64,000 bases of DNA, from NCBI GenBank assembly GCA_965112155.1, contig OZ218100.1; one strand, 5' to 3'. The stretch's first letter is position 1, and every line of letters begins with the position of its first letter. The translations under genes were made by a program, and so were the position numbers. The notes beneath the pieces were generated by a model. That model was not told the origin of the DNA and did not search any database. It saw nothing but the letters and a program-made list of their open reading frames with translations. Below are positions 1 to 64,000 of the stretch, one piece after another. This DNA is from Podarcis liolepis (lineage: Eukaryota).

Positions 1-1159
1 CCTCTGTTGACTCCACATTTTGTCTATGTATTGACAAATGTAGTAGGTGGATGTAAAGGGTTTTTTAATGCACAAGGAGTGCTTTGAAAGCAAAGTTATG
101 AGGTACTGTGGTTGAGTAATGCAACAGTGTAAATGAGCTTGATTAACCTAGTATTATTTTTGAAAATACCTTCAGATTGCTATTTAAATCTATGTCATTG
201 ATTAAGGAAAACCTTGCATTACTGAGAGAACCTGGTTTGAACTCTGTTAACATGGCTTCATACTGCAGTCATTTCTGAAGATTTAAATGTTAGGAAATTG
301 TTCATCTCATTCCAGAAAATATGTCTTGAACACCATGCATTTTTTCTTGGTAAAAATAAATATTTACAAATTTACAACTTACACATCTTTAAAATGTTGA
401 ATGTTGCAGGTTTAAAAGTTCTTAACATGTTTACTCATCAGTGGCTGAAGGAAATATATGTGTTCAGAAACAAATTTTAATGCTGATCTCTTCTAGGACA
501 AAAGATTGTAGAAGTGAACTTTGGCTTATAATCCTTCTAACTGTGTGGTCTTCAGCCTTTGAAGGTTGAAAACAGTGGGCTAGGAAAGCAAGGAGGGAGA
601 AATGCATGCTAAGGTGCTGTGAGAGGAAAGCTAGCCAGATATTGGGATCCTGTTCTCAAGTGGATCATCCGATTGTGTATTGCAACATTGGTGCTCAATT
701 CCCACAAACACTTCCTTATTGCCAAAGTAAACAGCAAGCTCATGTAACATTTCTCCCAACTTTTTTTTAAAAAGAAGATCGGCTGGGGTTGGGGAGGGGA
801 AGACCGCTGGGGTGAAGAACAACGTAACCCTCTTCCCTCTGCAGGGGCCTTGCTATGTATTTAAAAGATCTGAGAGCACAATGCAGAAGCTGCCCACCCT
901 CTCTATTCATGAGAAATGGGGTCGTGTGGTGGTGGTGGGGAGCTGAATGTTCAGAAATATTCAGCTGGCACCTGCTCTTGTTTTTTAGGTGCTTTCATGG
1001 GATTTTCCAAATTACCATGTTGCTTCTGCTATTTCTTTTACTGGGCTGTGTGGCTGGACGAATTTTGATTTAAGTTTTTATTTGATCATTGTTAGTGGTT
1101 TTATAAACCGCCTCAAAGACTCAGTCACAAAAAGGCAGAATGCCTATACTTCAAACAAA

Positions 1160-1312
1160 TTTTAGACCAGGGTTCAAATCCCCACTCACCCCATGAAGCT
1201 CACCTTGGTTCAGTCACTGCCTCTCGGCCTAACCGCCAACACAGGACTGTTGTGGGAAGTAATTAAGGAGCAGGGAAAACCTTAGGAAAAAATGTGGGAT
1301 ATAAATAAGTAA
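1160..1312 (+). mobile_element. Degenerate MIR/CORE-derived tRNA SINE (Squam3-like)
   Basis: B-box GGTTCAAATCCC, core CAGTCACTGCCTCTCGGCCTAACC, tail GGGATATAAATAAGTAAATA; similar to the copy at 61583-61820. Confidence 0.7.
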
Positions 1313-2150
1313 ATATTCTCCAGGATTTGTCATTGGTCCCCTTAAGACGTACCAGGAGGGCAACTGTTGCATTAAGGGAGCCCCAACTGTTAAGGGGCAG
1401 CTGGGTCTCCTCCAGACTCCCCGATTACTGCTTCCCTTTTTCTTCAAACCATTGATTGCCATGCAAAACTTCCAGTGGCAACCCAAACAGTCAAGCAGAT
1501 TGTGGTCTTCCAACAAGATGGATGAAGAAAAAACTCTGTGGCACATTTATTCCTCCTCCTCCTGCCCAAATACACTTAAGGACTGAACCTGGCTTTTCCA
1601 CGTGCTGCTGCAGCAGAAATGCCTTCAAATACTTACAAAGTTCTTCAGCAGCTGTGCTGGTGGGCCCAGTGCTTTCCTTTATAGTGCTGGGGGTAAAGCG
1701 GTTGCAGTCACTGTTTCCACCACCATCTTCCTTATTTCTCAATGCTCCTAAGCTCTGTGGCATCTCCTGCCCCCAATATACATATCAGGAGTGAGGCCCT
1801 GATTCACTGAGAATAACAAAGTTATTTTATTTATTTACTACTCTTTATGTACCATAGTTCCTGCAAGGTGGCAAACATAGTTCTCCCACTGCCCATTTCA
1901 CCCTCACAACCACGCTGGGACCAGACAATACATTTTTTAAAAAGAGAGGACCTGGGACACTCAAAGATGACTTGTTTACCTGGGATTAACAGTGCCTGGG
2001 GTTAGTGGTAATTTCCCCACTCAAAAGTTGTCTTCTACAAGCTGTTTTTTCCATCATGGAGAACAGTGAGCTTTCACTATTTAGTTGGAAAAACAGTAGG
2101 AAGGCCATTTTGAATGGGAAACTGACCAGAGGAGAAAAAGTTAATCAGTT

Positions 2151-2151
2151 C

Positions 2152-2176
<25 letters not shown>
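2151..2176. repeat. (CCT)n microsatellite followed by a C-run
   Basis: Direct reading. Confidence 0.9.
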
Positions 2177-2184
<8 letters not shown>

Positions 2185-2440
2185 AATTCAATTGCTCTGG
2201 GTGGCAAGCTCCTATTCATGAAAATAAAAGCAGTAGCAAACTGCATCTTCTATATGGAGTCTACTTTGGCCCCAAGCTCTTGATCTGAACGAGTGTGTAT
2301 GGGATCAGTTTGCAGAATAGCAATGGTAAATGCCACTAGTGAGATAAAATCGAGGAAAGAGATTGGTTTTGTGTGTTTTTGTAACAATTCGCAGCCCTTA
2401 TCACAATATGCATTGTGATAGGCATTTCCTCTGTCTAGAG

Positions 2441-2620
2441 CAGGGGTAGTCAACCTTTTTATACCTACCGCCCACTAACGAATCTTTCTTGATGGTAAAA
2501 TTTCCTTACCGCCCACCAGTGCTCAATGGAAGGAGGATTCAGCTTGTGCCATGGAACCCCCTACCGCCCACCTAGAATCCTGAAACGCCCACTAGGTAGG
2601 GACCAGGTTGACAACCCCTG
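2441..2620. mobile_element. hAT (Charlie-like) non-autonomous DNA transposon / MITE
   Basis: TIRs CAGGGGTAGTCAACC ... GGTTGACAACCCCTG; perfect 8-bp TSD GTCTAGAG at 2433-2440 and 2621-2628 (NTCTAGAN target). Confidence 0.9.
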
Positions 2621-2765
2621 GTCTAGAGACAATAGGGAACACAATTTCATTTACTTGTTTTTAGTTGTGGTTCCTACTTTTAAAGAGTTCAATATCTATG
2701 CAGAGTTTATTGTATGAAAATTACCAGATAACAAGTCTTGATTTTTGTTTTCCCCTCTCCTTAAG

Positions 2766-2901
2766 GCTTCTGATTATGAAATTCGACAGTATGAACCAGC
2801 CAAATGGGTTTGCACATCTGTTAAAACTGTGGACTGGGATTCAGCTATCAATACTGGTTTTACTAAGCTCTTTAATTATATTAAGGGCAAGAATGAAAAA
2901 G
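2766..2901 (+). CDS. HEBP2: Heme-binding protein 2 (SOUL), coding exon 2 (136 nt, phase 0 to 1): ASDYEIRQYEPAKWVCTSVKTVDWDSAINTGFTKLFNYIKGKNEK(G)
   Basis: Pyrimidine tract plus ttaAG acceptor at 2764-2765; donor G|GTAAGG after 2901. Carries the SOUL-family motifs YEIRxY..AKWV and GFxKLxxYIxGKN. Confidence 0.96.
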
Positions 2902-3299
2902 GTAAGGTGTGTTTTGCTCTACTTGTGTTTCCCTTGAAATCAGCTTCTCTTTGGCGGGAGACAAACACTAAGCACACATTCTTCATCATCTTGAAAATAT
3001 ACCTCAGGTGTGTCTTTTTGGTGGGGGGATGGGAGAAATAGTAAAGGAGAGAATCCAAATTTCTAACTAAAAACCCAACATCCCAAAGGAATTTTAGTGT
3101 TGGAAAGCACAGGTGATGTCATCTAGTTCAGCCTTATTTCAGGTTGAGGTCCTGATCACTCTGGTGTGGATGAGAGATGCTCTTGCTTCCTTCATACCCC
3201 CTGCAATCTTAGCAATCTATTCCTGTTTTATTCCATCCTTTCTTTTGTAATGTTTTGATAATGTGTTGAGTGTAGCTAGTAATATCTTGCCTCTTGCAG

Positions 3300-3480
3300 G
3301 AATAAAGATAGACATGACCGCTCCAGTGACATGCTATGTGCAGCCAGGCGCTGGCCCGTTCTGTGAGTCCACAACAACCGTTTCTTTTTACGTGCCACCT
3401 CAACACCAGGCAAATCCACCCAAGCCATCAGAGGCAGATGTCTTCATTGAAACGAGGCCAGCAATTACTGTGTTTGTCAG
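3300..3480 (+). CDS. HEBP2: HEBP2 coding exon 3 (181 nt, phase 1 to 2): IKIDMTAPVTCYVQPGAGPFCESTTTVSFYVPPQHQANPPKPSEADVFIETRPAITVFV(R)
   Basis: ctcttgCAG acceptor; CAG|GTAAGC donor; SOUL hallmark MTAPV; phase matches exon 2. Confidence 0.96.
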
Positions 3481-4716
3481 GTAAGCATGTGTGTCTGTAA
3501 CCTGCACCAGGTGTGGAGATCTACAGCTCCCACTTTCCCTAGCCATTGGCCATGCTGGCTGAACTGTAACTCCCATCAACCCCAAGACTACCTCCGTGTG
3601 GCCAACATTTTTGTAATTTATCTTGGAAAATGTCTGCTAACTTTGACTGCCACCTTGTGGTAACTGTATTTTGTCAAGGTTTTATGTGTTTCATGAAGGT
3701 GCATATATGGGAGGTGGAAGAAACTGGAAAGAAAAACTGCTGAAATTAGAAGTTCAATAAACCTTCTTGGAGGCTTTAGTAGGGAAGATGAGCCATTTTC
3801 CCCATTAATATTTCTGCTACAGTTCTTACTGCTTTGTGGAGCTGTAAAAATCCAAACTGCCTTCAGGCGAGCCACACAGTCCTGGTGAAATGTATTTGTG
3901 TAAACAAGAGCTTTCTCCAGTGCCTTCTCGTTTCTTCTTTCCCTTAAAAGTGAGCTCAAAACTGGGGCCTGCATGTTCTTGATCACATATGTAGTGTCTG
4001 TGACATTAAAAGCTGTTTTATATATACTGAGAGGCTCTACAAAAACCTTGGAAATCGATGTCTGCATTATGAGGAGGCACTGTGATGGGAGGTTTTGTCT
4101 CCACAAATTCATATATATATGAATGAACTGGTGCCTTCATGTCGGTGCTCCATCCTGGCCCAGGTTGCAAAAGAACTGCAGTGATTTTTTTGAGACACTA
4201 GTTATTAAAATCATAACCCGCTGTGTAGACAGCTTCCATGTAGCTACACTGGTTCACACAAACATTGTGTCCAAGAAATTACTGCCCAAACTCAAGCTCA
4301 GTGGCATTGTCACAGGATCTAGCCATGCATGTGAAGTGGCTTGTAGAGTTTCCCATGTTCCCACAATGCAGGCCATATAAGTTGCTGCTGTCCTTGCCTG
4401 TAGAAGGAGATTGAGCAGTTGCCACACAGCAGCTTTCAAAATGTATACACGAGAATGTTGCGGAGCAAGAATCTTTGAATCCCTCTGCAATGAAATGGAA
4501 AGGATTCCTGTTTCCTCAACATAAATTTAGTTACATATAAATGAAATCACTGATTTGGACCATCGTAGGTAGAAAAATTTACTAATACTGGTTTATGAGT
4601 GTTGATTCCATGTGGCTTGCCTACATTTGTCTATCACGTACACAGGTGTTCTACTTAGAACATAAAACAGTAGTCTCAACACAGACAGAATCCTTTTTTT
4701 TTTTTGTTCTCAACAG

Positions 4717-4894
4717 ATCTTTTGGAGGATTTGCCAATGCTAAAAAGAACCAGGATGAAATACTGGCACTTGCTGAAAGTCTGAAGCGGGATGGAAAAAC
4801 TTTTCAAGAAAAGGTCTATTATACTGCTGGCTATGATAGTCCATTTAAATTGCTGAACAGACACAATGAAGTTTGGCTTATCAGGAAAAGCTAA
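4717..4894 (+). CDS. HEBP2: HEBP2 terminal coding exon 4: SFGGFANAKKNQDEILALAESLKRDGKTFQEKVYYTAGYDSPFKLLNRHNEVWLIRKS*
   Basis: Poly-T tract plus caaCAG acceptor; phase 2 completes Arg; C-terminal motif YxAGYxSPxxLxNRxNEVW; TAA at 4892-4894. Confidence 0.96.
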
Positions 4895-5041
4895 AACCTC
4901 AACAATTCAGATTATAGCCTTAATAACCATAAGTGTCCTTAACTAAATATATTTTCTAATATTTTCCTACTTAGCCCATTGCCTTAATATCGATCAGTGC
5001 CAATATAATACTTGTTTTGCAATGTTTATATATAACTCTAT

Positions 5042-5047
5042 AATAAA
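5042..5047 (+). terminator. HEBP2: Probable proximal poly(A) signal of HEBP2
   Basis: AATAAA about 150 nt after the stop codon. Further AATAAA hexamers lie at 6729 and 6745. Confidence 0.55.
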
Positions 5048-5284
5048 ACTTCCAAGTGGTTTACAAAAATGTAAGATGGCTGTATAGGTTGCTATAGTGT
5101 GGCTGCATGCGCAGCCATGCATCACAGTGAACATGTGACCAGACTGTCTCTTTCTGCAGGCAATTTCTCTGTCCTTATAGCTGGCTCAACTCCACTGACG
5201 TCAGTATGGGAACATTATAGCTTCTGAACTGCTATGCAGATTCCATACTCCTAAGGCACGGGTAGGAAACAAGACATAAGCAGT

Positions 5285-5437
5285 TCTCAGTTGATTAGGG
5301 TAGCAGAAGGTAGGAATGCACAGGCCCTGATCTCTGATTTTAACTAATGCACGTTGAGCACAAGATTCCTGATTGCAAAGAATTGGACTCGATTACCCTC
5401 GTAGTCCCTTCAATCTCTCCAATTCTGTGATTATATG
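5285..5437 (+). mobile_element. Degenerate tRNA-headed SINE with CR1-like 3' tail
   Basis: Same layout as 35832-35983 (AAGATTCCTG..., CCCTTC...ATTCTGTGATT). Confidence 0.55.
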
Positions 5438-7651
5438 TTCCTTTTTACTGCAGCCTTTTAAAAACAGTAGTTAAAGGGTCCATTTCAAAAGGAAGGAAGC
5501 CAGGCCTCTTCAGATGTCCTGTAATAGTTATGGCCTCAATGGCCTAATTACTAGGGCATTAAGGACCTCCATTGTTGCCCCTTCAGTAATTACTGAATCA
5601 GATTCTGGGGTAGGAAACTGATGCTTTAATGGGGAACAGGGGCTTGCTGTAACCTTTGTAATTCTTTTAATAATATTTTGTAGTTTTTTATCTATATTAC
5701 TTCTCAAAGTTACAGGAATCATTTAAAACCTTTACCATTTTGATATCTAAACTGAGACTAATTTAGATCACGCTGACATTAGTTTTAAGTTTTTGCCTTT
5801 GGGCACTTGAAAGGAGGGGGAAATGGCCCTCCAACCAATTGGAATTTGATGTGCCTGCCTTAATGTTCCTTCTCACATTATAGATACATCAAGAGATCTT
5901 TCATAGAAACCTATGTGCCATGTTGCCACAGTGAAGATGCAGTGTAGGTCAACTGGAGGGTGGTGCTGGAATAGCCACTTACATGGGCATATTTTCATGG
6001 GGAAGACAACATGTGGTGCCCATTCTCCAGTACTTTATATTAAATGGACAAACTGTGTAATTTTCAGCACATTAAAATATTCAGTTATTAGGCTTTTGAG
6101 GGCTTTTCGCCTTTGGAATTTTGTAAGGTGCTATATAATAATTTTTAAGTTGTATAAAGTGTGACTTTTGTAAAACCAAAATGTTAAATCAAATAATTGA
6201 CACTGAAAACTACCGACGCTGATGTTGCCAAAGTGTAGTGCTGCTCCTAGCAAATAGATCATACAAGTGAAGACGTATCAAAAATAATATGAAGGGGTAG
6301 TGTTTACTTGCACATTTAAGTTTTAAGCTCTGAAATGTCGCTAGCCAGAGAAGCCTTGTGTTTGTACTGAACACATAGATGAGCTTGAAAGTGGACTTGA
6401 AACCATTTGACAGGCTGTCAGTCTTTAGAAAGATATAGCATCTATGGGAACATGTGAATTAACAGGAAAGGCTGAATGTTGTTACTTTCTTATACACTTA
6501 GCTTTAAAAAAATTTTTTGCCAGTTAATGTATCTGCTAATGTGAGATGCTAATAGTATGTGCAATCTATTTACACTAGCAGCTGTGACAGATGAATGGAA
6601 AACACAATGGATGTTTTCTTAGCACCTGCTCTAACAGAAACCAGCAGCTTTGTTCAGCTGCAGAGAGAAATGCTACAAAGCTGCCTATTTCAGTGGTAAT
6701 AATATAAATAATGTGTCCCATTGTCGCCAATAAAATTTGTCATTAATAAATACAACTAATTTTTTAAAAAATAGTTTCCTTTGTTCTGAGGATATCATAA
6801 TGGTGTATTTTTCCAGCATCCATAAACATCAGGCTTTGGGAAACAAAAAGTGTTCATTTATCAATTCCCCCCTTACTTTGTAACAATTTACATGTTTTAG
6901 AACATATAGGACACAACATGAGTTGGAGGAGAGAAGAGGGGCAACTGTGTAGTTCCCTGAAAACAACCATTAGACACACTTAGGGCTGGATTCAACAAAT
7001 GCAGCACACTAGCAGAAGCCCCTGCTAGCTCAATGGGGTCTTCCTCATTCCCCCATGCCTCCCCCAATCCACTCTGAAGGATCAGCAGAACCCCCGGAAG
7101 AGTATATGGGGTGCAAAGATGGGGATGGGATCCTCCTGTTTGGCAAACAGAAATGCTTGTGCTGATGGAACGATGAGAAGAGTATGACACTGAATTCCTC
7201 CCTGAGCAAGGAGAGCAGAAAAAACGTATTGCTGTGCAGCTTAGGAAGCGGAGGCTCAGTCATGGAACTATATAGGGCATGATCCACTAAATCTAATAGC
7301 TGTGATCCAGTGGCCTCAGTTTACACACAGGGAGATACCATTCCTTTTTGAGAGAGGCACACCTAATAGGAAATCACCGTATTTGCACAAACAGCTTCTC
7401 TTGAATAGAAAACTGTTAGGGGCTTTGTATTTTGACCAGCAGGCTCAGTCGCATCTATGCCTCCTTGTGGTTGATCAATTCTTACCCCCTTTAGTAAGAC
7501 CATAAGCTTGTGTTCAGACCTACCTATTCCTCATGTTTAAGCCTGCCACAAACCCTTGCTCTGCCAGGCTAGCGTTCAGTATAACAGCACCCCCAGATTT
7601 TCAAGTGTTGCATTATTAACTCTAGCCACAAGATGACAAATGGCAGCCTTG

Positions 7652-7657
7652 TTTATT
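7652..7657 (-). terminator. NHSL1: Probable poly(A) signal of NHSL1 (3'UTR about 9166 to about 7630)
   Basis: Minus strand reads gcgtcAATAAAcaaggctgccatttgtcatcttgtgg: hexamer, then a CA, then a U/GU-rich stretch. It closes a roughly 1.5-kb AU-rich UTR-like stretch with no repeats that I could recognise. Confidence 0.55.
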
Positions 7658-9166
7658 GACGCAGTCACAGGATTGTCCCCATCCCCTTCTCGAGTTGAGT
7701 GAAGGCCACTAAAATTTATAGAACTAACAAAGAACAGAGATGGAGAGAAAAAGAGCCAAGTGTTTTTCATCAAAATAAATTATCTACATAGAGGAGGGTT
7801 GTTTTTTTCTTTAAAAAATGTAAAAATGTAAAAAGTCCAACACTGGTAGGGCAAAGGCTACCTCAAGAACTTGTATTATGTACAAACATTATAAAAACAG
7901 AAGAGTAGCAACTTATTCAAAATTCATTTTCCAAAAAACCCAACAATCCTGTGATCAAAATCACAGCTGATATTTTAGCTATCAGTTATATTCTTTACAA
8001 ATAAGAAAGTTATATATATATATCTATATATTTAAACACACTGGTAAAGACTCAATAAAATTAAGCAAAGTCTCCTAAATTGTTAAGTTTATTTTCCCAT
8101 ATCAAGGAGATGCTGACTGTAGAGAAAAAAGTAAAACTAATTGTAGTGTATTCTTTGGTAACCAAAAGTTAGCAAGTGTTTCAATATTCCAAGTGATATG
8201 TTGCTTAAAACTTTCCCATTTTGACAAATATAAGAAAAACTGGTAATTCCCAGTTTAACTGAAAAGAAAAGGGTACCATTTGCAGTTATATACTATTAAG
8301 CTCTCAAATCGAGAAGTTAATGGCCATTTGCTTATTATTATGATGCCTCACCCCATCCCAGATTTACCTACATCTTCTTTACAAATCGGCAGCCATTTAT
8401 TTTAGGTCTTCTATAGGACATCATAATTTCCATTCAAAGAAACAAATTCACCTATGAGGTCTTTTTTTCTTAAGAACTCAATAGATGGACTGTAATATAC
8501 CCACACAGCATTCACTTCTGTATTACAATAGTGCTTCTTTCCTGTTGCGTTTTTTAAAAAACAGTAATTCAGAATCTGGCCAGCCTGTTTGTTATGCTAT
8601 CATGACATGGTTAGACCAGCAGAGGACCCCCCTACACAAACTAGAAGAAACAGTGGGACAACAGCCAACACGGCTAACTACTAGGCCACATATTCTATCG
8701 TTCCCTGCTCAAAAGAGATTACTAGGTTTCATAAATATAACACTTTGAAAGCTGCTGCCACCCTGTACCACAGAAGCTCCCCATTTTCTCTGTAGGCTTA
8801 CTTTAATTTTCTACACTCTTTAAAAAAAAAAAAATCACACACAACCCAGAATCTGAAAATATTAGTTTCTTTCTTTATCTAAAGGATTTTAATGCTTTAA
8901 TGGACTGATCTGACTTAGTTCCATTTAAACTAAAAGTCACATCCATTTAAACTAAAAATCGCATCCCATCGAGCCACATAGAGGTATCAGTACTGTAGCA
9001 TCAATTACCACATTCTAAATACTTGGCGAAGTAAATTGTACTGATTAGGGCTTCCCGCTAAGTCTGGATCATTTTGTATACCTTATGAAAGCTGTGACAT
9101 CATAGTGCCTTCTTAATCCTCACCCTTTTTTCAGTTGATGGCATACATATTAAAATAATTTTGTTA

Positions 9167-9818
9167 TCAACCAGTTATCAAGTCTGGGTGAGTTGTACTG
9201 TTCTCACTGGAGCCCACATCTTCATTAATGTCCATTTCATCACTGTCAAACACATCAAATTGTTCCTCGTCTAAAGACCTACAAGTTCTGCTTTCTGCAG
9301 GTTCAAATGGTTCCACATCTCCCTCGCTGATAACAGTCATAGGGCTACTCTGGATCCTGTTTCGAACATTGTATTTGCTACTTGCAGCAGATGGTGGGGT
9401 TCGAGACCTGCCGTACCTGGCGCTGGAAAAGGACAGACTTCTTGGCATCAGGCCTTCGCTCTTGGCCCATTCTTCCTGGGCCCGTCTGCTCTTGGTAGGA
9501 GAACAACTTGTGCTGCTGTCAGTGGGGTCCCAGGAAGAATCTGCCTTGGCTCTTTGAAACCTTGGGTCTGTGTTTTTTAGCATCTCTGCTGCTGACATGC
9601 GAGAACTGGTATCTGAACGGCTCCCTTTTTTAAGCAGAAGTGCCTTGAAGTTGTCATTGCTGGTGCTACTTTTGCGAATATTTCTTTGAATTGATCCTGC
9701 CTGTTTAAGGGAAGCCAGATTTGGAGAAGCACCAGTGGGTGTAACAGGGGGTGATGGCGAATGATTTCGGGTATGATCATCCTCAGAGTCTTTGCGGCCA
9801 AGGACTTTCCTTTTGGAT
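9167..9818 (-). CDS. NHSL1: NHS-like protein 1, terminal coding exon (652 nt): (R)SKRKVLGRKDSEDD...NFKALLLKKGSRSDTSSRMSAAEMLK...HPDLITG*
   Basis: catAG acceptor at 9820-9819; phase 2 matches the previous exon; in frame with ORF 9167..9598; NHS-family motifs SKRKVLG, FKALLLKKGS, MSAAEMLK; TGA followed by TAA. Confidence 0.96.
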
Positions 9819-11167
9819 CTATGATTTTAATGTAGAAGAAAAACATAAAATCAGTATTAGCCTCTCACTTCAATGCTTTTCCTGTTTCACATATGAATAT
9901 TGTAACAAGCAAGCAGATGAATATAAGCTATTACAGAAATGAGTAGGAAGATACTGGAAACAGGAATGGTGACATTCTGATAACAGGAGTCTTGTTCTGA
10001 ACTGTATTCTCCAGTACAGAACTGAATTAATCCAATTTACTTGCAAGTTACAATATTTCATTTCTCATTAATATTTTGCAAAGCAAATATTTGAATCTTG
10101 CTAAATTGTATTTTCTTAATTAAAACAGCTTTCCAATATAGTAGCATCCTCCAAATTAATATATTCTAGCTACACTTGTCAAGGTGTTCCAAATGAAATT
10201 GCCAAAGGGCGTGAAATTAATGAAGCCTAAATGAAATCCACATGCTCTGTGGGGAGCTAGGAACATAAGAAGCATTTTACTGTATCAAAAGTAATTAGCA
10301 CATAGGACATACTATGAAGCTTCATCTAAAAGCAGTTGCATTGACCTGCAAAGAAGGGAAAGGACATCCCTTAAAAACAACAAATTAATTTGTATACAGG
10401 GGAAATCAGAAAGTGTATAGGATAAAACAAGGAGTTGGTAAGTGATTAACAAAGATGGTAAAGTACATGTAGTATTCCTTTCAAGTTAACACCAATCATA
10501 TATTAATGCCGTCCAAACACTCCCAACACATTTAAAAATGGTACTGATAATCACTTTTGAAGAAAGCCTTATGTAGATTCACAGTTTAGAAGAAAAGACT
10601 GAGCAGTATGTTCACTTGTCAGTCTCTAGGAAGAAACCTCAACCCAAGGGTCTTGGACTCTTGTGTGCCCCTTTGCCTATCCAGAGGGAGAACATAAATG
10701 GGCTAGGCTGTTCTATATTTATTTAAATGCTATATATATAACTGACCATGCAGTAAGTTTTTTTTTATAAAAGGGGGTTGCAGAGATACTGCATACAAAC
10801 AAATACTGGAAAGGGGGTAAACACTTTCCTGGGTTAAAATAAACATGCCTAAACTATTTGATGATACACATGGACATGCGTGCCTATACTGAAAATGAGT
10901 TTCCAGTAAAGTCTAGCATAGCAGTAGCCAAAATGCCCTCCAGATGTTGGAATCCAATTCCCATTATCCCTTATCATTGGCCATGTTGGATGGGGGGTGC
11001 TATGTTCATTACCCCTGGTTGGGGTACCGATAAAATCATTTTCAAACAAAATGGCCAAGCCAAAGCTGGGATTTCAAGAAAAATTAGGGGAAGGGAAGGA
11101 CCACCTTCTCCATGTTTATTTCAGTTCACTGAGAATGAGATCAACTTGTTGGTTTAAGATCACAAAA

Positions 11168-11353
11168 GGACCCCAGCTCAGTGGTAGAGCATTGGCTTTG
11201 CGTGCAGAAGGTTCCAGGTGCAAATCTTGGCATCTCCGGCTAGGCCTGAGAAGGACTCCATACTGGAACCTGGAGAGCCACTGCCAGTGTAGGCAACACT
11301 GAGCTAGATGGAACAAATATCTGACTCTGTGTGAAGCGGCTTCCTATGTTCCT
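11168..11353 (+). mobile_element. tRNA-derived SINE (second family; tail CTTCCTATGTTCCTA)
   Basis: A-box AGCTCAGTGGTAGAGC, degenerate B-box, body CACTGCCAGT...CAACACTGAGCTAGATGG. A second partial copy lies at about 35315-35463. Confidence 0.8.
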
Positions 11354-13316
11354 AAAATGCAGAAGAAAAACGAGAGCTATACAAATGTGGACTAGCAGAT
11401 AAATTTGAAAATTTTGGGGTCAGCAGATGAAAGATATCTAGTACTATGTAACTAGTAAAAACATGTTTTCAGGACTTATTCTTATGTACATTTCACACAA
11501 AATACACAGTCTGTATAACTGTGCAATACAGACCAAGCCCCTTGCGAAAAACAAAGAACACCATCCATAGAAAATTAGATGTCCTTAAACACAACTGAAA
11601 ACTATGGGGCATAACTACATTATAAAATTATGCCCATGTTATTTTATTCTATGATTCTCTCCAGTCATAATAGGAAGTTTCATACGACATTCACAGCTGA
11701 AGTTTGCACTGTGACACACAACAGCATGACAAGTAAACATCAACTTGGGGGGTTATCAGTTAATGCATGGGATGTATCCTCACTCAGTATCTAATTTGAA
11801 AGTGGCTGTGTAATCACATCTCAGGTGTTTCCAGAGGATGTTTGCCAGTTTTGTAGTCAACATGCTCAGGGCTTATTTGTTCTTTTACAAGGAAGACTGA
11901 GGGAGGAAAGGTGAGAGAAGAAAGTAAACACTCTTCCCCTACTCACAAATGCAATCTGTGTCTCACATATACACACTGCTCTTTTCCCACACAAAGATGA
12001 ATGTTTCTCTTGAATCTAAGAGTTATTTAGTTATATCCATGGACTTGCCATGTGTGGTGGGAATTGTTACTTTTCTCTAAATATAGCAGACTCCTGTGCC
12101 ATATTGCAATTCACTTCCTTTCAGTGCCTTTTGGAACTAGTTGAGTGGTGTCTTCAGTCTTGGTTTATATATATGTTTAGTAATGGGAAATATGTAGGGT
12201 AGTGGGAAACCCGTTACTCTGAAATGCACAACTGTTTGCCATGAAAGGATATCATCCTAGAAGCAAAACTTTGCTACCCTGCAATATTTAACACTACAAT
12301 ATATAAACTGTACAATATATAAACATGATCCAAAGTTCCCAACACAGAGCATTCCCAACCTCTACTCACATAACCTAATGAGAACATATTTGTGCCGCTT
12401 TCAATTACACTCCCCAAAGATGTTCCAATTCGTGGAGAGAGAAAAATCACCACAAGGTGGCACCAGCAACACACATTAGATATTCCAAGTCAAGATATGT
12501 CACTTTCTTTTTAGGGCATTTCCTGTCTGCCCCTTCTAGCTAAAGGTATCTTAAAGTATTTTTAAAAATGGGTTGCATTCTGAAGATCTGTAATCAAAGA
12601 TATCATCTAAAGAACCATAATTATTTGTAGAGAATCATTTGCATTTGTTTAGCCTTGTGAAATGTGTTCATCCATTGAACTTCCTTCCTTCCTTTAATCA
12701 GGAGAGAATGATTGGGGTTAGTCTGTATTGCACATTCGAAACGACAGATCAGTGTGTCACAGAAACAGCTCATCTTCAACTGGATTATGGCAATCTATAA
12801 TCCAGCTACTGTCATATGTTTTGCCATATGACGGATAGATCATGTTTACTTGCCAGTTTAAGCCAAGCTTGCCATGAAGCATTAGAGTTGAGCCTCTGTC
12901 CCAAACTGCACCATATAATCAGCAGAGAAGAGGGGGGGAAAGAATGGAGGGTAGAGGAAATGAAAACAAAAAGATACACAAAGAAAGCAATAGTATATGT
13001 TAAATCAAGCAAAGTTGAGAGAAACAGTACAATACAAACAAGGGATCACTTGACATTCACACAAGGGCCAGAGGCTGACAATTTTACCAAACTTGATTTT
13101 GCTGCCAGCAAAGTTTAGTTTCAGAATTAGTTGATTGCAAAGCAATAAAAGGTGCATATATGAATAATCTATTTTAACTACGTATTACCAGAAACTAAAG
13201 TGAATTTCTTTGAAAAATAAAATAATAATCATTAGCATTACATATTATGTAAGATATATTTAAAACTCTTAAGGGATAATGGATAAAGCAACACAAACTA
13301 GGCAATTAAACAATAC

Positions 13317-13446
13317 CTGTGAATGGCTGCAAAAAGATCCTCAGTAGTCCTTGGTCTGGTTGGCACTGCCACCACCTCACTGTCTTCTCCATAACTAGGG
13401 CTTTGCAGTAAAAAGCTGTTTGCTGCATCTGATTCAAACCCCTCAG
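13317..13446 (-). CDS. NHSL1: NHSL1 penultimate coding exon (130 nt, phase 1 to 2): (A)EGFESDAANSFLLQSPSYGEDSEVVAVPTRPRTTEDLFAAIH(R)
   Basis: ttttAG acceptor; CAG|GTATTG donor; NHS-family motif RPRTTEDLFAAIHR. Not in the ORF track. Confidence 0.96.
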
Positions 13447-13961
13447 CTAAAATGCAATAAGTAAGAAAATTATGTGGGATTATAAACTCGCAATATCTGA
13501 AGAATTAAGAGTTAAGTAGCCAACAGGGCAATAAAGACTGTAAATTTCCCTAAAAATACACAACACAGCCATGCTTCTGCCTTTTTACTGATGGCAGCAA
13601 CAAAATTATTTTGAGTAACTACATTCTGTGCAAAGCTATTTATTTGCTTACAAGGAACACAACACTGACATTTCTGGATTCCCTAATCCCCACCCCATGG
13701 CCATCATTATTGTCTCAGTTTAAAAATAAACACAACAGAGATTTGGTTGAGAAATCCCCCTTGACAATTGTTTCCCTTAAATAAAGAAGGCAGTGCAGAT
13801 TCTTTACACACCATTAGCCCAAGTTCTATTATTTCCCTTAGGATCTGCATGCATTTGCACCGAGAGTGTTACACTGATGCCAATGCTGCAGCCCTCCCTA
13901 TCCTACTCCCAAATAGGTCTAGTCACTAAATATACTGGATGAAAATAGAAAGCAGACTTAC

Positions 13962-16900
13962 CACTTTCATCCCCTTGAGATGCATGCCTGTCTCCTCCAG
14001 AGACACTGTCTCCAATTCTGTTGGAACTGCTTCGTTCGCACAAGCAAGGCTGCTCCTCCTGCTTGGGCTGCAGCGCAGAAACGCTGACTTCCAGTGTCTC
14101 ACAGGAGGTGGAACCTGCAGCTCCTCCTTCTGGAACCAGGCTGCCAGCGTCCATTTCATAGGAGCAGAGTCCATCTGTAGGATAATCCTCAGCCTGGCTG
14201 TACTGTGCAATGGCAGCATCCCCTGGAGCGATTCTGACTGTTTCACCCACTCCAGCTATTTTTTCTGCTGTAACATCGGGTTGTGGGGGTGGCACAATCA
14301 GGAACAGTTTGGGTTTCTTTGAAACAGGTGGCGGCTTCTTGTTTGGCGATACACCCTGAGGCTTGTTGAGACATCCTGGCTGTCCCTCAAGAGATGAGCT
14401 TGCAAGATCAGAGCAAAAACCCTGTGCTGCTTCTTCAACACTGGCTGGTGGTAAATCACTGGCAAAGGAATTAGCTAGACTGCCTGCATTTCCAGGCATT
14501 GCACCACTCGAAAGTTCATAGTTACCACAGAGTCCTGGATAAGATCTCTGATTAGGACTGTAAACAAAGGTATTGTCAAAAGCACCATGGGGTTTCACTT
14601 CACCTTCTTCCAGGCTGTCGCAGTGTCCTACTGTTACACCTGGTTTTATAGGCAGCTGTCCTGAAAGCACACCAGTTGATTTTTCCTGAGAATTTATGTC
14701 AGAAGTAGATTCACCTGGCTCTTCAACCTCTGACACCACAGTTTTCTTCACAGACCTCAGCTGTACCATTTGCAGTGCTTGGGTGGTTACTAGAGGCATT
14801 GAAGGCCTGCCGGGATCCTCCTTTTTCAAGGATGCTCTCTTTATTGTACTGTGAGAAGAATCTTCCTGATTATATTTCTTGAAAGAACATGGTGCATTTT
14901 TATATGCACCTTTTGTGAGTTTGGGGTCCAAGGGGGGTGCTGGTGGAGGAACTGAAGAAGGGACAGGAGGTGGAAGGGGAGGAGATGGCACAGGAGGTGA
15001 CGAGGGAGAGAAATGATCCAATGAAGGTTCTTGCGGTAGGTAATTAAACCATGGGATACTTTGAGAAAACGATATGTTTATAACTGCTTCTGGTGGAGGC
15101 GGTGGGAAGTTGGGAGATCCAGGGGGAGGCGGCAGATCCATAACATCTGTTGAGGGAGGTGGTGGTGGTGGAAGAAGGTACTCAGAAGAGTCTGGAGACG
15201 AAACCAGAGGGAAGCTTGGGCCAGAGTCAGATTTCTTCACACTCCCACTCCCTTCAGCAGATGTATTAGAAGAGAGGGATGTGGAGGAGGAAGACACTGA
15301 AACTGAAGACAGAAGGGATGACTTTCTTTCAGGCACTTTAGGTTTCATCTTGGGTTTCCCGTTTCCTGTTGACATAGATTTCAGAATGACAGGCACTGGT
15401 GTAACTGCTGTGGGTGTGTTGGATTGGCTAGAATACCCACTAGATGGTGATGTAACCCTATGTGGCTTTTCTGGAGAAGTGGTCTTTGGTTTGGCCAACC
15501 CGCTGGGCACCTGTGGTGTAGAAGCCCTTGACCCATCGTTAAGGCGGCTGACGTTATAATCATTTAGCCTGGGTCCAGCATTAGCCGAATGAACTACTGG
15601 GGATTTCAGCTGATCCTCCGGCATCCCAGGACAATCGCTGTAGTAGCCCCACTGGTCAGCATACTCTGACCTGATGCTGCTTGTCTCACTCTGGGAGGGT
15701 GTGACAGTACAGATGGAGTACATGTTCAGGCCTGTTCCAGACATCATACTGCTACTGGCGCTCACTGAGCTCTGACTACGAGAGCGTAGCACCCAAGGGT
15801 CATCATAATCACTGCAGGGGCTTTGAGATGGTGAGCTGCCATTTTTGCACTTGAGGTTCAACTGTAGGGAGTGTTGGAGGCTAGCAATCAACATGTCATC
15901 CAATACCTGCCCATTGGACTGAGTTTTCTTCTTGGGGATCCTTCTAAGAGAGTCTGTTCGGGATGGCGGCAGAGGCGGTTTCTTTGCCTTTTTAAAGGAT
16001 ATGCTTCGTGAGAGGGATTTGTCGCTGTAATTCGACAAGTCTCCCAGAGATTTCTTCTCAGTGCCATCAAACACATTAATGACACTGTGCCTGGGGTTTC
16101 CAAAGCCGTTATTGCTATTGCAAGTTTTGCCAGACTTGAGTCCCGAGTCCGTGTGCATGGAAGTGTAATAGCCATCATGGTCCACAGAATATAAAGAGCT
16201 TGAGTCTTCTTTGGCAGAGACTCTTTCAAGGCTGCTGGTACTCAAGTTGCTCACAGGCGTGGAGCAGCCTGGAGTGGCACAGTTTAGTTTGTGTAACAAC
16301 ACCTCTTCCTTTCCAGAGCGCTTCAAACCACAGTGCTCTGTGCTGTTCTGAACCTGGCTCTGTGTTTTGTCAACAGAGTAATTTGATTCACTCCTACTGT
16401 CACTGTCCTGAGAGTGCGTTGGAAAACTGAGATTATTCCTACTGCTGTAGGTCATACTTTGAGGGGCATTTTCCACAGCTCCTGCACCGGTGAGAGAGAC
16501 TCCTGAATCTCCAAGACTGAGCACCATTGCAGCATTCGATGAAACAGCAGTGTCTGAGGAACGCGAGTGATGTGTTGAACTGGTCTCGCTCCAGGTCCCA
16601 CTAGAGGAATGCTGTTGATCTTTTGTGCCTACCATGCTGTTGACAACAAGATTGTCTCTAGGTTTTGTATATGAAGAAGGGTGGGTGATTTTACTATCCA
16701 TCGCGCCCGCACTCTGTGTGGTGTGAATCGCAATAACCTCTGAAGAGGATGATAGGGTTGCATTTGGTATAATGCTGGTTGAATACATACTATGTGGAGA
16801 GACCATGCATGCTAGACTTTCTGCTTGGTCACTCTCAGAGCCCTTTACCTCTTGGGACTTTGGCCTTTGAAGCATACCTGTCCTACTGTTGTTCCTCATG

Positions 16901-17333
16901 TGGTCTATGCTCTCATCCACTTGCAGTTTGCTTATCTGGTGTGACAGTGCTCCACCTTCTGTTGACTTAGACAGGCTATGTCTACGTTCCAGGAACTGTA
17001 GGGACACCCTTGCCCCAGACCGAGGTAGACTATGAAAACCCAGGTCATTGTTTAGGCGGGAGGCAAACACAACCCCAGCGGAATCACTCATCACAGACAT
17101 GTTTCCAGAAGAACTGGACAACTGTGACATCTGGGCTGCAATTCCTTGACCTTTCTGGGCACGTATTCGCCTGACTGAAGGTGGCACCACTTTGACTTCC
17201 TCCGTCTGACAGCCGGAGTCCTTGGTGTCAGACTGCTGCATGGAAGAGTGATAGCTATCAAGCCTTCCTAGCGTGGAATAGTGGTCAGGGACGCATAATG
17301 AATGGCCACGGAAGTCGTTTTTACCAGTGCCAA
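13962..17333 (-). CDS. NHSL1: NHSL1 giant coding exon (3372 nt, phase 1 to 1), Ser/Pro-rich disordered region
   Basis: ttccaaCAG acceptor at 17335-17334; G|GTAAGT donor; in frame with ORF 13903..17241. Motifs: HYSTLGR, RRIRAQKGQGIAAQ, DHDGYYTSMH, KKAKKPPLPPSRTDSL, SPSSGYSSQSNTPT, KPKVPERKSSL, LQMVQLRSV, KKPPPVSKKPKL. Confidence 0.96.
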
Positions 17334-20300
17334 CTGTTGGAAGTTAAAATAAAACAATTATTATACACATCAAGATTTCACATTTAAGCTCCTGTGTTCA
17401 TTAACAAAACATGTATCAAAAAGTTGTTTCCTTGGATGTTTCAAATATGCTTCATTGTTTCAAATATAAATAAGAACCTGGGTCTGTTTACATTCAAACT
17501 AGGACTACTCTCCAGTCACGTCACTCAGATAAAAAACAAACAAAACCTCTGATAGACAAGAATAGCTGTTATTACCTAACCAACAGGCTAAAGGCCAACT
17601 GGGAACAATCAATACTATCCTACTAGGCTGCCTGCACACTTCACTTTAAATAATAGCAGCTGCAGCTATTGTAGCATTCAGCAGACCATAATTTAAGTCA
17701 CAATGTACAGGAGTTTATTTATGTTACATATATATAATATATTACCCTATCCCCAGTGTGAAAAATGAAGAAAATAAAGAACAAGCAAAGTGTGTCTCAG
17801 TCCTTGTTCTTTGCAAACTATGTCTTGACTGCTGCACCTTCCATTCAAAAGCACCATGGCATTCCAGGAAATTCAAGCAATTCCACACAAACTATTTTTC
17901 TATATTATTATCTACTTGAATCATGAAATGTTTATTTTTGGGACCTTGCACTATACCACAGGAGAAAAATAAAGTGCTAACAATTGCTTTTTAAAACCAC
18001 TGACCTCTTTAAAGGAATAAATTGAAATATATTTAAACACATTAAATGAAGAAATTCTAAAGGCCTGGCCAAGTTTCTAAGAACTATTTCACCTATATAT
18101 TAATACTTAGCATAGCGGCGTCTACATTGTTCTTTGAGGAAGAACAAAAGGCAGGGAGAATAGTGTTGCTCACCTACTGAAGCAGAGTCTACTGCCTAAT
18201 TAGACAATGGCTTCTGTCTGCGATGCAGGTGGAGGGAGACTAAGCGCAAGGCAAGGTACAGACAGAATTGCAAGAGAGTCATCTCATAGCAAATCCAACT
18301 CTCATAATTTGAAGTTGACTTCCTGTCTTCAGGCTGCCCCTTCCCCAGTGGCAAGTGCTTGCACAGCATTCGACCATAGTTAAAGGGTTTGTCCACATTT
18401 GAGCATTATTTAGCTGTGAATCCTCCATTCAAAGCAGTCTACACTCGCCCATATTTGAATTTTTATGGCTGTCCCTGCCTTCTGATTTGCTGATTTTATA
18501 ATGCCAATTAACTATTGACAGGCACACTTCCTGTGTGTTGTGTTGTTGTTTTTTTAATTCTCCACATTTTAAAAATGTGGGTTGCTTGCAGTTTTCTGGT
18601 TTCATGCAAATCTAAGTGTTATGTCCAAAAGGGGACTAGTGGTTTGTTTTCCCCAAACAAACCATGAGCCAAACCATGGCTTAGCTCCCAGTAGCAAAGC
18701 AACATTAGGAACAGAGAAGGTGCAAATTGACCAAGATTTTTGTCCTGTGCACCAGCATGCTATACGCTAAATCTTAACTATGGTTTAAAATGATGGAAGA
18801 ACCAGGTCAGCGATATCGGCTGGAGAATGCTTTTATTCCTGCCGAAGAAAACAAGTTATTATAGAATCATGCCCAAGTACATACAAACAGTTCACATGGA
18901 ATGCTGATTTCATCATTGCCAATGGTGAACTGAGAGTCAAACCATGAACCGACATTCTCTTGATGTTGTCCATTGCTGAAGGAGATCGGTACTAGTGAGC
19001 TGTCTTTCAAGGAATGTTGTTTGCCACCATTATTTTTATTTTTATTATTACCCCAACAAGCTTGAAAGTCACTGATTTGAATGCACTTGAGAACACTGCA
19101 CTATATACTTAAATATATATCTGCACTGAAATTCTATCAAAATAGCATTTTCTTCTGTCCAAATTATGCTACAATGATGTAAAAAAGAGGTGGGGGAAAG
19201 TTTGGTATCTGAAATGCTGCAGCTCTGCCATTGAAAAATGCAGCCATTTTGGACTGCTTGCTTCTGAGCAGCTCTTGCGGGTTTTTTATGGCATGTCAGA
19301 TAAGGAGCTCCCTTCCCAGAGCCTTTCAATTCTCTTAATTGTTGAATGCAAGTGGACTGTGAAGAGTAAGGTCATTCTTCCCCATAAAATTTAATAGCTG
19401 TTTAAGTCATATTCACTTCTTGTTTTTCTTGGCATACAACAAAACACTGGCATTGGAGAGAAAGGAGGATGGAGGGAAGGTTAAGGACAATGCCATTTAT
19501 GAAACATTAACCTGCTTTCAAATAAAATCAAACCTTTACACATGTTTCTGTGCATTTTGCCTGCTTTTAAAGTTTTCCAAAAAGCATAAACTGAAGCCCT
19601 GCTTCAGCGAAGACAGTGTGGTTTTAGCTAGAACTTCAAGGCAGCTAGAATTTGACCTTTAGACTTTTTTTCTACCACAATGGGCTCAAGTAAGAAATTA
19701 CATTATGTCCCTTCAATGCTGGCAAGCAGCTTGATAATTCTCAAAAGCAGAGTTTTATCAAAATGACTATAGGCACAAAGGCCAATCAAGCAAGAAAGAG
19801 AGGACTTGTAAGAGAGGTTTATTTATTCTATATTGATCAGCATGAGCTGTAACGGAAAATAAACACCTTCTCTGTGTGATGTTCTAATGTAATCAGTTTC
19901 CTGAATATGATACAAATTCAGATTTTTCCAACAACAAAAGTTGTCAGTCCGTAAGTTAAGTTTCAGTTACTAAATTCCAAGTTATCATTGTAACTACTGC
20001 TTAAATATGTACTTAAACTAATGTATTGATTTGTGGCATTTTTTTTCACTACTCAAAGAGACTCAAAGCACTTTAAAATATATATTGTAGCGTAATGTTT
20101 TTCAAAAAGTATTTCTGGCATAAATGGATACTTTTAATATTCTACTCATGTCTCTCTTATTCACAGAACTGTATGTGGAATCACGAGAACCTGTCAGGGG
20201 AATTGTGAGTTTCATATTGACAGATTATGAAACCAGAGATTCGTCTCAAATTCTTTAACAGAAAATTAAATGCCAAATTATGTAAGATATTATTAATTGG

Positions 20301-21892
20301 GAAAGTATAATAAGATATTTTGTGCTGAAGAACAATCCTCAAGAAGAAGCCAAATTGCAAACTGCCAGTTTCCCTTCAGATCCCTTCTTGGCTGCAATAC
20401 TGGGCCTTACCCTGCCCTTTAATGTTAGGGCAAGTAGCCCAAATAGTGTTGTGCTCCTTCCATGTTGAATGATAGGAAAACACCATGGTAGATATCATTT
20501 ATTTGCTTTAAATTACAGGATAAAGTCCAACAGCGCAGTCCATAATAGGCTATCAGGAGCAGTGGGGATTCGCCCACCCTTTCAGTACCCTTTAAAACAA
20601 GGAGATAAGTTACACTAGCCAGAAAAACTCAGCACAGAGCTATGATGGTTATATTGCAGACTGTCTCTTCTGAATGTGAGTAAGCAAGCATGCAAGCACA
20701 AGAGCGGGAGCCAAGGGCGGTAGCTGCCAATATAATGGAGTTTGGGGTCAGGAAAAAAGACTACTGGGTTCTTCAAATACCAAAGGTCAGGTGGGTAGAG
20801 GTTTTAGAGGAGAAGGAGCAACCAGAGGTTTGCCTGCACTAATTTGTAGGCCAATGGAGCTCACCTACACCAAAGCTACAGAAGGAACACAGGACATCAT
20901 GGCTGGGAAAAAATGTATAGGAAGTTCCTTTAAGTCCCACAACCCAATGGAACTGCCATCAAGTTGCATGCAACTGGCATGACTCCATGCCAAATGAGGG
21001 CAGAATTTCACCGGCACCATTGCAGACACCAATAAAACTTCTAAGACATTTGATGAACACTGTAACTTGCACTGTGCATGGGTGTGTCAAGTAATTTCTG
21101 CATAGCAATTCAGTATGTCAGCACAAGCCTTCCTAAATGTGGGTTTGTGGTGCTATGGTGTAAAATCAAAGCTTCCATGTTGGGAGATGGCCACAAATAC
21201 ATGGATTTCAAAACAGCCATGCCACAGCTACTTGAATGTGCAAACTAAATGCCTCAAGCAGGATTTCAGGGAGCCTAGAATGTCTACTAAGCATTCAAGT
21301 GAACAAGCAGGAAGATCATTGTCTGAAGTTGGCTATGAAGAGAATAAAAGCTATCTACACTTTTGTTGTTGTTAGGAATGAAAAAAAAATTGGAAGTGAC
21401 AGAATACAAACAAGGGTCTAGCCTAAAAAGGGCCTTAGCTTATGCCCATTACATTGATGTTTGCCAAGAAGGAATGGCTGGGGATGAAAGTTATTTATGG
21501 TTAAACAAATGACAAACCCAGAAGACCTCAAATATGATAATTGCATAGTGAATATTTATGTTCAAATATGGACTCTCCTATAGCATTTCACAAATGTTTG
21601 AGCCATTTGACTGATAAGCCTTATGATCAGATGGTAAGTGGGGAAGTTTTTAATGAGATTCTGGAACCAATTTTAGACAGCAGTACTCCTCCTACTAAAA
21701 TCCAATCTTCAGTGAAGAATGAAGGAAATGTGAGACTGACGTGCTCAAATTTACCAGTAATTGTAAGATATATCTTTAAGACCAAGGGAATAAAAAAAAA
21801 CCTGAAAACAACCCTAAAATTCTTATGGATTTTTACTGTCCCAGTACATGATTTCAGAAAATTGGAGCTTTGCATGGCATTCAGTAAATTCA

Positions 21893-21953
21893 GTTTGTTT
21901 GTCTGTCTGTCTGTTTGTTTGTTTGTTTGTTTGTTTGTTTGTTTGTTTGTTTG
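21893..21953. repeat. (GTCT)/(GTTT)n microsatellite
   Basis: Direct reading. Confidence 0.95.
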
Positions 21954-22167
21954 AAAAGATGGAACTTTAATTTCCAGGCGGGCAAAATGATCAGTTTAAG
22001 CATACACTATTTATTCTTTCCTAGTGGTCAGGCATACATTCATTTTAACTTTTAATAGGCTATCAGACTGTATTGACTTCATGAGCGTGGGGTAAATGTT
22101 ATGAGTTTAGTCACAGTAAGCAAGATAATTATTAATTGTAATGGAATACAGTTCTGATGAGCCATAC

Positions 22168-22299
22168 CTAGCTCTCTTTGGATGTTGTCAGGGACTCCTG
22201 TAATAGTCTTTCTCCTTTTCACTTTCTTCGGCCGCCTTACCACAGTATCTGTGTAAATTAGAGACCTCCGTATGCTGGCTTGGCGGTCAAAATTCTCCC
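22168..22299 (-). CDS. NHSL1: NHSL1 coding exon (132 nt, symmetric phase 1-1, skippable): GENFDRQASIRRSLIYTDTVVRRPKKVKRRKTITGVPDNIQREL
   Basis: catCAG acceptor; TAG|GTATGG donor; NHS-family motif FDRQASxRRSL..RRKTIxG. Confidence 0.95.
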
Positions 22300-23029
22300 C
22301 TGATGTACAGTAGAACAAGCAAAGCACCATTACTTTCAAGCACGCTGACATCATGCACTTTCTTCCACTTGCTTATTATAGAAATGAAGAAAAGGCATTA
22401 ATATATGATGTTAGCTCAGTCATACAGAGTGGATATACATAGAAGGAAAAGATACAGCATACTGTCACTTTAAGGCTTTACAATGGAAGGGATTACATGC
22501 TCCTATCAAATACATTTGTCTCATCAAACCAAATCTTCATCTAATCTAAACATATCAGTGAGCCATTAATGGCAGCGTTGGACATTTATATTTACATTAT
22601 GTCCCAGCTTACCTTCTTATGAACTTTGAGGAATGGGGGAGAGAGAATTTATGCTCTTATTTTTGAGAAATGCACTGAATAGGTACATTTCATTTTCTTC
22701 ATTTTCTTATGGCATGGCTTGGCATGGTAATGACTTCAATGACAATCCTAAATATGCTTAATTGGAGGTTTAATTTAAATTAGTGGACATGAGGCGGATA
22801 TGAAGCTAATGGAAGTGGATGTAAGGTGTGGAGGTCAGTTTGGATAAGTGGGTTCCTGGAATGATGTCAGAGGTTTGAGGCCTCATTGCTTATTTATTTA
22901 CTTAAAAACTGTATATCACTATTCATAAAAACATCAGAACTATTACAAAGATATTTTCTGAGGGACTGTGGTTCTCTTTTTTCCACTGTTGTAAGCTGTT
23001 AATTTGGAAAATGACAAATCATTTACGTA

Positions 23030-23470
23030 ATATTTAAATATATTTTCTTAATTGACTGCATAAGCTCGGTAGCATGGAAAGGTTTTCAGGAGGTGTTTTA
23101 AAAGTTAAAACAGAATATGCCTGATGAACCTCTATTGGCAGAACTGGGGTGACAACACAAAAAGTTTGGTTTCTTGCTGCTATTAAGCAGCAGGGTGGAC
23201 ATACACTAAGAACATCGCTAGACTGCCTCTTTTGTTCAACACCAAATGTAGGCCCTTATATGTGTGTTTTAGTTTTTTGAAACTCCCAGACTCTAAGCAT
23301 AAGTAAAGTAAGATGATACCTCTGCATCCAAAACTTTTTATACCGACAGTCATAAGAAATCTGGCTACTTTCGCCTGCATTAGATACTTCAGAGGAACTG
23401 ATTGCAGATTATTCATTATATGACTACAATGAAGTTTTATAATATCTGAATGTCTTAGGTATTTTTAAAA
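23030..23470 (-). mobile_element. Highly degraded L2-like LINE 3' fragment
   Basis: Weak similarity in layout to the clearer L2 fragment at 47200-47465; borders approximate. Confidence 0.4.
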
Positions 23471-23938
23471 TGAACAAACAATTTGAACTGAAACAGTGTT
23501 TCAGTAAGCACTGCTGTATTTTGCAGTGAACTTATAATGTTAGCAGTGTTGTGAACAGCCTTGGAACAGTGGGAGAAAAATTAAAATATTAAATAACAAA
23601 CATGACCGAGTCTAGACAATGTTCTGACTTTCAGGTTAGCCAAAATTTAATGTCTGTTACCTCTGAAAATTTACTATATTTAAATACAACATTATATGGA
23701 GGGGGGAGGAGAGAAAGAGACAAAGAGAGACTGATGCAGATGGAAACAGCTCCATCATACTGTGAAACCCTGACAGAGGTCTCACTGTCTCTTTTTGGTT
23801 GGTACCAAAGAGCCATGCCAAATGCCAGTAACATTTATTGAACATAAATTCTCTATATAGACTTCAGTGTCACAGAACTGCACCCTGGCTATATTTAGTC
23901 TTTAAAGTAATTTTGGCATGTAAGCAGTATATGAATTG

Positions 23939-23982
23939 ATAATAATAATAATAATAATAATAATAACCATCATAATAATAAT
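23939..23982. repeat. (AAT)n microsatellite, interrupted
   Basis: Direct reading. Confidence 0.95.
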
Positions 23983-26900
23983 CTATCATTGGGTGATACT
24001 GCATTTTCGCAATTGCCTGAACCCACCATTAAAAGTTTGTGTGGTGCATGCAAAACAAGAAAGCCTTATAGTTGACCATTTGCTGTATCATATCTGGACC
24101 CAGCAGCATTTCTACAGGTTGAACAGCTTCAAACAAATTCACTTCTTTCAATGAAGTAATAACCTGGCCATTTCCATTTGTTTAAAATTTGCATCTTGCT
24201 TCATTTGAGATGCTTTACAAATTAGCTAAAACATACAAGTGATCTTAAAATCTCATTTTATTTTCTCCCCCTTAACAAACTTAACATCCCTAATATTCTT
24301 CTCAAACCTATAAATCATTAGGGCGGTAAATATAGAAGTGTCTTTAGGAAAAGCTCGGTTTCACTATGCTTCTTTCTGGGGAAAAGGTAGGTATTTGAAT
24401 TCTTCCGAATTCTATTTTAAACATCTAGATAGCCAAGTTATTTCTCATTGAACAGTGCATTTGGTATTTGCTAGACATTGCTGTGCGCATCATATGTGAC
24501 GTCCTAGGAGTCTTGGACCAGAACGCTTCCATTAGATTGTATGGCATAAGGAAAATGACTTTTAAAAATTATACAACAATGCACGTGGACATTTCTAGAT
24601 TACAGGAACAAAGACTAGAAGAGAAATGTTCCATCCCTAGTTGCCAAATGAAAAGAATTGCGTTTTCCCTGAATAATCATATTTGGGTTTAAAGATACGA
24701 TGTGCTTGTTAAGTGAAACCTTTGAAACTCTAATAGTAGATGAGGTTAGTGAGGAGAACTGGGAGTTATAAAATTAAGAGTTTCAGACCAATGGCCTGCT
24801 ATTAGGCATGCCAGGGGGTTAATTATTTAATTATTACGCTGAACTGCAGCCCTCCTATGTCACACTGGAAAAGCTACTGTAGCTCCTCTGAGTAGTTCAC
24901 TGTGTAGCTTAGACCCTGAGAGAGATAAGAACTGAGCCTTGTTGGGAAAAGGATCAAAAGCCCCATCATGCACATGGAAATAGTGGCAAAGTTGTCTATT
25001 TTGTACCAAAATCTGTATCAGCGAAGGCACAAAGTCAACTTGTACAGAAATATTTTTTTAAGTCAGCATATTTATAGGTATTATTCTTTACCAACCGCTA
25101 ATTAGTTGGTAAAGAAGTAATATTGTTTCACGTAGTAAGGATACTTTTTACCGCTCTTCTGCTTCACCAGAGTTCTGACTCAGCTTGCATATGTGATAAA
25201 AAAGTTATCCTCACCACTTAGCAGGTTGCTACAGGTAAGTGGTTTACCAAGTTTCTGTATACATACTTTGAGAAGTTACCACTTGGTAAACAACTGTCTG
25301 CATTCATCCAAAATCAAATAAAACCTGTTAGGAAACTTGTGTGCAAAAACTGGTTGAAAGTTTTAGTTTTTAAAAATAAACCTGTATTTAATTTTTGTGG
25401 TGGGTTTGTTTTTTAAAAAACAACCTTTTCAGTAGCCTTCTCTGGCCACAATTCAATTTATGCACTTGCTTAAATTTATCTTGTTCATCAAGGAACAGCC
25501 CAATGAAGTCAATGGTACTTAAGTCTGTGTTTCAGTAATTTGCAGAATGAAGCCCTTTATCTTTTATTTATGACTTAGATGCGCACCAGCTCTTATTATC
25601 TTCCTTTGTATCTGGGTAAGACCCACACCCGACGACGCCACCTGTTCCTGGATTAACAATTAGAGTGTGGTGTTCAATAGATTGGCAGCATATGCTTTTT
25701 AAAGACTAAAACTTTGAGTCTATCCCTTCCAGAGCAAGCTCAGCTCCTGATGACCCAAGAAACTAATTCCACTCCCAAACATGGATAGCCAGTCAGCAGC
25801 TTTTCAGATTAATGCAATGCCCCAGCACCTTCAGGTTACTCGCCAGATTTACAGTACTACAATCTGTCCGACTGAAAGAGCGCTGCCAAATGAAACCAAA
25901 GCAGGTCTCATCTGTTGTGCAGCCAAGTGAAAGGTTGTGGGCTGTATTCATTATTAATTAATCTTTTTAAAAAGGCACTTGATTTATTAAAAAGCACATC
26001 TAGGGTTAATATTTTATTTCAGACACATCAATATTTTATTGTGGCGAATAGCCCAATCTACTACTGCTGGTTTAGACAGCCAAAAATATTATCTTGCCAT
26101 TTCAAAAAAAGGAGAGGGGAGAAGAAAGTATACAAACACATGATTTCTAGCGCTTACATCAATTTAAAGATATGGTTAGAACTAAAATATATTTTCCCCC
26201 TTTTCCTCTCCCAGCTAAGTACATATCAAAGAGGATATTTCACTGCAAATTTTGTCTTACATATATTCATTCAAAAGGAAGTCACACTGTGTTCAATTGA
26301 GCTCACAATGCAACCTCAGTTTCTAAAGTGTAAAGCAATATGGCTCAGCTTCAGTATATCCATTGAATTGCCCACCTTTCACCCATCTCATGTCCAACCT
26401 TTTGTTTTTACATACTTTGAGAGTTAAAGAAGATTAAACTGCATACTTTTCTAAATATACTGCGCTCTTATGATTAAGCATACTGATTATTTCTCTGTAT
26501 TTTAACATCTATGCAATTGAAAGGCAGCAACTTGGACTGGGAGGAACCCCAGTTTATTCATTTGTGTAATGAATTAAATGCGCAAAACCATTTCTCTTTT
26601 AAGTTGTGGCATTCAATAATATCTTTTCATTTTGCATTTCTAATTACTTTCACGAGCTTCTTATTTATCCCAGACAACTGTTTTATACTGAAAATCTTGC
26701 TAAAATAAGATGGATGCCAGTGCTAAGTGGTTATTAGCAATCACATAAGGGAAAGGCGTGCCCAAGTTAAGTGATTATTAATGAAATAAAGTCAGCTGCC
26801 TTAACAATGTAATCAAAAATATCTAATTGAAAGCCTAAAGCACAATGGAAGTCTATGCGGCATAACTGAAGTTAACTTCTTGTGCCTCAGACCAGCTGGA

Positions 26901-27711
26901 ATGTGGCAATGTGGTTGTAATTTAGTAATTGTGCCATGGCCCTTGGGGTCATTTTTGCACCAGTGAAGAACAACCATGCTGCAGGAGAAAGACAAATCTT
27001 CTTTGTTAATGGAACAGGAGTACAGTTCTGCATTTCACTTTCCTCCTCCAGTGGATAACTGAAGTACAGTCATTGTACAAAAGAGGCGGATATTCACATA
27101 CTGTAAGTGGATCTTATCTAAGGCTTCTTGAAACCTTTTAAGCTTAATATAGCAGCAAACCATTTCTAATATGAACATTTCATCTTTGAAGCTAACACAG
27201 AGCATTTCGTTGTGACCAAGAAAGAGGTTAACATAGGTTTCATCTCAAAGGTCCTGAAGAATATTCCATACAACAATATTTTTTTGCCACAGATGAGCAT
27301 GTAAATCTGCTGGCTTGGGCAAGTTTCTTAATATTATTCACAGACTGAAAAGCAGAGAGATCCTAAAATCTTAAGAGAAAGTTATTGTAGAAAACATTTT
27401 GGGTTTTGTGCTCTTTTTAAATCTCAGTATATATTTGACCCATGCCACAAGAAACCTTTTGTTGGGGACCCACTAAACTTAAGATCTAAGGCTGAATGTG
27501 TGCTCTTACCGATATTCTTCATAATTCCTGCAAAGAACCCTTGAAAAGTGTAGTAGTAATTTAACCAGTACTTTCAATCTAATCAGCCTCTCATTTTAAG
27601 TTTCATCAGTACAACGGTTTGCAAAACGTATTTTCAGACAAAATAAAAACCAATAACCAATTGAGATCCCTTGCTCTTTCTCACCACACAGAAACAAAAT
27701 TAAAAGCCTAC

Positions 27712-27904
27712 CAGTTACGTTAATAGGTATAACATCAGTTTGGACTGCTTGAGCCTGTTGTCGCATTTTCTCCTCCGGGGTTGGCAATGGAAGTGATTTG
27801 GTCCAATTTGTTTGAGTGTTGATATCAGAGAATTCATTTGAAACTGGTGTTTTGGGTCTCTTGATGCTAATGAGCTTCTCCTCCTCAGGAGAAGGGGTCG
27901 AACA
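27712..27904 (-). CDS. NHSL1: NHSL1 coding exon (193 nt, phase 0 to 1): CSTPSPEEEKLISIKRPKTP...NWTKSLPLPTPEEKMRQQAQAVQTDVIPINVT
   Basis: aatAG acceptor; CTG|GTAGGC donor; NHS motif SLPLPTPEEKMRQQA. Confidence 0.96.
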
Positions 27905-28207
27905 CTATTAAAAAAAAGTACGCTGTAAATTCAGTGCAAATATATTTATCTTACTTATTTATCTTTCAAATATAAATTAAAGCACTCAAAATAGTTGATG
28001 CTTTTGCCTTGGCTATATCTAGCAAAATATGAATTAGACAGACCTTGTTCCAATTTGTACATAAGGAAAGGTTTGTACATCCTCTTTAGCAGTAATTACA
28101 AATACTGAACCGATTTCATCCAACATCCAATAAGGTTTTTTTTAAAAAATCAATAAACGTATAACCCAATTAAGCACATGTTAAGGAATTGAATTCAATG
28201 TGACAGG

Positions 28208-28280
28208 CAATCCTATGCACACTTACCTGGGAGTAAGTACTACTGAATACAGAATACTTATGAGTAAACATGCATAAAAT
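28208..28280. repeat. Short palindromic interspersed element
   Basis: Arms CAATCCTATGCACACTTAC ... GTAAACATGCATAAAAT. Related or similar short palindromes at about 35135-35205, 39520-39626 and 51990-52055. Confidence 0.5.
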
Positions 28281-29266
28281 CTAATTATTAAACTTGTACA
28301 TAACTCTTTTTCTCATTGGAAAAAAGGGACATTATGCAGAACCATATACTAAATTTACGTATAAAACATAGGAATTAATACTGGTCTGTTAATGATATAC
28401 CAAGAACTCTACTATTTTCAGTAGGAGTTTTAACAGTGCTATAAAATACAGTGCTTCTAGTTGCCCAAACTCTTTAAAAATATGCTCTAGGGCTACTTTG
28501 ATGGGATTTTTAAAAATCCCAAATATGAAAGAATGGATTTACAAATCTTGTAAAACATTTACAACTGAAATGTCAGAAGAGATTCTTCAATGCAATGACC
28601 AAATCTTAGGGGAAATGGCCCCTCTTTTGGTATCCCTGACCTTAGTATTAGGATAAGAAACCTTCTGTGCCATCTTCTTCCTTTGTACAAAGGGGAAATT
28701 TGCAAGTGTGACTCCACCAAATCAGTTTTTAAAAGGTCTGAGTCACAAAGATAGAAATGCAAACCAAAATGATATGCAAGGGTTCATTAGTGTGTGACTT
28801 TTGTTTATCTTACTATTACACATGAAAAAAAGCTTGCTCTCTAGGCTCAGGTGCCAAGGGAGTAATACTTCCAAGCATGGTGCTGTGTGATAAGCCCCAG
28901 TAACCTACTTTTTATCTGGTTGGTTGACATTGTCAAAATGAATAACTGTCATGTTATGTTGACCCAGTGCATTGTATTTGGAAACCCAGCTGCCATTAGC
29001 CAGTCACCAGGGGCTCTTCAAACATGACAAGAGACAGAGACATAAATGTATACTATATAACTTTCCTTCTTTTTCAAGGAAACTGCAAATAAAGCATATT
29101 TTAAAAGCAATTGTGAGGCATGAAGCAAAACAAATCACACACATAGGCAGACAGGTAAATTTATGTCTGAATCCTTGTTATACAAAACAAACAAAATTCA
29201 CAATTTTGACACATGGGAAAATAAATCAGCTGATCCGATGGCCAATAAATAATAGACCATTTATAT

Positions 29267-29401
29267 CAGGCATAGGCAAACTCGGCCCTCCAGACTTTTG
29301 GGACTTCAACTCCCATCATCCGTAGCTAACAGGACCAGTGGTCTGGGGTGATGGAAGTTGTAGTCCCAAAACATCTGGAGGGCCGAGTTCGCCTATGCCT
29401 G
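29267..29401. mobile_element. Palindromic hAT MITE
   Basis: TIR CAGGCATAGGCAAACTCGGCCCTCCAGA ... TCTGGAGGGCCGAGTTCGCCTATGCCTG; 8-bp TSD ATTTATAT/ATTTAAAT (7 of 8 match). Confidence 0.9.
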
Positions 29402-29517
29402 ATTTAAATAGTCAGATCAGCTACTCTGACAAAACACTGTCCAAATGTTGTTCAAGTTTTAGTGCATACAAACATTTTGATACAATCCAAGCAGCAATTG
29501 TTTCCTTCTCTTGTGTA

Positions 29518-29644
29518 CAGCTGGGTGCTCTCCAGATGTTTTGGTCTAGAACTCCCACCAGCCCCAGCCAAATGGCTGTGCTGACTGGGGCTAATGTGAG
29601 TTGTAGGCCAAAACATCTGGAGGGCACCAGGTTGGCAAAGCCTG
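29518..29644. mobile_element. Older palindromic hAT-type MITE related to 29267-29401
   Basis: CTCCAGATGTTTTGG ... CCAAAACATCTGGAG inverted arms; similar degenerate copy at about 62906-63024. Confidence 0.7.
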
Positions 29645-29907
29645 CTTTAATGCATTAAAAAATCCTCCAGGTCCTGGGATCGCTTGGTTACTCACACCTG
29701 GCCCTATTCTCAGCCCTGATGGAAAACAACCTTTCAAAAGTATCTCAGCCAAGGGTGAAATTAATTACAGAATCATAAAATTGTAGGTGTTTGTGGTTGG
29801 GGCAGCTGAGGTAGGGCTTTGACACGATCTACCAGTCAACATCCTGAAAACATCAGCTCTGGAATTTCTAAGACCTATGCATGTCTGAAAGGTGTGCATG
29901 TGCAATA

Positions 29908-30148
29908 TAGTTGTACCTTGGTTCTCGAACATAAACCGTTCCGGAAGGCCGTTCAACTTCCGAAAGTGTTTGAAAACCAAGGTGCAGCTTCCGATTGGCT
30001 GCAGGAGCTTTCAGCACTCAAGCGGAAGCCGCGTCGGACGTTCGACTTCCAAAAAATGTTCGGAAACCGGAACACTTACTTCCGGGTTTTTGCATTCGGG
30101 AGCCAAAACGTACTAGTACCAAGGCGCTCGAGAACCAAGGTACGACTG
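29908..30148. mobile_element. Tc1/mariner (Tigger-like) MITE
   Basis: TIR TAGTTGTACCTTGGTTCTCGA ... TCGAGAACCAAGGTACGACTG; TA on both flanks; CpG-rich interior. Confidence 0.88.
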
Positions 30149-31995
30149 TACTAACTTCCTGCAATGGATGCATCCCACCATGCGGCCCCCCACCCTGCCA
30201 CAGTCCCTAGTTTTGCCCCAGAGAGTTCCTGTGTTCTGGCTGCATTCCCCAACAAACAGCTGGGAATGAAGACTCCACGCTTTGAATATTGTTATAGGTC
30301 TTTGGGTATCAGAGTTTTTGGGTGCTTGGATTTATATCAAAATAGCCAGGTGAGACTGTGAATGGCCTAGCCATTAAGCAAGCAAAAACAGAACGATGGC
30401 TCATCAAGAAAGTCATGGAGAGGGGTGAACCCCCCACTCTGGGCTCTGGGTAGTTAACAAAAGACAATGCCAGAGTGGTGAGGAGGAAGTTTCAGAACTG
30501 CAGTGAGAGGTTATGTAAGCTGAAGGGGAAATAGTTGCATTTAGAAAGCAGTTTCAAAGCTGGAAAGTGTGGGTTAGAGCAGAATGGGGTGGGCAGTTTG
30601 AATCCAACGTTACACCCATGGGAGGAAAAGGACCCGCTTTGGAATGTAATCCTGGGAGTTCCTCCATTGTAGGTTCATGTTGTAAATGAACCATATATCA
30701 TAAAGACACCACAGTCTCCGCTGTAACCCCTGGAATCTTGCACTGCTGTGAAGACTGGGGTGGTGTGTAACAATATGTTCTTAAATGACTATTTCAAAGG
30801 CAGGCACAAGTCCCAAAGGAAATAACAACTCTTCAGAATAAGCAGCAACCTGAATTCATTGCTCCAACAAAGCCTATAATAAAGAAACCAAATAGTATGC
30901 AGATTTGTGGTGGTTTAAAACTCAGTCCAAAGATTAGTGTTAGAAGAAAAGGAATGAGAATGAATAGGAAGCGAAATTAATATTATTCTTATGTATTACA
31001 AAGAGTAGCACAGTTTGGTTTTCATGCTTAATTGTATTACTAAATATTATTTTTCCCAATGTTATACTGAGATGGTTGGATTGCTCAATAAATATAATAG
31101 CAGTTATTAAATGTTTCAGATTTCATTTCAGTAAACTGATCTTTTAAGATTGTCATCTGAGATTTCTGGATTTCTACATGATCTCTGAATAGAACACGGT
31201 GGAACAAAAACATTATTTGTTTACAGTAGAGGAAAGCATATAGTAAGGATTGAAAAAGGAATGTTCAGAAATGAGATTAGTGGCATTTTGGTTGCTGAAG
31301 CCAGTAAACAGGGATTATCATCCTCTTCCCACTCATCAAATGATAAATCTCATTATCAGAGTGGGGATAACTTGCATCCACATCTAGACCCTGGATGCCA
31401 TTCATCCAAATGCTGTGTTTACTTTTTAAAAAAGTTTACATTTGCAACCATTGCAAAAGTTGATGGAGTCTTGAGGGGCAGACAAAAATGGGGGAGGGGG
31501 CTGGATTAGGCCCTTGAACTGGAAGGTAGCCACCCCTGTCGTATAACATGTGAGTTAAGAGGAACCTAATAGACACTCACATTCACTCTCGGATTCAATG
31601 CTAATATGTTTTGTTTTCCATTTCATATATAAATCAATATATAGTTTGTTTGATTTGGAATAAATTATTGTAAAACAGCACAACAATCCAAATTACAAGA
31701 ACATTTATAACAGTTTATAAAGTTAGTAACTATTCCCAGATATAGAAAACATTAACAAAGTATGAGCAGTAAAAAAGGAGTTAGTCCATTAAATATACAA
31801 ACTGAGGGTTCTAGATTGACAACTACTGAGATAAGGATAGAAGCACACAATGTTAGTACAAGATTTACCTTGAAAAAGTGAAACCAACAATAGGTGAAAA
31901 TTTAAAAGTGAGATTTGAGAATATTCTAGCATCACAATAACATCAAGCTGTATATATACATAACAGCTGGATGATCCCATTTTGGAGCCAGATAC

Positions 31996-32067
31996 CTTGA
32001 TCTTCCATGGAATCAAACAACAGCAGGCACTAAGGCAAGACTGAGGGAGGCAGTCTAACAGACTAGA
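31996..32067 (-). CDS. NHSL1: Candidate NHSL1 alternative cassette exon (72 nt, phase 0-0): SSLLDCLPQSCLSACCCLIPWKIK
   Basis: About 90-nt U/CU-rich tract plus caaCAG acceptor; AAG|GTATCT donor; length divisible by 3; no stop; phase matches the flanking exons (...EQK | CST...). Confidence 0.7.
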
Positions 32068-32307
32068 CTGTTGAGTGAGAGAAAAAAGAAAGCGAATGAG
32101 TGGCAAAGAAAAGAGAAAAAACACACACATAAAAAGACACAACAGACACAGTAAACGTAGCAACATGATAAACATAATTTCAGAAAGCAGAGAGGAGTTG
32201 CTATCTGAAGACATCAATTTTCCATGCAAGGAAAACATGCTTAAGTGATGAAGAGAAAGAGAGAAAATATCATACTAGTTTGTCGTGTTTTAATCAAAGG
32301 GTTTTAA

Positions 32308-32308
32308 T

Positions 32309-32341
<33 letters not shown>

Positions 32342-32349
32342 AATAATAA
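32308..32349. repeat. (AAC)n(AAT)n microsatellite
   Basis: Direct reading. Confidence 0.95.
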
Positions 32350-33768
32350 ACCAGCCAATTCAGTGGACTCACAAAAGGGAAATATGCTTCAGTACAGGGT
32401 GTCAGAAATGCTGCCATGAATTAGGGCCATTTATCACATTAAAAAGATGGCTCCACCCCAAACTGTCCCCACAGAAGTATCTGAGGGCAGTATGAACCAA
32501 ATTACAGGAATATGCATGAAGTCGATCATATTAACCATCTGATCTGATTTCCAGAAAAATTCTAGGGTCCTAAGTAGATGTATTTCATACCATCTGCATC
32601 CTGATCTGGACTTGCAAAGGGACTGCACATTAGACTTTTACATCAAATGCTCATTTTCCCCTTCCTTTGAAGTTCTGGGGCAACAAGAACCCTGAAAGAC
32701 CCCCTTCTGGGACCATCTCAAGAAGGAGCCACAGAGAAGGAAGGAACCTCCCCTCTCCAACCCTTGAGGCTAACACTTCTCTTTTGAACAAATATTCTCA
32801 GATACCAAGTTACTTCTCTGCAAAACCTCCCTCAGCTTCAGGCTTCCCACCTTCTCCACAATATTAGTTCTAGAGGGACCATAACAACAGCCTCACCCAA
32901 CAGTACATCTCACTGTGTCTTTCACTGAGGACTGATATCCACCAGTACATACCATATCAAAATAAAGAAAAGTGGAATATCACTCTAAGATAATTTTTAT
33001 GGGAAGGTAGTTTTCAAGGAAAATGCCATTTTGCTTATAATATTAGGTAGTATTTCACTATAAATTAGCCCTCAGCAGTTCTATAATCTCCTCATAATGC
33101 CACTTATTGAGTCAATTTTAATATTTCACTGATTGTGCAAATAACACCTATATAATAATTTCTCCTACACAGGAACAAAATTGCAGGACTATTAAGAAAT
33201 ACTGACTTGCTGAGGACATTGCACTATATTTTCTGTTATAAATACTAAAAAATTCATAGTCCAAAAACTAGCTAAGATAATTTTTTTGGATTTAAACCAA
33301 CACAGTTCTAAATACATTTACTTGAAAGTAAATAATACCATCTCAAGATCTTCATGCATGAATCCCACCCTCTCCAGGTGGGATATTGAAGTGCACACAC
33401 TCATGGTTGAAGACCAACAGGGAAGGAGTGGAGTGAGGAGGCTATTGGAAAATGCATCACATCTGTGTTTATTTTTTAAGTATCATTATTCAGCCTTTAA
33501 CTTCAAGATTAAATGAGCTAGAAGGGCGCAAACAACAACAACTTCCCATCCGAACAGTGCTGTCTTTACTGTTCAAGGATTTCAGTATCTTTGCAATAAC
33601 CCTTTAAGGTAGGTAGGTAGGTAAGTATGTGTGTTATCATACACACATGTATGAGAACAGGGCCAGTGGTTGAGCACATACATATGCTATGAGTTCATGG
33701 CTGATCCTGAGAAAGGAAAGAAGATGGTGGATAAAGAGCTGATAGCTATGAAACACAGTGCACATAAC

Positions 33769-33916
33769 CAGTGGCGTAGCGTGTGTTGTCAGCACCCGGG
33801 GCAAGGCAAGTAATTTGCACCCCCTAACCCGGTAGGGGCAGAGAGCTGCGAGTGCCCCCCCAGATGTTGCTCCCGGTTCAGCCAGCCCCCCCTGCACCCC
33901 CCATGCTACGCCACTG
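33769..33916. mobile_element. hAT-superfamily MITE (GC-rich)
   Basis: TIR CAGTGGCGTAGC ... GCTACGCCACTG; perfect 8-bp TSD CACATAAC at 33761-33768 and 33917-33924. Confidence 0.92.
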
Positions 33917-34636
33917 CACATAACAGATTCCTGCACAAGGGGCAAGTATTACTCAAGTGGATACTATACAGAAATCACAATGAAGAAACAAATGCACAAT
34001 TAGAACAGAGGGAAGGATTCAGCTACTGAGTTCTGTCAGGGGACGCTCACACAAGGACTTCCACCTGCACACTCTGGTTTTCCTCCCTCTCAGGTCCCTG
34101 AAATTGGTGCAGGGGCAGGAGAACCCCCAGGATAACGCATGGGGCAAGGAGAGAGAGTGGGGAACAGTCCATCAGGCAAGCTGCAATGCTTGCACCGACA
34201 AAACATCTGACATAGTGCAACGTTTATTTCCTTCCAGAGAACCGAACTGCACTAAGTCCACTTTATACACATCAAGCTTGCTTGAAATAAAATGTAAGGT
34301 GAACTCTGAACACTTTAAAAAACAAAAAAACAAAGCTAGTGTTCACAAAGGGATAATGGCTTTATTTTCTATTTGCTCATGAAAGCAGCAAGCACTGATA
34401 TAACCGGTTTCAAAATCTGTACTTCTGCCTGCCAGAGATGTTTGCATTGCAATTTTCTTCTTTGAGTTGAACCACACTATAGGTGGTGTTTTTAAAAACA
34501 GCATAGCTTTAAAGGCCCATATTTTTCTAAATATTTTGCACAGTTCTATTTTGCACTTCTATAGTTTTATGTTGATTTAATTTTGGCTTATATGTGCATT
34601 ATACTACATTACTTCCTAGGGCGCTTGGTACCTCAC

Positions 34637-34764
34637 CTTTTGTTCAATTTCTTCATAGTCATCGTGGTGACTTCCGCAGATTGCACTGGAAGAAGATGAG
34701 AAAGTTGGGCCCTGAGAATAGTATTGAGAACTTCGATAGCCATCCCTTCGCAGCTTGTCACATT
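34637..34764 (-). CDS. NHSL1: NHSL1 coding exon (128 nt, phase 1 to 0): (E)CDKLRRDGYRSSQYYSQGPTFSSSSSAICGSHHDDYEEIEQK
   Basis: taCAG acceptor; AAG|GTGAGG donor; matches the recalled NHSL1 sequence ECDKLRxDGYRSSQYYSQGPTF. Confidence 0.96.
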
Positions 34765-35831
34765 CTGTACATCATGGAGAGGAAAAAAATTAAAAATAAA
34801 CATTAGTGTTTTGGTTGCTAGATACCAAGGTAGGCAGCCTGCAGGCAACATGTGGTACCCAAACTCAATTCATGTGACCCCTAAAACCTCCTATGGCTAC
34901 ACTATTCCTGGCCTTTTAAAGTATTTTCTCCTCCTTTCAAAGGAGCAATATTATATTCAAATTTTAAAACTTTCTTTCTGATTGTATGGTTTGGGGAAAG
35001 AAGTTCCATTCCCAACTCCCACTGTCTCGAAACAAACTCACTGGATGCAAGCTCATGGCAGAAGCCTAAGTCAGAAAGGAATTAGTTTTGCTTGCTTTCC
35101 AGAACAGTAGTTGTATTCATCTGTTCCCTGCATCTGTATGCTTATTTGAGATTAACCCATTCAAACCCAGTGAGCTTCCTTCTGAGTAAATCTGCATAGG
35201 AGTTGGAATTCTAATTTGAGGTAGCCGTGATGAAAACTGAAGCAGGGTATTCTATATCCTGCTTTCCACTTTCAATCCATCCATCTTCAGAATGGGTCAT
35301 AGCTCAAGTTCCCAAATTCATAGGTCCTAAATTCAATTTGTGGTACGTATCTCCAGGTAGCGCTGGGAATATCCCCAATCTGAAACCTTGGTGAACCACT
35401 GCCATTCAGACAACACTGAGCTAGATGGTCTGACTCCATGAAAGGCGGTTCCTTATGTTCCTATCTTCAGCTTTGTCTCCATCTATCATGTAGGCATGTC
35501 GCCCCTGGCAGACTGCCCCTCCCTGGTGGAAAATGGGCCTCAACAAACCAACATATGCAGACTAAAGCACAGGGGTGAAATTGTGCCAGTGTCAAATTTG
35601 TTCATTTATATACAACTTCATCCACCCACCAATGTTTGGGACACATTCAGCTAAAGAAGTGACAAAGTTCCCAAGAGAACTGGCACAAAGTGGTGTGAGA
35701 CCAAAACACACAACCAGCTACCACAGCCTTATATTCTTTGCCGAAAAGAAAAAGAAAAAATGTGACCGTAATTCTGCTTCAAGAATAGAAAAGGACTTTT
35801 GGCCAAAGTAAATCCCATCAATCAACTAACT

Positions 35832-35983
35832 GCTGGGATAGCTCACGTTGGTAGAACAGGAAATTGTGTATCTCAAGGTTGTGGGTTTGAGCCTCATGTT
35901 GGGCAAAGGATTCCTACAGTGCAGGATGTTGAAACAGATGACTTCATGGTCCCTTCCAATTCTACCGATCTATGGTTCTATGA
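35832..35983 (+). mobile_element. tRNA-headed SINE with CR1-type 3' tail
   Basis: GATAGCTCACGTTGGTAGA (A-box-like), GGGTTTGAGCC (B-box-like); tail GGTCCCTTCCAATTCTAC...TTCTATGA matches the CR1 end near 43278. Confidence 0.8.
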
Positions 35984-36679
35984 ATATGTTTTGCTATTTT
36001 AATAAATTCTGTCTTTTTTCCAGTCCTGAGGATGAATGAATGTATTTTATCTCCCCGGCAACATTTTCAAATCTAACTCTGGCTTCAGAGTTTCCACCAG
36101 GCCCACACTTTCAAACCCACCTTTGCAGCTGAATGAACAACAAACGTGTTACATATAAAAATGCATGCTGACATTCTCTGAATATTAAATTCTGCTCCAA
36201 ATTCCATATTTGTTTAGGCTGACTAGAACCCCTTCCGGTTAAAGGACATTTCTGGGTTTTATCATTAAAAAACCAGAATATTTTAACGGACATATTTAAT
36301 ACCTAAATTATGCATATAATACACATTAAATGTCATCGTCTGCTGTTCTGCTTCAATCTTGATTCTTTGACAGAAGTAGACACACCAGAGTCTTGAGCCA
36401 TTTTGGAACCCAGGAGACTAAGTGTGACCTCTCCATTGTTACCCATACATCTCTCTACTCCAAAATGTAATTATCTATAGTTTCTAGACTATAAAGTAGT
36501 CCTAGATTCAAAACTATCAAATGTTAATATATTGCATGTCATCAGTAGACACATTTATATCACTTTGTGAAAAATAGACTTAAGGAAACACAGTACGAAC
36601 TCAAACTCTGTTTTTCTTTGAACAATTTAGAAAGTAAAACGATATTTACTTTACACAGGGTAACAGGGAATGCGCTATA

Positions 36680-36968
36680 CAGTGGTGCCTCGCAAGACGA
36701 AATTAATCCGTTCCGCAAGTCTCTTCGTCTTGCGGTTTTTTTGTCTTGCGAAGCACGGCTATTAGCGGCTTAGCGGCTATTAGCGGCTATTAACGGCTTA
36801 GCAGCTTTAAGAAAAAGGAAACAAACTCGCAAGAACTCGCAAGACGTTTCATCTTGCGAAGCAAGCCCATAGGGAAATTCGTCTTGCGGAACGACTCAAA
36901 AAACGGAAAACTCTTTCGCCTTGCGCGTTTTTCGTCTTGCGAGGCATTCGTCTTGCGAGGTACCACTG
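36680..36968. mobile_element. Tc1/mariner (Tigger-like) MITE, young
   Basis: TIR CAGTGGTGCCTCGCAAGACGAA ... TTCGTCTTGCGAGGTACCACTG; TA TSD; internal GTCTTGCG and GCGGCTATTA repeats. Confidence 0.92.
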
Positions 36969-39264
36969 TAGTAAAAGGCACATGTGCATTTACTCATTTC
37001 AAAACAGAAGTTGTCAAAATTGATGGAGAGAAATGGACAAACTGTGGTCTAGATTGACAGATGGCTGTCTACTAAACCATTTAGGTGGAAGATTGCTAGA
37101 AACATGAGATATAGGGAGAGAAGAACACTAGCGATAGGGGTCTTATTCACCAGTCTGGTAGACCCCCATAAAATGCTTTGAATCTGAGTAGGGATGTTGC
37201 TCACTACACAATCACCATCTGCTAAGCAGCTTTGGCAAAGACTACTAAGCTAACCTCCTTCCATGGGGTGAAGAAAACTAACATTTCCCCCCAATGGAGA
37301 ACAAAACACTTATCAAAATAACAATCCTCGGCCTTCTTCAGAATAAATAGGAATTGCTGAGAAACTGATTCAACTGAAATATTTCCATGAAACTTCCAAA
37401 CAACATGCCCTGAATTTAAAATTAGATAAAAATCCTTATCATTACTGTAGCTGTTTCCCAATCCCTGTCTTCTTCCTTAATTGATATTCAATGAAATACA
37501 GCTAAAGAGCAACAGACGCTGGAACATAAGGGAAAAATGAAATCTTCAAGATGTGGATGAACATGCTAAGCTGCCTAGTCCAACTGTTACTTTTACCTTT
37601 CCAGAAAATCTGTCAGGAGCACAGAGTGGAAAATACATTAAGCATCAATTTTCAAGAAATTAATTTTTATCTGTAAAATACAGATCATATCATGATGCTA
37701 CCATGATTCATACATACACATATTCTGAATAGTTTAAGCAAGGTTTTTATATATTAAAAAAAGACAACACTTCCATAACAGGTGCACTTCTTTTATTAAA
37801 AAAAAACCAAACCCTTGTGAATCAAATATTTTTTTCTTGTTTTAATTCATAATATTTAATCTGAATTACACATCCAACAGTATGAGCCAGTTCTTCCATT
37901 CACACTTGCAGAAAGGTATCAACTAATTGGAACAAGTACAAAGAATAAAGATGATCAGGGGCATGTAAAGTAATCCTATGAAGAAATAGCTCAGAATATA
38001 CTCTTGATCTTAGTCTCCTCCCTTAATTGTTGTATTGTTTTAACAAAATTGTTACTTTGTGCATTTCAGTAATGGATGCTGATATTTTAATGTTTAATTG
38101 ATTTTTATACATCATAAACTGCTTAGAAACCTATTTTGGCATTAAGTAATTAATGGAATGCACATTGTGATATTTCCTCTACAAAAGCACACAACTACCA
38201 TATAAGAATATCAATATTATATTTCAAAATAAATTTTCTGTAAGAAATGGCTGAATAGAAGTATATCTGGAAACAGATATATCCTTTGGCTTTCCATAAA
38301 GTTTTGCTCTTACAATAACTTGAAGTCTAGCAAACTCAGACCCAATATTTCTGTAATTAAATTTATTCAGCAACTCTATTACCTAGTTCCATAGCTTTCC
38401 CCAAAAGCAAGAAATCACTGGTGAAGAAAAACAAATTAAAACATGCTATACGTCTATTTCTACAAACAGAAAGCTCTTTTTTGTTGAGATCAGGAATTGA
38501 ATTCCATGTAACAAAGAGAGTTTTTAATTGCAATGCTCTGAATAGAGTATAATGCCAAACTTCATGATTAAATTCAGAAGTGCAAGATTATGGCAGATAA
38601 CCAGGTTTTTGTTTTCTCATCTGCTGAAATCATGTTACATGGTTACTTATCTCTTAAAACGATACAGAAAACTTGAGACGTTCTTGCAAAAAAGTCAGCA
38701 GGTTTCTAGACTTCAAAGTAATCTTTTGTTAATTAAAGACAGCATATAGCAAGTGATACAAAATATCTTAGCAGAAAGAATCTTTTACAAGATTACGATT
38801 ATTATAACAAAGGATGCCAGAGGCTGTATGACCACCTAACAAAAGCAAAAAGGCAGCTATTAAAAGTCATACTGACTTTCTTTTCTTAAGGTATGATTTC
38901 TGCTTGTCTAAATTCAGGCTAACTGAGAAAATTCACTAGCCTCACAAAACACTTGATATATTTACATTTATTATCTGTATACTAGTTAAGTATGTTAGCA
39001 CATAATCCAAGGTACTCTTTTAGGTCCTCTTTATGCACACCTGTAGCCATGTAGTGCCTTGTGAGTTGTAGCAATCATGTATGTGGGAAAATTAGAAAAG
39101 ACACATGATCCGGCCCTGTGCATGTGATTGCACAGATCAGACCATGTTACATCACTGCTGGTTGTGGGTGTCTGCGAAGCAGCTATGTGGTGCTACACCT
39201 ATGCAACATTGGGTTTGGCACACCTTAGCTGCACTGGTTCAAGGGCTCCTACACACCTACACCT

Positions 39265-39290
39265 ACACACACACACACACACACACACAC
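39265..39290. repeat. (CA)n microsatellite
   Basis: Direct reading. Confidence 0.95.
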
Positions 39291-39626
39291 TTAAACTCCT
39301 TAAGTTTTTGTGTTATGCAGCAGATCACAGGATTCCCTTTCAAACAAGCCTCTCTATTGCAGAGCTTAGAAGCTTTTGCCTTTAAAAATCTGCAAGCTGG
39401 CATCATTAAAAACAAGACAAAGACAAAGCAGGACCTTTCTGTAGCATAAAGATCATGGAGATATTATTTAGGTTTCCAACAGCAACTCAAAGAATAACAT
39501 TTTGACAAGCCTAACACGGTATTTAACTATGTGCTACTCAGAGTAGACCTATCAAACTTAATGAACATCACTATGCTAAGGCCATTAATTTCAGTGGGGC
39601 TACTCTGAGTAAAATTTAGTTGAATA

Positions 39627-39873
39627 CAGTCGTACCTCTAGTTGCAAACAGGATCTGTTCTGGGGTGCCGTTTGCACCCCAAAAAGTCCGCAACTAGAGC
39701 AGCGCTTCTGTGCAAGCGCAGAGTGCGTGCGATAGAGCGCTTCTGCGCATGTGTGAAGCATGCAGAACGCTTCTGCGCGTGCGACGAAACCCGGAAGTAT
39801 ACACTTACAGGTTTGCTGTGTTCACAAGCCGAAAAGACGCAACATGAACCTAACACAACACAAGGTATGACTG
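39627..39873. mobile_element. Tc1/mariner (Tigger-like) MITE
   Basis: TIR CAGTCGTACCT ... AGGTATGACTG; TA TSD; internal GCGCTTCTGCGCATG-like repeats. Confidence 0.85.
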
Positions 39874-40621
39874 TACTATCCCTAGTGTGTTGCTCACCCT
39901 CCCCCACCCCGAAGGAGGAGGCTACTTATTAAAGAACTGGGTAGTTTTTGGAAAGACATTTGGGCAGATTCAGTTCCTTCAAGAATTTTATATGTGCAAA
40001 GGCTGCATATATGTCCATGGTCTGAATATTTCATTTATACATTGTCTTTCATATAAAACCAAGCAGTTTACTATTTTATTTCTCTGAAAACCACAAATCA
40101 CATTTCTTCCTCTTTATCTCAATAAAGAAACAATTTCACTAGAATTCCAGACTGGTGTAAGTCCAGAACTAAAAAGCCAGCTGGCACTTAGTAATTTCTG
40201 CTGGCACACTGATAAGCAAAGCAGATGGATCTGTATGGAACCGATTCCAAGTGGCCGGATGGGGGGGCAGCATCCAGGCTAGAAAAAGAAAGAAAGAAAA
40301 AGGTAGAACAGCATATAGGAGCTGTCATTGTTCTGGCAGATGTGCGGAAGCAGGTAAAGAATGAAAACCTACTGGCAAGCATTTGTATGTCTGAAATGAT
40401 CAGCTTCGCTAAATTCAGGTTGACTTCTTGGCCTAACTGTTCATGAGACTCAGGAGAAAGAAATTAGAAGCAGAAGCTATCTTTCATACAGCAGTCATTC
40501 TAGCACAAGATCTCAGTGGAATTTCAAAGCTTGTTTTGCTCACCAGAGACATTGCTAACAAGACCCGGGGTGCCAAGTCTACATGAAATAAATTTGCAAA
40601 TGCTAATTCAGACCATCTTTC

Positions 40622-40984
40622 AGGTAAAGGTAAAGGTACCCCTGACCATTAGGTCCAGTTGTGGACTACTGTGGGGTTGTGGCGCTCATCTTGCTTTACT
40701 GGCTGAGGGAGCTGGCATTTGTCTGCAGACAGCTTCTGGGTCATGTGGCCAGCATGACTAAGTCACTTCTGGCAAACCAGAGCAGCGCACGGAAATGCCG
40801 TTTACCTTGCTGCCAGAGAGGTACCTATTTATCTACTTGCACTTTGCTGTGCTTTTGAACTGCTAGGTGGGCAGGAGCTGGGACCGAACAACGGGAGCTA
40901 ACTCCGTCACAGGGATTCAAACCGCCAACCTTCTGATCAGCAAGCCCTAGGCTCAGTGGTTTGGACCACAGCGCCACCCATGTA
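40622..40984 (-). mobile_element. Sauria SINE (Squam1), essentially full length
   Basis: (ACCTTT)n tail at 40622-40640; hallmark TCATGTGGCCAGCATGAC; tRNA-like head near 40980; 9-bp TSD TTTCAGGTA at 40618-40626 and 40985-40993. Confidence 0.93.
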
Positions 40985-42814
40985 TTTCAGGTAGAAAGAA
41001 GCAAATACTGGCTCTTGCCCAACCTTCAAATACCACCTGGGGACATAATGGAATAGCTCAGAAAACTCACTTCACATCTTATTTCATGTTCCAAGATGAC
41101 CACCAAAAGATGATGGTCTCACATATTGCCTGAAGGAAAGAAAAAGTGCACATATGCAGTTGTACGACTGATGTGAAACCGTTTACCTTGACATCTGACT
41201 TAGGCTGGAATTATCCAACCTGCCTCTCTTGACTTTAAACCTAGCTAGAGCCAGCAGCTAAAGGTATGGTGGTGGTGAGGAAAGAAGTAGATTGTAGCAG
41301 AACATAAATGCACATGCCGGTAGTCTTCAGGACCTTCATAACCTCTCATCTGTCAAAGTCTACACCTATCAGTACTCTGCTAAAATATATTTAAATTCTT
41401 CTCTGTTTTATCATTTGAATTGATATGACCTGTCAGCAGCTTGTGTTCTGTTCCTAATGGGACTGTTGTTGCATAGAATCTGCCTAGCTACAAGCATCTC
41501 GACTGCATCGTATCCTACTGATCCATATGACGGGCTGGAAATTAATTATGACATTTGAAAGTGACATTTAGAATCTATCAACAATGCATGCTATGGAAGA
41601 ATAGACCAGCTGGCAACACAACTAGATTCTGCAGCTATCTGTATCATAACAGGACTTCAAAATACAATTCTCACTTAGATCCTGATGAAGGTTCTATTTT
41701 TGTATCACCGTCTAAATAAGGCAAGCATCAGCCATTGAGCCACACAAGAAGGCATCTGACTTGGAACAGGACCCATTTCTGCAGATAAAACCCCCTTATA
41801 TCATCTGCAAAAAGGAGTTATCACAAGGACTGTTCCATGTCAAGCTTAGTTTTAAAAAGATGCTAGAGAGAAACACCGCGGCAGCTTTTGGACTGTTGCT
41901 AAAAAACAGCCAGCATGGACTATAAAGCAGGTTCATGAACTTTATCAATAATACAGTTCAGTGTAGTTTTGGAAATGGAAACCCTTTTACTTTTTTTTAC
42001 TGAGTCAGGAATTCCAACAGATGTACTGCCAGAGCAGATTAACTGAAATATGTTTGGTTTAACGGAATTTAGCTGATTTTGCCAATTTTGTCCATGTGTG
42101 TGTGTGTGTGTGTACCTAAGAGGTTTACATAAAAACAATAAAAATGCAACAACATTTAATAAAATTTACCGGGAAAAAAACTTTTAAAAAATGAAACAAA
42201 ATGTTACAAATAAAACAGAGGAGCAAACAAACAAAACCATTAGAGTCAAGCGTTCAGGAAAACTTGAGTAGGCAAGTAGGTTTTTAAGAGATGCTTATTC
42301 TTCTTCCATCATTACATTCCCAAAGGCAACAGGAAATTAGTTGTTCACAGAACAGTTTACATGTAAATGGCGTAACTCAACTATATATATCAATTCTGCA
42401 AACTAACTGACTTTGATGTACATGTGAGAACCAAGAATGCAGCCAGGACTCTGCCACATGGCTAAGAAGAAATTCACCTTTTTGGTTACAAGAGTTCCTG
42501 CTGTTTCCAAAATAGCTCTTTGTATCACTATCACAATCTTTCAGATGTAACATCTCCTCATCTCTGTTCAAACATAGAGCCCCCCCAGGCTTATCACAGA
42601 GTGCTGTCCATTTGAGACTAAAACTGTCAAGCATTATTCAATAGATTCCAGTGAAAGCTACTGCTTACACACTGGCCACCTTTTTGGCCCAAATGTATTC
42701 AAGTGAAGAGAAAGTGGCAGCCAATGGCAGATTCCTTTTTCAAATCACATCACACAGGAAGACACTCCTCTAGAATTTTCTGCAACAGAATTGTTAGGTT
42801 GGTCCTGCTCAGAA

Positions 42815-43278
42815 CAATTTAAGAAGGATATTGACAAGCCCAAACATGATGATCAAGGGTCTAGAAACCAAACCTTATGAGGAAAGGTTGAGAGAGTTGA
42901 ATATGTTTAGCCTGGAAAAGAGGAGACTGAGAGGAGATATGATGGCCTTCTTCAAATATCTAAAGGGCTGTCACATGGAAGATGGAGCAAGTTTGTCTTC
43001 TCCTGTTCCGGAGGGTAGGACTTGAACCAACAGATTCAAGTTAAGAAAGGAAATTCTGACTAAATATCAGAAAGAGCTTTCTGACAATAAGAGCTTGCAG
43101 CAGAACATAATTCCTCGGAAGGTGGTGGACTCTCCTTCGTTGGATATTTTTAAGTAGAGGTTGGGTGGTCATCTGTCATGGATGCTTTAGTTGAGATTCT
43201 TGCATAGCAGGATGCAAGCATAGCAGCATATATGACCCTCGGGATCCCTTCCAACTCTACAGTTCGGTGATTCTATGA
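42815..43278 (+). mobile_element. CR1 LINE 3' fragment
   Basis: Translates as MIKGLETKPYEERLRELNMFSLEKRRLRGDM..FKYLKG (CR1 ORF2 C-terminus); 3' end CCCTTCCAACTCT...GATTCTATGA. Confidence 0.93.
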
Positions 43279-44379
43279 AATGACTTGGACAGAAAGCCAT
43301 AAATAGTTTTGTGGGTATTTTCTTTTTCAAAATCTATTTCGATTAACAGCAAAAGGGTCAGGCACAGGCCTTTCTTTTCTGTCTTTCAGCTTGCAAAATG
43401 TAGAGATAAGCAGGCATGACTGAAGCAATCGCGATTTATCATCCACAAGTGTACTAAGATTACATCCCCGTAGAAATCCAAATTAGCCCAAGACAAATGG
43501 AGATAATCACATTGAGCGCTCCCCAGTGACAGCCTGTTAACAAATATCATTTGTAATGCCTGTTTCAGCTTCATGCCACTGGAAAGCCCGTTGGATTCCC
43601 TGAGTCATGCTGATAGCATCTTTTCAACCACTTTCCTTGAATTTTCTCCTTTAGAGAATGGTGAGAGAATAAGATAAAGGATGTGCTTAAATATGGTAAT
43701 GTATTATACTTTCAACTTGGATTTCCAAGGTGTTCCTTCTCTTCTCTAATCTTTGGGGTTTTTTTATTTTAAGCATTCAATCAGCTTGTCTACGATGCTG
43801 AACAAGGGATGCAAATCACACAGCAGCTGTGTTGTTGAAACAAAACAAATGCGTGCACATTTAAACCAACACATTCTAGATATTCTTTGTAGAAAAAGGA
43901 ACAGTAGACAGGAGCTAGAAATGCACTGCATACAAGACTAAACAAAACCGTGCCATTTCTCCTGACAGAAGTAAGAGGTAGCAGCTGCTACAACTAGCAG
44001 CTTATCCCATTCTACCAGTAGGGTCCAACATCTTACTGAGGTTTTCCTCAAAGATCATTCCAGACCACAGGTGCTCTTTTCATGTATAACTAGTTTGTGC
44101 AACACGGCTCTGCTAACTTGAGATTCCTAGCCATTCTCTCCAAGCATGTACTTTTGTAAGCAACTATTATCATGTGAGGTGAGAGAATACAGAGCACAGA
44201 CATTTCCACTTAGGAATTTTTTCCATACTATAATTATGCAGAAGCGGAGGACTGTGAACAAGCAGGGGTTACAGCAAAGCAAACTGGAGACACTATGAAC
44301 TGGGAGGTTATCTCCTGTGCACGACAGTTTACAGCTAGTCCTAGATGGAGTGGCACTCCATTTTAAAGACCAGTCCCAC

Positions 44380-44635
44380 AAGCTCGGGGGACAGTGGGGA
44401 GGCGGAGTGCGCCTTCCCGTTGCTCCCTGACCTGCTCTTTGGACTGGCGGTGGGGGAAAGCAGCGCTCCCCCCCCCCCGCCAGCCCCAAAGAGCAGGTCG
44501 AAAGGAACCCAAAGGCTCTTCGGGTGAACGCACCTTGAACGCACAGAACGCACCTTGTGTTTTTTTCCTGTTCTCCCCCTCCTATGGTCCAGTGCGTCCT
44601 ATGGTCCGGTGCGTCCAATAGAGCAAAAAATACGG
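44380..44635. mobile_element. Partial GC/CpG-rich DNA-transposon remnant (Tc1/mariner-type right end)
   Basis: Ends ...GGTGCGTCC...AAAAATACGG|TA with a tandem ATGGTCC(A/G)GTGCGTCC repeat. Left TIR not found; left border approximate. Confidence 0.55.
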
Positions 44636-46489
44636 TAGCTCCTAGCTTTCAAATCTCAGTTTCTAACACTGTGCAGGTCAAAACTATTGAATCTAGTTAA
44701 TTTTTTTTCTTACATACTTCACAGCCAGCAGAATACTTTTGGACTAAATGCACAACTGTAGTTCAATAGATTCCATTTCTCAGCATGGAACCAGCAACGT
44801 TTATGTATAAATATATTCTTTAAGATTTTCATTGCATAGGACTCCTCGCAATTCTTCAGAAGAGCATTTGAAAGACAGACATTTTCCAAAGCCAAGTGCG
44901 TATGAACTGTGAATGGCTTCAAATAGTTAAAAACCATAAAGAATAAATGGGTATAGCTACCAGCGCTAGCAAACAGTCTTGATTTTATTTTCTCCCTTGG
45001 AAACAAGGCAGCCTAGCTTAACCATGCTGCCTCTTGCCTATCTTTTATTTCATTATTCTGAATTGATATAAATTTCACATCTCAGCATCAACATAAATCC
45101 AGGGCTAAAACTGTTACTCATATTAAATGGTTCCCTTTTGCTTAACAGGCCATTAATTGAACATATGATTAATACATAAAACAAGTAATCTTCTCAGCAG
45201 AAATTAACCACCAGCGAGGGATGACCCATATTTCTCATCAACATATTGATCCAATGAATCATAGGAAAAACAAAGCCTGAGCAATAACATGTTATTCTCT
45301 GTATAAGATTAGGGAAACATGTAGGAAGGTCTGCTGATTTATCTTTTAATTTGTTTATTTTACATGCTAACCAGATGTCTTCTGGGATTTAATTCAAACA
45401 CTTAAAGCATTGCTTCCTAAGCTATGTCTGGAACCAGGACAGTATAGAAACACATCTCCAACCTTAGTCTACAAAACCAATGCGCCAATAAGCTGGGATA
45501 ACTAATGAATCACCACAGATACTGGGGCCCTGCAGCAAAAAAGCAATGGTATATATGAATGCACTGATGATGGAGAATCAATATTTACTGAAAACAAAAG
45601 AGCCTGCAAATTTTACATATATAGGTCTGAAACCGACCTCTGCTGCATTTTTATTAAATGGGAAATTGCAGCAAGGTTAAAATTAAAACCTTATGCAAGC
45701 AGGAACAAGCATAAAAGCTAGCTATTATCTTGTATTTTACATTGTTTCTATGGTTATTGATTAGCCATCTTGCCTCAAAGGGAAGCTGTCATTGGCAACC
45801 TCTCCCCCTCTATGTGGCCCAATTGAACATACCTCCATATCACCCAAAAACGTATGATTTAAAAAAAAAACCCAAATCAGGTTAAATGCAATCATAATTT
45901 TTATGAGTTATTGGATTAACCTAGCTTGAGTTATTTTTACTAATATATTTCAGACACTTTTGAGAAGAAAGGACAGAAGCAGTATGCACTCTGACAAATA
46001 TATATTTACTGACCTAATATATTTGTTCAGAACTTTACACCTGAACTCTAAAATCAGAATATTCCAATGTCAAGTTTAACCTGCTTTGTTTGATTCCACA
46101 TGTTCCATATATCAGTGATTGTCCTGAAACTTGTAATCAGCAGGATGGGTTCAATCTCATTTCTAGGATGGCTCTTCAGACTTTCTTTTCCAGCCTCCTC
46201 TTTAGCTACAGTTGGAACTTGTGATGATATTATTGTGTCTGGCTGAAACCAACTAGAGCTGCATGTTGCATAAATAAGTTTTATGGAGACCACTTTACAG
46301 CAGGAAGAGTATAATCATCTGAAACACTGGTGTGATGTTTTCTTCCCTCTTTGACTTGTTTAGTTCCTTGATAAAAGTACAAGAGGTCACAGGGCTGTGA
46401 AAGCAGGCAGATGCAAGCAGGCACATAGTTTTACTGCTAAAGGAAAAAATCTGTAATGATATGGTGTGTTATTATTGTCATCTTCCTAC

Positions 46490-46642
46490 CTCTTAGTACC
46501 GACTTCAGGTTCAGCTTGGCTTGGCGGTGCAGATCCTCTACACAGGGTGGCCTTGAGGTGGGTAGAAACACATTCTCTTGTTGATGCCAGGGTGCAGTGT
46601 AATGGACTGTCCATCTGCTCTCTTCATCTAGATTGGAGACAG
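46490..46642 (-). CDS. NHSL1: NHSL1 shared coding exon 2 (153 nt, phase 1-1), C-terminal half of the WAVE-homology domain: VSNLDEESRWTVHYTAPWHQQENVFLPTSRPPCVEDLHRQAKLNLKSVLR
   Basis: tttaCAG acceptor; GAG|GTAGGA donor; near-identical to the recalled vertebrate NHSL1 sequence. Confidence 0.97.
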
Positions 46643-47199
46643 CTGTAAATAAGAGAGAGTCAAATTAAAAAGGAATGCTGCTATTAACCTGAAGTTATGC
46701 TCTACAACAGGAGTGGGGGAGAATTTTGCTCTGCCGGATCAGATATCAGCCCCCTCCCCATGGCCTATGTTTAGCTGATGGGTAGGATAACACACCTGTC
46801 AATCATATGATGTCATAATGAGGAGAGGTGATTGACAGGTGGGCTCTCCTACCCCGCCTGTCAAAGGTTGTCTGTTGTTGGGGGGATGGGGAGAAGAATA
46901 AGTGACTTCAAAGCACCACACAAGGATTGCAAATAGCGCTGCTCATCAACAGGCTTTGATTCCTCATTCAGCTATGGGGAGAAACTTTAGTGCTTTATTT
47001 TTCTGCAGAAAATTTTACATTACGTAAGTTCATTAGTAACAATGAATGGGTGTCAATTGCAGATTCATTATTAGGCAGTTTCCAAGTTTTTAGCTTTGTT
47101 TCTCACATACAAGAAAAATAAACATGAAAATTAAGATCACTCTCTGAAGCATCAGGAAAAAATCATGGTGCAACTTTTTGCATGTGAAAGTTTTCCAGA

Positions 47200-47465
47200 A
47201 ACAATTCCATTTCTAATTTTCTCTGAAAGCTTGTATCACTGGATAAAAGACACTGGACCATACTGAAAGCTCTACAAAATACAAAGATCTCAGCATGACA
47301 CATAGTAGGACTCCCAATGCTAAATGCATAGGAGGGAGGATCACATGGAAGACAGTGGTCCTTCAGATATCCTGGTCCCAATCCATTTAGGGATGTGTAG
47401 ATGAGAACCAGAACTCTGAACTGTATTATAATCAGAAACAAACTAGAAGCCAGTGCAGATGGAAG
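47200..47465 (-). mobile_element. L2 LINE ORF2 3' fragment
   Basis: Minus-strand translation LHWL...IQFRVLVLIYTSLNGLGPGYLKD resembles the L2 C-terminal motif LHWLP..RI.FK.L.L.YKALNGLGP.YL. Confidence 0.75.
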
Positions 47466-47543
47466 AGAAGTAGAATGAAATGACCTGTAAAGTAATAAAT
47501 CAGTATTATAATTGCTTTTTGTACCAACTGAAGTTTCTGAATA

Positions 47544-47768
47544 TAGTGGTACCTTGGGTTACAGATGCTTCAGGTTACAGACTCTGCTAACCCAGAAATA
47601 TTATCTCAGGTTAAGAACTTTGCTTCAGGATGAGAACAGAAATCGTGCTCTAATGGCGCAGCGGCAGCGGGAGGCTCCATTAGCTAAAGTGGTGCCTCAG
47701 GTTAAGAACAGTTTCAGGTTAAGAACGGACCTTCGGAACGAATTAAGTTCTTAACCGAGGTACCACTG
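47544..47768. mobile_element. Tc1/mariner (Tigger-like) MITE, same family as 55990-56235
   Basis: TIR TAGTGGTACCTTGGGTTA ... TTAACCGAGGTACCACTG; TA TSD. Confidence 0.9.
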
Positions 47769-48366
47769 TAATTTCCAAAGCCCATGTAGACTTTGTTAAC
47801 AGTGATCCAATTTGGATAGCAACAGCATAGCGATGACACCTCAGTTCAGGGCAGCCCAACTTTTCATACCAAGCAGGTCACAAGAGTACTACAACAGGGC
47901 ACCCATGGACCATATACTGCCTTGTATCATGGGGGTGGGGGAGGCCAAAATTTGATGCCCAGTTCCACTCATTGCACTGCCTTCCCAAAGCAAGTTAAAA
48001 GGTGCCAGGCTCTGGGAAGGAGGTGCATGGCTCTCCTGCCCACCAGTGGAGAAGCAGCAGTGGCAGCTTCTGGCGCGATCTTGCCCACACCTCACAGTAT
48101 CTTGCTGTGCCACGTGACCCAAGGAAGGGTTGCTTTGGTGGAAGCAGGGTAGGGTTACACTTCCCCGTTTCACCTCAGGTGGCGCAATAGGAAAGATCAC
48201 CCCAGATAATTACTATAGGTTTTGTTTCTTATTTGTATAATGGGTTCTTACTTGTGGCCTGCTTGTACAAAAAAGGTCTGTAGTGGGTAACTTGTATGAT
48301 AAAGGTATGAGGAAAGACTTAGAAGAGAAACGAAAAGGATGCTGCTAATATTGTAATTTAAGGAGA

Positions 48367-48447
48367 AAATTAATTAACTGGGGCATTTTGAGTACCACAC
48401 TGAGAAAAGTGCAGTGTGGTACTCAAAATGCCCCAGTTAATTAATTT
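48367..48447. repeat. Perfect inverted repeat: 36-bp arms, 9-nt spacer
   Basis: AAATTAATTAACTGGGGCATTTTGAGTACCACACTG (48367-48402), spacer AGAAAAGTG, exact reverse complement at 48412-48447. Confidence 0.97.
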
Positions 48448-50352
48448 AAATAGGTCTCCCACTTAGTTGGAATATCACCCGCAATTTCTAAATCTAAATG
48501 CAGTAAGTAACCTGGGCTGCATTCCTAATGTTGCATGATTATATAGCAAACTGCAAAAAAAGAACAGTGGTATTTTTGCTGCCTTCAGATGACATTTGGG
48601 TTTCTTGTGGAAGTTCGTCCTTTCTACCCTTGTATTGTCCCATACCACCTAACAGAAATACCTGGAAATATCTGTGCCAAATTAAAGCACACATATGCTT
48701 ACATCACCATGGTCAATTTTTAGTAGCATTTTTCTGTCGCGGCCATCAAGGAGGGGAGATCTGTATTATCCCCCAGGCAGGCAGTATTTGGCCTTCAGCC
48801 CACATGATATTCTCTTTGCTCTTAGCTCTCCCAAGCACAAACCTTACATCTGTGCTTCCACGCCCCCACCCCAAGCACTTGTTAAGTTTATGTGAACTTA
48901 CCTAAGACCGTAGTCACTACCTCACTGCCCTGCCTGATTTTCATTGCCTCTTAGTTGCTCATTACTGAGACCGTATCCCTTTATTGCCCTGAATTAAGAG
49001 ATTTTTCAACTTTATTATTTGCCTTGTTAAAAGAGCACTACCTTTGCAAAGTCCAAACTGCTAAAAAAGAAACAGCAATGCCCTCAACATTTAGATATCA
49101 GGTAAGGGGGTTCTTAACCACATGTAGGATGACTCAAGATGAGAGGCACTTGCGAGACTGAGTCAATGTCTCCTGCTGTTGCACACAATGGTCACAGAAC
49201 ATGCTCCTACACAATAAGAGTTCTGTATGCTAAAGAAGTATGGAGGGAAATACAAAAACATTTTATAATGGGGGGGGGGAAACCATTGCCTTTTGCCACA
49301 GTGAGCCAACTATATGTACTAGTTCTTATCGTATTATGCCTGCTATATACCTGCTATATCTAAGTACAAGTCCCTCCTTTATTAAGAGCATGAACATGAC
49401 ATTGTTGCCCTTGGAGCTCATCAAGCACATCCTCAGCAGGATGCGCTTGAGGAACTCTTATGGGCACCTACATTCATTACACTGAAAATGATCAGGAACA
49501 TTTCATGCGGCAAGGTAGATAATGCTGACATGATACAGGACTGTCTTTGCTGTCCTTCCTAATCAGAGGTCAAAGTCTAAAGATAATGAACAGAAAATGC
49601 AATCGTTCTCAGCCTTCCAGAAAAAATTAAAGCTGTATTAAACTACTGCCAGGGATAAAATAACTTACAGGGAAGGTGACAGATGCTACATGCAGAATTA
49701 TCTTGAGCCCCACCCCCACCCCGAAATAAGTACCTAGGACTCTAGGCTCTTAACCCAAAATTTTGTTTTGGGCAAGAGGAAGAGTATCGTTGTTAACAGA
49801 AAATACGCATGCAGACTAGTAGCAACTTAAAGAAAGATCAGCTTGCTGTTCAAAACTGTTCCAATAAGCATTCTGGGTGTTAGGAGAAAAAATGTTTTGT
49901 TGCAAGTTTGTGACAGTGCAATAAAGCAAAGGATCCAGACAGAGGTTTCTGCCTGTAGCTGGCTCTGAATGTCCACAATAGTTGGTGGAGCTGAGGGCTC
50001 AACAAGATTTTAGCTGGATAAACATTACAGCACACAAATCTACTACCTGAATCAAGTTACCTAAACAAAAGCTTTAAGCTCTGCAATGATTTTATTGCAT
50101 GAAAGGGGCCCCTACTTTTCTCAGGAAGACCAAAGAAAATTAGCAGACTCGGGATTCAAAAGTTTACAACAACAAAAAGTGCAGGTGCTCAGCAGTTTCC
50201 TTTAAAGAAACTGCTTCTACACCCTCCAAAGTATGGCAACGTAAAAATGCTATGCAATTCAATAAATTAAAGCACATTACTTAAAATTTGTGCAACATGA
50301 TTTAGCTTTTCTGCAAAATATCTAAACAGATTTAAAAGCCACGTTTACTTAC

Positions 50353-50410
50353 TCTTTTTCTTGAAAAATTTGATTAACGATTTGAGCTTTGTATTGATAA
50401 ACACCACCAT
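50353..50410 (-). CDS. NHSL1: NHSL1 alternative first coding exon (58 nt): MVVFINTKLKSLIKFFKKK(T)
   Basis: ATG at 50410-50408; AGA|GTAAGT phase-1 donor; matches the recalled mammalian isoform N-terminus MVVFINAKIKSLIKLFKKKT. The eight exons sum to 4818 nt (1606 codons including stop). Confidence 0.93.
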
Positions 50411-50900
50411 TTCAGAAAAGCCTGCTGTGTTCCTGCAGTTTGGATCCCATAGAAAGCAAGGGTACAATGCAAGAAACTAATTTCCAGAGCTTCCCCAACA
50501 GTCCTTGCAACCCTTACTAACTTTTTGCCTCCTGCTTCCACCCCTCCCCCCTTTTGTTTCTTCTTTAAGAGCAAGCTCAGAGTTGCAGGGAACGTCCTAG
50601 CGATTAGAAACCATTAACAGTCCTTGAACCTGAAAGCTTCCTTCTGAAACATAATGCGGGTGTCTGCAACAGCCAGTTACAACATAGAGAGCGTGGGGGG
50701 GGGGAGCCAATCTTTGTTCATGTTTGCATGGAAGCAAGATGGAGATTTCTGCTTCAGCATTCATTCATTCATGCGTGCATGTCTCCCTCTCTGTCCCCTC
50801 CCCCTAGCAAATCATCAACAGTTTCCCCCTCCCTTTCCTACCACGCCAGGTTGTACTCCACAAAGAAAGATGAGTAATGTTAAGTGATTTCCCTTGCCAT
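50411..50900 (-). promoter_or_regulatory. NHSL1: Probable 5'UTR and internal promoter of the MVVF isoform of NHSL1
   Basis: Directly upstream of the first coding exon; no recognisable repeats; some retained CpGs and G/C runs. The TSS cannot be located from sequence. Confidence 0.45.
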
Positions 50901-51229
50901 TATTCTGAAAGAATCTTCAAAATCCTCCACAGGACACAATATGAAGTGGATGCTTTCATGGCTATGCTTTGTATAACCCTCTCCGATGAATATACAGAAT
51001 TTAACTTGCCTGGGACAGTGAGACTTTCAACTATTGCTTTCCAAACCTGCCCCCCTCTTTCCCAACATTTATGCTTAGCAAGCTCTTAAGGATTGCGTTT
51101 TAATTGTTCCCAACATGCAGGGACGGGGGTTTCCTTCACATCACCTTGCTTTCGAGTCATACATCTCCCCCCCCCCTTTCCCACCATTAACCACAAATTT
51201 GGTGGCAAAGAAGAAGGGTAACACGCACC

Positions 51230-51232
<3 letters not shown>

Positions 51233-51282
<50 letters not shown>

Positions 51283-51284
51283 TC
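51233..51284. repeat. (TTTC)n microsatellite
   Basis: Direct reading. Confidence 0.95.
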
Positions 51285-52300
51285 ACATGCTTTGTTAAAG
51301 CTAACTTAAAGGAAGCTACAAAAAAGTACTTTAATTACTAAGCCTATATGGCTTAACACGTTACCTAGACATGTAAGTAAAAAAAAAAATCTCTTTCACG
51401 GGCTAGGCAAAGAGCCTTTGTAATGAAAACATCTATCTCCTTCCATTAGAAATGATTTACAATATTTGGAGAGAAAAATGCTAAGTACAGCATCAATGTG
51501 CTCAGCAGGGCATGCCTGCAACAGAATGCTGAGGCTCAAGAAGTCAGTCTGCCCTTTCAAAGGAAGGCTAAGCAATGTCTTGGCTTGACATTGAAAGGAA
51601 TTCTCACTTCTCCAAAGAAACCCCAACAGCAGGGGCCTGCCTGCCCAGTCTTTTCCAAAGGAGGCCACATAGGTTCAGATCTATGGAGTAGCACATGCAG
51701 AAGGAGGTGCTCTTGGGAAACATTCCCAGCCTCAGTGGATTTTTCAAAAATCACTGGTACACAGAACAAAAAATAAATGCACAAACCTTTTCTACAAGAG
51801 GACATCTAGGAGAAATAAAAATAGTTCTGTTTGACAATGTTGTGTGTTCTGAAGGGTCTGAAAATTGAACAAAGTTTTGGCATTTAATGTCACAAACTAC
51901 TTTTAGCATAAATTAATGGGAAGTTAGCTTCAGGAAGTGCACTCCTCAAAACCCACTGACTACCAAAGAGTATAAAAATGCTAAGGCTGCAGTTATATAC
52001 CTACTAACTGAGAAGACTCAATGGGGACTTCCATCTGAATAGACATGTATAGAAGTCAAACAATATAAAAGCACACAGATTCATTGGCCCCTGTCACTAG
52101 CCTATGCAGCATAAAAAAACGGGAACTTCATGCAGGTCTGGATATGTTTTTACCTTAAAGAAATGTAACATTCCATTAACTCAAAGACACGTATGAAAAC
52201 ATACAAAACAAACAGGATTATAATATTATTAAACAGTAAATAATGGGTTCTAGTTAAACTTTGACAATCCACCACCTTATCAGTCAAAATAATGATAAAA

Positions 52301-52303
<3 letters not shown>

Positions 52304-52350
<47 letters not shown>
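52304..52350. repeat. (TA)n microsatellite
   Basis: Direct reading. Confidence 0.95.
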
Positions 52351-52353
<3 letters not shown>

Positions 52354-53992
52354 CTGTATTTGTCTTTCCTCATTTATACGGAAGATTACCATCTAATCTT
52401 TGGCATGCAACTCCCTCTATGCTGAAGGAATACTTCATGAATAGTTTTCTCTGTACTGGTTTCAGAAGCACTATCATGAAGCAAGAAGACTAATATTTGC
52501 GTTAAATGAGGCTGAATCGCCTATGCGCCTTGTTTGCTAAATCACAGGTAGAAGATTAAGAAGCTAAAATCAGAAGTGGTACACTTAAGCCACATTGTTC
52601 TAACAATGTACTCTGAAGGAATGGACTTAGACCAGAGTTCAAATCCTTGACTTCTTAGCTGTAGGAACACACTTGTTGAGTGGGGGGCAATTCATCTCTG
52701 TGTGCAATTTTCATTATCAACAGGCATAATAGCAACCTTTCTTACACGCTGCTTTGTAAAATGAATGCAATAAGGCCACAAAGTTTTTTTGTTTTTGTTT
52801 TACAATATTTGCTAGAGAGAAAAGTATGTGACCCAGCACTAGATCGGATTATGTGCATAGCTGAGCAAATGGTCAGGAGGAAGAAGATCCTCCTGTCCGC
52901 AACTCTCTATCCTGCTATTGAGAAAACAGCAACCCAGTAAGATAAATAATTCCAAGATGGTGCTGTGGGGGAGAAACCCTTGAAAGGGGCCAAAGGGTTT
53001 GGGGAATGTGAATGAAACACACTGAATCTTTGAAGGTATGATCACCATAATACTCTCTTATCAGTAAAATTACCCATTTGAGATGAGATGTTAGAACAGA
53101 CTGTTTCTATTCAGGTGTACAGATATTGTCATTACCAAAACTTATTTCAGCTGTTAATTACAAATTCAATGCTGCTGGTTTAAAGGATTTGTACATGTTA
53201 CATAGAACTGCTTGATATTTCAGGAGAGGCATAAGTGGTCAGTTTTATGTGGTGTGCCTGCAGCATGCATTCCACCCATCCCCCCAGCCCATTGTATTGC
53301 CCTCTTTGAATATATGTTTCCAGTTGACCTGGTCCATGACAATCAGAATCACATTAAAGGATTTTGGCCATGAAACAACTGGAAACATCCTTCCGCCCTC
53401 CTCAAATTAAGCTACAAAGACTCCTTAGGAATCGTTCTTGCACTATGTAAAGAATTTGAAAACTTTTATACTATCTATTGCTGCTGTTCAAAACATGATT
53501 CCAAATATGGTTTAAAATGTAACATGAATGACATTTTAGAATGCAATTTTACAGGAAGAGTTCAAGGGTGAAGACATTGACCGAATGTTCCTGAGTTATC
53601 TATTCATCACTAATCAACCAGTCTAGCCCCAGTGATTCTGAAATTAAATTCTATTAACGGAACTGCTGGATTCAACCTTTTCTAAATTTCATGGAAGGCT
53701 GTTCCAAGGTTTAGTCAATGCTTTATCAAAATAGATACATACTATAATACATACTATGAAGTCAAGAAAGTTGCATAACTGGCCAATCCCAAAACACCAG
53801 TGGTGGAAATCTCAGAAAATCTATGCTCCCAAATCCATTGGGGGGGGGGAATAAGGAGGTGTGTTCAAACATTAGAAGTCTAAAGGAAAAAGTCCTCCCC
53901 ACGCCAAAAAAGAAGACACTGATAACAGACAGACATCTGTGCTTTTTCAGTGTGTCTGGCAAATGGAAAAACAGATCTACAAATTAAGGCTG

Positions 53993-54125
53993 AGAGCCAG
54001 TGTAGTGAAGTGTAGGAAGGTCACACAAGTGAAATCAGCACTCAACCATGAGGTCTGCTAGGTGACCTTGGGCCAGTCACTATTTCACAGACTAACCTAC
54101 CTCACATGTTTCTGATGAAGATACA
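53993..54125 (+). mobile_element. Degenerate MIR-derived SINE (Squam3-like)
   Basis: GAGCCAGTGTAGTG head; GGTGACCTTGGGCCAGTCAC...CTAACCTACCTCACA core. Confidence 0.7.
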
Positions 54126-55399
54126 ATCAGAACTATTTGCAGCACCATGACCTCCTAAATAAAAAAATCACATGTATACTTATCTGAGAGTCAGACTCAG
54201 TGAACTTACAGGGGCTTTCGATTTTGCTATATATTTTAAAGATTTTATGCTGCATGTACATAAAAACGATTAGGTCGTTGAAAGGCTCTTTACAAAGCAA
54301 AAGCATTTGCCAGGTTGAGCAAGAAGCCATATGAGGGACTAAAAACAGGCACATTTCACTTGGCATAGGTGTATTTATGTCCATAGATTCCCTAAACACA
54401 TGGAATGATACAGCAAAAGAAAACTATTTAAGGGTATGATCCTAGGAAACACTGAACCCCTTCTCACATGCGGGAGGTTGCCAACTTTTAGTACTTTCAA
54501 GAGCTCTCTTTCAAAGTCTTTAGAAATTACACTTCCTTCCATTAGTTCTGTGGCAAGAACCTAAAAAAAGGGTACAAAAAAGTCATCCAGCCTTGCACAC
54601 TTACGCTCAGATTCAATTAACTCAATCAACCTGCTTCGCTGGGATATTGCCATCAAATGGTTCTTCTACAAGAAGGAATGATAAATAATTTATAAATTAT
54701 GAGGCATTCTTCTCTCCTTTCAAACCAGCCAGGCTCAGCCATCCCCTGGCATTTTCCTCGAGAACAAAAGTGACTTCCCACCACAAAGACAGTCCCGAGA
54801 GGCAATGAATTCAGCTGCCCTCCCATCTTGAACTCAGCTCACTCACAATGGTCTCTTTCAACTCTGCAATCTCAGCCTTCCAAATCTTGATACTTCTCTG
54901 GTTACTAAGAAGTGATAATTAAACTAAGGATCCAGAAAGGAATAAGAAAAAAGTCCTATTTTACTCTTAACAGCTGTAAAGGAAAGGAAAAGACCTGTGT
55001 ACCACTTAATCCAAAGCGAGAATTATGCATAAAGTGGGGCTTTACAAAGATTATTAAGTAGGTAACGGCAGCTCCCTCATTATCCATGCACACAGGAGAC
55101 TAGAAGACTCCAGGAAGGAGGTTGGGAACTGAGGAGCAGAAAGGATATGGTGAAGAAACAATGAAGCATTAAAAAAAATAAAAAGGGAAAACAGAGCTTA
55201 TTATGACAATCTTGTTTAGACCACAACATAATAAATATTGATTAGCTCTTTCCCTATTTTCTAATTCATTATATCTCTACCATTAAGAGCTACCCCCACA
55301 AGCACCACCAGAACAAGGAACAGGGTTTTGTGGAGTTCAGATGCTAATAAGGACCTCAGTTTTGCATTTGACCAAGCCAAGCCTTTGGGATAGGAAATG

Positions 55400-55430
55400 G
55401 AACAAACAAACAAACAAACAAACAAACAAA
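55400..55430. repeat. (CAAA)n microsatellite
   Basis: Direct reading. Confidence 0.9.
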
Positions 55431-55989
55431 CCCTTGTCCCATCCACCACTGAGCCATGCAGAAAAAACAAATGCATTTTGGCTCAAATGTGGAAATAATT
55501 TAGTTGTCATAAACTTTAAATCTGCCCTACATTCAGTAAAAGTTAGCTTATCAAACATACAGAGTATCTTGCATAAATTCCAAGCCTTCATAGCAACTTT
55601 GTAAGTTTCATGACCAGTTCACATCACCAACAAATCAAATCTCCCTATCTAATTTGGAATCAGATTAATTTGAAGAATATCTGTTGGATGTTCAAATTAA
55701 TCCAGTTTTAAATTGTGCGAAGTCTGAATCAGCACAGAGCTCTCTCTGTTGGGAACCTGTGCCACTTGCCAAGCGCCTTTGCTTGCCATGACCATCCTCT
55801 CTGAGATTCCTTCATCTTTTCCCATACTTATCAGAGTGTCAGGGTTTGTATTCATAGTAGTCTTCAGGTTGTAACTGCTACTTCAAGCATAGCCGACAGT
55901 ATCCAGGGTAACCCTACTGTTTGGGGAGGCCTTTGGAACTTTAATTTTTCTCACCACCCAGTTTATTAAAGCTTTTAATTAAGTTATTA

Positions 55990-56235
55990 CAGTGGTACCT
56001 CACGTTACATACGCTCCAGGTTACATACGTTTCAGGTTACAGACTCCGCTAACCCAGAAATAGTACCTCAGGCTAAGAACTTTGCTTCAGGATGAGAACA
56101 AAAATTGTGCTCCAGCGGCGCAGCGGCAGTAGGAGGCCCCATTAGCTAAAGTGGTGCTTCAGGTTAAGAACAGTTTCAGGTTAAGTACGAACCTCCGGAA
56201 CGAATTAAGTACTTACTTAACCCGAGGTACCACTA
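55990..56235. mobile_element. Tc1/mariner (Tigger-like) MITE
   Basis: TIR CAGTGGTACCTC ... GAGGTACCACTA; TA TSD; interior closely similar to 47544-47768. Confidence 0.9.
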
Positions 56236-57914
56236 TATTATAGTTTTGTGCAACGAAGCTGTCTTAGTTCCACAGTCAGCTGAAATCCTGATTAAAAACA
56301 GGTCAAGAAATGAGGTTATCCAATAATGCCTAGAATTGTTCAGCAACCATATTCCCAATTTGTTTTCCTAAGAAGGAACATAGGTTGAGATTGTCTACTA
56401 GGAAAGTTTAAGAGTTCAATCCCTGCCTCCTTAACTGCGGGATGGACATTTTCCTACTCATGATACCATTACTTGTGTCCCCCTGAATTTGGACACATTT
56501 TCTCCATTGGCTTAATTAGTTGGAACACGTTTGTGCTTACTCCCAATAGCAATGTCAGGATTCATAGAGCAAAACAACTGAAACTGGTCAAAGTAGCTGA
56601 TCCAAAAGCCAATAGTATCTTTAGGCTGGATTGTGGTCACCTAGCAAGTCAGATTTAGCAAGGGTTTTCTGTAGTGCTAAAAGTTCTTTTGCCTAGGGCA
56701 GAGTAGGGGAAACCTGCAGCCTTCCAGTATAGCCAAACATCCTCCACCCATTTTAGGCCTTTTATTAGAACTTTTAGATTTTTTTCAGATTTTATGTTGA
56801 CTTTGCTGCACTTTCAGTTTCAGTAGCTGCTTTTTATTTTAGAATATGTAAACTGTTCTACAAGCCTTCAATCTAAAGATCGGGTTATCAAATTATGGTA
56901 ATTAAATTTTCAAAATGTGAAAGGTTATGCAAATGAATGTGGATTTTGTATCTCATTGGATTCTGATCATGACAGAAGGGGATATAAATAATAAATTACT
57001 ATTTTATAGTGGCCAAATTTAGTATGAATAACTGTTACAGGGTATTTGCATTTCAACTGAATGAAACAATTCCGTTTCCATGGCGTAACCATGCATTCAA
57101 ATTAATATTCATGACTGTAAGTTTGCCATGATCTTGAGTACTGTATTAACTTAAAAAAGAAAACCCAACATATTTACAAAGTGAAACTACTGGAAATCCA
57201 GTTTTGCTTCATGCAAATATCTTGCCAAGCAATGATGAGTGCCTTTTTACAAATAATCTGAAGGACAAGTGAGCTAAAATACAGCAGGTGATAGCACATT
57301 GTGCATGCAAAGTAGTTTCACAGTGGTTCCACTTTCATGTCAATAGGACAAATAACTGCACGAATCAGCAATTATTAGAAAAGAATTTGGGTTTATGTGT
57401 ACTTTTCTCATACAAAAATAGATTTTAATTAAATGCTATTCAAAGTAGCCACTTAATTAATAAGTCTAGTTTGAACAGAAAACATCTGAGTCAGCAGCGC
57501 ATGGAAAAGCCAGCTATGTTACTAAGAAATCTACTGTAAGGTCAAAGGGAGAAATGACCTTAGAAGAAGAAAATTTGATTACAGTATAAAGAAGTCAATA
57601 AAACAATCAATACAAATGAATTACTAACTCCCTTAGGTAAAATTAACCAGTAACAGCCCAGAATTGTGGGCTTCCTGTAACTGATGTGTGAAAAGCTAGT
57701 GCTCCTTTACCTTATTCACAGCATCAGAGTGAATAGCATTCTAAAGAACAAAGACATAAGTTTTCCAATTACAAAATGAACTCACTGGGTGAGCCCTATT
57801 GCAAGTTACTGTCTCCCTAACACTATCCAGGCATTCTCCTGCTCATATAATCAGAATCACAGGTGGAAAAAGCAGAGGTGGCTAAATAGCTCCACCACTA
57901 TCCATCACATATAT

Positions 57915-58050
57915 CAGGCTTCCTCAAACTCGGCCCTCCAGATGTTTTGGGAATACAACTCCCATCATCCCTAGCTAACAGGACCAGTGGTCAGGAGTGA
58001 TGGGAATTGTAGTCTCAAAACATCTGGAGGGCTGAGTTTGCCTATGCCTG
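57915..58050. mobile_element. Palindromic hAT MITE, same family as 29267-29401
   Basis: Long inverted arms; perfect 8-bp TSD ACATATAT at 57907-57914 and 58051-58058. Confidence 0.92.
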
Positions 58051-58459
58051 ACATATATGCTGCCTTCCCATGTACTGAAGGGTATCAGGGAGCCTGCTGC
58101 TTCTGTGGAGGCTTCCCAAACAGATTAAAACACTGCTGAGAGACCAGCTCCCATCAGATGCTTCCTTCAACTCTCATCTAGAACAGCCATTCAATCAGGC
58201 TATAATGGAAGGAAAGGCAGGAGTTCAAGGCCTCTCCATTGGACCAGAAACTTCTGGCTCATCTTCATCTTGAAGTCTTTTTATTCCAGCAGGTCAACAT
58301 TACAAGAGCTTAGCAACTAAAAACTTACACCCAAATTGGTTCTTCTGTAATTCCTAACACAGCTTTTATGCTCATATATCCTCATTTTATCTCACTGCCA
58401 TTACCACAAACATGGTATTGCAGGGGCACTGAGACACATATTTGATTCCTTTAGTGGTA

Positions 58460-59189
58460 CAGTAAGCCTGCAACTTACGTGAGGGCTACGTTCCAGGGAT
58501 CACGCCTAATGCCAAAATTGTATATAATCAAAAGAACATTGGGGGAAATGGTGGGTGGAATTGCTAAAGACTTTCCCCCTAGATACCCACTCCCTTTCTG
58601 TCCCCTTTCTATTTTATTTTTTTAAAAATTGCCAAGCACGTAAAGCTGAATGAGCACAAGTTAAATGCATGTAAGTTACAGGCTTACATCTTAAAAAGCA
58701 GACACATCACCTTGCCAACAAAGGTCCGTATAGTTAAAGCTATGGTTTTCCCAGTATGGAAGTGAGAGCTGGACCATAAAGAAGGCTGATCGCCGAAGAA
58801 TTGATGCTTTTGAATTATGGTGCTGGAGGAGACTCTTGAGAGTCGCATGGACTGCAAGAAGATCAAACGTATCCATTCTTAAGGAAATCAGCCCTGAGTA
58901 CTCACTGGAGGACAGATTCTGAAGCTGAGACTCCAATACTTTGGCCACCTCATGAGAAGAGAAGACTCCCTGGAAAAGACCCTGATGTTGGGAAAGATGA
59001 AGGGCACAAGAAGAAGGGGACAACAGAGGACGAGATGGTTGGATAGTGTTCTTGAAGCTACCAGCATGAGTTTGACTAAACTGCGGGAGGCAGTGGAAGA
59101 CAGAAGTGCCTGGCGTGCTCTGGTCCATGGGTCATGAAGAGTCGGACACGACTAAACGACTAAATAACAACAAAGTTACAGGCTTACTG
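58460..59189. mobile_element. Tc1/mariner-type MITE interrupted in its right TIR by BovB
   Basis: TA|CAGTAAGCCTGCAACTTAC at left; AAGTTACAGGCTTACTG|TA at right. Confidence 0.8.
58688..59172 (+). mobile_element. 5'-truncated BovB (RTE clade) LINE
   Basis: RTE C-terminal motifs (IDAFELWCWRRLLR, YFGHLMRREDSLEKTLMLGK..RRRGQQRTRWLD); 3' end GAGTCGGACACGACT plus (CAA)n tail; perfect 15-bp TSD AAGTTACAGGCTTAC at 58673-58687 and 59173-59187. Confidence 0.95.
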
Positions 59190-61582
59190 TATTACAACTG
59201 TAAAAATCTTGGAGAATCTACTTTCCTTATTTGTCCAATTAACAAATTCTTTGAATTGTACACAATTTTTACAGTCACTACGGTGACATCCCTTAGAGCC
59301 ACTAAAAGTAGCTTTAAGCCTGGGGCACTTCAGTTGATGGGTTCCTGAAATCAATAACATTTTGAGCAAGTATAGCACTGAGTTCCAGACACATCCCAAT
59401 TACTTTTAAGTAGAGATTTGTGTGTTTGGTAATCCCACCCAATCAATAAGCCCCCCATTTTTTTAAGCCATTGGGATTGCAATTTCTGAATACAGACCCG
59501 TGCCCTGTCACTTCTATAATTTTAGACACCTCACAATTTTATCCTCAGTGATACTGCTTAACATGGAAGAAAAATATTTTGTATTAGAACACCCTCTACC
59601 CTTGACTGATCTCTTGATGCTTCCAGATAAAGGCCTTTTTCCAGATAGGTCTGGTTTTTTTTATTGGCTGTAAACTTTAATGAACCTTCCACCCTATCAT
59701 AAAACTTTTCATTTTAATTTGGACTTGGATGGCTCTATTTCCTGTTCACACTGGCAGGCAGATCATGATAGGGTCCAGAAAAAGAAGATGCGTCACTTTT
59801 ACTCTTCTCCCTTTTCTCTCACCAGACTATTCCGTCTTCCTGAGCACAGGCACAGGGGTTTTTTTAAAAGCACTTTGCACACACACACCCCTTCACTTAA
59901 TTTTTGATTTCATTATCTTCAGCTTTGGTCCCCTGGAAGTTCAGCTGGTAGAAGAATCATACTTCTGTTGTTGTGGAAAAATAAATTCACATTTTTTTTC
60001 TTTCTTAAATTCTATACTGATGCTGCTTGCCATTACAAGCAATAGAGTTAAGCAATGTAATGCCTTTTTCTGAGCATGGAAAGATGGTACCGAAGGAGGT
60101 GCCCAGTTTTCCACAAGGAAGTGTCACACATGACAAGAAGCAGACACTCAGTCGTTAGGAAGGAGAGAAGAGGCATGCCAAAGTTCAGCAGCTGCCTATG
60201 TGCAGCACTCATTTTTCTTGGTAATGAACCAAATAAAAGATGCTGGTTGGTTACAACTGGTGGCAACCATTTATACTCAGCATTTGGGATGTTGAACATT
60301 AAGATTGCCAGTTTTAGGATTACATAAGTAACCCGCTTTGAGACTGTGGACATTCTTCACCTTCTTCTATACAGACAAAGAACAATGATTAGGCATGCAA
60401 TCACCCATCTTTTCCTTGAATATGAAGACTTGGGATTCTGTGTTGTGCACTGATTGACTAACAGCTAAAGATGTGTTTTCATCCCTATTGCAACATGTAC
60501 CTCCTTATCCTCTACAAATTCAAAAAATTGTGAGGCTCACCTTAATACTGCTTCACCCAAGCAAATCAGGAACCCAAATATCTTACTGGCAGCATTTCAA
60601 TGTTATATATTTGTCTGTTGTGAATAGCTAAAATCTGTTTTATTAGCAACAAAAAAATGAAATAAAATGGTCTAGAAATGTTGCCATTGATCAGGGAAGA
60701 GCAGAAAACTATATGGATGCCTTGATTCACCCATGGTGCTTTGTGAAGACATTGTGCTGAAACAAAATGATTTTAAGAACTGTCAAAAGAAGCTAACATA
60801 TGAATTAGGTATAATGGACATTTTTATTTAGTCAAAAAATCAAAACAGATGGTTGGGGGTGGGAGAAAAACATAATTAGATGCCTCCCAACGCAGTAGAG
60901 CCTTGGAATACCTGCAAGAAGGCAAAATGCTGCCATCTGCAGGAAACAGAAACAGTACTCTCCAGTTTATCTTTCTGTCTCTACTGACAAAGGTAAACAA
61001 TATTATGTTCCCTTCACTAGAAGAATCTGTAACTCTGATGTGAGTTACAGCACTGAAGTGATACTCATACTAGCCTAATTTTAGTTACAGCTACTTTTGG
61101 TGGCGAGAAAAGAATACCATACTTCAGGAGCTGAAGCCAACTATCTCCTAATAACCATATTCTTACTCAGAATTTATTAAATGAAAACGTAGTGTAATAC
61201 TTCAGTAGTCATTTCATTTAAAAAACACGTATCCAGAGGATGAACCCATCAAAAAAAAAATTTATATTTTTAATGGAAGAGACCTATTGCTCTACTTTGT
61301 CTTGAATCACAAGCTGCCTAGGTTAGGTGGCAAACTTTTATAAGATTGAATTCCATTGTATGTTTATGTTCTTAACTGAATTGACTAAAATTATCAACTT
61401 TAATTTACTAGCCAAAATGAAACCAGAAAAAGAGTCACCATTCATACTTCTTATCTCAACTACACTCTATGTTTTGCAAAAGCCATCCACTGACACCTTA
61501 AACACCAATTTTATTACAGCGAAAGATTTTGGGGACTAGAGACCAATTCTTTAGATACACACGCTTGCTCATGAAAGCTTAT

Positions 61583-61820
61583 GCCATTGCAGCATAGTGG
61601 TTAATGTGTTGGACAAGGACTTGGGAGACCAGGGTTCAAATCCCCATTCGGCCATGATGCTTGCTGGGTGACCTTGGGCTAGTCACTCACTCTCAGCCTT
61701 ACCTACCTCACAGGGCTGTAGTGAGAATAAAATGGGGAAAGCGAGAACCATGTGTGCCACTTTGAGCCCCTGGGAGAAAAGGTGGGATATAAATGTAATA
61801 AATAAATAATAAATAATAAA
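61583..61820 (+). mobile_element. MIR/Ther1-derived tRNA-CORE SINE (Squam3-like), full length
   Basis: TAGTGGTTAA A-box, GGTTCAAATCCC B-box, CORE TGACCTTGGG...CCTACCTCACAGGG, (TAAA)n tail. Confidence 0.88.
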
Positions 61821-61989
61821 ATTTGTTAGCCTTTAAGGTGCTTCAACAGTCTTGTTTTTGCTGCAACACACAGAACCATTTGTGTGTGACAATGATTATC
61901 ATAATAACATCCACCAGATTCAACATATGTATTTCGTTGTGCATATCACTATGGTTGTATGCAGACAATGGCTGCATTTGCACACAACA

Positions 61990-62500
61990 CTATGCCAAAC
62001 CATAGCTTAGTACAAACATCCAAATGTGTGTGGTGCTAGGCAGGATGTCTTTGTTACACTGCACTTCTGCAAGAACAAAACTTGGCCACAGCTCATGGTT
62101 AATAAGGAGAGAGCTTAACCATGAGCCTGGGTTCTAATGACATGCTAAGCCAGACTTTGGGTTAGCTGCCATGCTGTGATGAGCTAAAAAGGACTAGGGA
62201 GAAGCAAAGTGGGTGTGAACTCTGTTCCAGGAGCCAGAATATTTGTGTGGTCCTAGGAAGCCATAGTTTGGCTTATCATGCTGCAAGAACTAGGTACAAA
62301 CAAACCTAGTTTCCTCCAAGGCTTGCATGCTACTTCCTTCCTGGTGGCCTGGAGGAATCAGTAAAGTTTTATTTGCATCTCTGGTCAACCATGGTGAGTA
62401 ATAACATCTAGACTGACAAACTGTGGGTAACATAAACTAGTGTCAGTTTAAAACCAACCATCTTCAAGCCATGGTTTCTGAAGCTGAACTGTTGTGAACT
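61990..62500. repeat. Old palindromic element(s) rich in AACCATGG/CCATGGTT motifs
   Basis: 12-bp stem GCTCATGGTTAA/TTAACCATGAGC at 62091-62126 and recurring AAGCCATRGTTT; similar sequence at about 18590-18800. Confidence 0.5.
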
Positions 62501-64000
62501 AACCAGGAAGGATTCAACTAATAAGTCCTATCTGTGTAGCTCAACACAGGGACTTCCACTTGTGCAACAGTGCTTTCTCCTGCCCCCGCCTCCCACCCCC
62601 AAAACCAGCTCCGGGGGGCAGGAATTTGGGAAGACTCCTGGAATAGTGTGAGGGGGGAGGAAAGGAGGACCGTTCCATCTGGCAAGCCAAAATGCTTGCT
62701 CTGGCAGAACAATCACATTATTGTGACGTTGAATTGCTCTCAATATAATTAGCATCAACCACAGACCTGGTCTATCTGGCAAACTATGTTTAATTAAAAG
62801 CAGAACAGCTTCTGATCTGCCTCTTCCCAGCTATACAAGGAGATAGCGAGGAGGGGAAGCCTCCAAGCCTGCAAAAGGGCTAGGTTCATTCATGTTTTCC
62901 TAAATCAGGAGCAGCCAACAAGGTGCCCTCCAGATGTTGCTGTACTACAATCATCATGATCCCTGACCGCTGATCATGCTGGCTAGGGCTGAGTTCAACA
63001 CCTGGAGCACATTGGCTACCCCTGTGCTGAACCAAAGGTTTTTGTGATGTTCACAGTCTGTGATGCAGCTCTAGAATTCTTTTTAAATTAAAACTGGAGA
63101 AACTCATGAACATAGAACAAAAAAAAGATATCTGCGGTCATATCTGACTTACAAATTTAGGCATATAACTAATATAAATAAGGAAGGTTTCTTTGGAGTA
63201 TGGCAAGAATAACTTAGTGAGATAATATAGGTTCCACAGTCACAGAACTCCAGCTATCAAACACACATGTCGCTTCAGTTGTCTAGCTTTATTCTTAAAT
63301 CGTTTTCAATGTTAGTAACAAAGAGCACAGGAAACACAGATGGGTCATGTTAGGATGACACACACATTTTCCATGGTCCCTACACTCTGTTCTCTGAAGA
63401 TACAATTGCTCTTTCGTTTCCCCAGCTCTCATAATGAATTTGCCTCAGTACATTCACAGAGGTCTCCCATATGGTTAAGACGCATGCAAGAATTAATATG
63501 CAATTAATAAGATGGTTTGATCATCTGCTTTTGTTCAAGGAAGCAGCTGGTACACATATCAGATGCTAATTAGACAAATTAAGATTAACCACTTTTGTTC
63601 TGTGATGAACTGATAGCTTACTGTAGCCAATCCTTTTAAGTCTTCTAAAAGGGTGTCAATAAAGAAAGCAAATATGGGATAGCAGAAGACTTATTTCCTG
63701 CAAGGGGGGGGGCTACTATTTAATATACAGAAGGAACCTGACACTCTCTCTTGGTCTAGCAGGAAATGTATGAACTACAGAACAATAGTTGAATTTGTGT
63801 GTGGGAAAAGATATAAAATTGCTTTATTCCTTCAAGAAACATTCAAGTTCTGAGGCTATTTGCTGACTCCAAAATACTGAAGTTTTTCCTGCTTTTTCCT
63901 TTCTGTTGTGAGAAATGTTTTGACTTCGAAAGTACCTGGCTAATTATTATTTTTTAGAGCAAAGAAGTGATTACTACACTACACAAAATATACAGTAGGT

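Follow-up and report, generated by a model that had tools for sequence, protein, structure and literature searches.

A conserved, cysteine-rich cassette exon of NHSL1: a candidate splice-switched S-acylation site with a probable counterpart in exon 3a of NHS

Our analysis establishes that a 72-nt segment within intron 3 of NHSL1 in the lizard Podarcis liolepis is a real, frame-preserving and alternatively spliced exon. It lies in a window of 64,000 nt (contig OZ218100.1), by which we mean the whole stretch of DNA that was analysed. The explanation that we favour, and for which we consider the chances to be about even, is that this optional exon, present from fish to birds and likely to be shared with NHS in the form of its exon 3a, carries conserved cysteines that are likely to be S-acylated, so that the protein would gain a reversible lipid anchor when the exon is included.

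Results

The cassette exon within NHSL1

NHSL1 proteins of lizards, birds and turtle, when used as tblastn queries, place the cassette between exons 3 and 4 of NHSL1, further coding exons of which also lie in the window (Table 1). An earlier note on this DNA had described the segment as a stop-free, AG/GT-bounded stretch in a phase-0 intron of the minus strand, and both the sequence and the exon boundaries bear this out: the segment (32067–31996) is preceded by ...CTCAACAG and followed by GTATCT, and its translation, SSLLDCLPQSCLSACCCLIPWKIK, contains no stop. Exon 3 ends in ...EIEQK/GTGAGG and the first codon of exon 4 is TGT at 27904; the intron is consequently in phase 0, and the segment has both the canonical splice sites and the preservation of frame that define a cassette exon. 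Among 222 candidate segments of the 6.7-kb intron (in-frame, stop-free AG..GT segments of 30–237 nt) it alone passed both splice-site thresholds, crude as these are, and the AG-free zone upstream of it extends over 131 nt, compared with 51 nt for exon 3 and 16 nt for exon 4. The sixth cysteine named in the earlier note belongs to constitutive exon 4 and is present without the cassette. An (AAC)n microsatellite (window 32309–32340) is located approximately 240 nt upstream of the cassette acceptor.

Table 1. Positions in the window of the NHSL1 exons and of the elements around the cassette
Feature	Position	Strand	Remarks
NHSL1 cassette exon	31996..32067	-	72 nt, phase 0, between exon 3 and exon 4; encodes SSLLDCLPQSCLSACCCLIPWKIK
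Cassette 3' splice site: CAG, pyrimidine tract and AG-exclusion zone of 131 nt, with UCUU/CUCU and UGUG runs	32068..32200	-	
UGCAUG, single copy	about 161 nt upstream of cassette exon	-	
Cassette 5' splice site, AAG/GTATCT	31990..31995	-	
Three ACUAAC, QKI-type	31722..31857	-	+139, +211 and +269 downstream of cassette
Exon 3, upstream constitutive, 128 nt, ending ...EIEQK	34637..34764	-	
Exon 4, downstream constitutive, 193 nt, beginning CSTPSP	27712..27904	-	
Exon 2, 153 nt	46490..46642	-	
Exon 5, 132 nt, second cassette	22168..22299	-	length and position those of the mouse exon repressed by QKI

Included and skipped forms of the transcript

The exon is not hidden, contrary to the earlier note's own heading, although the same note was right that predicted database isoforms might contain it: when the peptide was searched together with its flanking residues, three proteins out of four candidates were recovered, all of them predicted RefSeq isoforms, from Varanus komodoensis (24/24 cassette residues identical to the window) and two Anolis species (23/24). 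RefSeq X-isoforms generally rest on RNA-seq. The exon is included in eight and skipped in six of the 14 proteins of the Varanus cluster, included in five and skipped in five of the 10 of Anolis carolinensis, and included in nine and skipped in six of the 15 listed for A. sagrei; one bird cluster of 13 has eight included and five skipped, and include/skip pairs of NHSL1 also occur in coho salmon and smelt. Both forms of the transcript are thus present, as annotated pairs in lizards, birds and fish and, for skipping, as read directly in RNA.

The RNA sample consisted of four of 24 listed runs, all from one organism, with no stated tissue and with intronic contigs that differ by a few percent from the window. 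Of the junctions by which the exon was to be checked, that for skipping (34637–27904) was found in 4/4 runs (4 and 2 raw reads; contig depths of 130 and 40), but none for inclusion was among the joints listed for these runs at a threshold of three reads or a contig. The two raw runs have zero sense-oriented depth in the bin that contains the cassette, and one contig spans the cassette unspliced at a depth of 4.6. When the two raw runs are pooled (six skip reads, no inclusion reads), inclusion is estimated by hand at less than about 25 %. Since only skip reads and none for inclusion were recovered, the cassette appears to be mostly skipped in the sampled RNA. Elsewhere in intron 3, 29064–30283 and 33700–33943 show very high depth on both strands and many loose ends in 4/4 runs; these are interspersed repeats, not NHSL1 exons. 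In runs X1 and X5 the contigs lack a 156-nt stretch (33759–33914), for which 10 letters fit either side; it is likely to be a repeat insertion in the window that the organism of the RNA runs lacks.

Conservation in sauropsids

In a second protein search, the best 120 of 1120 matches (116 bird, one turtle and three lizard) all carried the insert, which reflects a query selected for the insert and is not a frequency. Cys6, Cys11, Cys15 and Cys16 are invariant in 146/146 sauropsid inserts, a set that amounts to 41 distinct 24-mers and is non-independent, many rows being isoforms of one species; Trp21 is kept in 144/146 and Lys24 in 145/146, the third adjacent cysteine of CCC in 22/146 and Lys22 in 35/146. 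Considering these frequencies, we take the core of the cassette to be L-L-D-C-x4-C-x3-C-C-x-L-x-P-W-x-x-K and CCC to be essentially a lizard feature. The cysteine cluster that had first drawn attention to the segment therefore holds in four positions but not in the third residue of its triplet, and the W-K-I-K ending holds in its tryptophan and final lysine but not in its first lysine.

The cassette is 67–75 % identical between Varanus and birds or turtle, and the flanking exons 83–90 %. Two basic residues are found near the cysteines in lizards and fish, and usually Lys24 alone in birds. The cassette is missing from the annotation of a gecko (one protein), an amphisbaenian (8/8) and a caecilian (5/5).

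Teleost inserts and exon 3a of NHS

A deeper, filter-free search (50 %-identity representatives, best 150 of 421 matches) revealed inserts at the same junction in NHSL1-like proteins of eel, smelt, coho and sockeye salmon and killifish and in four more proteins. The teleost matches at this junction have E values of 1e-7 to 6e-5 in a small set. The fish copies keep Cys11, and Cys15 in all but one of nine; Cys6 or Cys16 is replaced by Phe, Tyr, Trp or Leu, and several copies have basic residues on both sides. The adjacent cysteine pair, present in 146/146 sauropsid inserts and in every NHS insert seen, is missing from most teleost copies. In a divergent teleost-like NHSL1 group (P0219, P0267, P0284, P0304 and P0257) a QSCF-x-x-C core is kept (QTCF in one), the other cysteines have become aromatic or aliphatic residues, and the flanks are basic.

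A 21-residue insert stands at the equivalent junction of NHS in alligator, rattlesnake, poison frog and two sharks; frog and shark have it both included and skipped (pairs P0319/P0318 and P0320/P0324). These inserts end in CC-x3-PW-x-[RK]-K and align on Cys15, Cys16, Trp21 and Lys24 of the cassette. When 18 NHSL1 and NHS inserts were aligned together with their flanking sequence, Lys24 proved invariant, and Cys15 and Trp21 were kept in >=90 %. The cassette profile scores the NHS inserts weakly (2.6–7.4 bits, E 0.1–3), among the next matches after fish NHSL1 and at the correct position; the case for homology is carried by position, length and optional status. Human NHS exon 3a is described as 63 nt long, giving forms of 1651 and 1630 residues (PMC2876887, PMC13578402), and the published human R248/P264 numbering, when placed on alligator NHS, puts the insert at about 285–305; by length, position and this numbering the 21-residue insert is most likely human exon 3a. 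Considering that the NHS insert shares both the junction and the CC-x3-PW-x-x-K end, the cassette likely predates the NHS/NHSL1 split.

The likeness is therefore that of an optional insert at an equivalent junction with Cys15, Cys16, Trp21 and Lys24 in common. Exon 3a differs, however, in its length (21 against 24 residues), in having two cysteines where the cassette has four or five, and in an N-terminal half that is Ser/Pro-rich, whereas that of the cassette is Leu/Cys-rich; it is also reported to be present in the human cell lines studied, whereas the lizard cassette is skipped in the sampled RNA.

NHSL1 of placental mammals

A search scored on exon 3 alone, and hence blind to the insert, gave 118 placental-type and two squamate proteins among its best 120 of 776 matches. 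With cluster members the placental-type set comprises 222 proteins; in seven of them the sequence begins only downstream of the site, and a further three carry unrelated inserts or are aberrant models. None of the 222 matches the cassette profile, which suggests that the cassette was lost from placental NHSL1, as far as annotation tells, in which the gecko, amphisbaenian and caecilian lack it too, and among proteins that include no named marsupial or monotreme. Of the groups in which the earlier note proposed to look for the exon, birds, turtle and fish carry it, but these placental proteins do not. The human NHSL1-A1 and -F1 constructs likewise lack the cassette exon.

In two human NHSL1 proteins (P0366 and P0368), exon 2 and the 128-nt exon are separated by an insert of 18 residues that was not seen in the other proteins compared. 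This insert is most likely the 'exon 3' of the 2025 NHSL1 isoform nomenclature, as far as the available text of that preprint goes (bioRxiv 10.1101/2025.03.13.643034). Being located upstream of the 128-nt exon, it was rejected as an equivalent of the lizard cassette. The human cassettes described there as 'exons 3 and 6' are likewise internal, and the 132-nt one is common to lizard, whereas human 'exon 3' most likely differs from the lizard cassette (bioRxiv 10.1101/2025.03.13.643034).

Elements that may control inclusion

Within 300 nt downstream of the cassette there are three ACTAAC motifs where 0.12 would be expected from 15 sites in 37.5 kb (Poisson P 3e-4, in one of 20 motif-by-side tests), and no second place in the NHSL1 gene has three per 300 nt; a UAAY half-site lies near one of the three. 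Downstream ACUAA is described as a mark of QKI-activated exons, and Nhsl1 is listed as a QKI target in the same study, the relevant tables of which concern the 132-nt exon 5, repressed by QKI and included at approximately 0.13 in wild-type mouse and 0.69 in the QKI knock-out (PMC5548867). The QKI-regulated mouse exon was accordingly rejected as the cassette, its identity being that of exon 5. We regard control of the cassette by QKI as a lead whose chances fall somewhat short of even. Exon 5 itself (22299–22168, minus strand) is skipped in some lizard isoforms; one TGCATG lies upstream of it, as does the nearest ACTAAY, at a distance of about 485 nt.

Physical properties of the insert

On a helical wheel of 12 NHSL1 inserts, Cys11 and Cys15, wherever present, lie at most about 75 degrees from the hydrophobic face, and Cys6 and Cys16 are directed away from it. 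Amphipathicity of the insert is weak and non-significant (shuffle P 0.06–0.6), and NHS inserts have none; mean hydrophobicity is 0.55–1.0 for the NHSL1 insert and 0.35–0.46 for that of NHS. In an AlphaFold2 model of a smelt protein (18 sequences, mean pLDDT 49.7) the insert is a low-confidence coil, and the ESM Atlas returned nothing for the cassette peptide.

Further upstream in the gene, an alternative first coding exon (window 50410–50353, minus strand) encodes MVVFINTKLKSLIKFFKKK and is followed by GTAAGT, a type known in birds, lizards and mammals. Its peptide is Lys-rich and hydrophobic, with a helical moment of 0.44 (shuffle P 0.12), and might represent a second optional element for membrane binding.

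Discussion

We suggest that most tissues may skip the cassette and that a restricted cell type may include it, likely aided by QKI at the three downstream ACUAAC motifs. In the inclusion form, Cys11 and Cys15 would share one helical face of a hydrophobic stretch that rests on the membrane, where a zDHHC enzyme would acylate it, and acylation would lengthen the stay of NHSL1, or of a WAVE-shell complex built with NHSL1, on the plasma membrane or on vesicles. Such anchoring would supplement Rac- and Abi-dependent recruitment and not substitute for it. This reading, which the earlier note also proposed, draws on the invariant sauropsid cysteines among hydrophobic residues, the conserved terminal lysine, the replacements and basic flanks in fish, the placing of Cys11 and Cys15 on the hydrophobic face and the precedents of SEPT8 and STREX. 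Against it stand the non-significant helical moment, the orientation of Cys6 and Cys16, the lack of amphipathicity in NHS inserts, the low-confidence coil of the AlphaFold2 model, the single basic residue usual in birds, the want of an inclusion junction among those listed for the four RNA runs, the identity of the mouse QKI target as exon 5, and the finding that human NHSL1, which is without the cassette, is already found at lamellipodia and vesicles (PMC8478917). In placental mammals the exon is likely gone from NHSL1, and a shorter version with two cysteines would be retained in NHS. The cassette may sit at the place of the basic lipid-binding region of WAVE; alignments to WAVE1 end at residue 90–95.

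The main rival to S-acylation is that the segment forms a docking surface, its hydrophobic residues and unmodified cysteines packing on the WAVE-shell complex (CYFIP/NCKAP1) or on another partner, in which case splicing would alter complex stability or the choice of partner and not lipid anchoring. We hold this to be unlikely, though it is a serious contender. In the AlphaFold3 model of an NHS WAVE-shell complex, as presented in the accessible part of PMC13578402, NHS 254–406 lies at the interface with high confidence, and the insert, at about 285–305 by human numbering on alligator NHS, falls inside this region; the same source gives a shorter modelled interface for human NHSL1, which is without the cassette. 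The invariant Trp and Lys and the Cys-to-Phe swaps would suit a binding motif equally well. Against this, four invariant cysteines in 11 residues exceed, in our estimation, what packing alone usually keeps, and the cassette is also present in isoforms without the WAVE homology domain. Acylation and docking are not mutually exclusive.

It is less probable, and we think rather improbable, that the cysteines are acylated but that the exon mainly sets stability, trafficking or the phosphorylation of the adjoining Ser/Pro-rich stretch, leaving location visibly unchanged. That NHS constructs with exon 3a reach the cell edge only with both termini, and that NHS inserts are Ser/Pro-rich and non-amphipathic, would accord with such a role; against it, hydrophobicity is far higher in the NHSL1 insert than in the NHS one. 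The most telling evidence against the lipid anchor that we favour comes from NHS: the truncations R901X and T1357fs, whose parent cDNA includes exon 3a, are reported to stay within the cytoplasm of MDCK cells (PMC2571945), and the short NHS isoform, in which the first exon alone is different, is given as cytosolic (PMC13578402), so that the NHS motif is at most a contributor to anchoring. The NHSL1 form, with its four or five cysteines and higher hydrophobicity, may be stronger.

Metal binding, or a redox or disulfide switch, by C-x4-C-x3-CC would explain why four cysteines are invariant in sauropsids. We nevertheless judge it improbable, given that Cys6 or Cys16 is replaced in fish and that NHS has only two cysteines; a zinc-binding module with four invariant ligands and a folded core is thus not what we find, fish and NHS having lost ligands, the peptide having no Pfam match and the low-confidence AlphaFold2 model showing no folded module. 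The replacements by Phe, Tyr or Leu in fish, together with basic flanks, appear to be more in keeping with a stretch that faces a membrane than with a metal site. That the segment is a pseudo-exon or an annotation artefact, as the unlisted inclusion junction in the four RNA runs and the many apparently homology-projected bird models might be taken to indicate, is hardly credible in view of the identity between lizard and bird or turtle proteins, the teleost matches at the same junction and the include/skip pairs in several lineages.

That splicing can switch palmitoylation is an established principle, which would make its operation in the NHSL1 cassette less surprising. In SEPT8, adjacent cysteines and nearby basic residues encoded by exon 10b are described as a palmitoylated, filopodia-inducing motif, and splicing decides whether the protein is palmitoylated (PMC6092797). 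Exon 10b and the cassette are alike in that an alternative exon puts adjacent cysteines on a soluble cytoskeletal protein, with nearby basic residues that in the cassette number two in lizards and usually one in birds; they are unrelated in sequence, however, and exon 10b is reported as an alternative last exon controlled by NOVA, with acylation detected by acyl-RAC, whereas the cassette is internal and its acylation is predicted. The STREX insert of the BK channel is, like the cassette, an internal, alternatively spliced insert, and is described as bearing palmitoylation sites (PMC2963414), but its host is an integral membrane channel and no homology is claimed.

Neither NHS, NHSL1 nor the motif was found in the searchable parts of four palmitoylomes (PMC5498535, PMC12874130, PMC11471619 and PMC13386470), and the main text of a fifth (PMC6266727) does not mention NHS or NHSL1. 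Our literature search, which covered titles and abstract openings and few subscription journals, found no paper on the cassette or on palmitoylation in the NHS family, and the accessible parts of the NHS-family papers hold no relevant passage on cysteine or palmitoyl. On this basis, neither the relation of the cassette to NHS exon 3a nor its apparent loss in placentals seems to have been reported. Exon 3a has been known for years, and the available text of the papers that describe it gives no function for it (PMC2876887, PMC13578402, PMC2571945).

Taking these points together, we put forward, tentatively and as rather doubtful in its entirety, a broader proposal: that the NHS family has carried a splice-switched S-acylation anchor directly behind the WAVE homology region from a time earlier than the split of NHS and NHSL1 in jawed vertebrates, that in cells rich in QKI this anchor would tie an otherwise soluble WAVE-shell complex to lipid, and that it was lost from placental NHSL1, exon 3a of NHS being its surviving form.

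Finally, the cassette touches on the question of how WAVE-shell complexes, in which NHS or NHSL1 replaces WAVE, are placed on the membrane, NHSL1 being a regulator of actin-driven cell movement and NHS a cataract gene. Considering that the published NHS constructs are described as including exon 3a and that the human NHSL1 constructs are without the cassette, the differences reported between the paralogues may partly reflect the insert. A CC-x3-PW-x-x-K end kept from shark to rattlesnake, together with a Cys-rich form in NHSL1, allows a cheap and direct test in a human disease gene. If the anchor is indeed ancestral and exon 3a its survivor after loss from placental NHSL1, the place where the Nance-Horan protein works would be set partly by the two cysteines of exon 3a, a determinant so far overlooked.
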